A DNA stretch of 64,000 bases from Escherichia coli (GCF_003334815.1 NZ_QOWO01000013.1), one strand, 5' to 3'. Shown: positions 1-64,000, numbered from the stretch's first letter. A program made the numbers and translations. Notes: generated by a model not told the origin, from the letters alone.

Positions 1-627
1 AATTAAGGCTAAGACCACGCCTGCCAGCAGCAGATTTTTCGGTGCGCCGAAGGTGTTATCGCTCATGGCTGCGTAACCGCCGCCAATGGACGTTAACCCA
101 ACCTGAATTAGCGACAGGCCGATAATCATCACCACAACGCCAGAAACCAGCGGCGTAATAATGCGGCGCGCCAGATGCAGAACGCGGGAGATCACCATCT
201 CGGTGCAACTTGCCAGCATCAACGTGCCGAACAAAGCCGCCATCATGGTAGGAACATCAGCACCACCGGTTTTCAGCGCGGTACCGCCCATAATCAGCGG
301 GGCAACAAAGTTGAAGCTGGTGCCCTGAATAGACAACAGCCCGGAGCCAACCGGACCCCAGGCCTTAATTTGAATAATCGATGCCACACCGGAGGCAAAC
401 AGCGACATACTAATAATGTGTTGCGTGTCTTGTGCCGGTAAACCCAGCGCCTGGCAGATTAATAGCGCTGGCGTGATCACCGCAACGAACATCGCCAGCA
501 GATGCTGACAGGCGGCAAACAGGGTTTGAGGAAGCGGCGGACGATCTTCAAGACGGTAAATCAGTTCGCTGTTTTGAGTCTGCGCAACCGGTTGCGCATT
601 TTCTGACTCGAGGGTGGAAACAGACAT
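1..627 (-). CDS. xanP: xanthine permease (NCS2 family), N-terminal part; 3' end of gene lies beyond window start
   Basis: Reverse-strand ATG at 627-625 followed by open frame to position 1 ([16 protein letters not shown]..., multi-TM permease); absent from ORF track because truncated by the window edge. Confidence 0.8.
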
Positions 628-906
628 CGAAAACAATCCCGTGGTAGCAAAGCGGGCATTTTAGCTGACCGAAAGAGAAAAGCAAACGTTTGCCACATCC
701 TCATCTAAATATTTAAATGAGATAAATGCACTTTTTTATATAACTTTTGGTATTTTTCTGCTTAAAATCCATGCCATTTGTTCATTAACAGCTGAGAATT
801 TGACCCAGGAAAGCATAACTCGATACCCGTCATAGTTCATGAAGTTGCCACTGCGCGATGAAGTATGACGAGTATGAAAGAGTGATGCGGATACAAAGGA
901 GTAACT

Positions 907-2112
907 ATGTTTCATCTCGATACTTTAGCAACGCTTGTTGCCGCAACGCTGACGTTGCTGCTCGGGCGTAAGTTGGTCCATTCCGTCTCCTTTTTGAAGA
1001 AATACACCATACCGGAACCTGTTGCGGGTGGTTTGTTGGTGGCGCTGGCGCTACTAGTACTGAAAAAAAGCATGGGCTGGGAAGTCAACTTTGATATGTC
1101 CCTGCGCGATCCGTTAATGCTGGCTTTCTTCGCCACCATTGGCCTGAACGCCAACATTGCCAGTTTGCGTGCCGGTGGGCGTGTGGTTGGCATCTTCTTG
1201 ATTGTGGTTGTTGGTCTGTTGGTGATGCAAAATGCCATTGGCATTGGTATGGCTAGCTTGTTAGGGCTTGATCCGCTGATGGGGCTGTTGGCCGGTTCTA
1301 TTACGCTTTCCGGCGGTCACGGTACGGGCGCTGCGTGGAGTAAATTGTTCATTGAACGTTATGGCTTCACCAATGCGACGGAAGTGGCGATGGCCTGTGC
1401 AACGTTCGGTCTGGTGCTGGGCGGCTTGATTGGCGGTCCGGTGGCGCGCTATCTGGTGAAACACTCCACCACGCCGAACGGTATTCCGGATGACCAGGAA
1501 GTCCCGACGGCGTTTGAAAAGCCGGATGTGGGACGCATGATCACCTCGTTGGTGCTGATTGAAACTATCGCGCTGATTGCTATCTGCCTGACGGTGGGGA
1601 AAATTGTTGCGCAACTTTTGGCTGGCACTGCTTTTGAACTGCCGACCTTCGTCTGTGTACTGTTTGTTGGCGTGATTCTGAGCAACGGTCTGTCAATAAT
1701 GGGCTTTTACCGCGTCTTTGAGCGTGCGGTATCCGTGCTGGGTAACGTAAGCTTGTCGTTGTTCCTGGCGATGGCGTTGATGGGGCTGAAACTGTGGGAG
1801 CTGGCTTCGCTGGCGCTGCCGATGCTGGCGATTCTGGTGGTACAGACCATCTTCATGGCGTTGTATGCCATCTTCGTTACCTGGCGCATGATGGGCAAAA
1901 ACTACGATGCGGCAGTGCTGGCTGCGGGTCACTGTGGTTTTGGCCTCGGTGCAACGCCAACGGCAATCGCCAACATGCAGGCGATCACTGAACGCTTTGG
2001 CCCGTCGCACATGGCGTTTTTGGTGGTGCCGATGGTCGGTGCGTTCTTTATCGATATCGTCAATGCGCTGGTAATTAAGTTGTATTTGATGTTGCCGATT
2101 TTTGCCGGTTAA
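907..2112 (+). CDS. gltS: sodium/glutamate symporter GltS
   Basis: ORF track 401 aa, ATG start; hydrophobic transporter sequence recognised as GltS. Confidence 0.93.
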   Translation: MFHLDTLATLVAATLTLLLGRKLVHSVSFLKKYTIPEPVAGGLLVALALLVLKKSMGWEVNFDMSLRDPLMLAFFATIGLNANIASLRAGGRVVGIFLIVVVGLLVMQNAIGIGMASLLGLDPLMGLLAGSITLSGGHGTGAAWSKLFIERYGFTNATEVAMACATFGLVLGGLIGGPVARYLVKHSTTPNGIPDDQEVPTAFEKPDVGRMITSLVLIETIALIAICLTVGKIVAQLLAGTAFELPTFVCVLFVGVILSNGLSIMGFYRVFERAVSVLGNVSLSLFLAMALMGLKLWELASLALPMLAILVVQTIFMALYAIFVTWRMMGKNYDAAVLAAGHCGFGLGATPTAIANMQAITERFGPSHMAFLVVPMVGAFFIDIVNALVIKLYLMLPIFAG

Positions 2113-2280
2113 CCGATGAAGCGGCGGTAGAAGTGCCGCCGCAACAAAGACAAATGCCTGATACGCTTCGCTTATCAAGCCTGCGTATTGATTCATAATT
2201 TATTGAATTTGTAGGGTGATGAATCGCATCCGGCAGGAAGGTAGGGTAACCTGAAATGGCGGTCTTCTCACTGCCGCCTT

Positions 2281-4362
2281 TTACGCATTCGAGTAACGTT
2301 CCGTCTCCGGCATCCAGCGTTCTATCAGGGCTTTTGCCTGTTGTGGGTAACGTTCGTGAATATGGCGTGCCAGGCGCTGAACTTCCGGGATCATCGCCTG
2401 ATCGCGCAGTAAATCCGCCACTTTAAATTCAGCATTACCCGTCTGACGCGTGCCTAACAATTCGCCAGGGCCGCGAATCTCCAGATCTTTTTGCGCAATC
2501 ACAAAACCGTCGTTACTGTCGCGCAGCACTTGCAGGCGAATTTGCGCCGTTTTAGAAAGCGGCGTTTTGTAGAGCAGCACGCAGTGAGAAGCCACCGCGC
2601 CACGACCTACGCGCCCGCGCAGCTGGTGTAACTGCGCCAGACCCAGACGCTCCGGGTTTTCGATAATCATCAGACTGGCGTTAGGCACATCAACGCCGAC
2701 TTCAATAACGGTTGTGGCAACCAGCAGGTGTAGCTCACCTTGTTTAAACGACGCCATCACCGCCTGTTTCTCGGCAGGTTTCATCCGCCCGTGTACCAGG
2801 CCAACGTTCAACTCTGGTAGCGCCAGTTTCAACTCTTCCCAGGTAGCTTCCGCCGCCTGCGCTTCCAGCAATTCCGACTCTTCAATCAACGTACAAACCC
2901 AGTATGCCTGACGACCTTCAGTTATGCAGGCGTGGTGCACGCGGTCAATGATGTCGGTACGGCGGGTATCAGGAATAGCGACCGTAGTCACTGGCGTGCG
3001 GCCTGGCGGCAGCTCATCTATCACCGAGGTATCGAGATCGGCATACGCAGTCATTGCCAGCGTGCGGGGGATCGGCGTGGCGGTCATGATCAACTGATGC
3101 GGATGGAAGCCCTGCTGCTGGCCTTTCTCCCACAATGCCAGACGCTGATGCACGCCAAAACGATGCTGTTCGTCGATAATCACCAGCGCCAGGCCGTTAA
3201 ACTGCACCTGTTCCTGGAAGATGGCGTGTGTACCGACAATCATCTGCACCTGACCGCTGGCGATGGCTTCCTGCTGTGCCAGCCGTGCTTTACCTTTCTG
3301 CTTACCGGCGAGCCAGCCCACTTCGATACCGAGCGGTGCAAACCAGTTGCGGAAGTTATTGGCGTGCTGCTCGGCGAGTAATTCGGTTGGTGCCATCAAT
3401 GCTACCTGTTTGCCGTGGGCAATCGCACGCAACGCGGCGAGGGCGGCGACCAGCGTTTTACCGGAACCTACATCGCCCTGCACCAGACGCATCATCGGCA
3501 CATCCAGCGCCATATCGCGCTCGATCTCCGCCACTACGCGTGCCTGTGCGCCCGTTGGCTTGAACGGTAAGGCGGCGAGGAGTTTATTTTTCAGCGTGTC
3601 ATTGGCGCTCAGCGGCTGGGCATGAAAACGCTGTGCTCCGGCACGTAAGGCTAACATGCTGAGGTTGTGCGCCAGCAGTTCTTCCAGAATCAGACGACGT
3701 TGCGCCGGATGCTGCCCGGTTTCCAGATCGCTAAGCTGTAGCGTCGGTGGCGGGCGGTGCAAAGTGCGCAACGCTTCCGGTAGCGTCATCATTCCTTGTG
3801 ACAGTTCCGGCGGCAGGAGTTCTTCAATGGCGCAGGTGTCGAGCAGATCCAGCGCCTGGTCGGTTAATTTACGCAGCGTGGCCTGCTTTACGCCTTCCGT
3901 TGTTGGATAAACCGGCGTGAGCGTTTCCTGTAATTCTGGCGTGCTGAGATCGCCCTGCACGCGGTATTCCGGGTGGATCATCTCCGCACCATATTTACCG
4001 CGCTTTGCTTCGCCATAAGCCAGTACACGGCGGCCCGCCGCCAGGCTATTTTTCATTGCCGCGCTGAAATTGAAAAAGCGCATGGTGAGGATGCCGGAAC
4101 CGTCGCTGATCTGGCAGGTCATCATCCGCCGACCGCCGAAGGAGATATTGCAGTTCAGCACTTCGCCTTCCACCGTGGCATAAACGCCCGGCAGTAGTTC
4201 TCCGATGGGGTAGAGATGGGTGCGATCTTCGTAGCGCAGGGGAAGGTGTAAGAGTAGATCCTGCACGGTATGCAGGTTGATTTTCGCCAGTTTGTTACTA
4301 AGTGCTGCGCCAACGCCCGTTAGGGAACTGAGTGGGACAGCATCTAACAGGCGACCTTTCAT
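2281..4362 (-). CDS. recG: ATP-dependent DNA helicase RecG
   Basis: ORF track 2281..4395; conserved N-terminus MKGRLLDAVPL begins at internal ATG 4362 (693 aa); Walker A GSGKT and DEQHRFG helicase motifs present. Confidence 0.93.
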   Translation of the reverse strand: MKGRLLDAVPLSSLTGVGAALSNKLAKINLHTVQDLLLHLPLRYEDRTHLYPIGELLPGVYATVEGEVLNCNISFGGRRMMTCQISDGSGILTMRFFNFSAAMKNSLAAGRRVLAYGEAKRGKYGAEMIHPEYRVQGDLSTPELQETLTPVYPTTEGVKQATLRKLTDQALDLLDTCAIEELLPPELSQGMMTLPEALRTLHRPPPTLQLSDLETGQHPAQRRLILEELLAHNLSMLALRAGAQRFHAQPLSANDTLKNKLLAALPFKPTGAQARVVAEIERDMALDVPMMRLVQGDVGSGKTLVAALAALRAIAHGKQVALMAPTELLAEQHANNFRNWFAPLGIEVGWLAGKQKGKARLAQQEAIASGQVQMIVGTHAIFQEQVQFNGLALVIIDEQHRFGVHQRLALWEKGQQQGFHPHQLIMTATPIPRTLAMTAYADLDTSVIDELPPGRTPVTTVAIPDTRRTDIIDRVHHACITEGRQAYWVCTLIEESELLEAQAAEATWEELKLALPELNVGLVHGRMKPAEKQAVMASFKQGELHLLVATTVIEVGVDVPNASLMIIENPERLGLAQLHQLRGRVGRGAVASHCVLLYKTPLSKTAQIRLQVLRDSNDGFVIAQKDLEIRGPGELLGTRQTGNAEFKVADLLRDQAMIPEVQRLARHIHERYPQQAKALIERWMPETERYSNA

Positions 4363-4367
4363 GGCAC

Positions 4368-5057
4368 TTACCCTGCAGCCTGCATAGTAGCCCACCAGTC
4401 GGCATCAGCTTCGATCTCGCCTTGCTGATTGACGTGGGGATAAGGCAGGCCTTTGCGTTTTGCGACTTTCGCCAGCACCGGATAGCCGCCTTCAAACAAC
4501 AGGCGTTGTTGCTCTGCTTCCGGCAACATGCTGTTTTCACGCAGGTACATGCCTGCATTTTGCCGCTGACGCTGGGCTTCGTAAAGAATGAGGGCTGAGG
4601 CAACGGAAACATTCAGCGACTGCACCATGCCGATCATCGGAATGATGATGTCCTGATCCGCCAGGGCCAATGCTTCCTGCGTGATGCCCGTTTTCTCCTG
4701 TCCCATCAAAATGCAGGTCGGGCGAGTGTAATCAATTTCGCGGAAATCGACAGCGTTATCAGAAAGATGGGTTGCCAGAATCTGCATGCCCTGGCCTTTG
4801 AGATGAGCGACGGCATCGCCAATGGTGCGGTGTGTTTTCACCTGTACCCAGCTGTTACTACCCGCCGCTGCCGAAGCCATGGTGCGCATGCGGCTACCAG
4901 GCCAGACGGCGTGAACTTCATGTACGCCAACGGCATCTGCGGTACGAATAATCGCAGAAACGTTATGAGGTTTGTGGACCTGCTCCATGCAGACGGTCAG
5001 ATCAGGCTGCCGCCTGGCGAGCATTTCGCAGATGCGTGCATAACGTGTTGGGTTCAT
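4368..5057 (-). CDS. trmH: tRNA (Gm18) 2'-O-methyltransferase TrmH (SpoU)
   Basis: ORF track 229 aa; SPOUT methyltransferase; sits between spoT and recG. Confidence 0.9.
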   Translation of the reverse strand: MNPTRYARICEMLARRQPDLTVCMEQVHKPHNVSAIIRTADAVGVHEVHAVWPGSRMRTMASAAAGSNSWVQVKTHRTIGDAVAHLKGQGMQILATHLSDNAVDFREIDYTRPTCILMGQEKTGITQEALALADQDIIIPMIGMVQSLNVSVASALILYEAQRQRQNAGMYLRENSMLPEAEQQRLLFEGGYPVLAKVAKRKGLPYPHVNQQGEIEADADWWATMQAAG

Positions 5058-5063
5058 AAAACA

Positions 5064-7172
5064 TTAATTTCGGTTTCGGGTGACTTTAATCACGTCTGGC
5101 ATCACGCGGATTTTGCGCATGATATTCGCCAGATGCACACGGTCACGAGCGGTCAGACGAATAAAGGCGCTGTAGACGCGACCATCTTTCTCTTCCGTAT
5201 TCAAACTTTGAATATTCGAAGTCGTGGTGTTAATTGCCGCCGTCAGGTTTGCCAGCGCACCCTGATGATTGAACATCTCCACCTTGATTTCGGTGATGAA
5301 CTCCTGCGCCGTCTCTTTATCCCATTCCACAGCCATAAACTTCTCTGGCTCTTTCTGGTAGCCACGGATATTACGGCAGGATTCATGGTGGATCACCAGA
5401 CCTTTACCGGGGCTGACGTGGGCGATAATCGGGTCGCCAGGAATAGGGCGGCAGCATTTCGCAAAGGTGATCAGCACGCCATCGGCACCTTTAATGGGCA
5501 GATGTCCGTGGCTTTGGGTTGCCGGTGGAATGGAGGCGTCCCCATGTTGCAGATTTTTCGCGACCACCACGCTCATTGCGTTACCAAGTCCGATTTCTGC
5601 CAGCAGATCGTCAAGCGTTGCCAGCTTCATGCGATCCAGCTCGCGCTGAATATTTTCCTGCGGGATTTCATTCAGCTTACGGCTACCACCCAAAGCATGG
5701 TTGAGCAGACGACGGCCCAGGCTTACAGAATCATCACGCTTGAGGTTTTTCAGCAACTGACGAATTTTGGCGCGCGCTTTCGAGCTAACGACAAAGTTCA
5801 GCCAAGCGGCATTCGGGCGAGCGCCCGGAGCGGTAATGATTTCAACGGTTTGACCGCTGGTAAGCGGCTGCGACAGCGGGTAAGGCTGGCGGTCAACGCG
5901 TGCGCCCACGCAGGCATGACCGATATCGGTATGCACTGCATAAGCGAAGTCGACGGGCGTTGCACCGGCAGGCAGCTCGACAATGCGCCCTTCCGGTGTG
6001 AAAACGTAAATCTCATCCGGGAAGAGATCGGATTTAACGCTCTCGATAAATTCAAACGAACTACCGGCGCTCTGTTGCAGCTCCAGCAGGCTTTGCATCC
6101 AGCGCTGGGCGCGGATTTGTGCGGTAGTACTGGTTTCGCCGTGCTCTTTATAAGCCCAGTGCGCGGCAACACCCATCTCCGCCATCTGGTCCATATCTTC
6201 GGTACGGATCTGGACCTCAACCGGCACACCGTGCGGGCCGATCATCGAGGTGTGCAAAGACTGATAGCCGTTCGCTTTTGGAATGGCGATATAGTCTTTC
6301 ACGCGGCCCGGACGCGGCTTGTACAGGCTGTGCATCTGGCCCAGCACGCGATAACAGGTGTCAGAATCATTGACGATCACGCGGAAAGCGTAGATGTCCA
6401 TGATCGAGTGAAAACGCTGCTCTTTGAGCACCATTTTGCAGTAAATCGAATAAAGATGCTTCTCGCGACCACTGACGCGGCACGGTATTCCCGCTTCCTG
6501 CAAACGCCCTTCGATTTCAGAAAGAATCTTCTGGATCATCTCTTTACGGTTGCCGCGCGCGGCTTTCACCACTTCTTTGATTACGCGATAACGGTTGGGA
6601 TACAGCGCCTCAAAACCCAGCTCTTCGAGTTCGGTTTTAATGTGGTGGATACCTAAACGGTGCGCCAGCGGGCTATAAATTTCGAGAGTTTCACGGGCGA
6701 TGCGGCGACGTTTGTCCGGGCGAAGTGAGCCCAGCGTGCGCATGTTGTGGGTACGGTCGGCAAGTTTGATGAGGATGACGCGGATATCCTGCACCATCGC
6801 CATAATCATCTTGCGAAAGTTTTCGGCCTGCGCCTCTTTCTTATCGCGGAACTTGAGTTTATCAAGTTTCGACACCCCCTCTACCAGCTCGGCGACGCTT
6901 TTACCAAAAAGCTGTTCCATATCCTGGTAGGTGGCGGGAGTATCTTCAATCACGTCATGCAGCAGCGCCGCCATCAGCGTTTCATAGTCGAGTTTCATCT
7001 CGGCCAGAATGCAGGCAACCGCTACCGGGTGCGTGATATAGGGTTCACCGCTTGAACGTGTTTGCCCCTCGTGAGCATCACGTGCAACGAGATACGCCTG
7101 CCGCAGACGCTTGATTTGGTCTTCCGGCAGGTAGGTTTGAATCAGTTGATTCAGGCTTTCAAACAGATACAA
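5064..7172 (-). CDS. spoT: bifunctional (p)ppGpp synthetase/hydrolase SpoT
   Basis: ORF track 702 aa; HD hydrolase motif (HDVIEDT) plus RelA/SpoT synthetase region; directly downstream of rpoZ. Confidence 0.95.
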   Translation of the reverse strand: MYLFESLNQLIQTYLPEDQIKRLRQAYLVARDAHEGQTRSSGEPYITHPVAVACILAEMKLDYETLMAALLHDVIEDTPATYQDMEQLFGKSVAELVEGVSKLDKLKFRDKKEAQAENFRKMIMAMVQDIRVILIKLADRTHNMRTLGSLRPDKRRRIARETLEIYSPLAHRLGIHHIKTELEELGFEALYPNRYRVIKEVVKAARGNRKEMIQKILSEIEGRLQEAGIPCRVSGREKHLYSIYCKMVLKEQRFHSIMDIYAFRVIVNDSDTCYRVLGQMHSLYKPRPGRVKDYIAIPKANGYQSLHTSMIGPHGVPVEVQIRTEDMDQMAEMGVAAHWAYKEHGETSTTAQIRAQRWMQSLLELQQSAGSSFEFIESVKSDLFPDEIYVFTPEGRIVELPAGATPVDFAYAVHTDIGHACVGARVDRQPYPLSQPLTSGQTVEIITAPGARPNAAWLNFVVSSKARAKIRQLLKNLKRDDSVSLGRRLLNHALGGSRKLNEIPQENIQRELDRMKLATLDDLLAEIGLGNAMSVVVAKNLQHGDASIPPATQSHGHLPIKGADGVLITFAKCCRPIPGDPIIAHVSPGKGLVIHHESCRNIRGYQKEPEKFMAVEWDKETAQEFITEIKVEMFNHQGALANLTAAINTTTSNIQSLNTEEKDGRVYSAFIRLTARDRVHLANIMRKIRVMPDVIKVTRNRN

Positions 7173-7190
7173 GGGCGACCCGCTTTGTGA

Positions 7191-7466
7191 TTAACGACGA
7201 CCTTCAGCAATAGCGGTAACGGCTTGTAATTCAGCGGCTTCCTGCTCTTGCTGTTCCTGGCGTTCGCGAACGTCGAGGATCTGGTTGTTGATCAGACCTT
7301 CTTCGATTTCGCGCAGCGCGATTACAGTGGTTTTATCGTTTTCTTCCGGTACCAGCGGATCCTTTCCGCCTACCTGCATCTGACGAGCGCGACGCGCGGC
7401 GACCAGTACCAGGTCAAAACGGTTACCAATTTTCTCTACAGCGTCCTGAACAGTTACGCGTGCCAT
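7191..7466 (-). CDS. rpoZ: RNA polymerase omega subunit
   Basis: ORF track 91 aa [31 protein letters not shown]... Confidence 0.95.
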
Positions 7467-7520
7467 ACTTAAAAAGCTCCACAGGTGAAGAAATGACTGG
7501 GCATGATACTGAAATCAGGT

Positions 7521-10698
<3,178 letters not shown>

Positions 10699-10988
10699 GG
10701 TTCTCTCCCTAAAAATCTGTCTGGCAGGGTAGCGATTTGTGCGCATTGTCACGATTGAGATTTTTTAAGGGGAGGGGAAATTGATAACTTGTAGTTATGT
10801 GAAATCGCTATTTTCTGTAGCAGAGATGCATTCTTCTGACTTCTTGTCTGAGAAAATGCATAAGAAAAAATAGGTTAAAACTGAGGGGGGAAAAGAAAGG
10901 TGCAATATTTAGCCATTGTGTTCACTGCACCTGGACCTTGGCTTACGCATCGGGTGTCTCAATCAACAAAAAGAGTTTTTAGTTTCTG

Positions 10989-11813
10989 CTATTTCTTCTC
11001 TGTAATTTTTACACTGTTTTCCAACTGCTTGATGCTGACCTGCGGGGTCGGCAACTCCTCAGGCATGGTTCCGCCAAGTTCCTGAATGGTTTGCCTCACC
11101 TTGCGACCCACGTCAAAGTGTGTGGTGTTTGCTTGCTGTTTTGAATTCACGCCATCCCGCTTGAGTTTTTCTTCTGTTTGGGTAGCTCGAAAGAGATTAG
11201 CCGCCAGTTCTGTTGAACCCATATGATCCAGGATCTTCTGATTCTTTTTCAGCCCCTTCCGCTGATGAATAGCTTTCTGATCTAATCCACCATACAGCCC
11301 CTGGTAACCATGATTCTGAAATATGGCGAAATCAGTAGCTGTCGCTACCCCAGCTTGCTGTGCTGCCTCAACCAATTGTTTGTTATGTTCTTTCAACTCA
11401 TTTCTCAGAAACAGACGCTTTTCGTCTTCACGAAGTTGCTTAAATGCTTCATCGTCAGCAAGCTCCTGCCGTCGGGTCTGGATAGCAAAATAAGTCTGCC
11501 CTGCCGCAATGACCGGTTTCGCAGGGTCGCCGTTTTGTACTACCAGGTAACAGGCATAGCGGGAGAGTACGATGTCTTTTAATGCTCTTTTGGCATTTGA
11601 GCCAATTTTGACCATATCGAGGATCTCCTCGAAATGGTCATCAATTGTGTGACCACTGTTCTCACAGGCTTCTTTGGCGCGCGTTAATACAGGTATAAAG
11701 TGACGATACTCTGAATAACCCAGTAGTTTCCCAAGTTGTCTTGCTGACCATTGTTCTGCTCCGTTTGCATTAATCAGTTTTATCTCTTCAAAAGGTTGAT
11801 GATGTTCGTTCAT
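10989..11813 (-). CDS. dinD: DNA damage-inducible protein DinD
   Basis: ORF track 10989..11825; start MNEHHQPFEEI at ATG 11813 (274 aa); LexA box about 45 bp upstream. Confidence 0.82.
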   Translation of the reverse strand: MNEHHQPFEEIKLINANGAEQWSARQLGKLLGYSEYRHFIPVLTRAKEACENSGHTIDDHFEEILDMVKIGSNAKRALKDIVLSRYACYLVVQNGDPAKPVIAAGQTYFAIQTRRQELADDEAFKQLREDEKRLFLRNELKEHNKQLVEAAQQAGVATATDFAIFQNHGYQGLYGGLDQKAIHQRKGLKKNQKILDHMGSTELAANLFRATQTEEKLKRDGVNSKQQANTTHFDVGRKVRQTIQELGGTMPEELPTPQVSIKQLENSVKITEKK

Positions 11814-11856
11814 TGCCCACTCCATGTGATATCAATTGCAAAGAAAGTAAATCTGT

Positions 11857-11876
11857 AACTGTATTTATATACAGTT
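11857..11876 (-). promoter_or_regulatory. LexA (SOS) box upstream of dinD
   Basis: aaCTGTatttatatACAGtt fits the CTGT-N8-ACAG SOS-box consensus. Confidence 0.65.
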
Positions 11877-12033
11877 GTGAGTATCTCACGTTCTCAGTGT
11901 GCTGGGCAAAAAAACATCGCAAAATCTGGAGCAGGCACGCAAAACAGAATTGAATGTTGCGGGGAAGAAAAATGCCGCTCTGTTTGAGTGGCGGCATTTG
12001 TGAAGGCGGAAAAGTAAGAATTGGCGTTACGAG

Positions 12034-12897
12034 TTATTCGATGTTCTGAATCTGCTCGCGCATCTGCTCAATCAACACTTTCAGCTCGATGGCGGAGTTT
12101 GTCACTTCGGCATTGATAGACTTCGACGCAAGAGTGTTCGACTCGCGGTTGAACTCCTGCATCATAAAATCCAGACGACGACCAACCGCTTCTTTTTTCT
12201 TCAGAATGTTGTAGGTCTCTTTGACATGCGCTTCGAGGCGATCCAGTTCTTCGGCAACGTCAATTCGTTGTGCCAGCAGAACCAGTTCCTGCTCCAGACG
12301 GTTGTTTTCCAGTTGCACCTGAGCATCTTCCAGCTTCGCGACCAGACGCTCACGCTGCCATTGCAGGATTTCCGGCATATGGGAGCGGACTTTGACCACT
12401 TCGGCGGTGACGCCTTCCAGACGCTGCTCGATCAATGCTTTCAGTGCCTGACCTTCGGTTTCGCGCGCGACAATAAAGTCGTCCAGCGTACCATCCAGCG
12501 CCGCGAGAATTTCAGCGGCAATGGCGTCAAGATCCTGCTCCTGGGCTGCCATCACGCCCGGCCAGCGTAGAATATCAACCGGGTTGATTTCCCCTTCGTC
12601 ACTCTGCATTTTTACCCAGTTCGCGGCAGTTACCAGCTGTTTAGCCAGTTTTTCGTTGAGGATCAGCTCACCTTGCGCGCTAACATCTGGCTCATAGCGC
12701 AGGGTACATTCCACTTTACCGCGCGTCAGGCGAGAACGAATACGCTCGCGAACGACAGGTTCAAGGCTACGGAACTGCTCCGGCAGACGAAAGTAAGTTT
12801 CCAGATAACGCTGGTTTACCGAGCGCATTTCCCAGGTTGCGCTCCCCCATTCACCCTTGATTTCACGCCGGGCGTAGGCGGTCATACTGCGGATCAT
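12034..12897 (-). CDS. yicC: YicC-family stress-induced protein
   Basis: ORF track 287 aa MIRSMTAYARREIK...; divergent from rph. Confidence 0.88.
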   Translation of the reverse strand: MIRSMTAYARREIKGEWGSATWEMRSVNQRYLETYFRLPEQFRSLEPVVRERIRSRLTRGKVECTLRYEPDVSAQGELILNEKLAKQLVTAANWVKMQSDEGEINPVDILRWPGVMAAQEQDLDAIAAEILAALDGTLDDFIVARETEGQALKALIEQRLEGVTAEVVKVRSHMPEILQWQRERLVAKLEDAQVQLENNRLEQELVLLAQRIDVAEELDRLEAHVKETYNILKKKEAVGRRLDFMMQEFNRESNTLASKSINAEVTNSAIELKVLIEQMREQIQNIE

Positions 12898-13023
12898 AGA
12901 CGTTCCTGTTTATAAAAGGAGAGGTGGAAGGATTATAGCCATCGATGCCTTGTCAGGATAGGAATAACCGCCGGAAGTCCGTATAATGCGCAGCCACATT
13001 TGTTTCAAGCCGGAGATTTCAAT

Positions 13024-13740
13024 ATGCGTCCAGCAGGCCGTAGCAATAATCAGGTGCGTCCCGTTACCCTGACTCGTAACTATACAAAACATGCAGAAGG
13101 CTCGGTGCTGGTCGAATTTGGCGATACCAAAGTGTTGTGTACCGCCTCTATTGAAGAAGGCGTGCCGCGCTTCCTGAAAGGTCAGGGCCAGGGCTGGATC
13201 ACCGCAGAGTACGGCATGCTGCCACGTTCTACCCACACCCGTAACGCTCGTGAAGCGGCGAAAGGTAAGCAGGGTGGACGCACAATGGAAATCCAGCGTC
13301 TGATCGCCCGTGCTCTTCGCGCGGCAGTAGATTTGAAAGCGCTGGGTGAGTTCACCATTACGCTGGACTGCGACGTGCTTCAGGCTGATGGTGGCACGCG
13401 TACCGCGTCGATTACGGGTGCCTGCGTGGCGCTGGTAGATGCGCTACAGAAGCTGGTGGAAAACGGCAAGCTGAAAACCAATCCGATGAAAGGGATGGTA
13501 GCCGCAGTTTCTGTCGGAATTGTGAACGGCGAAGCGGTTTGCGATCTGGAATACGTTGAAGACTCTGCCGCAGAGACCGACATGAACGTAGTGATGACCG
13601 AAGACGGGCGCATCATTGAAGTGCAGGGGACGGCAGAAGGCGAGCCGTTCACCCATGAAGAGCTACTCACCTTGTTGGCTCTGGCCCGAGGGGGAATCGA
13701 ATCCATTGTAGCGACGCAGAAGGCGGCGCTGGCAAACTGA
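13024..13740 (+). CDS. rph: ribonuclease PH, full-length 238-aa form
   Basis: ORF track 13000..13740 starts at TTG; conserved start [14 protein letters not shown] at ATG 13024; C-terminus ...[11 protein letters not shown] intact. Confidence 0.92.
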
Positions 13741-13747
13741 TTTTTAA

Positions 13748-13773
13748 GGCGACTGATGAGTCGCCTTTTTTTT
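13748..13773 (+). terminator. pyrE leader attenuator (intrinsic terminator hairpin + T8)
   Basis: GGCGACT-gatg-AGTCGCC stem followed by TTTTTTTT; starts 7 nt after rph stop, 33 nt before pyrE ATG. Confidence 0.8.
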
Positions 13774-13805
13774 GTCTGTAGAAAAGTAAGATGAGGAGCG
13801 AAGGC

Positions 13806-14447
13806 ATGAAACCATATCAGCGCCAGTTTATTGAATTTGCGCTTAGCAAGCAGGTGTTAAAGTTTGGCGAGTTTACGCTGAAATCCGGGCGCAAAAGCCC
13901 CTATTTCTTCAACGCCGGGCTGTTTAATACCGGGCGCGATCTGGCACTGTTAGGCCGTTTTTACGCTGAAGCGTTGGTGGATTCCGGCATTGAGTTCGAT
14001 CTGCTGTTTGGCCCTGCTTACAAAGGGATCCCGATTGCCACCACAACCGCTGTGGCACTGGCGGAGCATCACGACCTGGACCTGCCGTACTGCTTTAACC
14101 GCAAAGAAGCAAAAGACCACGGTGAAGGCGGCAATCTGGTTGGTAGCGCGTTACAAGGACGCGTAATGCTGGTAGATGATGTGATCACCGCCGGAACGGC
14201 GATTCGCGAGTCGATGGAGATTATTCAGGCCAATGGCGCGACGCTTGCTGGCGTGTTGATTTCGCTCGATCGTCAGGAACGCGGGCGCGGCGAGATTTCG
14301 GCGATTCAGGAAGTTGAGCGTGATTACAACTGCAAAGTGATCTCTATCATCACCCTGAAAGACCTGATTGCTTACCTGGAAGAGAAGCCGGAAATGGCGG
14401 AACATCTGGCGGCGGTTAAGGCCTATCGCGAAGAGTTTGGCGTTTAA
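13806..14447 (+). CDS. pyrE: orotate phosphoribosyltransferase
   Basis: ORF track 13791..14447; conserved start [13 protein letters not shown] at ATG 13806 (213 aa); PRPP-binding motif [13 protein letters not shown]. Confidence 0.95.
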
Positions 14448-14483
14448 AGAAACTCGCCGGATGAAAAGTCATCCGGCGTCATA

Positions 14484-15080
14484 TTACTGCAACTGTGCCG
14501 CAATTAGCGGCCAGCGGGCGTCAAAATCATCCGTCGGGCGGTATTTAAATTCGCTGCGGACAAAACGTGACAGCATACCTTCACAGAAGGCCAGGATCTG
14601 GCTTGCCAGCAGGGTTTCATCGGTGGTGTAACCTTCACCCTCACGCATTCTCTTTTCACGCAATACCTGGCGCAGCTGCGCTTCAATACGCTCGAACAGC
14701 TGGTTGATGCGCCCTTGCAGGCGATCCTGTTCAAACATTAGCGCATGACCAGTGAGGATGCGGGTCAGGCCAGGATTACGCTCACCAAAACCGAGAAGCA
14801 GCAACACAATCAGACGCAGGCGCGCTGTGGTGTCTTTCTCATCTTTCAGAATCAGGTTGATGCGAGTAATCAGGCTATCTTCGATAAACTCAATCAGGCT
14901 ATCGAACATGCGGGTCTTACTGGGGAAGTGGCGATACAGTGCCGCTTCGGAAACGCCGACAGAGGCGGCCAGTTTTGCCGTCGTGATACGTTGGCTTCCA
15001 TCGCTGGATTCCAGCATCAGCGCCAGAGACTGAAGTATTTCCTCGCGACGGTTCCTTTTCGCAGTTTGTTTTTCTGCCAT
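14484..15080 (-). CDS. slmA: nucleoid occlusion factor SlmA (TetR family)
   Basis: ORF track 14484..15122; start [16 protein letters not shown] at ATG 15080 (198 aa). Confidence 0.92.
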
Positions 15081-15186
15081 GTTACAAAATACCCCTGAAA
15101 ATAAGCACTTGCCAGGCGGCACCCACGCTATGACCGCAAACGAAATGTTTGCGGCTATGTTATGACGTTATTCGGATGCGTATGTG

Positions 15187-15645
15187 CTACTGACGACCAG
15201 AGTGACCAAAGCCGCCTTCACCGCGGTCGGTGGCGTCGAAATCTTCCACCAGATTAAATTCAGCCTGTACTACCGGAACAAAAATCATCTGGGCGATGCG
15301 TTCGCCAGGTTGAATGGTGAAGCTGTCCTGACCACGGTTCCACACGGAAATCATCAACTGGCCCTGATAGTCAGAATCGATCAATCCTACCAGGTTACCA
15401 AGCACGATACCGTGCTTATGTCCCAATCCGGAGCGCGGCAGCATCATTGCCGCCAGTGAAGGATCGGCAATATGAATCGCCAGCCCGGTCGGAACCAGCG
15501 TAGTGTCACCCGGAGCCAGTTCTACGGCGTCGTTGAGACAGGCACGCAGGTCAAGTCCGGCAGAGCCAGAGGTGGCATAAGTCGGGAGCGGAAATTCCTT
15601 CCCAACGCGCGGGTCCAGAATCTTAACGTCGATTTTTTTCATCAT
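15187..15645 (-). CDS. dut: dUTP diphosphatase
   Basis: ORF track 152 aa [11 protein letters not shown]...; second ATG at 15642 equally possible. Confidence 0.93.
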
Positions 15646-16843
15646 AACGGGTCACGATCTCGTCGAGTAATAATTGGCCAAGGAGCTCTTTGCGCTCAAG
15701 CGGTAAGACTTTATCTCCGTCCTGCCAGAAAAGGTGTAATGCGTTGTTGTCGCTGTTAAATCCTTGAGTTGGCTGGGAAACATCGTTCGCGCAGATCAGA
15801 TCAAGGTTTTTACGGATACGTTTTTGCCGGGCGTATTCTTCCACATTATTTGTTTCGGCGGCAAATCCAACGACGTAGGGTCGATGGTCTTTTAGTGCGG
15901 CAACGCCTGCGACGATATCGGGGTTTTTAACCATTTTTATTGTTAATTCATCACCCTGCGTGGCCTGCTTTTTGATTTTCTCTGGGGCCACGGTAGCTGC
16001 GCGATAATCCGCCACGGCGGCGCAGCCGATAAAAATATTTTGCTGCTGTACAGAAGCATTCACGGCGGCTTCCATTTCCAGCGCGGTCATCACATCAACA
16101 CGTTTAACAAACGGTGGCGTCGGTAGTGAAACCGGACCTGATACCAGCGTGACGTTCGCGCCACGACGGGCAGCGGCGGCGGCGATAGCAAAACCCATCT
16201 TGCCGGAGCTGTGATTAGAGATATAACGCACCGGATCGAGCGGTTCACGCGTCGGGCCGGCGGTAATCATAATGTTCAGATGTTTCAGGTCGTTGACGGG
16301 CGAAAAATGCGCTACCGCCATATCCACAATGGTTAACGGATCGAGCATTCGCCCAGGACCGATATCACCACAAGCCTGACTGCCACTGTCTGGCCCCCAG
16401 ATGAGCAAACCACGGGAAGCAAGCACCTCTAAATTATGCTGCGTGGCAGCGGCACGGTACATCTGCTGGTTCATGGCGGGGAGCACGGCTACAGGCGCAG
16501 GTGTAGCCAGACAAATCGTCGATACCAGGTCATTCGCCATTCCGGCAGCAACACGGGCAATCAAATCTGCCGTGGCAGGGGCGAGAATCACTAAATCAGC
16601 CCATTTACCCAGCTCAATATGGCCCATAGCGGCTTCGGCTGCCGGGTCCAGCAGACTGTCGGAAACGGGATAACCAGAAACCGCCTGCAAGCTAAGTGGG
16701 GTGATAAAGGCTTTTGCCGCTTCGGTCATGGCTACGCGGACGTCGGCCCCGCGATCGCGCAAACGACGCACCAGTTCAGGGGTTTTATAGGCAGCAATAC
16801 CGCCGCTAACGCCGAGAACGATTTTTTTACCGGCCAGGCTCAT
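15623..16843 (-). CDS. coaBC: bifunctional phosphopantothenoylcysteine decarboxylase/synthetase CoaBC (Dfp)
   Basis: ORF track 15623..16915; conserved start [20 protein letters not shown] at ATG 16843 (406 aa); 3' end overlaps dut start by 23 nt. Confidence 0.92.
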
Positions 16844-17014
16844 GATGATTTTTCCTGTAGGGTGACACCAGAAGTTGGCGATTTTATCACAATACTTTTG
16901 TTGTCGTGCCTTCACCTGAGATTCACTTTGCGAGGCGCTTTCCAGGATTGAAAACTGGCCGTCGATTTAACGAAACGGCTATGACAGGATGCGAGCACCA
17001 CAAAGGAGGTGAAG

Positions 17015-17683
17015 GTGAAAAACAATTCACAGCTGTTGATGTCGCGCGAAAAAATGCTGAAGTTTGGTATTAGCGCCTTAACGGATGTCGAGCTGCTGGC
17101 GCTATTTCTGCGTACCGGAACGCGCGGTAAAGATGTATTAACCCTGGCAAAAGAGATGCTGGAGAATTTCGGCTCTCTTTATGGCTTGTTAACCTCTGAA
17201 TATGAACAATTTAGTGGCGTTCATGGAATTGGCGTGGCGAAATTTGCCCAGTTAAAGGGGATTGCTGAACTGGCGCGGCGTTACTACAACGTGCGGATGC
17301 GTGAAGAAAGCCCTTTACTCAGCCCGGAGATGACGAGGGAATTTTTACAAAGCCAGCTCACGGGTGAGGAGCGGGAGATCTTTATGGTGATCTTTCTCGA
17401 CTCCCAACACCGGGTTATAACGCATAGGCGTCTTTTTTCCGGCACGCTAAACCATGTTGAAGTCCATCCTCGGGAAATTATCCGCGAAGCGATAAAAATA
17501 AACGCCTCGGCGCTGATCCTTGCACATAATCACCCTTCGGGTTGTGCTGAACCCAGTAAAGCGGATAAACTCATTACTGAACGGATAATAAAGAGTTGTC
17601 AGTTCATGGATTTACGCGTGCTCGACCATATCGTGATTGGGCGTGGAGAGTATGTTTCTTTTGCCGAACGCGGCTGGATTTAA
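17015..17683 (+). CDS. yicR: RadC-like JAB-domain protein YicR (UPF0758)
   Basis: ORF track 17009..17683 (GTG); second GTG 17015 lies 6 nt after AAGGAGG; JAMM-like HNHPSG motif. Confidence 0.85.
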
Positions 17684-17878
17684 CCCGCTATGCGCGATCC
17701 TTCGGGATCTTTGTCTGTTCGGGACTTGAGCACATCGCTGAGTCAGCGTATACTACGCCACCTTTGAGAATCTCGGGTTTGGCATTTGGGCCTGGCAATC
17801 GAGAGTTCACATAGAACTGCGATGACCGGGCTGTAAAGCCTGACGAGGCGCCAATACCCCATACGAAGCTCGAGCTAA

Positions 17879-18136
<258 letters not shown>

Positions 18137-18153
18137 GTACTTAGAGGAAATAA

Positions 18154-18324
<171 letters not shown>

Positions 18325-18346
18325 TTCTCGCTTTGATGTAACAAAA

Positions 18347-18372
18347 AACCTCGCTCCGGCGGGGTTTTTTGT
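18347..18372 (+). terminator. intrinsic terminator of rpmB-rpmG operon
   Basis: AACCTCGC-tccg-GCGGGGTT hairpin followed by TTTTTTGTT. Confidence 0.65.
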
Positions 18373-18421
18373 TATCTGCTTGCCCCCATATTGACTGCAT
18401 CTGTTCATTCCTGGAGATGCT

Positions 18422-19231
18422 ATGCCTGAATTACCCGAAGTTGAAACCAGCCGCCGCGGCATAGAACCGCATCTCGTTGGTGCAACCATTCTTCATGCAG
18501 TGGTGCGCAACGGACGCTTGCGCTGGCCGGTTTCAGAAGAGATCTACCGTTTAAGCGACCAACCAGTGCTTAGCGTGCAGCGGCGGGCTAAATATCTGCT
18601 GCTGGAGCTGCCTGAGGGCTGGATTATCATTCATTTAGGGATGTCTGGCAGCCTGCGCATCCTTCCAGAAGAACTTCCCCCTGAAAAGCATGACCATGTG
18701 GATTTGGTGATGAGCAACGGCAAAGTGCTGCGCTACACCGATCCGCGCCGCTTTGGTGCCTGGCTGTGGACCAAAGAGCTGGAAGGGCATAATGTGCTGA
18801 CCCATCTTGGACCGGAGCCGCTTAGCGACGATTTCAATGGTGAGTATCTGCATCAGAAGTGCGCGAAGAAAAAAACGGCGATTAAACCGTGGCTGATGGA
18901 TAACAAGCTGGTGGTAGGGGTAGGGAATATCTATGCCAGCGAATCACTGTTTGCGGCGGGGATCCATCCGGATCGGCTGGCGTCATCACTGTCGCTGGCA
19001 GAGTGTGAATTGTTAGCTCGGGTGATTAAAGCGGTGTTGCTGCGTTCGATTGAGCAGGGTGGTACAACGCTGAAAGATTTTCTGCAAAGTGATGGTAAAC
19101 CGGGCTATTTCGCTCAGGAATTGCAGGTTTACGGGCGAAAAGGTGAGCCGTGTCGGGTGTGCGGTACGCCGATTGTGGCGACTAAACATGCGCAGCGGGC
19201 AACGTTTTATTGTCGGCAGTGCCAGAAGTAA
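18422..19231 (+). CDS. mutM: formamidopyrimidine-DNA glycosylase (Fpg/MutM)
   Basis: ORF track 269 aa; N-terminal MPELPEVE and C-terminal zinc finger CRVCGTPI...CRQC. Confidence 0.95.
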
Positions 19232-19240
19232 TTCATGCGC

Positions 19241-19262
19241 GCCGGATGGCATACCATCCGGC
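19241..19262. terminator. perfect 9-bp hairpin between convergent mutM and coaD (possible bidirectional terminator)
   Basis: GCCGGATGG-cata-CCATCCGGC; no flanking T-run, so function uncertain. Confidence 0.4.
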
Positions 19263-19269
19263 ATAAACG

Positions 19270-21034
<1,765 letters not shown>

Positions 21035-21379
21035 AGTAAATAGCTGACTTATGGATGTGCTGGGGATTCTATGTATTTAGCTGTGGCTTTACCATTACTT
21101 TTCCCGTTTTTGACTTAAATAGCTTCAGTTTGGTCTGATCTGCCGCTACATCTTCTTTTTTTTGTATTTTTATGCGATTCATTGAAACTCGGCCCCATTT
21201 TCAAATCTACATAGGCCGTACTGACATTATCGAAATGCTATTTTTTATCTATTTGATTTTTATGATTAAAGTATATTTTGTGTATAAAAATCATTCGGGT
21301 CGGATTGCTGCGAAAGAAATGATACACTAGCACGTCAAAGTAAGTGCGTTATCAGTATTCAGGTAGCTGTTGAGCCTGG

Positions 21380-21391
21380 GGCGGTAGCGTG
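21380..21391 (+). promoter_or_regulatory. ops element (GGCGGTAGCGTG) in the JUMPstart-like leader of the waaQ operon
   Basis: Exact 12-nt ops consensus on the coding-sense strand, 48 nt upstream of the waaQ GTG. Confidence 0.8.
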
Positions 21392-21438
21392 CTTTATTCT
21401 GCTTAACTTAACCAGACAATCACACAAAAGAGTCGCTA

Positions 21439-22509
21439 GTGGAAAAGCCATTTCGAAAAATCCTGGTCATAAAGATGCGATATCATGGGGATATGTTATT
21501 AACTACTCCTGTCATCAGTACGCTCAAGCAGAATTATCCTGATGCAAAAATCGATATGCTGCTTTATCAGGACACCATCCCTATTTTGTCTGAAAACCCG
21601 GAAATTAATGCGCTCTATGGGATAAGCAATAAAGGTGCGGGAACTTTCGATAAAATTAAAAATGTGCTTTCGTTGATAAAAACTCTGCGTGCGAATAATT
21701 ATGACCTGGTCATTAATCTTACGGATCAGTGGATGGTGGCGCTGCTGGTACGTTGTTTACCTGCACGGATGAAAATATCGCAACTTTATGGTCATCGGCA
21801 GCATGGTATTTGGAAAAAAAGCTTCACACACTTAGCGCCAATACACGGTACACATATTGTTGAGCGTAATTTATCGGTCCTTGAGCCATTAGGTATTACC
21901 GATTTCTACACCGACACAACAATGAGTTACGCCGAAGATTGCTGGAAGAAGATGCGCCGGGAATTAGATGCCCTGGGCGTAAAAGATCATTATGTTGTCA
22001 TCCAACCGACAGCGCGTCAGATATTTAAGTGTTGGGATAACGATAAATTTTCTAAGGTTATCGATGCGCTGCAACAGCGAGGCTATCAGGTTGTGCTAAC
22101 CTGTGGGCCCTCGGCAGATGATCTCGCTTGTGTAGATGAGATTGCACGAGGTTGCGAAACAAAACCCATTACTGGCCTTGCAGGTAAAACACGTTTTCCT
22201 GAACTGGGTGCATTAATTGATCATGCAGTGCTTTTTATTGGTGTGGATTCTGCGCCGGGACATATTGCAGCGGCAGTGAAAACGCCAGTCATTAGTCTAT
22301 TTGGTGCAACGGATCACGTATTCTGGCGTCCCTGGACCGAGAATATTATTCAATTCTGGGCGGGGAATTATCAGAAAATGCCGACCCGGCATGAACTTGA
22401 CCGCAACAAAAAATATCTTTCTGTTATCCCAGCGGAGGATGTGATCGCCGCTACGGAAAAGCTGTTGCCAGAAGATGCCCCTTCAGCTGACAGGAATGCA
22501 CAATTATGA
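21439..22509 (+). CDS. waaQ: LPS heptosyltransferase III WaaQ (GT9)
   Basis: ORF track 356 aa from GTG 21439; first in-frame ATG is 21475 (344 aa), see findings. Confidence 0.88.
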   Translation: MEKPFRKILVIKMRYHGDMLLTTPVISTLKQNYPDAKIDMLLYQDTIPILSENPEINALYGISNKGAGTFDKIKNVLSLIKTLRANNYDLVINLTDQWMVALLVRCLPARMKISQLYGHRQHGIWKKSFTHLAPIHGTHIVERNLSVLEPLGITDFYTDTTMSYAEDCWKKMRRELDALGVKDHYVVIQPTARQIFKCWDNDKFSKVIDALQQRGYQVVLTCGPSADDLACVDEIARGCETKPITGLAGKTRFPELGALIDHAVLFIGVDSAPGHIAAAVKTPVISLFGATDHVFWRPWTENIIQFWAGNYQKMPTRHELDRNKKYLSVIPAEDVIAATEKLLPEDAPSADRNAQL

Positions 22510-23630
22510 TCGTGGCGTTTTGTTTATATAAATATTTTCCATTTGGTGGGCTTCAACGTGACTTTATGCGCATTGCATCAACAGTTGCCGCACGGGGCCA
22601 CCATGTTCGGGTATATACACAGTCGTGGGAAGGCGATTGCCCGAAAGCATTTGAGCTTATTCAGGTGCCAGTTAAGTCCCATACCAACCATGGACGCAAT
22701 GCAGAATATTATGCCTGGGTACAAAATCATCTCAAAGAGCATCCCGCAGATCGCGTTGTTGGGTTTAATAAGATGCCTGGCCTGGATGTTTATTTTGCCG
22801 CTGATGTTTGTTACGCCGAGAAAGTTGCGCAAGAAAAAGGTTTTTTATATCGTTTAACATCACGATATCGCCATTATGCCGCATTTGAGCGAGCGACTTT
22901 CGAGCAGGGTAAATCGACGAAACTTATGATGCTGACCGATAAGCAAATCGCCGATTTCCAGAAGCATTATCAAACTGAACCTGAACGTTTTCAAATTCTT
23001 CCTCCCGGTATTTATCCGGACAGAAAATACAGTGAGCAAATCCCAAACAGCCGTGAAATTTATCGCCAGAAAAATGGCATAAAAGAGCAACAAAACTTAT
23101 TACTGCAGGTTGGATCAGATTTTGGCCGTAAAGGTGTAGATCGCTCAATTGAAGCTTTGGCATCGTTACCGGAATCATTACGTCACAATACGCTTTTATT
23201 TGTTGTTGGTCAGGATAAGCCGCGAAAATTTGAAGCGCTGGCAGAAAAACTCGGCGTGCGGAGCAATGTGCATTTCTTCTCCGGTCGCAATGATGTGTCA
23301 GAATTAATGGCAGCCGCTGATTTATTACTGCATCCCGCTTATCAGGAAGCCGCGGGTATCGTTCTTCTAGAAGCGATCACTGCTGGGTTACCTGTTTTAA
23401 CAACAGCGGTATGTGGGTACGCGCATTATATTGCGGATGCCAATTGTGGAACGGTCATCGCTGAACCTTTCTCTCAGGAACAATTAAATGAAGTTTTACG
23501 TAAAGCGTTAACTCAGTCGCCATTGCGAATGGCCTGGGCGGAGAATGCTCGCCATTATGCCGATACTCAGGATTTGTATAGCTTGCCAGAAAAAGCCGCG
23601 GATATCATTACAGGTGGTTTAGATGGTTGA
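22506..23630 (+). CDS. waaG: LPS glucosyltransferase I WaaG (GT4)
   Basis: ORF track 374 aa; start overlaps waaQ stop (ATGA). Confidence 0.94.
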
Positions 23631-24420
23631 ATTAAAAGAGCCGCTTGCCACACTTTGGCGTGGTAAAGATGCTTTTGCAGAGGTCAAAAAACTGAACGGC
23701 GAGGTCTTTCGTGAACTGGAGACTCGTCGTACATTACGCTTTGAACTGTCCGGGAAAAGCTATTTTCTTAAATGGCACAAGGGGACGACATTAAAAGAGA
23801 TTATAAAAAATCTACTCTCATTGCGGATGCCCGTTTTGGGCGCAGACAGAGAGTGGCACGCTATTCATCGCCTGAGTGATGTTGGCGTTGATACAATGAA
23901 GGGCATTGGGTTTGGCGAAAAAGGGTTAAATCCATTAACTCGCGCATCATTTATTATTACCGAAGATCTCACTCCCACAATTAGCCTTGAAGATTATTGT
24001 GCCGATTGGGCAGTCAACCCGCCTGATATACGTGTTAAGCGTATGCTGATCGCACGTGTAGCAACTATGGTGCGTAAAATGCATACTGCAGGGATAAATC
24101 ACCGCGACTGTTACATTTGCCACTTTTTGCTTCATTTGCCATTTACTGGCCGGGAAGATGAATTAAAAATTTCAGTTATCGATCTGCATCGGGCACAGAT
24201 ACGTGCAAAAGTACCGCGCCGCTGGCGCGATAAAGACCTGATTGGTTTATATTTCTCATCAATGAATATTGGCCTGACGCAAAGAGATATCTGGCGATTT
24301 ATGAAGGTTTATTTTGGGATGCCTTTACGCAAAATATTGTCTCTTGAACAGAATTTATTGAACATGGCAAGCGTTAAGGCCGAGCGTATTAAAGAGCGAA
24401 CACAACGCAAAGGATTATAA
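23623..24420 (+). CDS. waaP: LPS core heptose(I) kinase WaaP
   Basis: ORF track 265 aa; kinase-like motif [13 protein letters not shown]; overlaps waaG by 8 nt. Confidence 0.93.
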
Positions 24421-24456
24421 AAATATTTATTAGTATGTACTGGAACTAACTTTATT

Positions 24457-25392
24457 ATGACTATTTATTTTATAAATTGGGTTGCAGATTATGAATTAAA
24501 AATGATTCAGTACCTGAAAAAAAAGTACAAGATAAAAAATATAACAACACCAAAAAAATATAACTGGATTAATAAAAAAATATCAAAAATAGGGATGGAT
24601 AATGCATGGCTGGGGCGATTATTCATCAAGCATTACCTCAATGATATTAAAAAAGATGACATAATTATCATTAATGACAGTGTTGTTAATAAAGGTATCA
24701 ATAAACAAATATTAAAAAATATTAACTGTCATAAAGTTTTGCTTCTAAGAAATACTGTTGGCGAAGATTTTATTCTTGATAACGCGAATTATTTCGATAT
24801 TATATATGATTTTGAGCATAGATTTATAGGGAATGAAAAGATCAAGGCAATAGAACAATTTTTTCCTATAGGAATGGATGAAATTAGAAATTATAGTTTA
24901 TCTGACAAAAATAACAGCCAGCCAATATGTTTTTTCCTTGGTCGTGATAAAGGGCGTCTTCAAATAATTAATGAGTTAGCCGAGAGATTAACAACACTAG
25001 GATGTAAGCTAGATTTTAATGTTGTCAAAGATAAGACATCATCTACGACTTCAAAGTATTTGATTGAAAAACAAATATCTTATGAAGAGAATATTAGAAG
25101 AACATTAAATGCTAATATAATTGTTGATATAACCAAAGAAAACCAATCTGGCTGGACTCTTCGTATACTTGAGGCACTATTTTTCAATAAAAAATTAATT
25201 ACTAATAATATAAATGTATTTGGTTCAGAAATCTATAGTGAATCTCGCTTTTTTATAATAGGTCATGATGATTGGGATAAGTTAGAGTATTTTATTAACT
25301 CATCTGTTAAACCAATGGATTATGATAGTTTATATAAATTCAGTCCAGATAAAATGATGTCAACGATTGTTTCTGATTTTATAGACAAATAA
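24457..25392 (+). CDS. waaS: K-12-type LPS core biosynthesis protein WaaS (RfaS)
   Basis: ORF track 311 aa; very AT-rich, Lys/Asn/Ile-rich; position after waaP typical of the K-12 core type. Confidence 0.8.
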
Positions 25393-25435
25393 AACCGTTA
25401 AAACAGTGAGTTTTACTCAATTAATGAGAGTTTCT

Positions 25436-26515
25436 ATGAAAATAGCGTTTATCGGCGAAGCTGTTTCTGGATTTGGCGGCATGGAAACTGTCATCCGTGA
25501 TGTTATTACTACCTTCAGGCAACAACATATCCAAAGTGAAATGTTTTTCTTTTGTCGTAATGACAAAATGGATAAGGGATGGCTGGAAGGTATTAAATAC
25601 TCATGTTCATTTTCCAATATTCGTTTAGGTTTTTTGCGTCGGGCGAAACATATTCATGCTCTAAGTAAATGGCTTCAGGAGTACCAACCAGATATCGTTA
25701 TTTGTATTGATGTGATCTCCTGCCTGTTTGCCGCAAAAGCACGTAAAAAATCAGGAATTGATATGCCAGTATTTTCATGGCCACATTTTTCTTTAGATCA
25801 CAAAAAACATGCTGAATATATCACCTGTGCCGACTATCATTTAGCAATCAGCTCTGGCATTAAACAGCAAATGATTAATCGAGGTGTAGCAGAATCGACG
25901 ATAAATGTTATTTTTAATCCCGTCGAAACTAAAGACTCAGTCATTCCCGCGCCCGAGGAAGGTGAAACGGCAACGTTTATTTATGTTGGGCGTATGAAAT
26001 TTGAAGGCCAGAAAAGAGTTAAAGACCTGCTTGATGGCTTATCACAAGCGAAAGGTAACTGGAAACTCCATGTATTGGGTGATGGCTCCGATTTCGAAAA
26101 ATGCCAGGCTTATGGTAGAGAATTAAATATTGATGATCGAATTGTCTGGTATGGTTGGCAACAATATCCCTGGGAATTGGTCCAGCAAGATATTGAAAAA
26201 GTGAGTGCGTTATTGCTCACGTCATCTTTTGAAGGTTTCCCAATGACCCTACTTGAAGCCTTGTCGTGGGGGATTCCTTGTATCAGTGCCGATTGTGTCT
26301 CCGGGCCTGCTGACATTATTCAACCTGATGTCAATGGCCATCTGTATCAACCGGGAGATATTGCTGGTTTTGTAACTCTTCTAAATAAATATATAGCAGG
26401 TGAAATTCATATCGAACATGAAAAAATTCCTGCGTCGATCGATGAATTTTACCAATCGAAGTATTACGATAGATTACATAAGGTAATTATTTCTGCTATT
26501 TCCCGGAGGAAATAA
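25436..26515 (+). CDS. waaB: LPS alpha-1,6-galactosyltransferase WaaB (GT4)
   Basis: ORF track 25406..26515 (GTG); conserved start MKIAFIGEAVSGFGGMETV at ATG 25436 (359 aa). Confidence 0.88.
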   Translation: MKIAFIGEAVSGFGGMETVIRDVITTFRQQHIQSEMFFFCRNDKMDKGWLEGIKYSCSFSNIRLGFLRRAKHIHALSKWLQEYQPDIVICIDVISCLFAAKARKKSGIDMPVFSWPHFSLDHKKHAEYITCADYHLAISSGIKQQMINRGVAESTINVIFNPVETKDSVIPAPEEGETATFIYVGRMKFEGQKRVKDLLDGLSQAKGNWKLHVLGDGSDFEKCQAYGRELNIDDRIVWYGWQQYPWELVQQDIEKVSALLLTSSFEGFPMTLLEALSWGIPCISADCVSGPADIIQPDVNGHLYQPGDIAGFVTLLNKYIAGEIHIEHEKIPASIDEFYQSKYYDRLHKVIISAISRRK

Positions 26516-27534
26516 TGCAGCAGGTGTTTTTCCAGGAAACTGAGTTTCTTAATTCAGTTATTGATTATGATCATAAAGTAGAAACAGAAAATCTTTGTCT
26601 GGACATCGCTTATGGAACTGACAAAAACTTTCTATTTGGTTGCGGAATTTCGATTGCTTCAATATTAAAATATAATGAAGGAAGTCGATTGTGTTTCCAT
26701 ATTTTTACTGATTATTTTGGTGATGATGATCGTAAGTATTTTGATGCCCTGGCGTTGCAGTATAAAACCAGAATTAAAATATATCTGATTAATGGTGATC
26801 GACTGCGCTCATTGCCTAGCACTAAGAATTGGACTCATGCAATATATTTTCGTTTTGTTATTGCAGATTACTTTATTAATAAGGCGCCTAAAGTCCTTTA
26901 TCTGGATGCAGATATCATTTGTCAGGGGACTATTGAGCCACTAATTAATTTCTCATTTCCTGACGATAAAGTCGCAATGGTTGTTACAGAAGGGCAAGCT
27001 GACTGGTGGGAAAAACGCGCCCATTCGTTAGGTGTTGCGGGAATTGCTAAAGGTTACTTTAACTCCGGTTTTTTATTGATTAATACTGCCCAATGGGCGG
27101 CTCAGCAGGTTTCTGCACGAGCTATTGCAATGCTAAATGAGCCAGAAATAATCAAAAAAATAACACATCCTGATCAGGATGTGTTAAATATGTTGCTGGC
27201 GGATAAACTTATTTTCGCTGATATTAAATATAACACCCAGTTCAGCTTAAATTATCAACTCAAAGAAAGCTTTATAAACCCAGTAACCAACGATACTATT
27301 TTTATCCATTATATCGGGCCAACCAAGCCCTGGCATGATTGGGCCTGGGATTATCCTGTATCACAAGCCTTTATGGAGGCAAAAAATGCTTCGCCATGGA
27401 AGAATACGGCGTTGCTGAAACCGAACAATAGCAATCAATTAAGATATAGCGCAAAACATATGCTTAAAAAGCATAGATATCTAAAAGGATTTAGCAACTA
27501 TCTTTTTTATTTTATTGAAAAGATAAAGCATTAA
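26515..27534 (+). CDS. waaO: LPS alpha-1,3-glucosyltransferase WaaO (RfaI; GT8)
   Basis: ORF track 339 aa; GT8 DxD region LYLDADIIC; start overlaps waaB stop (TAATG). Confidence 0.88.
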   Translation: MQQVFFQETEFLNSVIDYDHKVETENLCLDIAYGTDKNFLFGCGISIASILKYNEGSRLCFHIFTDYFGDDDRKYFDALALQYKTRIKIYLINGDRLRSLPSTKNWTHAIYFRFVIADYFINKAPKVLYLDADIICQGTIEPLINFSFPDDKVAMVVTEGQADWWEKRAHSLGVAGIAKGYFNSGFLLINTAQWAAQQVSARAIAMLNEPEIIKKITHPDQDVLNMLLADKLIFADIKYNTQFSLNYQLKESFINPVTNDTIFIHYIGPTKPWHDWAWDYPVSQAFMEAKNASPWKNTALLKPNNSNQLRYSAKHMLKKHRYLKGFSNYLFYFIEKIKH

Positions 27535-27573
27535 AACTGGGAAACTATAAAGTAATGATATAAGGGTAGCATT

Positions 27574-28590
27574 GTGGACTCATTTCCTGCCATAGAGATA
27601 GATAAAGTTAAAGCCTGGGATTTTCGGCTAGCTAATATAAATACTTCTGAATGTTTAAATGTTGCCTATGGTGTCGATGCTAATTATCTTGATGGTGTAG
27701 GTGTTTCCATCACATCAATTGTCCTAAATAATCGATATATTAATCTTGATTTTTATATTATTGCTGATGTTTATAATGATGGTTTTTTTCAAAAAATTGC
27801 AAAGCTTGCAGAGCAAAACCAATTAAGAATCACGTTATATAGAATTAACACTGATAAGCTCCAGTGCTTGCCTTGTACACAGGTCTGGTCAAGAGCAATG
27901 TACTTCCGTTTATTTGCATTTCAATTATTGGGTTTAACGCTTGATCGTTTGCTTTATCTTGATGCAGATGTTGTTTGTAAAGGCGATATTAGCCAACTAT
28001 TACATCTGGGTTTAAATGGAGCGGTTGCTGCTGTTGTTAAAGATGTTGAGCCAATGCAAGAAAAGGCGGTATCCAGGTTGTCTGATCCTGAATTACTTGG
28101 GCAGTACTTTAATTCCGGTGTCGTTTATTTAGACTTAAAAAAATGGGCTGACGCAAAACTAACAGAAAAAGCGTTGTCTATTCTTATGAGTAAAGATAAT
28201 GTTTATAAATACCCTGATCAGGATGTTATGAATGTCTTACTGAAAGGGATGACATTATTTTTGCCTCGTGAGTACAATACAATTTATACAATTAAAAGTG
28301 AATTAAAAGACAAAACACATCAAAACTATAAAAAGCTGATTACAGAAAGTACTCTTCTTATTCATTATACAGGTGCAACTAAACCGTGGCACAAATGGGC
28401 AATTTATCCATCGGTAAAATACTATAAAATAGCTTTAGAAAATTCCCCCTGGAAAGATGACTCTCCACGAGATGCGAAATCAATTATTGAATTTAAAAAA
28501 AGATATAAACATCTTTTAGTGCAACATCATTATATCTCAGGAATTATAGCAGGAGTCTGTTATCTTTGCCGAAAATATTACCGTAAATAA
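27574..28590 (+). CDS. waaJ: LPS alpha-1,2-glucosyltransferase WaaJ (RfaJ, also called WaaR; GT8)
   Basis: ORF track 338 aa from GTG 27574; paralogue of preceding GT8 (LYLDADVVC). Confidence 0.86.
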   Translation: MDSFPAIEIDKVKAWDFRLANINTSECLNVAYGVDANYLDGVGVSITSIVLNNRYINLDFYIIADVYNDGFFQKIAKLAEQNQLRITLYRINTDKLQCLPCTQVWSRAMYFRLFAFQLLGLTLDRLLYLDADVVCKGDISQLLHLGLNGAVAAVVKDVEPMQEKAVSRLSDPELLGQYFNSGVVYLDLKKWADAKLTEKALSILMSKDNVYKYPDQDVMNVLLKGMTLFLPREYNTIYTIKSELKDKTHQNYKKLITESTLLIHYTGATKPWHKWAIYPSVKYYKIALENSPWKDDSPRDAKSIIEFKKRYKHLLVQHHYISGIIAGVCYLCRKYYRK

Positions 28591-28607
28591 CATTTAACTG
28601 GTTTATT

Positions 28608-29306
28608 ATGATTCAGAAGAGCAAGATCAAAGACTTGGTTGTTTTTACCGATGAAAACAATTCAAAGTACCTCAATGTATTAAATGACTTCTTGTCTTAT
28701 AATATAAATATCATCAAGGTTTTTCGTTCTATTGATGATACAAAAGTTATGCTTATTGATACCGATTACGGTAAATTGATTCTTAAGGTTTTTTCTCCGA
28801 AAGTTAAGCGTAACGAACGTTTCTTTAAGTCTCTGTTAAAAGGTGATTATTACGAACGCCTTTTTGAGCAAACCCAAAAAGTACGAAATGAAGGGTTAAA
28901 TACACTCAATGACTTTTATTTATTGGCTGAACGGAAAACCTTACGTTTTGTCCATACTTATATCATGATCATCGAGTATATTGATGGCATAGAGTTGTGT
29001 GATATGCCCGATATTGATGATGCGCTAAAAAATAAAATTCAGCAATCAATTAATGCCTTACATCAACATGGCATGGTTTCTGGCGACCCCCATCGTGGTA
29101 ACTTCATTATAAAAAATGGTGAGGTTCGAATTATCGATCTCTCCGGAAAGCGTGCTTCAGCGCAGCGTAAAGCGAAAGATCGTATTGACTTAGAGCGTCA
29201 TTACGGTATTAAAAATGAGATTAGAGATCTAGGCTATTATCTTTTAGTATATCGTAAAAAAATGCGCAATTTTATTCGGCGTTTGAAAGGGAAACCAGCG
29301 CGCTAA
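28608..29306 (+). CDS. waaY: LPS core heptose(II) kinase WaaY
   Basis: ORF track 232 aa; small kinase-like protein (HGMVSGDPHRGNFII). Confidence 0.88.
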   Translation: MIQKSKIKDLVVFTDENNSKYLNVLNDFLSYNINIIKVFRSIDDTKVMLIDTDYGKLILKVFSPKVKRNERFFKSLLKGDYYERLFEQTQKVRNEGLNTLNDFYLLAERKTLRFVHTYIMIIEYIDGIELCDMPDIDDALKNKIQQSINALHQHGMVSGDPHRGNFIIKNGEVRIIDLSGKRASAQRKAKDRIDLERHYGIKNEIRDLGYYLLVYRKKMRNFIRRLKGKPAR

Positions 29307-29376
29307 AAAAAATCCCACAATTACATGTCTTCACCAGGACAGTTTTAAGCGGAGTTATTTATTTCACAGGTTTATC

Positions 29377-30228
29377 ATGAAGAATATTAGATACATTGAC
29401 AAAAAAGATGTTGAAAACCTGATTGAAAATAAAACATCTGATGATGTTATTATTTTTCTTTCGGGCCCTACATCGCAAAAAACACCTTTGTCAGTATTAC
29501 GAACAAAGGATATTATTGCTGTCAATGGTTCTGCGCAATATCTGTTAAGTAATAATATCGTTCCTTTTATATATGTACTTACAGATGTCCGATTTTTACA
29601 TCAGCGTCGTGATGATTTTTATAAATTTAGCCAGAGAAGTCGTTATACCATAGTAAACGTTGACGTTTATGAACACGCTTCCAAAGAAGATAAACTTTAT
29701 ATCCTCCAGAACTGCCTCGTATTACGGTCCTTTTACCGTCGGGAAAAAGGTGGTTTTATAAAGAAGATTAAATTTAATATTTTGAGACAGATTCACAAAG
29801 AACTGCTGATCTCTGTACCGTTGTCTAAAAAAGGTCGTCTGGTTGGATTTTGCAAGGACATTAGTCTTGGTTATTGCTCATGCCATACTATTGCCTTTGC
29901 TGCAATTCAAATCGCATATTCACTTAAGTATGCGCGGATTATTTGTTCTGGTCTTGATTTAACGGGTAGCTGTTCTCGTTTCTATGATGAGAATAAAAAT
30001 CCCATGCCCTCGGAATTAAGTAGGGATTTATTCAAAATATTGCCATTTTTTCGTTTTATGCATGATAATGTAAAAGATATTAATATTTATAATTTATCAG
30101 ATGATACAGCTATTTCTTACGATGTAATTCCATTTATTAAACTTCAAGACATCAGTGCAGAAGAATCAAAAGATATGACAAGAAAAAAAATGCAATATAG
30201 AACTTCAACCGATTCTTATGCTAATTAA
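29377..30228 (+). CDS. waaZ: LPS core biosynthesis protein WaaZ
   Basis: ORF track 283 aa; AT-rich; K-12-type core gene order. Confidence 0.85.
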   Translation: MKNIRYIDKKDVENLIENKTSDDVIIFLSGPTSQKTPLSVLRTKDIIAVNGSAQYLLSNNIVPFIYVLTDVRFLHQRRDDFYKFSQRSRYTIVNVDVYEHASKEDKLYILQNCLVLRSFYRREKGGFIKKIKFNILRQIHKELLISVPLSKKGRLVGFCKDISLGYCSCHTIAFAAIQIAYSLKYARIICSGLDLTGSCSRFYDENKNPMPSELSRDLFKILPFFRFMHDNVKDINIYNLSDDTAISYDVIPFIKLQDISAEESKDMTRKKMQYRTSTDSYAN

Positions 30229-30260
30229 TCATCCTGAAACTAAAATAATATGGTATAAAA

Positions 30261-31334
30261 ATGCGCTTAGGAACTTTTCACAAAAAGAAAAGATTTTATA
30301 TAAACAAAATCAAGATTAATTTCCTTTCTTTTTTATTTCGTAATAAAATAAATAATCAAATTACAGATCCAGCACAAGTTAAATCATGCCTTATTATTCA
30401 TGATAATAATAAACTTGGTGATCTAATTGTATTAAGTTCGATTTATCGTGAACTTTATAGTAAAGGGGTTAAAATAACTCTTCTCACAAATAGAAAGGGT
30501 GGGGAATTTCTCTCTAATAATAAAAATATATTTGAGTTCTGTATTAAAGAATCAACCGGTTTTCTTGAAATGCTTACTCTATGTAAGCATCTGCGGGATT
30601 TACAGTTCGATATTGTATTAGACCCCTTTGAAACTATGCCCTCATTTAAGCATAGCTTAATATTATCAAGTTTAAAAGATTCTTACATTCTGGGTTTTGA
30701 TCATTGGTATAAGCGTTACTATTCATTTTACCATCCCCACGATGAATGTTTAAAAGAACATATGAGTACACGAGCAATAGAAATACTGAAGCATATTTAT
30801 GGTGAGGGTAAATTTTCCACCAACTACGACTTGCATTTACCAGTAGATGTTGAAGATAAAATAAAAGAATTTATTGGAGATACAAGAATAGTCATTATTA
30901 ATCCATTAGGTGCAAAAAAAATATGCCGTCTTACGTTTGAGCAAATAAAAGTTATATATCAAGAAGTGAAAACACACTTTGAAAATTATCGGATTATATT
31001 TACCGGGTTACCGCAAGATTTATTGACAATACCAATACTTGAAATCGAAACACTACCATTTGATGAGTTTATTTATACCGTTGCGTTGACCAAGTATAGT
31101 GATTTTGTCATTTCTGTTGATACAGCTCTTGTTCATATCGCTGCGGCTTATCATAAACCAACGCTTGCATTTTACCCTAATTCACGTACTCCGGAATATC
31201 CCTCGCATTTAATTTGGTCCCCGAATCATCATAAATCTATACAAATAGTATCCCCAACATATACGGTAAAAGATATCGATACTGAAACTTTAACTAATTC
31301 AGTAAAGAGATTAAGTTGTATAGATAAGAAGTGA
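30261..31334 (+). CDS. waaU: LPS heptosyltransferase IV WaaU (RfaK; GT9)
   Basis: ORF track 357 aa; last gene of the plus-strand waaQ operon. Confidence 0.85.
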   Translation: MRLGTFHKKKRFYINKIKINFLSFLFRNKINNQITDPAQVKSCLIIHDNNKLGDLIVLSSIYRELYSKGVKITLLTNRKGGEFLSNNKNIFEFCIKESTGFLEMLTLCKHLRDLQFDIVLDPFETMPSFKHSLILSSLKDSYILGFDHWYKRYYSFYHPHDECLKEHMSTRAIEILKHIYGEGKFSTNYDLHLPVDVEDKIKEFIGDTRIVIINPLGAKKICRLTFEQIKVIYQEVKTHFENYRIIFTGLPQDLLTIPILEIETLPFDEFIYTVALTKYSDFVISVDTALVHIAAAYHKPTLAFYPNSRTPEYPSHLIWSPNHHKSIQIVSPTYTVKDIDTETLTNSVKRLSCIDKK

Positions 31335-31351
31335 GTTTTAACTCACTTCTT
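31326..31351. terminator. perfect 11-bp inverted repeat at the convergent waaU/waaL junction (bidirectional terminator-like hairpin)
   Basis: AAGAAGTGAGT-ttta-ACTCACTTCTT; includes the waaU stop codon and ends 15 nt from the waaL stop. Confidence 0.5.
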
Positions 31352-31365
31352 AAACTTGTTTATTC

Positions 31366-32625
31366 TTAATTAATTGTATTGTTACGATTATTAATGACGA
31401 GTAAGAGGACTATAGCGGATATAATGATAATTGGAATGCTGCGTGCCCATATGATCACATCACTGAGTCCAATCCCCACAATGCCAAGCGTTAATATCAA
31501 CAAACCCAAAGCTCGTTTTTTATATGCTATATAAAATAGTGAAAAATAGAGGAAAAGTGTGGAAAAAATTCCCATCAGACCTTTCAGTGACCCTGCTTCA
31601 ATTATCTCATTATGTAGATGTACGTTAGAAAACTCCAATGCCCCTCTTAGCCTATTGTGTTCTGCAACTAACAAATTCATACTTTCAGCGCGTGACTCTG
31701 CTGATCTAAATGAAAAAGGTGACTTTATGAATATATTTAAACCAATTTCGTACATTGCCAGTCTTGCACCTAGGGAAGTAACACTATTAGCATTGGTATA
31801 ACTGTTTAAGTCATTTAATGCTTCATTATAGCGATTCTGTATTGGTTTATTAAATATAATAACAATGCTAGCTAATATAGCAATTAGTAGAACAATAGAG
31901 GAAGTGAATTTCTTGGGTGATTTATTATAATAAGCTATTAATGCAGCAACACAAATTATAGGGAACAGGAGTAGGGTTGCTCTGGTTTGTGTTAGCGCCA
32001 GAACATAAAGTACCGCGCAACTATTTAATAAAAATAAAAAAGGATGATTTTTCTTAGTATAAAGAATCGCAACGCCACTAACTATCCCTATTAGCATTGT
32101 TGAATATGCTGCTCCTGTTGCCGTTCCTACACCAAAAGAAATGCGGTCATTTTCATGAATGCTATTAATATACATTGCATATCCAGCAATTAGAAATGAC
32201 AGAGAATACAAAGTGTATAATACACTCTCTTTTTTTGATTTTAGCTGGCTAGTTAGTGTCAAGAAAACAATAAAAGAACCAAATATAAATATTTTGGCAG
32301 TATTTAAATAACTATGGTAAGTAGCACGAAATGGCGAATTATCTACTTTAAACGCAGAATACCAAATTAAATCAAGCAAGCCTATTAAAAATATAGAAAG
32401 GGGAAGAATAAGGTTTTTTATATTATAATTTTCTTGTCTGCCACGTAAAATTAGTGACAATAAGCAAACTATAGCAGTGATATTATATATTTTTATGCTG
32501 AAAGTATTATCGACGAATGCAATTATCATTGAAAAAAAACATAATATATAAGTTATTATCTCTAAAATCATTGATGATTTCAGAGTGTAAGGTTTCAATG
32601 AATGAAGTTTAAAGGATGTTAGCAT
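31366..32625 (-). CDS. waaL: O-antigen ligase WaaL
   Basis: ORF track 419 aa; polytopic membrane protein, AT-rich. Confidence 0.88.
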   Translation of the reverse strand: MLTSFKLHSLKPYTLKSSMILEIITYILCFFSMIIAFVDNTFSIKIYNITAIVCLLSLILRGRQENYNIKNLILPLSIFLIGLLDLIWYSAFKVDNSPFRATYHSYLNTAKIFIFGSFIVFLTLTSQLKSKKESVLYTLYSLSFLIAGYAMYINSIHENDRISFGVGTATGAAYSTMLIGIVSGVAILYTKKNHPFLFLLNSCAVLYVLALTQTRATLLLFPIICVAALIAYYNKSPKKFTSSIVLLIAILASIVIIFNKPIQNRYNEALNDLNSYTNANSVTSLGARLAMYEIGLNIFIKSPFSFRSAESRAESMNLLVAEHNRLRGALEFSNVHLHNEIIEAGSLKGLMGIFSTLFLYFSLFYIAYKKRALGLLILTLGIVGIGLSDVIIWARSIPIIIISAIVLLLVINNRNNTIN

Positions 32626-32634
32626 GTTTTACCT

Positions 32635-33594
32635 TTATAATGATGATAACTTTTCCAAAACTGCTTGACTGTTGAGGTTAATTAAATTTTCTCTTGGAGC
32701 CCTACATACCATCTGATTCTTCCCATACCCACCAATTAATCCCGGATCGGTTGGTCCATAAACCGTGATATTGGGTCTATCCAGTGCCGCCGTTAAATGG
32801 CTTAACCCCGTATCCACCGACACTACAAATTTAGCCCCGGCCAGCACGCGGGCAACGCCTTCCAGACTCATCTTCGGCAATACTTCAACATAAGCAAATC
32901 CTTCCGCCAGTCGTTTCGCCCGTTCTTCCTCATGCGGCGCGCCCCACGGAAGTTTAATCCGTATTCCTGAATCAGCCAGTAAACCAATCAATTCTCGCCA
33001 GTGTTCTTCCGGCCAGTGTTTATCATCACGGGTCGTCGCATGAAGAAATACGGCATATTCGCCAGCATCTGTAGGCAGGTTCGTCAGAAAATGCTGTGCG
33101 ATAGCATAATCGCCCTGGGTTTGCGGTTTGCTATAGCCCAAACTTTTGGCAAACAGTTCGCGGGTGCGTTCTACGGCGTGCTGCTGTTTTGCAATATGAT
33201 GCTTACGATTGTAAAACAGGCTGGCTAAAGGTTCGCGAGCGGTTTGCCAGTCCATGCCATGCTTTACGCCATGCGCCAGACGCGTCACCAGCGCCGCGCT
33301 TTTTACCAGCCCCTGAGCGTCGATAACTGCGTCATAGTTCTCTGCTTGTAGCGCTTCACGAAACGCTTTGCGTTCCGCTTTTATGGGGGCCGAGAACCAG
33401 GCTTTACGCCAGCGACGTATTGCCACAGGAATAACTCGCTCAACGGCAGCGTGCCAGGAAGGAATCTGTGCGAACCCTTCTTCCACCACCCAGTCAAACT
33501 TAATCCCTGGGATTGCCTGCTGGGCATCAGTGAGTGCGGGCAACGTATGGAGAACATCGCCCATCGACGATGTTTTAACGATCAAAACCCGCAT
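32635..33594 (-). CDS. waaC: LPS heptosyltransferase I WaaC (GT9)
   Basis: ORF track 319 aa MRVLIVKTSSMGDVLHTLPA... Confidence 0.94.
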   Translation of the reverse strand: MRVLIVKTSSMGDVLHTLPALTDAQQAIPGIKFDWVVEEGFAQIPSWHAAVERVIPVAIRRWRKAWFSAPIKAERKAFREALQAENYDAVIDAQGLVKSAALVTRLAHGVKHGMDWQTAREPLASLFYNRKHHIAKQQHAVERTRELFAKSLGYSKPQTQGDYAIAQHFLTNLPTDAGEYAVFLHATTRDDKHWPEEHWRELIGLLADSGIRIKLPWGAPHEEERAKRLAEGFAYVEVLPKMSLEGVARVLAGAKFVVSVDTGLSHLTAALDRPNITVYGPTDPGLIGGYGKNQMVCRAPRENLINLNSQAVLEKLSSL

Positions 33595-33597
33595 CCG

Positions 33598-34644
33598 TCA
33601 GGCTTCCTCTTGTAACAATAGCGCGTTGAGTTCTTCCAGTACGCGCTGGGGAGTAATGTCGATTAAGCTCTGGTGATAACCCTCCGCAGCGTCACCTTTA
33701 CGCACTTTGTGATAGCCGGTAATCAAACGGATCACGCGCGCTTTATGGGATAGCGGCGGTGTGAAGTCCGGGCTACTCGGACCATACAGGGCAACCAGCG
33801 GACGATTGAGCGCCGCCGCAACATGCATCAGGCCAGAATCGTTAGTGACAATGGCTTTACAGGCTGCAATCAGGATAACCGCTTGATCAAGCTGTGTTTC
33901 CCCCGCCAGGTTCCGACACCATGCCTGCTGCTCGGTATTCAAAGCGGCAAGAATCTCATTGCCCGCTTCATGATCTTTCGCCGAGCCAAACAGAACCACC
34001 TGATAACCTTCATCAATCAGCTGCTTTGCCAGCTCCGCATAGTGGTAGTGTGGCCAGCGTTTTGCCGGACCAAACTCCGCACCCGGGCAAAAACCAATCA
34101 TCGGACGTTCTGATGAAAGCGAAAATTGATTACAGGTATATGATTTTTCACCTTCGCTCACCTGCAACTGCGGCCATAACAATGGCTGCGGCAGATCTTG
34201 TGCTGTGCGCATAATGCCTTTGTCATAGGCCAGCGCTATATAGCGTTCCACCATTAGCGGCCAGGCTTCTTTATCGAGCACGCGTACATCGTTGAGTAAA
34301 CCGTAGCGCATCTCGCCGCGCCAGCCGGTGCGATGAGGAATACCCGCGAAGAAAGGCACTAATGCAGATTTGAAGGAGTTGGGTAAGACGTAGGCGCGGT
34401 CGTAGCGCTTTTCACGCAGGCTATGACCCAGTTTGCGGCGTTCGCCGATTTCCAGCGCTCCGTGACCGAGAGGCATAGGAATAGCTTCGTTAACTTCCGG
34501 CATCCGCGATAATAATGGACGGCACCATGCCGGTGCCATCACATCGATTATCGCCTGGGGATAGCGCGCCTGGAGCGTGCGATAGAGACTTTGCGACATC
34601 ATCATGTCGCCAACCCAAGACGGGCCGATCACCAGTATTTTCAT
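33598..34644 (-). CDS. waaF: LPS heptosyltransferase II WaaF (GT9)
   Basis: ORF track 348 aa MKILVIGPSWVGDMMMSQSL... Confidence 0.94.
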   Translation of the reverse strand: MKILVIGPSWVGDMMMSQSLYRTLQARYPQAIIDVMAPAWCRPLLSRMPEVNEAIPMPLGHGALEIGERRKLGHSLREKRYDRAYVLPNSFKSALVPFFAGIPHRTGWRGEMRYGLLNDVRVLDKEAWPLMVERYIALAYDKGIMRTAQDLPQPLLWPQLQVSEGEKSYTCNQFSLSSERPMIGFCPGAEFGPAKRWPHYHYAELAKQLIDEGYQVVLFGSAKDHEAGNEILAALNTEQQAWCRNLAGETQLDQAVILIAACKAIVTNDSGLMHVAAALNRPLVALYGPSSPDFTPPLSHKARVIRLITGYHKVRKGDAAEGYHQSLIDITPQRVLEELNALLLQEEA

Positions 34645-34653
34645 GCAGAGCTC

Positions 34654-35586
34654 TTATGCGTCGCGATTCAGCCAGGCCATGTATTCCGTTACACCTTCAG
34701 CAACGGTTTTGAACGGTTTGTCGTAACCCGCCGCGCGCAGATTTGTCAGATCTGCCTGAGTGAACGCCTGATAGCGGCCTTTCAGTTTATCCGGGAACGG
34801 AATGTATTCGATCTGGCCTTTCTTGTGATAAGCCAGCGTAGCATCAGCTACCGCCTGGAAGGATTCCGCACGACCAGTACCGAGATTGAAGATGCCGGAA
34901 ACGCCATTTTCCAGGAACCACAGATTCACATCAGCCACGTCGCCCACATAGACGAAGTCGCGTTTGAAGTTCTCGCTACCTTCAAACAGCTTCGGTGATT
35001 CACCGTTGTTAAGCTGGGTGTTGAGATGGAAAGCGACGCTCGCCATGCTGCCTTTATGGCCTTCACGCGGTCCATAAACGTTGAAATAACGGAAGCCAAC
35101 AATCTGCGAGTTCGCTTCAGGCAGGATTTGACGAACATATTCATCAAACAGGAATTTTGAGTAACCGTAGACGTTCAACGGTTTTTCGTACTCGCGGGAT
35201 TCAATAAAGTCGGAGGTGCGTCCGCCGTAGGTGGCTGCGGAAGAAGCGTACAGGAACGGGATTTCACGCTCCAGGCAGTAGTGCAGCAGCTCCTTGGAGT
35301 ATTGATAGTTGTTATCCATCATATACTTGCCGTCCCACTCGGTGGTGGAAGAGCACGCGCCTTCGTGGAAAATCGCTTCGACATCGCCGAACTCTTCGCC
35401 AGCCATAATCTGGATCAGGAAGTCTTCCTTATCCATATAGTCTGCGATATTCAGATCCACCAGGTTCACAAACTTGGTGCCGTCTTTCAGGTTGTCCACC
35501 ACCAGAATATCGGTGATGCCTTTATCATTCAGGGCTTTAACGATGTTGCTGCCGATAAAGCCCGCGCCGCCGGTAACGATGATCAT
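34654..35586 (-). CDS. hldD: ADP-L-glycero-D-manno-heptose 6-epimerase HldD (RfaD)
   Basis: ORF track 310 aa; Rossmann start [16 protein letters not shown]. Confidence 0.95.
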
Positions 35587-35889
35587 AACTGTAACCTTCG
35601 AATTATGGAGTCAGAGACAATCTCAGACACGAATGTCTGTAATCATACCATCACATCCGAATCCCTTCAGCCCTTTACATAGAGGTGCAAGGATGCTAAT
35701 TGCAACAAACTAGTTTGGGTTTTAGCTAGTCCTTCATGGCGGATGTTGGTTTTGCATGTGAATAGTGCTTTAGTATCAATATTCCGATGTATGATAAATA
35801 ACGGAAGCATTTGAATGGATAATATACAGTATACATTCTATTAATATTTATGATATAATTCTTTTTTTATATTAATGGTCTTATTAGTA

Positions 35890-36747
35890 ATGAAATCATC
35901 CACCACAATTATCACTGCATATTTTGACATTGGTAGAGGGGATTGGACTGCTAATAAAGGGTTCCGTGAAAAACTAGCTCGTTCAGTTGATGTTTATTTT
36001 AGTTACTTTGAGCGTCTGGCCGCACTTGAAAATGAGATGATTATTTTCACTTCTCCCGATTTGAAACCAAGGGTTGAAGCGATTCGCAACGGAAAACCAA
36101 CAACGGTTATCGTTATCGATATAAAAAAGAAATTTAGATATATCAGAAGTCGTATCGAAAAAATTCAAAAAGATGAGTCGTTTACAAATAGACTTGAGCC
36201 TCGACAATTAAAAAACCCAGAGTACTGGTCACCAGAGTATGTTTTGGTATGTAACCTTAAGGCCTATTTTGTAAATAAAGCTATCAACATGGGCTTAGTG
36301 AAAACGCCTCTTGTTGCGTGGATAGATTTTGGCTATTGCCGTAAGCCAAATGTAACTCGAGGATTGAAAATTTGGGATTTCCCATTTGATGAAAGTAAGA
36401 TGCATCTTTTCACTATAAAAAAAGGGCTTACTGTCACATCTCAACAACAGGTTTTTGATTTCATGATTGGCAATCATGTATATATTATTGGGGGCGCAAT
36501 TGTTGGTTCACAGCATAAATGGAAAGAATTCTATAAATTAGTTCTGGAAAGTCAAAAAATAACACTAAATAATAACATTGTGGACGATGACCAGGGCATT
36601 TTTGTCATGTGCTATTACAAACGCCCCGATCTCTTCAACCTAAACTATCTGGGGAGAGGAAAATGGTTCGATTTGTTTCGCTGCTTCAGGAGTAACACTT
36701 TAGGGGCAAAAATGCAGGCGCTGAGAATTTTCCTTTCAAGAAAATAG
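35890..36747 (+). CDS. htrL: HtrL/YibB-family protein (function unknown, LPS-cluster associated)
   Basis: ORF track 35875..36747; ATG 35890 gives 285 aa (MKSSTTIITAYFDIGRGDW...); upstream ATG 35875 also possible. Confidence 0.8.
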   Translation: MKSSTTIITAYFDIGRGDWTANKGFREKLARSVDVYFSYFERLAALENEMIIFTSPDLKPRVEAIRNGKPTTVIVIDIKKKFRYIRSRIEKIQKDESFTNRLEPRQLKNPEYWSPEYVLVCNLKAYFVNKAINMGLVKTPLVAWIDFGYCRKPNVTRGLKIWDFPFDESKMHLFTIKKGLTVTSQQQVFDFMIGNHVYIIGGAIVGSQHKWKEFYKLVLESQKITLNNNIVDDDQGIFVMCYYKRPDLFNLNYLGRGKWFDLFRCFRSNTLGAKMQALRIFLSRK

Positions 36748-36793
36748 GTTTCCCTCCATTAGTGGGTAGCGTTTTGATACCAACTGAGATAGG

Positions 36794-36826
36794 AAAAATG
36801 ATGCTTTGGCATCATTTTTTCTTTTT
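36794..36826 (+). terminator. intrinsic terminator downstream of htrL
   Basis: AAAAATGATGC-tttg-GCATCATTTTT hairpin running into a T-rich tract. Confidence 0.55.
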
Positions 36827-37021
36827 ATATCAATGCAGTAAAATCAATCATCATTATGCCCAGCCAAAACTGTACAGTTTTTCTACTATCTGTAGGTGTT
36901 GAGAGACATCAAGTTACACGTTATTTATCCTGAATTTTGCAGAAGTGTTAACGCGTTATCTCGTCGCGACCTATAAGTTTGGGTAATATGTGCTGGAATT
37001 TGCCCTGTCTGGAGAATCGCA

Positions 37022-38218
37022 ATGCGTGGAGAATTTTATCAGCAGTTAACCAACGATCTGGAAACCGCACGGGCGGAAGGGTTGTTTAAAGAAGAGCGCA
37101 TTATTACGTCTGCGCAGCAAGCAGATATCACTGTGGCTGATGGAAGCCACGTCATTAACTTTTGTGCCAACAACTATCTCGGGCTGGCGAATCATCCTGA
37201 TCTGATTGCGGCGGCAAAGGCGGGAATGGATTCTCACGGTTTCGGCATGGCTTCGGTGCGTTTTATTTGCGGCACTCAGGACAGCCATAAAGAGCTTGAA
37301 CAAAAACTGGCGGCCTTCCTGGGGATGGAAGATGCGATTCTCTACTCTTCCTGCTTTGATGCTAACGGTGGCCTGTTTGAAACGCTTCTGGGTGCGGAAG
37401 ACGCCATTATCTCCGACGCACTGAACCACGCGTCTATTATTGATGGTGTGCGTCTGTGCAAAGCTAAACGCTATCGCTATGCCAACAACGATATGCAGGA
37501 GCTGGAAGCACGTCTGAAAGAAGCGCGTGAAGCCGGTGCGCGTCATGTGCTGATCGCCACCGATGGTGTGTTCTCAATGGACGGCGTGATTGCCAACCTG
37601 AAGGGCGTTTGCGATCTGGCAGATAAATATGATGCCCTGGTGATGGTAGACGACTCCCACGCGGTCGGTTTTGTCGGTGAAAATGGTCGTGGTTCCCATG
37701 AATACTGCGATGTGATGGGCCGGGTCGATATTATCACCGGTACGCTTGGTAAAGCGCTGGGCGGGGCTTCTGGTGGTTATACCGCGGCGCGCAAAGAAGT
37801 GGTTGAGTGGCTGCGCCAGCGTTCTCGTCCGTACCTGTTCTCCAACTCGCTGGCACCGGCCATTGTTGCCGCGTCCATCAAAGTACTGGAGATGGTCGAA
37901 GCGGGCAGCGAACTGCGTGACCGTCTGTGGGCGAACGCGCGTCAGTTCCGTGAGCAAATGTCGGCGGCGGGCTTTACCCTGGCGGGAGCCGATCACGCCA
38001 TTATTCCGGTCATGCTTGGTGATGCGGTAGTGGCGCAGAAATTTGCCCGTGAGCTGCAAAAAGAGGGCATTTACGTTACCGGTTTCTTCTATCCGGTCGT
38101 TCCGAAAGGTCAGGCGCGTATTCGTACCCAGATGTCTGCGGCGCATACCCCTGAGCAAATTACGCGTGCAGTAGAAGCATTTACGCGTATTGGTAAACAA
38201 CTGGGCGTTATCGCCTGA
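37022..38218 (+). CDS. kbl: 2-amino-3-ketobutyrate CoA ligase (glycine C-acetyltransferase)
   Basis: ORF track 398 aa; PLP-dependent class II aminotransferase-like. Confidence 0.95.
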
Positions 38219-38227
38219 GGATGTGAG

Positions 38228-39253
38228 ATGAAAGCGTTATCCAAACTGAAAGCGGAAGAGGGCATCTGGATGACCGACGTTCCTGTACCGGAACTCGGGC
38301 ATAACGATCTGCTGATTAAAATCCGTAAAACAGCCATCTGCGGGACTGACGTTCACATCTATAACTGGGATGAGTGGTCGCAAAAAACCATCCCGGTGCC
38401 GATGGTCGTGGGCCATGAATATGTCGGTGAAGTGGTAGGTATTGGTCAGGAAGTGAAAGGCTTCAAGATCGGCGATCGCGTTTCTGGCGAAGGCCATATC
38501 ACCTGTGGTCATTGCCGCAACTGTCGTGGTGGTCGTACCCATTTGTGCCGCAACACGATAGGCGTTGGTGTTAATCGCCCGGGCTGCTTTGCCGAATATC
38601 TGGTGATCCCGGCATTCAACGCCTTCAAAATCCCCGACAATATTTCCGATGACTTAGCCGCAATTTTTGATCCCTTCGGTAACGCCGTGCATACCGCGCT
38701 GTCGTTTGATCTGGTGGGCGAAGATGTGCTGGTTTCTGGTGCAGGCCCGATTGGTATTATGGCAGCGGCGGTGGCGAAACACGTTGGTGCACGCAATGTG
38801 GTGATCACTGATGTTAACGAATACCGCCTTGAGCTGGCGCGTAAAATGGGTATCACCCGTGCGGTTAACGTCGCCAAAGAAAATCTCAATGACGTGATGG
38901 CGGAGTTAGGCATGACCGAAGGTTTTGATGTCGGTCTGGAAATGTCCGGTGCGCCGCCAGCGTTTCGTACCATGCTTGACACCATGAACCACGGCGGCCG
39001 TATTGCGATGCTGGGTATTCCGCCGTCTGATATGTCTATCGACTGGACCAAAGTGATCTTTAAAGGCTTGTTCATTAAAGGTATTTACGGTCGTGAGATG
39101 TTTGAAACCTGGTACAAGATGGCGGCGCTGATTCAGTCTGGCCTCGATCTTTCGCCGATCATTACCCATCGTTTCTCTATCGATGATTTCCAGAAGGGCT
39201 TTGACGCTATGCGTTCGGGCCAGTCCGGGAAAGTTATTCTGAGCTGGGATTAA
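38228..39253 (+). CDS. tdh: L-threonine 3-dehydrogenase
   Basis: ORF track 341 aa; zinc-ADH motifs GHEYVGEV and CGHCRNC. Confidence 0.95.
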
Positions 39254-39262
39254 CACGAACAA

Positions 39263-39286
39263 GGGCTGGTATTCCAGCCCTTTTAT
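39263..39286 (+). terminator. intrinsic terminator of kbl-tdh operon
   Basis: GGGCTGG-tatt-CCAGCCC followed by TTTTAT, 10 nt after tdh stop. Confidence 0.7.
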
Positions 39287-39491
39287 CTGAGGATAATCTG
39301 TTAAATATGTAAAATCCTGTCAGTGTAATAAAGAGTTCGTAATTGTGCTGATCTCTTATATAGCTGCTCTCATTATCTCTCTACCCTGAAGTGACTCTCT
39401 CACCTGTAAAAATAATATCTCACAGGCTTAATAGTTTCTTAATACAAAGCCTGTAAAACGTCAGGATAACTTCAGAGGTCGTCGGTAATTT

Positions 39492-40526
39492 ATGATGAAC
39501 AGCACCAATAAACTTAGTGTTATTATTCCGTTATATAATGCGGGCGATGATTTCCGCACTTGTATGGAATCTTTAATTACGCAAACCTGGACTGCTCTGG
39601 AAATCATTATTATTAACGATGGTTCAACGGATAATTCTGTTGAAATAGCAAAGTATTACGCAGAAAACTATCCGCACGTTCGTTTGTTGCATCAGGCGAA
39701 TGCTGGCGCATCGGTGGCGCGTAATCGTGGGATTGAAGTGGCAACGGGCAAATATGTCGCTTTTGTCGATGCTGACGATGAAGTCTATCCCACCATGTAC
39801 GAAACGCTGATGACCATGGCGTTAGAGGACGACCTCGACGTGGCGCAGTGCAACGCTGACTGGTGTTTTCGTGAAACGGGAGAAACCTGGCAATCCATCC
39901 CCACCGATCGCCTTCGCTCAACCGGCGTATTAACCGGCCCGGACTGGCTGCGGATGGGGCTTTCTTCGCGCCGTTGGACTCACGTTGTCTGGATGGGGGT
40001 TTATCGCCGTGATGTTATTGTTAAAAATAACATTAAATTTATTGCCGGATTACATCATCAGGATATTGTCTGGACAACAGAATTCATGTTTAACGCGCTG
40101 CGTGCGCGATATACCGAGCAATCATTATATAAATATTATCTGCATAATACGTCAGTGAGTCGGTTGCATAGACAAGGGAATAAAAACCTTAATTATCAAC
40201 GTCACTATATTAAGATTACCCGCCTGCTGGAGAAATTAAATCGAAATTATGCCGACAAAATTATGATTTATCCGGAATTTCATCAGCAAATAACTTACGA
40301 GGCATTGCGTGTTTGCCATGCGGTGCGCAAAGAGCCGGATATTCTTACCCGCCAACGGATGATTGCCGAGATATTTACTTCCGGTATGTATAAGCGCCTG
40401 ATTACCAATGTGCGCAGCGTGAAGGTCGGTTACCAGGCGTTACTGTGGTCTTTCCGCTTATGGCAATGGCGCGACAAAACGCGGTCGCACCATCGCATTA
40501 CGCGTAGCGCCTTTAATTTGCGCTAG
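39492..40526 (+). CDS. waaH: family 2 glycosyltransferase WaaH (YibD)
   Basis: ORF track 344 aa; GT2 N-terminus LSVIIPLYNAG...IIIINDGSTDNS and DxD (FVDADDE). Confidence 0.88.
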   Translation: MMNSTNKLSVIIPLYNAGDDFRTCMESLITQTWTALEIIIINDGSTDNSVEIAKYYAENYPHVRLLHQANAGASVARNRGIEVATGKYVAFVDADDEVYPTMYETLMTMALEDDLDVAQCNADWCFRETGETWQSIPTDRLRSTGVLTGPDWLRMGLSSRRWTHVVWMGVYRRDVIVKNNIKFIAGLHHQDIVWTTEFMFNALRARYTEQSLYKYYLHNTSVSRLHRQGNKNLNYQRHYIKITRLLEKLNRNYADKIMIYPEFHQQITYEALRVCHAVRKEPDILTRQRMIAEIFTSGMYKRLITNVRSVKVGYQALLWSFRLWQWRDKTRSHHRITRSAFNLR

Positions 40527-41472
40527 CGTTAAACTTCGCCGCTTCGGGCTGTTTGCCCCAGCCTTGCCACTGATGCTGGAAGTAAACGATCAGCGTGCTC
40601 TGGCTGATGCTTTCGCTTAATACTTCAAAGAAGCGATTAGCATAAACAGGTTCTATCGGTTTCTTCGGTTTGCACAGCTTCACGCCACGGAACGGATTAC
40701 GCGGTGCATCAGGCACAGCGTTTTTCGGCGGTGTAGAAGTATCAACCTGCGGTTCATTCAGCAAGCTGCTGGCTTTCACCAGCGTAATGTCTGGCGGCAG
40801 GTTATAAACCATCTGTTGCAACACGCGTACCGTTGCAGGGTGAGGATGCCCAATGGCAATGGTCGAACCGTTGCGACGCGCCAGGTCAATTGCGCGATTA
40901 AATTGCACACGGATGTCCGCTTCATTTTGCGAATCGTCGAGGAATACCTTCCGTTTGATCACCTTCACGCCAGTGCCTTGCGCGGCGCGCATCGCCTGGG
41001 TATTACCGATGGTTACGCTGTCGAGGAAGTAAAGATTGTAACGCTCCAGCGCCTGCATCACTTTCTGCATACCAAACAGGTTAGAGGTCATCTTGCTGCC
41101 CATGTGGTTGTTGATCCCCACGGCATAGGGCACGTTATTGACCGCACTACGAATAATGCGCTCAATTTCGTCGCTGCTCATCTCCGGGCGTAGCGTATTT
41201 TTCTCCAGCGGCTGTTTACTCAACGGTGCCATCGGGAGATGAATCAACACTTCGTGCCCGCTGTTATGCGCTTTGGTCGCCATCTCTCTGGCGTGCGGTG
41301 AATCGGGTAATACAGCGACGGAGATAGCGGAAGGCATCGCCAGCACCTGGTTTTCGTTGTGCGGGCGATACCCAAAATCATCAATGACGATGGCAAGTTT
41401 GCCAGCAAGTACGGGGGAGGAGAGCGCCAACAGAGCGGCAAATGCAAGAACGTTACGACGAAATGGAAACAA
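40513..41472 (-). CDS. yibQ: divergent polysaccharide deacetylase family protein YibQ
   Basis: ORF track 319 aa with N-terminal signal-like hydrophobic segment; 3' end overlaps waaH 3' end by 14 nt. Confidence 0.82.
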   Translation of the reverse strand: MFPFRRNVLAFAALLALSSPVLAGKLAIVIDDFGYRPHNENQVLAMPSAISVAVLPDSPHAREMATKAHNSGHEVLIHLPMAPLSKQPLEKNTLRPEMSSDEIERIIRSAVNNVPYAVGINNHMGSKMTSNLFGMQKVMQALERYNLYFLDSVTIGNTQAMRAAQGTGVKVIKRKVFLDDSQNEADIRVQFNRAIDLARRNGSTIAIGHPHPATVRVLQQMVYNLPPDITLVKASSLLNEPQVDTSTPPKNAVPDAPRNPFRGVKLCKPKKPIEPVYANRFFEVLSESISQSTLIVYFQHQWQGWGKQPEAAKFNASAN

Positions 41473-41475
41473 AAC

Positions 41476-42735
41476 TTATCTTCCCAACCACGGCTGTGGA
41501 TTGACCGCCTGACCCTGGCGGCGAATTTCGAAATAGAGTGAAGGCCGACCCTGACCGCCACTGCTGCCCACCAGTGCAATCGGCTGGCCCGCGCGAACCT
41601 GCGAACCAACGCTCACCAGTGCGCTCTGATTATAGCCGTAAAGACTCATGTCGCCTTTACCATGCTCAACCACCACCACCAGACCGTAGCCTTGCAGCCA
41701 GTCAGCCAGAATCACCCGACCGTCGGCAATCGCTTTAACTTCAGTACCTTCAGAAGCACCGATAACCATACCTTTCCAGCGTAATTCACCCTGTAGCTGT
41801 TCGCCATAGCGATGCAGCGTCGGCCCGCGAACCGGCCAGAATGCCTGACCACGCGGCGCGCCCAGACCACCGGTACGGGACATCAGCGATTTTTCGCTTT
41901 CGGTCGGTTTGTAGGTGGTGCCTTTGCGCGTCGCTTCTTTCTGGCGGTCGCGAACCGCCTGGGCCTCACGTGCTTCTCGTTCTGCACGCGCTTTCGCCGC
42001 GGCTTCCGCACGGGCAATGCTGTTACGCAGACGGGATTCGTTGGCGCGCAGCTCGCTCAACTGTTGCTGACCTTGCTGGATGGAAGACTCCAGCCCTGCC
42101 AGCGTCTTTTTACGCTCGTTCAGCGCCTGAGTCAGTTTCGCCTGTTGGGCGCGCTGCTCATATAACAGCGTTTGTTGCTCGCTCTGTTTCTCTTCCAGTT
42201 CAGCACGCTGCATGGCGACTTCTTCACGCGTTTGCTTCAACTGGGCAATGGTTTCTTGTCGCGCCTGGTTGAGATAGCCGAAATAAGCCTGTAAACGCTG
42301 TCCACGCTGGCTTTCTTCACCGCTGAGAATCAGCTGAATACCGGTATGCTCGCCCTGACGGAATGCGGCATCCAGTTGTGCGGCGAGGCTGCGCTCCTGG
42401 GCGGCTTTTTGCTGCTCCAGTTTGGCAATCGACGCGTTCATCTCATCAATCTGTTTATTGAGTTGATTGAGCGTGTTTTGCGTTTCGCGCAGCTTACGGG
42501 TGGCTTCAGAGATCGCTTCTTCCTGCTTTTTCAATTGTGCGAGCAGGCTTGCGCGTTGTTGTTGCTTTTGGCGTACCGCGCGCTCTTTTGCGGCGATGTC
42601 AGCCTGAATAGATTTGAGTTGGTCACGCTCATCCGCGTGGGCGGAAAAGGCGCACAACAATACGCCAGCGCTAAGAACGCTGGCGTAGATGATGGGCCTG
42701 ATTGCAAACCTGCGCGGTTTCACGGCCCGTGTCAT
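41476..42735 (-). CDS. envC: murein hydrolase activator EnvC (coiled coil + LytM/M23-like domain)
   Basis: ORF track 41476..42759; start MTRAVKPRR at ATG 42735 (419 aa); Gln/Ala-rich coiled coil. Confidence 0.9.
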   Translation of the reverse strand: MTRAVKPRRFAIRPIIYASVLSAGVLLCAFSAHADERDQLKSIQADIAAKERAVRQKQQQRASLLAQLKKQEEAISEATRKLRETQNTLNQLNKQIDEMNASIAKLEQQKAAQERSLAAQLDAAFRQGEHTGIQLILSGEESQRGQRLQAYFGYLNQARQETIAQLKQTREEVAMQRAELEEKQSEQQTLLYEQRAQQAKLTQALNERKKTLAGLESSIQQGQQQLSELRANESRLRNSIARAEAAAKARAEREAREAQAVRDRQKEATRKGTTYKPTESEKSLMSRTGGLGAPRGQAFWPVRGPTLHRYGEQLQGELRWKGMVIGASEGTEVKAIADGRVILADWLQGYGLVVVVEHGKGDMSLYGYNQSALVSVGSQVRAGQPIALVGSSGGQGRPSLYFEIRRQGQAVNPQPWLGR

Positions 42736-42768
42736 GGTATTAATCGCCTTTCCCCTCATGGGGAGGGA

Positions 42769-44313
42769 TTATTCCACGATGAACAGCGGCTTACCAGTCA
42801 TCTCTTGCGGGATTTCCATACCCATCAGCGACAACATGGTCGGCGCGATGTCAGAAAGTTTGCCGCCTTCAACCGCTTTCACGTTCTTATCACCAACGTA
42901 AATCAGCGGAACTGGCAGGTTGGTGTGTGCCGTGTGTGCCTGACCCGTTGCCGGATCGCGCATCTGCTCAGCGTTACCGTGGTCAGCGGTGATCAGCAGT
43001 TGTCCACCCACGGACTCAACCGCTTTCGCGACTTCTTCCACGCAGTGATCCAGCGCTTCAACCGCTTTAACCGCCGCTTCCATCACCCCGGTGTGACCTA
43101 CCATGTCGCCGTTCGGATAGTTACAGATGATGGTGTCGTATTTGCCGCTCTTGATGGCCGCAACCAGTTTTTCGGTCAGCTCTGCGGAGCTCATTTCCGG
43201 TTGCAGATCGTAGGTAGCCACTTTCGGTGAGTTGATCAGAATGCGATCTTCGCCTTTGAACGACTCTTCTACGCCACCGTTGAAGAAGAAAGTAACGTGG
43301 GCATATTTTTCGGTTTCGGAAATACGCAACTGAGTTTTGTCGTTTTTCGCCATCCACTCGCCGAAGGTGTTAACCAGGGAAGCGGGTGGGTAAGCAACCG
43401 CAGTTTTGATGTCAGCGGCGTATTCGGTCAGCATCACGAAATCGACGTTAACCACTTTCTTACGCGCGAAGCCATCGAAATCAGCGTTCACGAAAGCACG
43501 AGTGATTTCACGCGCGCGGTCAGCACGGAAGTTCATGAAAATCAGTGCATCGCCGTCTTCCATTGCCGCGTCTGGCTGACCTTCAGCACGGATAACGGTC
43601 GCTTTCACGAATTCATCATTTTCGTCGCGAGCATAAGCAGCCTGCAAACCAGCAACGGCGGTATCGGCCTGGAACTCGCCCTGCGCCAGAGTCAGCAGGT
43701 CATAAGCTTTTTCTACGCGATCCCAACGGTTATCGCGGTCCATCGCGTAGTAACGACCAATGATGGACGCTACGCGGCCTTTGCCCAGCGCGGCAAATTT
43801 TTCTTCGAATTTTTTCAGCGAGGATTCAGCACTGCGCGGCGGAGTGTCGCGACCGTCAAGGAATGCGTGCAGGTAGATTTTTTCTGCGCCGCGTTCAGCT
43901 GCCAGTTCTACCATCGCCATGATGTGATCTTCGTGGCTGTGTACGCCGCCTGCGGAGAGCAGACCCATAATGTGTACCGCTTTGCCTGCGTTTTTCGCTT
44001 TATCTACCGCGCCAGTCAGCACCGGATTAGCAAAGAAAGCGCGATCTTTGATTTCAACGTCCAGACGAGTCAGGTCCTGATACACGATGCGGCCGGCACC
44101 CAGGTTAACGTGGCCTACTTCGGAGTTACCCATCTGACGGTCAGGCAGACCGACTTCCAGACCGGAAGCGTCGATTAGGGTATGCGGACGATTGGCCCAC
44201 AGTGCATCCATTACCGGGGTTTTAGCACTAAAAATGGCGTTATCCTGCTGTTCTTCGCGATAGCCATAGCCATCCAGAATCACCAGTACCATAGGTTTTT
44301 TAGAAACCAACAT
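42769..44313 (-). CDS. gpmM: 2,3-bisphosphoglycerate-independent phosphoglycerate mutase
   Basis: ORF track 42769..44457; conserved start [19 protein letters not shown] at ATG 44313 (514 aa). Confidence 0.94.
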
Positions 44314-44557
44314 TGCGACAACCTCATACTCAAGAGTCAAAATTTGCGTAATTTTACTACAGCTGAATCGATAAAATAGCCTCTGAAGATCAAAATATAC
44401 GACCGCTCGCGGCAAGCCGATGCCAGATTTACGCTTTTTTTTCGTCGCGCCCCGCAAAATTGCATTCCAGTTAACGCGCTGGCTGTATTTGCCGCACCGC
44501 GCAGGTATACTCCTTTCCTGGTTTTTTTAATCACTACGTCGGGAGTTGTTACCCCCC

Positions 44558-44989
44558 ATGCAAGAAATTATGCAATTTGTTGGCCGTCATCCCATACTGA
44601 GTATCGCCTGGATCGCGTTACTGGTGGCGGTTCTTGTGACTACGTTTAAGAGCCTGACCTCGAAAGTGAAGGTGATTACTCGTGGTGAAGCTACGCGTCT
44701 GATCAACAAAGAAGACGCTGTGGTTGTGGATTTACGTCAGCGTGATGACTTCCGTAAAGGCCATATCGCAGGTTCTATTAATCTGTTGCCGAGCGAAATC
44801 AAAGCCAACAATGTTGGTGAGCTTGAGAAGCACAAAGACAAACCGGTTATCGTGGTAGACGGTTCTGGCATGCAGTGCCAGGAGCCTGCAAACGCACTGA
44901 CGAAAGCTGGTTTTGCGCAAGTATTCGTGCTGAAAGAAGGCGTCGCTGGCTGGGCTGGCGAAAACTTGCCTTTGGTGCGCGGCAAATAA
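44558..44989 (+). CDS. yibN: rhodanese-domain membrane protein YibN
   Basis: ORF track 44546..44989 (TTG); ATG 44558 gives 143 aa; N-terminal TM then rhodanese fold. Confidence 0.85.
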
Positions 44990-45130
44990 TTTACCTGTCG
45001 TCTTTCATGATGCAGGCCGTTAGCTGCAATTAGGCCCCCAGCGACTTATTGTTATAAGCTTCTGGGGACACTCCATTTTGCTGCCGCCCTGCAACATGAA
45101 ATTTCAGGGTAAAAAAACAGGAGCTAATTT

Positions 45131-45382
45131 ATGGCCAATGTTGAAATCTATACCAAAGAAACCTGCCCGTATTGCCATCGTGCAAAAGCACTGCTGAGCA
45201 GCAAGGGCGTGAGTTTCCAGGAGCTGCCGATCGATGGCAACGCCGCCAAGCGTGAAGAGATGATCAAACGCAGCGGTCGCACCACGGTTCCCCAGATTTT
45301 TATTGACGCACAGCACATTGGCGGCTGTGATGACTTGTATGCATTGGATGCACGTGGTGGACTGGATCCCCTGCTGAAATAA
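45131..45382 (+). CDS. grxC: glutaredoxin 3
   Basis: ORF track 83 aa; CPYC active site. Confidence 0.95.
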
Positions 45383-45444
45383 CGTGTGAACGTTGGCATT
45401 ACATTGCGCAGTATTTAAGGACAACACTTAAGGGTTTTCTACAC

Positions 45445-45912
45445 ATGTCAGAACAAAACAACACTGAAATGACTTTCCAGATCCAACGTATTTATACCAA
45501 GGATATCTCTTTCGAAGCGCCGAACGCGCCGCACGTTTTCCAGAAAGATTGGCAACCAGAAGTTAAACTTGATCTGGATACGGCATCTTCCCAACTGGCA
45601 GATGACGTATACGAAGTGGTACTGCGTGTTACCGTAACGGCCTCTTTGGGCGAAGAAACCGCGTTCCTGTGTGAAGTTCAGCAGGGCGGTATTTTCTCCA
45701 TCGCGGGTATCGAAGGCACCCAGATGGCGCATTGCCTGGGAGCATACTGCCCGAACATTCTGTTCCCGTATGCTCGTGAGTGCATCACCAGCATGGTATC
45801 CCGCGGTACATTCCCGCAACTGAACCTTGCGCCGGTTAACTTCGATGCGCTGTTCATGAACTATTTGCAGCAGCAGGCTGGCGAAGGTACTGAAGAACAT
45901 CAGGATGCCTGA
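45445..45912 (+). CDS. secB: protein-export chaperone SecB
   Basis: ORF track 155 aa [20 protein letters not shown]... Confidence 0.96.
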
Positions 45913-46931
45913 TGAACCAACGTAATGCTTCAATGACTGTGATCGGTGCCGGCTCGTACGGCACCGCTCTTGCCATCACCCTGGCAAGAAATGGCCACGA
46001 GGTTGTCCTCTGGGGCCATGACCCTGAACATATCGCAACGCTTGAACGCGACCGCTGTAACGCCGCGTTTCTCCCCGATGTGCCTTTTCCCGATACGCTC
46101 CATCTTGAAAGCGATCTCGCCACTGCGCTGGCAGCCAGCCGTAATATTCTCGTCGTCGTACCCAGCCATGTCTTTGGTGAAGTGCTGCGCCAGATTAAAC
46201 CACTGATGCGTCCTGATGCGCGTCTGGTGTGGGCGACCAAAGGGCTGGAAGCGGAAACCGGACGTCTGTTACAGGACGTGGCGCGTGAGGCCTTAGGCGA
46301 TCAAATTCCGCTGGCGGTTATCTCTGGCCCAACGTTTGCGAAAGAACTGGCGGCAGGTTTACCGACAGCTATTTCGCTGGCCTCGACCGATCAGACCTTT
46401 GCCGATGATCTCCAGCAGCTGCTGCACTGCGGCAAAAGTTTCCGCGTTTACAGCAATCCGGATTTCATTGGCGTGCAGCTTGGCGGCGCGGTGAAAAACG
46501 TTATTGCCATTGGTGCGGGGATGTCCGACGGTATCGGTTTTGGTGCGAATGCGCGTACGGCGCTGATCACCCGTGGGCTGGCTGAAATGTCGCGTCTTGG
46601 TGCGGCGCTGGGTGCCGACCCTGCCACCTTTATGGGCATGGCGGGGCTTGGCGATCTGGTGCTTACCTGTACCGACAACCAGTCGCGTAACCGCCGTTTT
46701 GGCATGATGCTCGGTCAGGGCATGGATGTACAAAGCGCGCAGGAGAAGATTGGTCAGGTGGTGGAAGGCTACCGCAATACGAAAGAAGTCCGCGAACTGG
46801 CGCATCGCTTCGGCGTTGAAATGCCAATAACCGAGGAAATTTATCAAGTATTATATTGCGGAAAAAACGCGCGCGAGGCAGCATTGACTTTACTAGGTCG
46901 TGCACGCAAGGACGAGCGCAGCAGCCACTAA
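45912..46931 (+). CDS. gpsA: NAD(P)H-dependent glycerol-3-phosphate dehydrogenase
   Basis: ORF track 339 aa; NAD-binding [10 protein letters not shown]; start overlaps secB stop. Confidence 0.95.
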
Positions 46932-47010
46932 CCCCAGGGAACCTTTGTTACCGCTATGACCCGGCCCGCGCAGAACGGGCCGGTCATTATCTCATCGTGT
47001 GGAGTAAGCA

Positions 47011-47832
47011 ATGTCGTGTGAAGAACTGGAAATTGTCTGGAACAATATTAAAGCCGAAGCCAGAACGCTGGCGGACTGTGAGCCAATGCTGGCCAGTTTT
47101 TACCACGCGACGCTACTCAAGCACGAAAACCTTGGCAGTGCACTGAGCTACATGCTGGCGAACAAGCTGTCATCGCCAATTATGCCTGCTATTGCTATCC
47201 GTGAAGTGGTGGAAGAAGCCTACGCCGCTGACCCGGAAATGATCGCCTCTGCGGCCTGTGATATTCAGGCGGTGCGTACCCGCGACCCGGCAGTCGATAA
47301 ATACTCAACCCCGTTGTTATACCTGAAGGGTTTTCATGCCTTGCAGGCCTATCGCATCGGTCACTGGTTGTGGAATCAGGGGCGTCGCGCACTGGCAATC
47401 TTTCTGCAAAACCAGGTTTCTGTGACGTTCCAGGTCGATATTCACCCGGCAGCAAAAATTGGTCGCGGTATCATGCTTGACCACGCGACAGGCATCGTCG
47501 TTGGTGAAACGGCGGTGATTGAAAACGACGTATCGATTCTGCAATCTGTGACGCTTGGCGGTACGGGTAAATCTGGTGGTGACCGTCACCCGAAAATTCG
47601 TGAAGGTGTGATGATTGGCGCGGGCGCGAAAATCCTCGGCAATATTGAAGTTGGGCGCGGCGCGAAGATTGGCGCAGGTTCCGTGGTGCTGCAACCGGTG
47701 CCGCCGCATACCACCGCCGCTGGCGTTCCGGCTCGTATTGTCGGTAAACCAGACAGCGATAAGCCATCAATGGATATGGACCAGCATTTCAACGGTATTA
47801 ACCATACATTTGAGTATGGGGATGGGATCTAA
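47011..47832 (+). CDS. cysE: serine O-acetyltransferase
   Basis: ORF track 273 aa; hexapeptide-repeat acyltransferase. Confidence 0.95.
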   Translation: MSCEELEIVWNNIKAEARTLADCEPMLASFYHATLLKHENLGSALSYMLANKLSSPIMPAIAIREVVEEAYAADPEMIASAACDIQAVRTRDPAVDKYSTPLLYLKGFHALQAYRIGHWLWNQGRRALAIFLQNQVSVTFQVDIHPAAKIGRGIMLDHATGIVVGETAVIENDVSILQSVTLGGTGKSGGDRHPKIREGVMIGAGAKILGNIEVGRGAKIGAGSVVLQPVPPHTTAAGVPARIVGKPDSDKPSMDMDQHFNGINHTFEYGDGI

Positions 47833-47846
47833 TGTCCTGTGATCGT

Positions 47847-47879
47847 GCCGGATGCGATGTAATCATCTATCCGGCCTAC
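47847..47879. repeat. REP-like palindromic element between convergent cysE and trmL
   Basis: GCCGGATGCG...ATCCGGCCTAC resembles the REP consensus. Confidence 0.5.
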
Positions 47880-47884
47880 AGTAA

Positions 47885-48358
47885 CTAATCTCTCAATACC
47901 GCTCCCGGATACCCCAACTGCCGCCAGGCTTCATACACCACTACCGACACCGCATTGGACAGATTCATGCTGCGGCTGTCCGGCACCATCGGAATGCGAA
48001 TTTTTTGTTCAGCGGGCAGGGCATCAAGAATGCTCGCTGGCAGGCCGCGTGTTTCCGGGCCGAACATCAGATAATCGCCATCCTGATAGCTTACGGCGCT
48101 GTGAGCAGGTGTACCTTTCGTGGTGAGGGCGAACAGGCGCTGGGGATTTTCTGCTTCGAGGAACGCGCGATAGTCATGATGACGCGTAACGGCGGTAAAC
48201 TCGTGATAGTCCAGCCCCGCGCGGCGCAGGCGCTTATCGTCCCAGGCAAATCCCATCGGTTCGATGATATGCAGACGAAAGCCGGTATTAGCGCAAAGAC
48301 GGATGATGTTGCCAGTATTTGGCGGAATTTCTGGTTCGTAAAGTACGATGTTTAGCAT
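47885..48358 (-). CDS. trmL: tRNA (cytidine/uridine-2'-O)-methyltransferase TrmL (SPOUT)
   Basis: ORF track 157 aa. Confidence 0.9.
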
Positions 48359-48416
48359 ACTGCCCCCTTAGTGCGGGGGCAGGATAGCAGAAAATTGGTG
48401 AGCAGTGCGGCCTTTT

Positions 48417-48547
48417 CCCCTCACCCCGGCCCTCTCCCCGGAGGGGCGAGGGAGAAAAAAAGAGTGCGGTGTCGTTTCAGAGTGAGGGAGTACATACAGC
48501 GCCGAACGGTCCCCTCTCCCTGAGGGAGAGGGTTAGGGTGAGGGGGC
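48417..48547. repeat. pair of inverted GC-rich hairpin repeats (CCCTCACCC-N3-CCCTCTCC-N4-GGAGAGGG type)
   Basis: copy at 48417-48453 and reverse-complement copy at 48509-48547, between lldD stop and trmL start. Confidence 0.6.
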
Positions 48548-48555
48548 GCAAACGA

Positions 48556-49746
48556 CTATGCCGCATTCCCTTTCGCCATGGGAGCCAGTGCCGCAGGCAA
48601 CTCTTTACCCAGCCCCTGCACCAGCGAATCTTGCGTAATTTCGCTGATCGATTTCGCGCCAGTCAGCGTCATCGCCACTTTCATCTCTTTTTCGATCAGA
48701 TTTAGCAGGTTAGCTACACCCGCCTGGCCCGCTGTTGCCAGCGCATACAAGAAAGCACGACCCAGCAGTACGGTGTCGGCACCGAGCGCAATCATACGCA
48801 CGACATCAAGCCCGTTACGAATTCCGCTATCCGCCAGAATGGCTATATCACCTTTCACCGCATCTGCAATAGCAGGCAGTGCACGGGCGGAAGAGAGTAC
48901 ACCGTCCAGCTGGCGGCCACCGTGGTTAGAAACCACAATTCCATCAGCACCAAAACGTACTGCATCGCGCGCATCTTCCGGATCGAGGATCCCTTTGATC
49001 ACCATCGGGCCATCCCAGAAATCGCGGATCCATTCAAGGTCTTTCCATGAGATGGACGGATCGAAGTTATTCCCCAGCCAGCCGATGTAATCTTCCAGTC
49101 CGGTCGGTTTGCCGAGATAAGCTGAGATATTACCTAAATCATGTGGACGACCGTTCAGGCCCACATCCCACGCCCATTGCGGATGTGTCACCGCTTGCAA
49201 GTAGCGGCGCATTGCCGCGTTCGGGCCGCTCATACCTGAATGCGCATCACGGTAGCGTGCGCCCGGTGTCGGCATATCCACGGTGAAAACCAGCGTCGAA
49301 CAACCCGCTGCTTTTGCTCGCTCCAGCGCGTTACGCATAAAGCCGCGATCGCGCAGTACATAAAGCTGGAACCACATTGGGCGCTTGATGGCTGGCGCGA
49401 CTTCTTCAATCGGGCAAACGGAAACCGTCGAGAGAGTAAACGGAATACCATGCGCGTCCGCCGCTTTGGCTGCCTGAACTTCGCCACGACGCGCATACAT
49501 GCCACACAAACCCACCGGAGCCAGTGCCACCGGCATCGACAATTTCTCATTAAACAGCGTCGTTTCCAGGCTTAAGTCGGACATGTTTTTCAGAATACGC
49601 TGGCGCAGCGCCACTTCTGACAAATCTTCCACGTTGCGGCGCAGCGTGTATTCAGAATATGCACCACCATCCATATAGTGGAACAGGAACGGCGGCAGAA
49701 TGCGTTGCGCTGCGGCGCGATAATCGCTGGCTGCGGAAATAATCAT
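48556..49746 (-). CDS. lldD: L-lactate dehydrogenase (FMN-dependent)
   Basis: ORF track 396 aa; start overlaps lldR stop. Confidence 0.95.
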
Positions 49747-50519
49747 GCGTTTTTCTCCCTCGAATGCTCATTATGCTCACCGGGCAGGCGGGTAATCCGT
49801 GCGTGGCGAGCCTGATCTTCATCGAATCGTTTCATGGTGGTGTGAACAAAACTAAGGTGCGCCATCATTGCTTTACGCGCCCCGTCAGCATCACCGGCAA
49901 AAATGGCGTCAATGACAGCCTGATGTTGTTCGGTCAGTTGTGAAAAAACCGGTGGCACCAGATACATCCGCTGACGGCTATGCTTCACTGAGGATTGCAG
50001 GACATCGAAGAAACCGCGCATGGTTTGCAGCAGCACGATGTTATGTGAGGCTTCGGCAATCGCCAGATGAAAACGAACGTCCGCTTGTGAGGCGATATCC
50101 GGGTCTTCACTTAGCGTTGCTTCAAAGCAAAGCTGAATCTTTTCTTTGTCGCCAGGTGTGGCGCGCATTGCCGCATGCCATGCGGTGCTGGCTTCAATGG
50201 CGTAGCGGGCTTCCAGAATATCGAAACTGTAATCCGGATCATCGGCCATCAGTGTTTTTAGCGGCTGGACGATGTTTTGCTCCGACCATGTGTCATGACG
50301 CCAGCGAATAAACGTCCCGCCGCCGCGTCGACTGAGCAGCACGCCTTCACTCACCAGTTTTGCCAGCGCCTCGCGCAGTGAATTACGTGATACGCCGAGT
50401 TGCATCGCCAGTTGGCGCTCAGCGGGCAACTTCATGCCCGCTTCCAGGTTTTTTTCATCAATCAGCGCCCGCACACGATCGGCAACCTCGTCTGACAGGC
50501 GTCTGGGTAAAACAATCAT
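49743..50519 (-). CDS. lldR: GntR-family lactate operon regulator LldR
   Basis: ORF track 49743..50534; ATG 50519 gives 258 aa and overlaps the lldP stop. Confidence 0.9.
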
Positions 50520-52174
50520 TAAGGAATCATCCACGTTAAGACATAAGCCTGAAGCGTGGTGATCACGCCCACTATACAGGTGAAGATCAGGCTGTGTTTG
50601 ACAGTAAAGCGGAACAAATCAGACTCTTTGCCCACCAGGCCTACCGCCGCACAGGCGATAGCGATAGATTGCGGGGAGATCATCTTACCGGTGACGCCAC
50701 CGGTGGTATTGGCGGCAACCAGCAACAGATCAGAGACGCCAATTTGTTGTGCTGCGGTGGCTTGCAGCGCGGCGAACAGGGCGTTAGATGAGGTATCCGA
50801 CCCGGTCAGGAATACCCCCAGCCAGCCGAGGAACGGCGAGAAGAAGGTGAATGCATGACCGGTGTGCGCCAGTGCCAGCGCCAGTGTTGATGACAGTCCG
50901 GAATAGTTCGAAATAAAGGCGAATGCCAGCACCATACCGATGGAGTAGATGGGCAGAGCCAGTTCTTTCAGCGTGCTGCCGAAGGTGCTGATAGCGTCAG
51001 ACGGTTTCATCTTCAGCCAGACAATCGAGAGCAGTGCAGCAAACAGAATGGCGGTGCCGGTGGCAGAGAACCAGTCAAACTTAAACACGGCGGCATAGGC
51101 TGTAGCCTCGCTGACCACTGGCGGCATACGGGCAACCAGTTTATCGAGGTACGGCACCGGAATATTGATCACCCACTCATACAGCGCGCCACCCGATGCG
51201 AACAGGGCTTTAAACGGCGGGATACTCCACAGTGTTACGGTAGCTGTCAGGAACAGGAACGGTGTCCAGGCACGTAACACCTGACCCGCAGTGTAACCGG
51301 TGTGGGCCAGCGTCATATCAACCTGTGACGCCCCCAAATCACCAAAACGGAATACACGCACTGGCTGCCAGCGTTTGAGGAACAGCGTCAGGCAGAGCAG
51401 TGATACCAGCGAAGAGATAATGTCCGGCAGCTCCGGCCCAATGAAGTTAGAGCTAAGGTACTGAGCGATGGCAAACGAGCCGCCCGCAACCACGACCGCA
51501 GGCCACGTCTCTTTGATACCGCGCCAGCCGTCCATAATCGCCATGATCCAGAACAGCACGATAATGGTCATAAACGGTAGCTGCCGCCCCACCATCTGAC
51601 CAATCTCAAAGCTGTCGATACCTGTTACCTGTCCGGCAACCAGGATTGGAATGCCCATCGCACCAAATGCCACTGGCGCGGTGTTAACAATCAGGCACAG
51701 CCCGGCGGCGTACAGCGGTTTAAAACCCAGGCCGACCAGCAATGCGGCGGTAATTGCTACCGGTGCGCCAAAGCCTGCGGCTCCTTCAAGGAACGCGCCG
51801 AAACAGAAACCGACGATCAGCATTTGCAGACGCTGGTCAGGGGTTATCGAAAGAATAGACGAGCGAATGATGTCAAACTGCCCGGTTTTCACCGAGATCT
51901 TATAGACGAACACCGCTGCAATAATGATCCACGCGATGGGCCACAACCCGTAGAAGAAACCATAAACCACCGAGGCCAGCGCGTTAGCGACCGGCATTTT
52001 ATAGAACAGCAAAGCCACGGCAAGGGCGATTGCCACCGTCCACGAGGCGGCGACGTATCCTTTCAGTTTGAGCTTAATCAGCGCAAAGAAGAAAAACAGG
52101 ATGGGAAGCGATGCTATCAGACTGGAAAGCCAGATATTCCCGGCGGGATCGTAGTTTTGTTGCCAGAGATTCAT
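50519..52174 (-). CDS. lldP: L-lactate permease
   Basis: ORF track 50519..52201; conserved start [13 protein letters not shown] at ATG 52174 (551 aa). Confidence 0.92.
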
Positions 52175-52475
52175 TGCAGGTCTCCTGGAGTCCACGCACA
52201 TCGTGTAATGAGTCTGTTGCTCATCTCCTTGTCACACGTTGTGTAAAAGTGGCACTGCCAATTGTGTTGTGTAGGGATAATGACAATGAATGGTTAACTA
52301 AATGTTATGTATTGGCAACATTGATGTGAGTTTTAATTGGGAAATTGTGAACCAGAGGTCAGATAAGCGAAGAATTGGTAGGGCCAATTCTTGTGGGGGG
52401 AGATGTCTGGTAAAGAAAAGGGCAATCCTCATCAGAGAATTGCCCTTAGGTTGTTGATCCAGAGCGCCTTATCTT

Positions 52476-52509
52476 GCCGGATGCGGCGTGAACACCTTAC
52501 TCGGCCTAT
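52476..52509. repeat. REP element
   Basis: GCCGGATGCGGCGTGAACACCTTACTCGGCCTAT close to the REP consensus; downstream of yibL. Confidence 0.6.
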
Positions 52510-52545
52510 AGGAATGTGCAGAATCACCCTGTAGATACTGTGTTC

Positions 52546-52908
52546 TTAAAACGCGGTCTTTGAAAACCCAGTCATCTCCTGCAGGCCCATTTCGCGGCCC
52601 AGTGCGGTCATTGGGTGCACAACGACCAGTCCGCGAACACTTTTCTTCAGCTTGCCCATATCAGCCTGCTCTTTTTTGGTAATTGCGCGCTGGAATGGCA
52701 TCTTCATCAGCTTCTGTGCTTCTTTACTCAGTTTTTGGCTATGAACTTCACGCAGGCGAGCAATTTCTGCTTCCAGCGTGGCTTTCTCTTTTTCCAGCTC
52801 GGCATATTTGTCTGCGGCTTCAACCAGCGAAAGATCGGCCTGCTGGTGGCGGATGGCGTCCAGGCGATCGCTGAGACGTTTGATTTCGTTTTTTTCGACT
52901 TCTTTCAT
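52546..52908 (-). CDS. yibL: uncharacterised protein YibL
   Basis: ORF track 120 aa. Confidence 0.82.
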
Positions 52909-53192
52909 GTGATGGCTTCTGATAAAGATAAATTTATAGCCCCTAGTATGCGCGACCAGGTGCTTTGTTCACAACTAATGACATTGTAATAGTTCTGTAA
53001 CGTAATCATTAACATGCTCAAAAACTACGCAATTCGTTGATTAATTAAGAAATCTATAGAAAAAAGATAATAAACAGCAGCGGATGATTATTGAGGATTC
53101 AGCACGTTTTCCTTAATGTCATCTTTACCGGGAACCTAAACTAAAATTGGCGGCCGCGCATTCCCGGCGCGGGGTAATACGGAGATATCATC

Positions 53193-53402
53193 ATGGGCAA
53201 ATTAGGTGAAAACGTTCCGCTTCTTATCGATAAAGCCGTAGATTTCATGGCATCAAGCCAGGCGTTCCGGGAGTATCTGAAAAAACTTCCTCCCCGTAAC
53301 GCGATTCCGTCCGGAATACCCGATGAAAGCGTGCCGTTATATCTACAACGTCTGGAGTATTATCGTCGGCTTTATCGGCCGAAGCAGGTAGAGGGGCAGT
53401 AA
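53193..53402 (+). CDS. yibT: small protein YibT
   Basis: ORF track 69 aa; GGAG 9 nt upstream of ATG. Confidence 0.7.
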
Positions 53403-53413
53403 GCAGACGTTGC

Positions 53414-54001
53414 TTACTTTTGAAAGGCTTTTTTTAAGCTGATTTTGGAAATCAGCTCAGTCAGTGAAAGGACCATTGTTGATCGCACAGCCTGTTGATA
53501 GCGCTGAATTTGCATTGCATACAAACTGGAGTCTGCTGGTTCAAACTGTGGCGGCGGTGGTAACGCCGCCACGCAGTGCAGTTCACCAAAGGGTCCAAGG
53601 ATTTCGTCGTCGGTAAAGGCGTACTCGTTGCCGTCGTGATTTAGCTCTTCACGCAATGCCATCAGCAGTTCCGCATCTTCGTATTCCTGGCGGTTAATGA
53701 CGCCCAACCCGTAAATGAGTTTTAAACGCACAGAAAGATCGCCCAGCGGACCATCGCCGTCGAGTAACGGTTCTACAGCATACTTCACCGCGTAATCGTC
53801 TTTGCGGAATACCTGAAGCACCAGAAGATTTACCGCCTCGGTCAGGAGCTCGACGGCGGTGATCAGAAAGCTTCGCACGGTTTTGCCAGCATTCAGACGC
53901 TCAAGCACACGGTTTTCAAAGGCCTGGGTTTGTTCCATTGTTGCCTGCATATCTGACAATCTGTTATTCGGGCGCAGGGTGTCCTGCGCCTGGTCCACCA
54001 T
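53414..54001 (-). CDS. mtlR: mannitol operon repressor MtlR
   Basis: ORF track 195 aa; start overlaps mtlD stop (TAATG). Confidence 0.9.
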   Translation of the reverse strand: MVDQAQDTLRPNNRLSDMQATMEQTQAFENRVLERLNAGKTVRSFLITAVELLTEAVNLLVLQVFRKDDYAVKYAVEPLLDGDGPLGDLSVRLKLIYGLGVINRQEYEDAELLMALREELNHDGNEYAFTDDEILGPFGELHCVAALPPPPQFEPADSSLYAMQIQRYQQAVRSTMVLSLTELISKISLKKAFQK

Positions 54002-55149
54002 TATTGCATTGCTTTATAAGCGGTTACCGCCTCGGATACAACCTCGCTGTTGGCATCAAGACCGGAAATCTGTGCCAGCGCCGCCTGCGGACCTTTGTCA
54101 GCGATCAGTGCTGCCAGTTCCTGAGCCTGCGGATCATCTTCACTGCGGAAGTGCATTGCAGCGGCAATACCTTCAATCAGGTTTTTATGTGGCAGACCAT
54201 ATTCCAGCGTACCGAGCAGTGGCTTGATCAGACGGTCGCCAGCACTCAGTTTACGCAGTGGCTGACGGCCTACGCGCTCTACATCATCTTTCAGATACGG
54301 GTTCTCAAAACGGCCGAGAATTTTCTGGATGTACGCCGCATGCTTGTCAGCGTCAAAGCCGTAGCGCTTGATCAATACTGCACCACTTTCTTCCATCGCA
54401 CCTTTTACCACCGCGCGGATTTTCTCGTCGAGAATCGCGTCACGAATGGTCTGATGACCGGCCAGTTTTCCGAGGTACGCGGTTATAGCATGACCCGTGT
54501 TCAGGGTGAAGAGTTTACGTTCGACAAATGCCATCAGGTTGTCGGTTAACTCCATGCCTGGGATGTTCGGCAGTGCGCCTTTGAACTGCGTTTTATCGAC
54601 AATCCATTCGCTGAAGGTTTCTACCGTCACTTCCAGCGGATCGTTAGTTGCCGAAGCCGAAGGCGGTACGATGCGGTCAACGGCGGAATCGACAAAGCCA
54701 ACGTGTTCTTCTACCCACGCTTTGGCGTCTTCCGGCAGGGCGTTCATCACATGGCCTTTCAGCTGCGTGGTACCGCGTACCATGTTTTCACAGGCGATGA
54801 TGTTCAGCGGGGATTCATTACCTTGTTCTTTACGTTTCACCAGCCCTTTGGCGATTGCCGGAGCAATACGTTCCAGCACAACCGGGCCAACGGCGGTAGT
54901 GACTAAATCAACCTGAGCAATCAGATCAACGACATCATCACCAATGCTGCTGACAGCATTGACGCCGGAAACGGTATCTACCTGCTCGGTTTCACCAACC
55001 ACATGTACCTGATAGCTATGACGGGCATTCAGGGCATCAAGTACCACCTGATTGACATCGGCAAACGTCAGTTGGATACCCGCGTCTGCCAGCAGTTTAC
55101 CGATAAAGCCACGACCGATATTACCTGCGCCAAAATGTAATGCTTTCAT
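54001..55149 (-). CDS. mtlD: mannitol-1-phosphate 5-dehydrogenase
   Basis: ORF track 54001..55467; conserved Rossmann start [17 protein letters not shown] at ATG 55149 (382 aa); the upstream extension in the track runs through REP repeats. Confidence 0.94.
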
Positions 55150-55180
55150 AGTATTAACCTTCATCAATGTTTTTACCCGA

Positions 55181-55375
55181 GAGGGCTGGGGTGAGGCTTT
55201 TCCCTCACCCAAACCCTCTCCGTGAGGAGAGGGGCAGCGCCGGATGCGGCGTAAGCGCCTTATCCGGCCTACAAGAACGTGCAAATTCAACAAATTGTGA
55301 TGCATCCTGTAGGCCTGATAAGCGTAGCGCATCAGGCAATTAACCCCACCTTCTCCATGTGGAGAGGGTGGGATT
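55181..55375. repeat. BIME-like cluster: CCCTC/GAGGG hairpins flanking two inverted REP elements
   Basis: hairpin about 55201-55234, REP 55241-55273, inverted REP 55305-55337, hairpin about 55346-55372; between mtlA stop and mtlD start. Confidence 0.7.
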
Positions 55376-55378
55376 GGA

Positions 55379-57292
55379 TTACTTACGACCTGCCAGCAGT
55401 TCCAGCACTTCATCCACGCTGGTGGTGTGTGCCAGACGCTCGATGACGGACTCATCATCCAGTGCATTGGTCAGGCTGGTGATAACCTGAATGTGCTCGT
55501 TGTTACGGGCAGCAATACCAATCACCAGACGGGCAATGTCATCTTCTTCTTCACCGAAGCGCACGCCTTCCGGGTACTGGCAGAACACGACGCCCGTTTT
55601 CAGTACGCGATCTTTCGCTTCAACCGTACCGTGTGGCACCGCGATAGACTCACCCAGATAAGTCGGGGTCAGTTTTTCACGATCCAGCATCGCCTGAACG
55701 TATTCCGGCTCAACGTAACCGCCTTTCACCAGCTGCTCGCCAGCAAAACGAATCGCTTCTTCTTTGGTTGCCGCTTTGCGACCGAGGAAGATGTTCTCCG
55801 CGCCTAGCTTGAACAGGTTAGCACTGGAATCGTCAAAGCTGTCTTTCAGGCTGTCTTTTACTTTCTCTTCGTTTGCCGTGTGGCGTTGGGCAGCAACCAG
55901 ACGTTCGGTCAGGCTGGTGTACAGGCCGCTGTCGAGGAAGTTGGTCAGCGAAATATGCTGTGCCTGCGGAACCTGGCGCATAGCGCGTTCGGTCAGGTCA
56001 CGGTGAGTGATGACGAGGTCCACATCTGGCGGCAGGTTGTTGATCGCGCTGTTAGTAACAGAAATCTGCGACAGACCTGCATCCTGAATTTTCTTACGCA
56101 GAACGCCTGCGCCCATCGCACTGGAACCCATACCGGCGTCACAGGCAACGATGATTTTACGTACGTGGCTCAGGTCGTTAGTCACATCGCCAGCAGACAG
56201 CGGAGATGCGCCTTTAGACTCAGCTTTCATGTCCTGCATACGACGAGTTGCTGCTTCAATATCATCTTCTTCTTTCACTTTGCTGGTTTTCAGCAAAATA
56301 GCAGAGACAACGAAGGAGACAGCCATCGCCGCACACACACCCGCGATGTTAGCGAAGTAAGCACCTTTTGGTGTCATCGCCAGTACAGCAAGGATAGAAC
56401 CCGGAGATGCCGGAGAAACCAGACCACCGCCCAGGATAGTCAGCGTGAACACGCCAGTCATACCGCCGAGGATGACTGCGAGGATCAGACGCGGATTCAT
56501 CAGCACATACGGGAAGTAGATTTCGTGGATACCCCCCAGGAAGTGGATGATTGCCGCACCGCCCGCAGACTGTTTAGCGCTACCACGACCAAAGAACATG
56601 TACGCCAGCAGCACGCCCATACCTGGACCTGGGTTAGCTTCAATCAGGAAGAAGATTGATTTACCCAGTTCATGGGACTGCTGAATACCCAGCGGCGAGA
56701 AGATACCGTGGTTAATGGCGTTGTTGAGGAACAGGATTTTCGCCGGTTCAACAAAGATAGACGCCAGCGGCAGCATGTCATGGACAACCATGAAGTTAAC
56801 GCCCGCAGCCAGCATTTTGGACAGGGCTTCAACAATCGGGCCAATGCCGAGGAATGCCAGAATAGCGAGGATCATCCCGATGATGCCTGCGGAGAAGTTA
56901 TTCACCAGCATCTCAAAACCGGATTTGATCTTACCGTCTACCCAGCGGTCGAAGTGCTTAATGCACCAGCCGCCCAGCGGACCTGCAATCATAGAACCGA
57001 GGAACATCGGCATGTCTGCGCCGACGATAACGCCCATGGTGGTGATGGCACCGACTACGCCGCCACGTTCGCCGCCTACCAGCTTACCACCGGTATAACC
57101 GATCAGCAGCGGCAGGAGATAAGTGATCATCGGCCCGACCAGCTTCGCCAGCGTCTCGTTCGGTAACCACCCTGTTGGAATAAATAACGCGGTGATGATA
57201 CCCCACGCGATAAACGCGCCGATATTTGGCATCACCATGTTGCTGAGGAAACGACCAAAGCTTTGCACTTTGATCTTAATATCGGATGACAT
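55379..57292 (-). CDS. mtlA: PTS mannitol-specific EIICBA
   Basis: ORF track 637 aa [27 protein letters not shown]... Confidence 0.95.
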
Positions 57293-57435
57293 AAAAACAC
57301 CCCTTCTTATGTTTGCTGTCGCGCAGGCTGGAAGCCCGAGGTTTTTTGTTAATGTGGCGGCAGAGGTAGCCGGACCTTGTAGATACTGCGAAATCTGGCA
57401 CTGAATCGGTTAACTGTCCAGTCGACGGCCTTTTG

Positions 57436-57612
57436 TGTGATATCAATCACATAAATATAGGGGGTAGAGAGGTAATTGACGTGACGTTCATCACAAAACG
57501 CTTGTGTAAAAAAGCAACAAGGCGGCGATTTTCGCTAAAAATGGCATTTAAATGTGAGTAGTGTCACATTTTTGTTTTGATGGTTTGTTGAATCTTTGTG
57601 ATCTGAATCACA
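57436..57612. promoter_or_regulatory. mtl operon control region with four CRP-type sites
   Basis: TGTGA-N6-TCACA at 57436-57451, 57553-57568 and 57597-57612 (perfect half-sites) and cGTGA-N6-TCACA at 57480-57495; 144-320 bp upstream of mtlA start. Confidence 0.65.
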
Positions 57613-57828
57613 AGATATTTTCTTACGGCGTTCACCTGATGTGATCTACAGCATGTTATGCCTTCGTCATACAATCGTTATGTAACTAAGCAACTCATCA
57701 CCTCTAAAAATTATTCTTTGGTGTTATGGCGAGAATCGCGAACCCGGATTATTGTCAAAATATCAGCCTGACTCCCTTCTGGCTGCCAGCCCAAAAACAA
57801 CACTGATAAACGTGAATCCGAGGCAGAT

Positions 57829-58191
57829 ATGTTTCTAAACTATTTCGCGTTGGGAGTGCTGATCTTCGTCTTTCTGGTGATTTTTTATGGAATCATCGCG
57901 ATACATGACATCCCTTATCTGATTGCCAAAAAGCGCAACCATCCCCATGCCGACGCTATTCATACGGCGGGCTGGGTGAGCCTGTTTACTCTGCATGTTA
58001 TCTGGCCGTTTCTGTGGATCTGGGCGACGCTCTATCAACCGGAGCGTGGCTGGGGTATGCAGTCACATGTTGCGTCGCAGGAGAAAGCGACTGACCCGGA
58101 AATCGCCGCACTTTCTGACCGAATTTCCCGGCTGGAGCATCAACTCGCCGCCGAGAAAAAGACTGACTATTCCACGTTCCCGGAGATCTAA
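57829..58191 (+). CDS. yibI: small inner-membrane protein YibI
   Basis: ORF track 120 aa; two hydrophobic segments then a charged C-terminal tail. Confidence 0.82.
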
Positions 58192-58193
58192 TT

Positions 58194-59330
58194 ATGGATC
58201 TATTGATTGTTTTAACTTACGTGGCGCTGGCGTGGGCGGTCTTTAAAATCTTCCGCATTCCGGTAAATCAGTGGACGCTGGCGACGGCGGCGCTGGGAGG
58301 CGTGTTTCTGGTGAGTGGTTTGATTTTGTTGATGAACTACAACCACCCTTACACTTTTACCGCGCAAAAGGCAGTGATAGCGATCCCTATCACGCCACAG
58401 GTGACGGGAATTGTTACTGAAGTCACTGACAAGAATAATCAGCTTATTCAAAAGGGCGAGGTGCTTTTTAAGCTCGACCCGGTTCGTTACCAGGCGCGAG
58501 TTGACAGACTTCAGGCTGACCTGATGACGGCGACGCATAATATAAAGACGCTGCGTGCGCAGCTCACTGAAGCGCAGGCCAACACCACCCAGGTTTCAGC
58601 GGAGCGCGACCGTCTGTTTAAAAATTATCAACGTTACTTGAAAGGCAGCCAGGCGGCGGTGAATCCGTTCTCGGAACGTGACATCGACGATGCGCGGCAA
58701 AATTTCCTCGCGCAGGATGCGCTGGTGAAAGGCTCGGTGGCGGAGCAGGCGCAGATCCAGAGCCAGCTCGACAGTATGGTTAACGGCGAGCAATCGCAGA
58801 TTGTGAGCTTAAGAGCGCAACTTACTGAAGCAAAATATAACCTTGAGCAGACTGTCATTCGCGCGCCGAGCAATGGCTACGTTACTCAGGTACTGATCCG
58901 CCCAGGTACATACGCAGCTGCCTTGCCGCTGCGTCCGGTGATGGTCTTCATCCCCGAGCAAAAACGGCAAATTGTCGCCCAATTTCGGCAAAACTCGCTG
59001 TTACGTCTGAAACCCGGCGATGATGCGGAAGTGGTGTTTAACGCGCTACCTGGGCAGGTGTTTCACGGCAAACTGACTAGTATTTTACCTGTCGTGCCAG
59101 GCGGTTCTTATCAGGCGCAGGGGGTATTGCAATCATTAACGGTCGTGCCCGGCACGGACGGTGTGCTGGGAACCATTGAACTGGACCCTAACGATGATAT
59201 CGATGCCTTACCCGACGGCATCTACGCCCAGGTGGCGGTTTACTCCGACCATTTCAGCCATGTTTCGGTGATGCGGAAAGTGCTGCTAAGAATGACCAGC
59301 TGGATGCATTATCTTTATTTGGATCATTGA
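58194..59330 (+). CDS. yibH: HlyD-family membrane fusion protein YibH
   Basis: ORF track 378 aa; N-terminal TM, long coiled coil, beta-rich C-terminus; 2 nt after yibI. Confidence 0.85.
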
Positions 59331-59892
59331 GGGGGAGGGGGGAGATTATGGAACTTTGCTCCTTGTAAGGACTAATTATTTTTGCATATTACTTCATTAG
59401 CTGCGATGATTTTTCTTTAATATTCATTATGTTAATAAGTTCTGGATGAGTGTGCTCTCATTGGATTTTTTATCCGTCTTGTTCTGCCGCAGGATGAGAC
59501 TATACATCGTCGAGATCGCAATGATGATATGAGTTGTTCCTCCTGCGACGGCTCTAATCAAAAAAGAGCAGGAGTGCTTTTCCATCTATTGCGATGATGG
59601 CTTTATTATCTGAAGGATGACAGTCACATTTAAAAAATATTTAATCTATAGATCACAATGTAGGGTCATGGAATATATGTATACAACTATTTTCTTCTTC
59701 ACTTTTAATTATCGTATTCATTATAAAACTAAGTTAAAAAAACTCCTGGAGAGTGAGTTATTAATATATTTTTAAATAAAATTAAGTTATCATTCATCGA
59801 TGCACTTTATAGAATCATCAATGGCCATAATAGTACTATTAACTCTCAATTTTATATTTTTATCATCACTACAAATATTAACTGAATTTATA

Positions 59893-60228
59893 TCAATGAT
59901 TTTTTTTATTCTTATCTTTTATTTTATTTACTGTTTCAATGCAATCAGCGGCAAGTTGGAGTGGATTTAGATTTTTCAGATATGGTCTTATGATCTTTCC
60001 CTTACTTAATAAATAGCATGTATAGGATTCGGAAAGTCCAGCATCTATTTTGTACCTCATTATATTAGATAAGGATGTGAGAAATTCCTTGTTATCATTC
60101 GCAGCCATATATGCCAGTCCGAGTTCAGCCTCTGCGGCCTTACAGGCAAAATAGCTTAGTGAACACGCTTTTCGTCCCTCTTTAGTACTGGCTGATATTA
60201 GTGCCCATAATATTGCTTTGTCTGCCAA
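59893..60228 (-). CDS. hypothetical 111-aa ORF at the distal end of the rhs accessory array (possible orphan immunity gene)
   Basis: ORF track only; track start is a TTG and the first ATG is internal; AT-rich; no recognisable motif. Confidence 0.35.
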   Translation of the reverse strand: MADKAILWALISASTKEGRKACSLSYFACKAAEAELGLAYMAANDNKEFLTSLSNIMRYKIDAGLSESYTCYLLSKGKIIRPYLKNLNPLQLAADCIETVNKIKDKNKKNH

Positions 60229-60316
60229 ATCTAACTCTCTCTGAAATTGTCTTGCAGTAACTGCACTCGCAGAAATAGAGAAAAAAATACAATTGTTAAT
60301 AACCTTGCCATATTTT

Positions 60317-60610
60317 TTAGTCCGTAACTGTTAATGTGCTATCTGGCTCTGAAAATATTAACTCATTTAATTTTTGCATGTCATTAGATAAACCAGTTAT
60401 ACAACCCTCGGAACAGAATCGAGGTCCTAAAGACGGACCAAAAGCGTTTAAACAACTATGTATTGAAAATCCATTGCGATTATAAGTTCCTGTATTAACT
60501 GACGGTACTAATCGTATGCCGTCAGGTTTTCTATTGCTTGCTCCCGGGTCATTAACATTCCAACTCCATAGGCCTTGAGGTATTGGCCATCTATTTATAA
60601 ATGTGTACAA
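60317..60610 (-). pseudogene. probable remnant of an orphan Rhs C-terminal toxin tip
   Basis: ORF track 97 aa starting at TTG; lies directly downstream of the degenerate rhs core-end fragment but in a different frame. Confidence 0.35.
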
Positions 60611-60744
60611 CGGGGATTATTTTTACATTGCATATTATTACCAGAAGCGACTGGAATACTAAGCACATCATAAAAATTATCATCACATGGTATATCTGAA
60701 ACACACGAAAGCATACCTAAAGTTATGCTGTATAAACAGGTGGC

Positions 60745-60925
60745 TAATCCCAAGGGGATCGATTCCAGAAATCGGGTTCAACGGATACTGATAAAAATTC
60801 CACCTACCTTCCAGCCCAATCGGAGCCTGAGTGTTATACCGCCCCTGCTGCGGTTAATGTTACCGATAATAGTTATAGTACAGCCCTGATTCATCATCAT
60901 ACTACTGCTGCGGCAGTCTGATGAA
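60745..60925 (-). pseudogene. degenerate Rhs core C-terminal fragment with in-frame stops
   Basis: Reverse translation gives [54 protein letters not shown], a decayed copy of the rhs core end ([20 protein letters not shown]...[24 protein letters not shown]). Confidence 0.6.
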
Positions 60926-60934
60926 CTATTGCTT

Positions 60935-61396
60935 TTACGGATTCTCCTTATTCTTCCTTCTATCCATTCGCTTTAGCTTTTTGAGCTCTTGAAGTTTGCT
61001 CTTTGCATCAATATTACCGTTATTTACAGCGAATTCCATCCAATAAATAGCTCTATTCAAATTATAATATTCTGATAATGTTGGATTTGTATCTGATAAA
61101 AAGACCCCATAATTAAACTGCGCTGTAACATTCCCCTGAGATGCTGATCTTTCCAAGAATCGCAATTGTTTGTAAATGTTATTTTTAGTAAAGCAGTAAT
61201 ATTGATATAGTCGAAATGATGCCTCTGAATCACCATGTTGTGATTTATACTTCAGTTTCATCAACTTTTCTTCACTTAAATCATAGGTCATTGCTGTAGA
61301 CCCCATCATACTTTCGTTTTGTTTTATTTTCACATCAGCACCATGCAATTGACAAATAAAAGAGAAATAAAAAAATAGTAACAAGCATGCTTTCAT
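60935..61396 (-). CDS. yibG: Sel1-repeat protein YibG with N-terminal signal-peptide-like segment (putative immunity protein for the yibJ toxin tip)
   Basis: ORF track 153 aa; 12 nt downstream of yibJ stop. Confidence 0.82.
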   Translation of the reverse strand: MKACLLLFFYFSFICQLHGADVKIKQNESMMGSTAMTYDLSEEKLMKLKYKSQHGDSEASFRLYQYYCFTKNNIYKQLRFLERSASQGNVTAQFNYGVFLSDTNPTLSEYYNLNRAIYWMEFAVNNGNIDAKSKLQELKKLKRMDRRKNKENP

Positions 61397-61407
61397 ACAT
61401 CTACAAC

Positions 61408-62352
61408 CTATCTTATATCACTGGGTTTTTCTGGCGTACCTTGCATATTAGAAATGGGGTGCCCAGATGGCCCATATGTTATCCAATTACCAAGGTCTTT
61501 TGTTGTTATAGCCATTAGATCCTTATTTGAATTAAGGTTCGTTGGTGCTGTTAGCACTGTATCCATTTTTAACTTACCATTAGTTCCTCGCCCCCACCAC
61601 GTCCATAGCGTGTCAGGTCCTATTACATTTGTATGTAACTCTTTAGCTAATTGGCTAGCAAATGAATTTTGTCCTTTACCTGTATTACAAGAAAATAACC
61701 AAACTGTCATCCCATCTTTATAATTCCCATCAAATTTAATTAGATATGCTAGATCTTTAGCTGTCATGATACTGCGCGTTGCGGATTCAATAGATGTGGG
61801 GGTACCATGCCCCCCGATTGTGAAAACGCCTGGGATATTAATCTCATCAGCTACAGAATGGATAAGATCACTTTCGGGGTATAAATTTATATCAACCAAA
61901 CCTTGCGGATCTACATTTATGACCGGATTCAACGGATACTGATAAAAATTCCATCCCCCCTTCAGTCCAATCGGATCCTGAGTGATATACCGCCCCAGCA
62001 GCGGGTCATAATAGCGGTGGCGGTTGTAATACAGGCCGGACTCCTCATCATACTGCTGACCCGGCAGGCGAATGAGCTGCTGCAGATGATGCGGGTTCTC
62101 ATCACTCAGCAGGTTGCCCCATTCATCATATTCTGCGCACCACGCTGTTGCCCCTTCCGTGCTGATGAGCGCCAGCGGCAGGCCGCGATGGTCGCAGTGG
62201 TACAGGTGGATTTTTCGCGCCGGCGTGTACACCGGGTCCATCTGGTTTTGCATCTGCTCCACCGTCAGGCCGCACGATGCCAGCCAGCGGCGGCTTTCCT
62301 CACTCACCCGGTCAGCCAGGATTTCACTTTCCAGCCGGTCGAGCATCTGCAC
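61408..62352 (-). CDS. yibJ: orphan Rhs C-terminal module YibJ: rhs core 3' fragment fused to an alternative C-terminal tip
   Basis: ORF track 314 aa (GTG 62352 or ATG 62346); first ~150 aa nearly identical to the rhsA core end, diverging after DPQGL. Confidence 0.8.
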
Positions 62353-62388
62353 CGTGCCGGCGGGAATCCCCCACTGTGCATAGGCAAC
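61921..62388 (-). repeat. direct repeat of the rhsA core 3' end (second copy at 63678-64000 and beyond)
   Basis: long near-identical stretches, e.g. TTTTTCGCGCCGGCGTGTACACCGGGTCCATCTGGTT at 62211-62247 and 63964-64000. Confidence 0.85.
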
Positions 62389-62393
62389 TCACG

Positions 62394-63236
62394 CTATGAA
62401 CGCTTCAGCTTATCAATAGCGGAAGTTATAATTTCATTGTCATCAAACTTGTACAACATAGTATCTAAAACAGGAAGTAGCGTTTTATCACCTAATTCAC
62501 CCGCAGCTTCAATGATATCATCATAAACAGTATTTTTTTTTAACTCATCGCATAAAACAGATAAAACCCTTTTATCTTTTCTGTAGGAAAGTCCGATTAT
62601 TGCTTCAATACGGACTTCCTCATTTTTATCCTGAAGCATCTCCACAAAACAATCCCTAATATCACTATTATCATATTTATTGATATTTATTGCAAATGCG
62701 GCCCAGTTTCTGACATCTCCATTTGGATCTTTTAACAGATTAATCAATAGTGGAATTGTTGCTTTATCATTGATAACAGAAATAGCAAATGCTGTAGCAC
62801 GTCTGACATTAGTCGATTTATCAAAAGCAGTAATTTGAGATTGTTCTACTATTTTAGGTGAATAAATTGGGTTTTTCTTGCATCGCTGAGCCGTTGACTC
62901 GATTGCCGTAGCTCGAACGCAAGCGCTCTTATCATTCAATGCCATATTGTTCAAAATATTAAAAACATTATCTTCGCATTTTTTGCAAATTTTTATTTGC
63001 CCGAGTATAAATGCTCCGATATCTCTACGGATATAATTTTTATCAGAGCAGAACTCAATTGCCAATCTAACAGCGTCTTGCCCACCTCTTAACTGTAATA
63101 CTCTGGCAGATGAAATCCTTTTCAAGGAATTGTGATCATCAAGTAAGCGAAATAATTCATCATCATTTAGTTTCTTACATTGATTATATAAACCATACTC
63201 TTTACTTGCCTTTCTTTTCTGGTATGTATTTGACAT
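62394..63236 (-). CDS. yibA: HEAT-repeat protein YibA (RhsA-associated immunity protein)
   Basis: ORF track 62394..63251 (GTG); ATG 63236 preceded by GGAGG gives 280 aa; 20 nt downstream of rhsA stop. Confidence 0.82.
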   Translation of the reverse strand: MSNTYQKRKASKEYGLYNQCKKLNDDELFRLLDDHNSLKRISSARVLQLRGGQDAVRLAIEFCSDKNYIRRDIGAFILGQIKICKKCEDNVFNILNNMALNDKSACVRATAIESTAQRCKKNPIYSPKIVEQSQITAFDKSTNVRRATAFAISVINDKATIPLLINLLKDPNGDVRNWAAFAININKYDNSDIRDCFVEMLQDKNEEVRIEAIIGLSYRKDKRVLSVLCDELKKNTVYDDIIEAAGELGDKTLLPVLDTMLYKFDDNEIITSAIDKLKRS

Positions 63237-63256
63237 TGCAGGAACCTCCACAAGGG

Positions 63257-64000
63257 CTATCTTTTTTTATCGTTTGACTGTCTGGAGTGACGACAATTCC
63301 AGGCTTTCTGTGTGCTTTTTGCATCTTTAGCACTAATATCACCACAATCAATTAGTTCCTGAAGTACGTCACATCTGTCGGGTTTTTTCCCATCACTCCA
63401 GAATCTGTCATTTATTATGTCATTGACACGATCAGTTATCCCTGTGTCTGCAACATTTCCACGAGAAGCTATCATTGTTATATCTAATGCTAGTCCCGGA
63501 TTATTCAATATTAGAGAGTCAAATATTCTTTGTGATGCTGTATCGTTCCACCATTTTGTCAATGCTTTTGCAGCATTATCATCTGCTTGCTGCTGTGCAG
63601 GGCTTTTGGGCCATGGAATTGGCAAGGGGAATGGTCTAGGAAAAACTTCTAACCCCAGAGGATCTGTATTCGTAACTGGATTCAACGGATACTGATAAAA
63701 ATTCCATCCCCCCTTCAGCCCAATCGGATCCTGAGTGATATACCGCCCCTGCAGCGGGTCATAATAGCGGTGGCGGTTGTAATACAGGCCGGACTCCTCA
63801 TCATACTGCTGCCCCGGCAGGCGGATAAGCTGCTGCAGCTGATGCGGGTTCTCTTCATTCAGCAGGTTGCCCCATTCATCGTATTCTGCGCACCATTCTG
63901 TTGTCCCTTCCTTGCTGATAAGGGCCAGCGGCAGGCCGCGATGGTCGCAGTGGTACAGGTGGATTTTTCGCGCCGGCGTGTACACCGGGTCCATCTGGTT
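63257..64000 (-). CDS. rhsA: RhsA, 3' end only (core C-terminus, DPLGL junction and C-terminal tip); gene continues beyond window end
   Basis: Open reverse-strand frame from the window end to TAG at 63257-63259; ...[44 protein letters not shown]... Confidence 0.88.

Follow-up and report, generated by a model that had tools for sequence, protein, structure and literature searches.

The closest described system is the rhsA locus of Escherichia coli K-12 itself, in which Vlazny and Hill (1995, J Bacteriol 177:2209) studied the C-terminal extension ext-a1 together with the open reading frame that follows it, dsORF-a1 or yibA. According to the part of Poole et al. (2011; PMC3150448) that cites this work, the RhsA C-terminus prevents stationary-phase cell recovery and yibA neutralises it. 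A toxin domain named Ntox34 was later described by Zhang et al. (2012; PMC3482391), who found it paired with an immunity protein of the Imm-HEAT type, carried by RHS proteins and exported by a T2SS or T6SS; they described it as all-alpha with GNxxD, K, C, C, K and WxCxH as its conserved positions, and filed it under ‘predicted metal-independent RNase toxins’. A further member, Nte2 of Neisseria cinerea (PAAR-Rhs-Ntox34), reduced growth and viability when it was made in the cytoplasm of E. coli, and its toxicity was rescued by the neighbouring gene Nti2 (PMC8263058).

The locus analysed here lies at one end of a stretch of 64,000 nucleotides of E. coli DNA (GCF_003334815.1, NZ_QOWO01000013.1), which we call the window and from the first letter of which all positions are counted. 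All of the features of the module, i.e. the 3' part of rhsA and yibA, are on the minus strand of the window (Table 1), and translation shows the rhsA frame to be open from the window end at 64000 to a TAG stop at 63259–63257. The rhsA/yibA stretch has 100% identity to E. coli K-12-type genomes in which it is annotated as rhsA and yibA. It is the same locus as that of Vlazny and Hill, down to the toxic C-terminus and the protective reading frame behind it, and nothing differs between the two; set against the K-12 rhsA locus, the window merely truncates rhsA on its 5' side. The literature thus already contains this locus, both families (that of the toxin and that of the immunity protein) and the demonstration of toxicity and rescue.

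Table 1. Features of the rhsA/yibA module in the window, with the evidence on which each is based.
Feature	Position	Strand	Basis
3' part of rhsA	63257–64000	minus	Translation; 100% identity to E. coli rhsA; NCBIfam core models
PxxxxDPxGL motif, end of the Rhs core and predicted autoproteolysis site after the final Leu	63650–63679	minus	Sequence; ends of the NCBIfam core matches; drop in GC content
Pre-toxin linker, tip residues 1–50	63500–63649	minus	Outside the Pfam Ntox34 match; low pLDDT in the model
Ntox34 toxin domain, tip residues 51–125	63275–63499	minus	Pfam PF15606; family alignment A1; AF2 model
Spacer between rhsA and yibA, 20 nt, with Shine-Dalgarno GGAGG at 63245–63249	63237–63256	minus	Sequence read directly
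yibA, 280-aa HEAT-repeat immunity protein (Imm-HEAT)	62394–63236	minus	PDB 1OYZ; Pfam HEAT_2; NCBIfam PRK09687

The complete RhsA, which extends outside the window, has 1377 amino acids in an identical genome (L001). Pfam places DUF6531 at residues 46–123 of this full-length protein, followed by at least ten RHS_repeat matches and one RHS match, so that the YD/RHS repeats of the shell-forming type are present. The N-terminus reads MSGKPAARQGD and thus contains a literal PAAR, and Pfam gives no PAAR match in residues 1–45 even at E ≤ 10. Upstream, rhsA of the same genome is flanked by yibF and selA and not by vgrG.

Where the Rhs core ends is given by two NCBIfam models, RHS_core (NF041261, E = 1.4e-70) and Rhs_assc_core (TIGR03696, E = 6e-25), both of which stop at the last Leu of DPLGL, residue 117 of the 247-residue fragment. 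The GC content switches at the same motif, from 0.56–0.62 in the core to 0.33–0.41 in the tip and yibA. The layout is that of a classical Rhs element: a GC-rich conserved core, the PxxxxDPxGL junction, an AT-rich variable extension and a downstream open reading frame. Photorhabdus TcC, Pseudomonas protegens RhsA and P. aeruginosa Tse5 share with E. coli RhsA the YD-repeat shell, the core ending in PxxxxDPxGL and a variable C-terminal toxin. Other Rhs and TcC proteins, Rhs proteins of T6SS among them, are known to cleave themselves at the DPxGL junction, and by analogy DPLGL would be the autoproteolysis site of E. coli RhsA. Its toxin domain, in contrast, is unrelated to those of TcC, P. protegens RhsA and Tse5, and its cleavage is predicted.

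The tip that follows DPLGL is AT-rich and comprises 130 amino acids (nucleotides 63260–63649), which bears out the length of about 130 residues given in the original prediction for this DNA; the tip sequence quoted there after the DPLGL junction is also exactly that obtained by translation. The same prediction found no motif in the tip that could be assigned and proposed a profile search. When this search was run, Pfam Ntox34 (PF15606) matched tip residues 51–125 with E = 6.5e-44 and 148 bits, over the full length of the model (positions 1–80 of 80), contradicting the view that the tip has no assignable motif. The tip carries GNVAD as its version of GNxxD, PDRC, the WxCxH signature and SR. It therefore has in common with the Ntox34/Imm-HEAT systems of Zhang et al. 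(2012) the full-length domain match, GNxxD, WxCxH, the RHS carrier and the HEAT immunity gene. With N. cinerea Nte2/Nti2 it shares an Ntox34 toxin that sits on an Rhs carrier and is neutralised by the adjacent gene (PMC8263058), and the toxin core of N. lactamica is 65% identical to that of RhsA. The linker before the toxin domain is different in the two genera, being hydrophobic and Gly-rich in Neisseria versus Pro-rich in E. coli, where the Pro-rich start gives way to a moderately hydrophobic part; Gly-rich hydrophobic segments precede Ntox34 in many homologues. The linker pattern PxP...NDNAAxxLTKWWxDTxSQ was found again in a 137-residue protein (P0042) from the representative search, in front of an unrelated Cys-rich C-terminal domain. 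The linker thus seems to be a separate exchangeable unit.

The second gene of the module was described accurately in the original prediction, in which yibA started 20 nt after the rhsA stop, had a strong GGAGG ribosome-binding site and was built from HEAT-like repeats. Its ATG (63236–63234) does lie 20 nt past the rhsA stop, GGAGG is 8 nt before this ATG, and the reading frame ends at 62396–62394 after 280 codons. YibA agrees with PDB entry 1OYZ at every one of its 280 residues (E = 5e-183) and has three Pfam HEAT_2 matches (E of about 1e-6). The PDB sequence search also showed a relationship to the designed alphaRep HEAT proteins, with E values down to 2e-21, and NCBIfam PRK09687, a model named ‘putative lyase’, matches YibA with 466 bits. 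The AF2 model has about 18 helices with pLDDT >90. E. coli YibA is basic, with a pI of 8.7, unlike many nuclease immunity proteins. A scan for promoters and terminators gave counts that were not above those for shuffled sequence, with no site upstream of yibA.

What is new here is the conservation of a YibA-like gene downstream of Ntox34 in at least five genera. Our set consists of the 16 non-E. coli Ntox34 loci that have downstream sequence, obtained from a genome scan and from contig look-ups, and a YibA homologue (phmmer E values from 1e-71 to 1e-3) is located directly downstream on the same strand in all 16. The Ntox34 loci come from Neisseria lactamica, Streptococcus infantis, S. oralis, S. 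timonensis, Snodgrassella alvi, Xanthomonas hortorum, an Acidovorax MAG and several metagenomes. Ntox34 is a small family, with 36 proteins at E ≤ 0.001 when 1.84 billion representative proteins were searched exhaustively with phmmer. Together with the rescue reported for yibA in the work cited by PMC3150448, the pairing described in PMC3482391 and the Nte2/Nti2 result (PMC8263058), the gene order upholds the proposal of the original prediction that the RhsA tip and YibA form a toxin/immunity pair.

Within the species, the whole tip-plus-yibA module is present in 1757 of 5426 complete E. coli genomes, and about 1385 more of the 5426 have yibA with just the last 32 nt of the toxin gene. In E. 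coli 1EC213 (L020), an rhsB-type tip and its immunity gene yhhH are found at the same chromosomal site, upstream of an orphan yibA. This orphan gene is the product of a C-terminal displacement that left the immunity gene behind, and the retention of yibA after displacement of the toxin is as expected for an immunity gene. A search of plasmids did not find the complete module, and a word-indexed homology search returned only near-identical E. coli fragments. PADLOC gave no defence-system match apart from a generic HEAT match, and there was no Rfam match in 59000–64000.

Among the Ntox34 loci outside E. coli, the gene order is kept with a carrier other than Rhs. On a metagenomic contig (L018, 2410–4304), the N-terminal part of the Ntox34 fusion protein is an eCIS_core (PF13699) region in place of an Rhs shell, and a HEAT-like open reading frame comes next; the toxin/immunity cassette is thus common to different delivery systems. 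In the streptococci, which are Gram-positive and oral (L004, L005, L007 and L008, from S. infantis, S. oralis and S. timonensis), truncated or frameshifted remnants of Rhs-Ntox34 adjoin an intact YibA-like HEAT gene. One of these loci (L004) has 93.6% DNA identity over 1193 bp to the Neisseria lactamica locus (L003), and the streptococcal module has a GC content of 0.25–0.28 compared with 0.32–0.37 in its flanks. Barring contamination, the pattern suggests that an orphan immunity cassette has recently passed from one oral commensal to another.

The window contains further Rhs remnants next to the module. Directly after yibA there is a second, orphan Rhs module (60935–62352, minus strand) consisting of a core-end fragment and a 162-residue tip, for which no Pfam family scored at E ≤ 10; behind it lies yibG, which encodes a Sel1-repeat protein and is presumably its immunity gene. 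This orphan tip is less well understood than that of RhsA. A third core-end remnant (60749–60932, within 59893–60932, minus strand) is 72–76% identical to the other two, and after it come short open reading frames and an immunity gene of the Imm57 family that is frameshifted, as identified from an identical annotated genome. With this third remnant and the frameshifted Imm57-family gene, the locus is an array of decayed tip/immunity cassettes.

The module is very probably the toxin/immunity part of the E. coli RhsA polymorphic toxin, with a carrier, a release step, a delivery route, a likely nucleic-acid target and protection by YibA. RhsA is the carrier, a large YD-repeat shell with a PAAR-like N-terminus, DUF6531 and RHS repeats, and the shell would encapsulate its own C-terminal 130 residues. 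An aspartyl protease in the Rhs core is expected to cut after DPLGL and so free the tip, which consists of a linker of roughly 50 amino acids and an Ntox34 domain of roughly 75. Where a strain has a type VI secretion system, this would carry the tip into neighbouring cells, and the tip would act in the cytoplasm, where toxicity has been reported for this tip (in the work cited by PMC3150448) and for the Neisseria homologue. It most probably attacks nucleic acid there, with RNA cleavage as the leading guess. YibA is translated from its own strong ribosome-binding site; its protective effect is on record in the same cited work, and it may neutralise the toxin by binding it stoichiometrically through the HEAT solenoid. 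AF2 prediction of a single-chain toxin-(G4S)6-YibA fusion with ten paired rows gave a pTM of 0.68, with a toxin pLDDT no better than for the toxin alone and no indication of a confident complex.

The role of the pair may depend on the strain background. To our knowledge K-12 has no type VI secretion system, whereas the strain that carries Nte2 has an active one; with no such system, the K-12 pair is restricted to action within its own cell or to serving as retained immunity. A Salmonella Rhs element has reportedly been found to be a type II toxin–antitoxin module, and in K-12-type strains without a T6SS the pair could likewise be a chromosomal module resembling toxin–antitoxin systems rather than a weapon, in which RhsA tip that is not secreted slows growth or makes cells less able to survive stress whenever YibA is limiting, for example in stationary phase. 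The phenotype described in the cited part of PMC3150448 is indeed intracellular and dependent on stationary phase, and a yibA::Tn5 mutant is hypersensitive to killing by nalidixic acid, mitomycin C, H2O2, UV and SDS (PMC2824699), but that report does not tie the Tn5 phenotype to rhsA. RhsA moreover has the architecture of a delivered toxin, with its 1377-residue YD shell, PAAR-like start and DUF6531, and elsewhere the Ntox34 family is linked to Rhs, T6SS and eCIS carriers. That about a quarter of E. coli genomes have an orphan yibA and no toxin also fits defence against an incoming toxin better than addiction. We therefore regard the toxin–antitoxin-like role as possible but somewhat unlikely; it concerns physiology in one strain background and leaves the identity of the module as the toxin/immunity part of RhsA unchallenged.

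The chemistry of the toxin was approached through the conservation and the predicted fold of the domain. In an alignment of 16 diverse Ntox34 members (A1; residue numbers are those of a 90-residue construct), Asn25, Thr73, Lys75, Cys79 and Ser82 are invariant, and Gly24, Asp28, Cys53, Leu56, Ala76, Trp77, Arg83 and Ser85 are conserved in at least 90% of the members. The signature published by Zhang et al. (2012) differs from this at two positions: the His of WxCxH and the second Cys are variable in the 16-member alignment. The His is replaced in six of the 16 members, which argues that it is no obligatory catalytic residue, and conservation is likewise lacking at the second Cys of the K-12 protein; as neither is conserved among the 16, the published signature overstates both. 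The core ends in a conserved basic tail, KAWxCxHSRxSxD. In the AF2 model three helices (residues 29–46, 52–62 and 67–76, pLDDT >90) form the core, with no strands, and the C-terminal tail is of low confidence; the domain is thus predicted to be all-alpha, in line with the description in PMC3482391. The toxin cores are basic, with a pI of 9.2–9.9 in eight of ten, and the last 22 residues carry a charge of +4 to +8. No structural relatives of the model were found by fold searches, and a PDB sequence search with the RhsA tip alone gave no match. The family profile had a single borderline match in the PDB, the pilin ComGC (PDB entry 6txt, E = 0.012), with an hhalign probability of 73%. ComGC is the major subunit of competence pili. 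Kinship of Ntox34 with the ComGC head was not adopted, as no fold search reproduced the borderline similarity.

The original prediction stated that the biochemical activity of the tip is not evident from the sequence, and this still holds as a known gap: the literature that we searched contains no demonstration of a biochemical activity for an Ntox34 domain. Our tentative preference is for a cytoplasmic toxin directed at nucleic acid, most likely an RNase as Zhang et al. (2012) predicted for the family. The basic cores, the tails of +4 to +8 and the invariant polar residues (Asn, Asp, Thr, Lys, Ser and Arg) make the domain suited to a nucleic-acid target, which is not to say that they prove one. 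Other predictions in the table from which the RNase label is taken have reportedly been revised since, which weakens the label.

It is unlikely, although conceivable, that Ntox34 is a DNase or another DNA-directed toxin instead of an RNase. The conserved tail is basic, the yibA mutants are hypersensitive to DNA-damaging agents (PMC2824699), and the profile has its weak similarity to the ComGC head (PDB entry 6txt, E = 0.012, hhalign 73%), but the 16-member alignment contains no conserved constellation of His, Asp and Glu of the metal-binding kind that is typical of DNases, and secondary sources disagree, with RNase in some versus DNase in another. We consider it more doubtful still that Ntox34 is not an enzyme at all, i.e. 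that a small helical domain blocks an essential target stoichiometrically or acts on the membrane. The three helices of the AF2 model make up a very small folded core of about 50 residues, fold searches returned no structural relatives, the two nearly invariant cysteines suggest a structural staple and not catalysis, and the Gly-rich hydrophobic segments in front of the domain in many homologues would fit such a toxin. The invariant polar residues (Asn, Asp, Thr, Lys, Ser and Arg), however, are clustered in two short motifs in the manner of an active site, the domain itself is polar and basic and is not membrane-like, and toxicity is seen on cytoplasmic expression (PMC8263058, and the work cited in the part of PMC3150448 referred to above). 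A similarly low likelihood is given to Ntox34 being a toxic domain without precedent, a minimal three-helix unit with a two-Cys staple, a basic tail and perhaps remote kinship to the ComGC head, which might kill in a manner not seen before, by binding or modifying nucleic acid or some other essential target, and the tail of which the HEAT solenoid would wrap.

That YibA is instead an enzyme or a general stress protein (a ‘putative lyase’ or ‘lethality reduction protein’) which lies beside rhsA incidentally is barely credible, since the PRK09687 name, a weak match to the PBS-lyase HEAT-like repeat and the stress phenotypes of the yibA::Tn5 mutant (PMC2824699) are set against YibA homologues that come after Ntox34 at all of the loci examined, whatever the phylum or carrier type, and that stay at the rhs locus once the toxin is displaced, and against the direct rescue reported in the cited part of PMC3150448. 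The name ‘putative lyase’ itself was rejected, as it derives solely from the repeat type, which is common to phycobilisome lyases.

With YibA read as the immunity protein of RhsA, the end of rhsA and yibA show the textbook build of an Rhs polymorphic toxin, in which a GC-rich delivery shell and a cleavage motif are followed by a swappable AT-rich tip and its immunity gene. It was also at rhsA that toxicity and rescue were first demonstrated for an Rhs locus. The sole question that remains at rhsA/yibA is the chemical activity of Ntox34. Solving this chemistry would open no new field, but it would explain how effectors of E. coli, Neisseria, Snodgrassella and Xanthomonas work.
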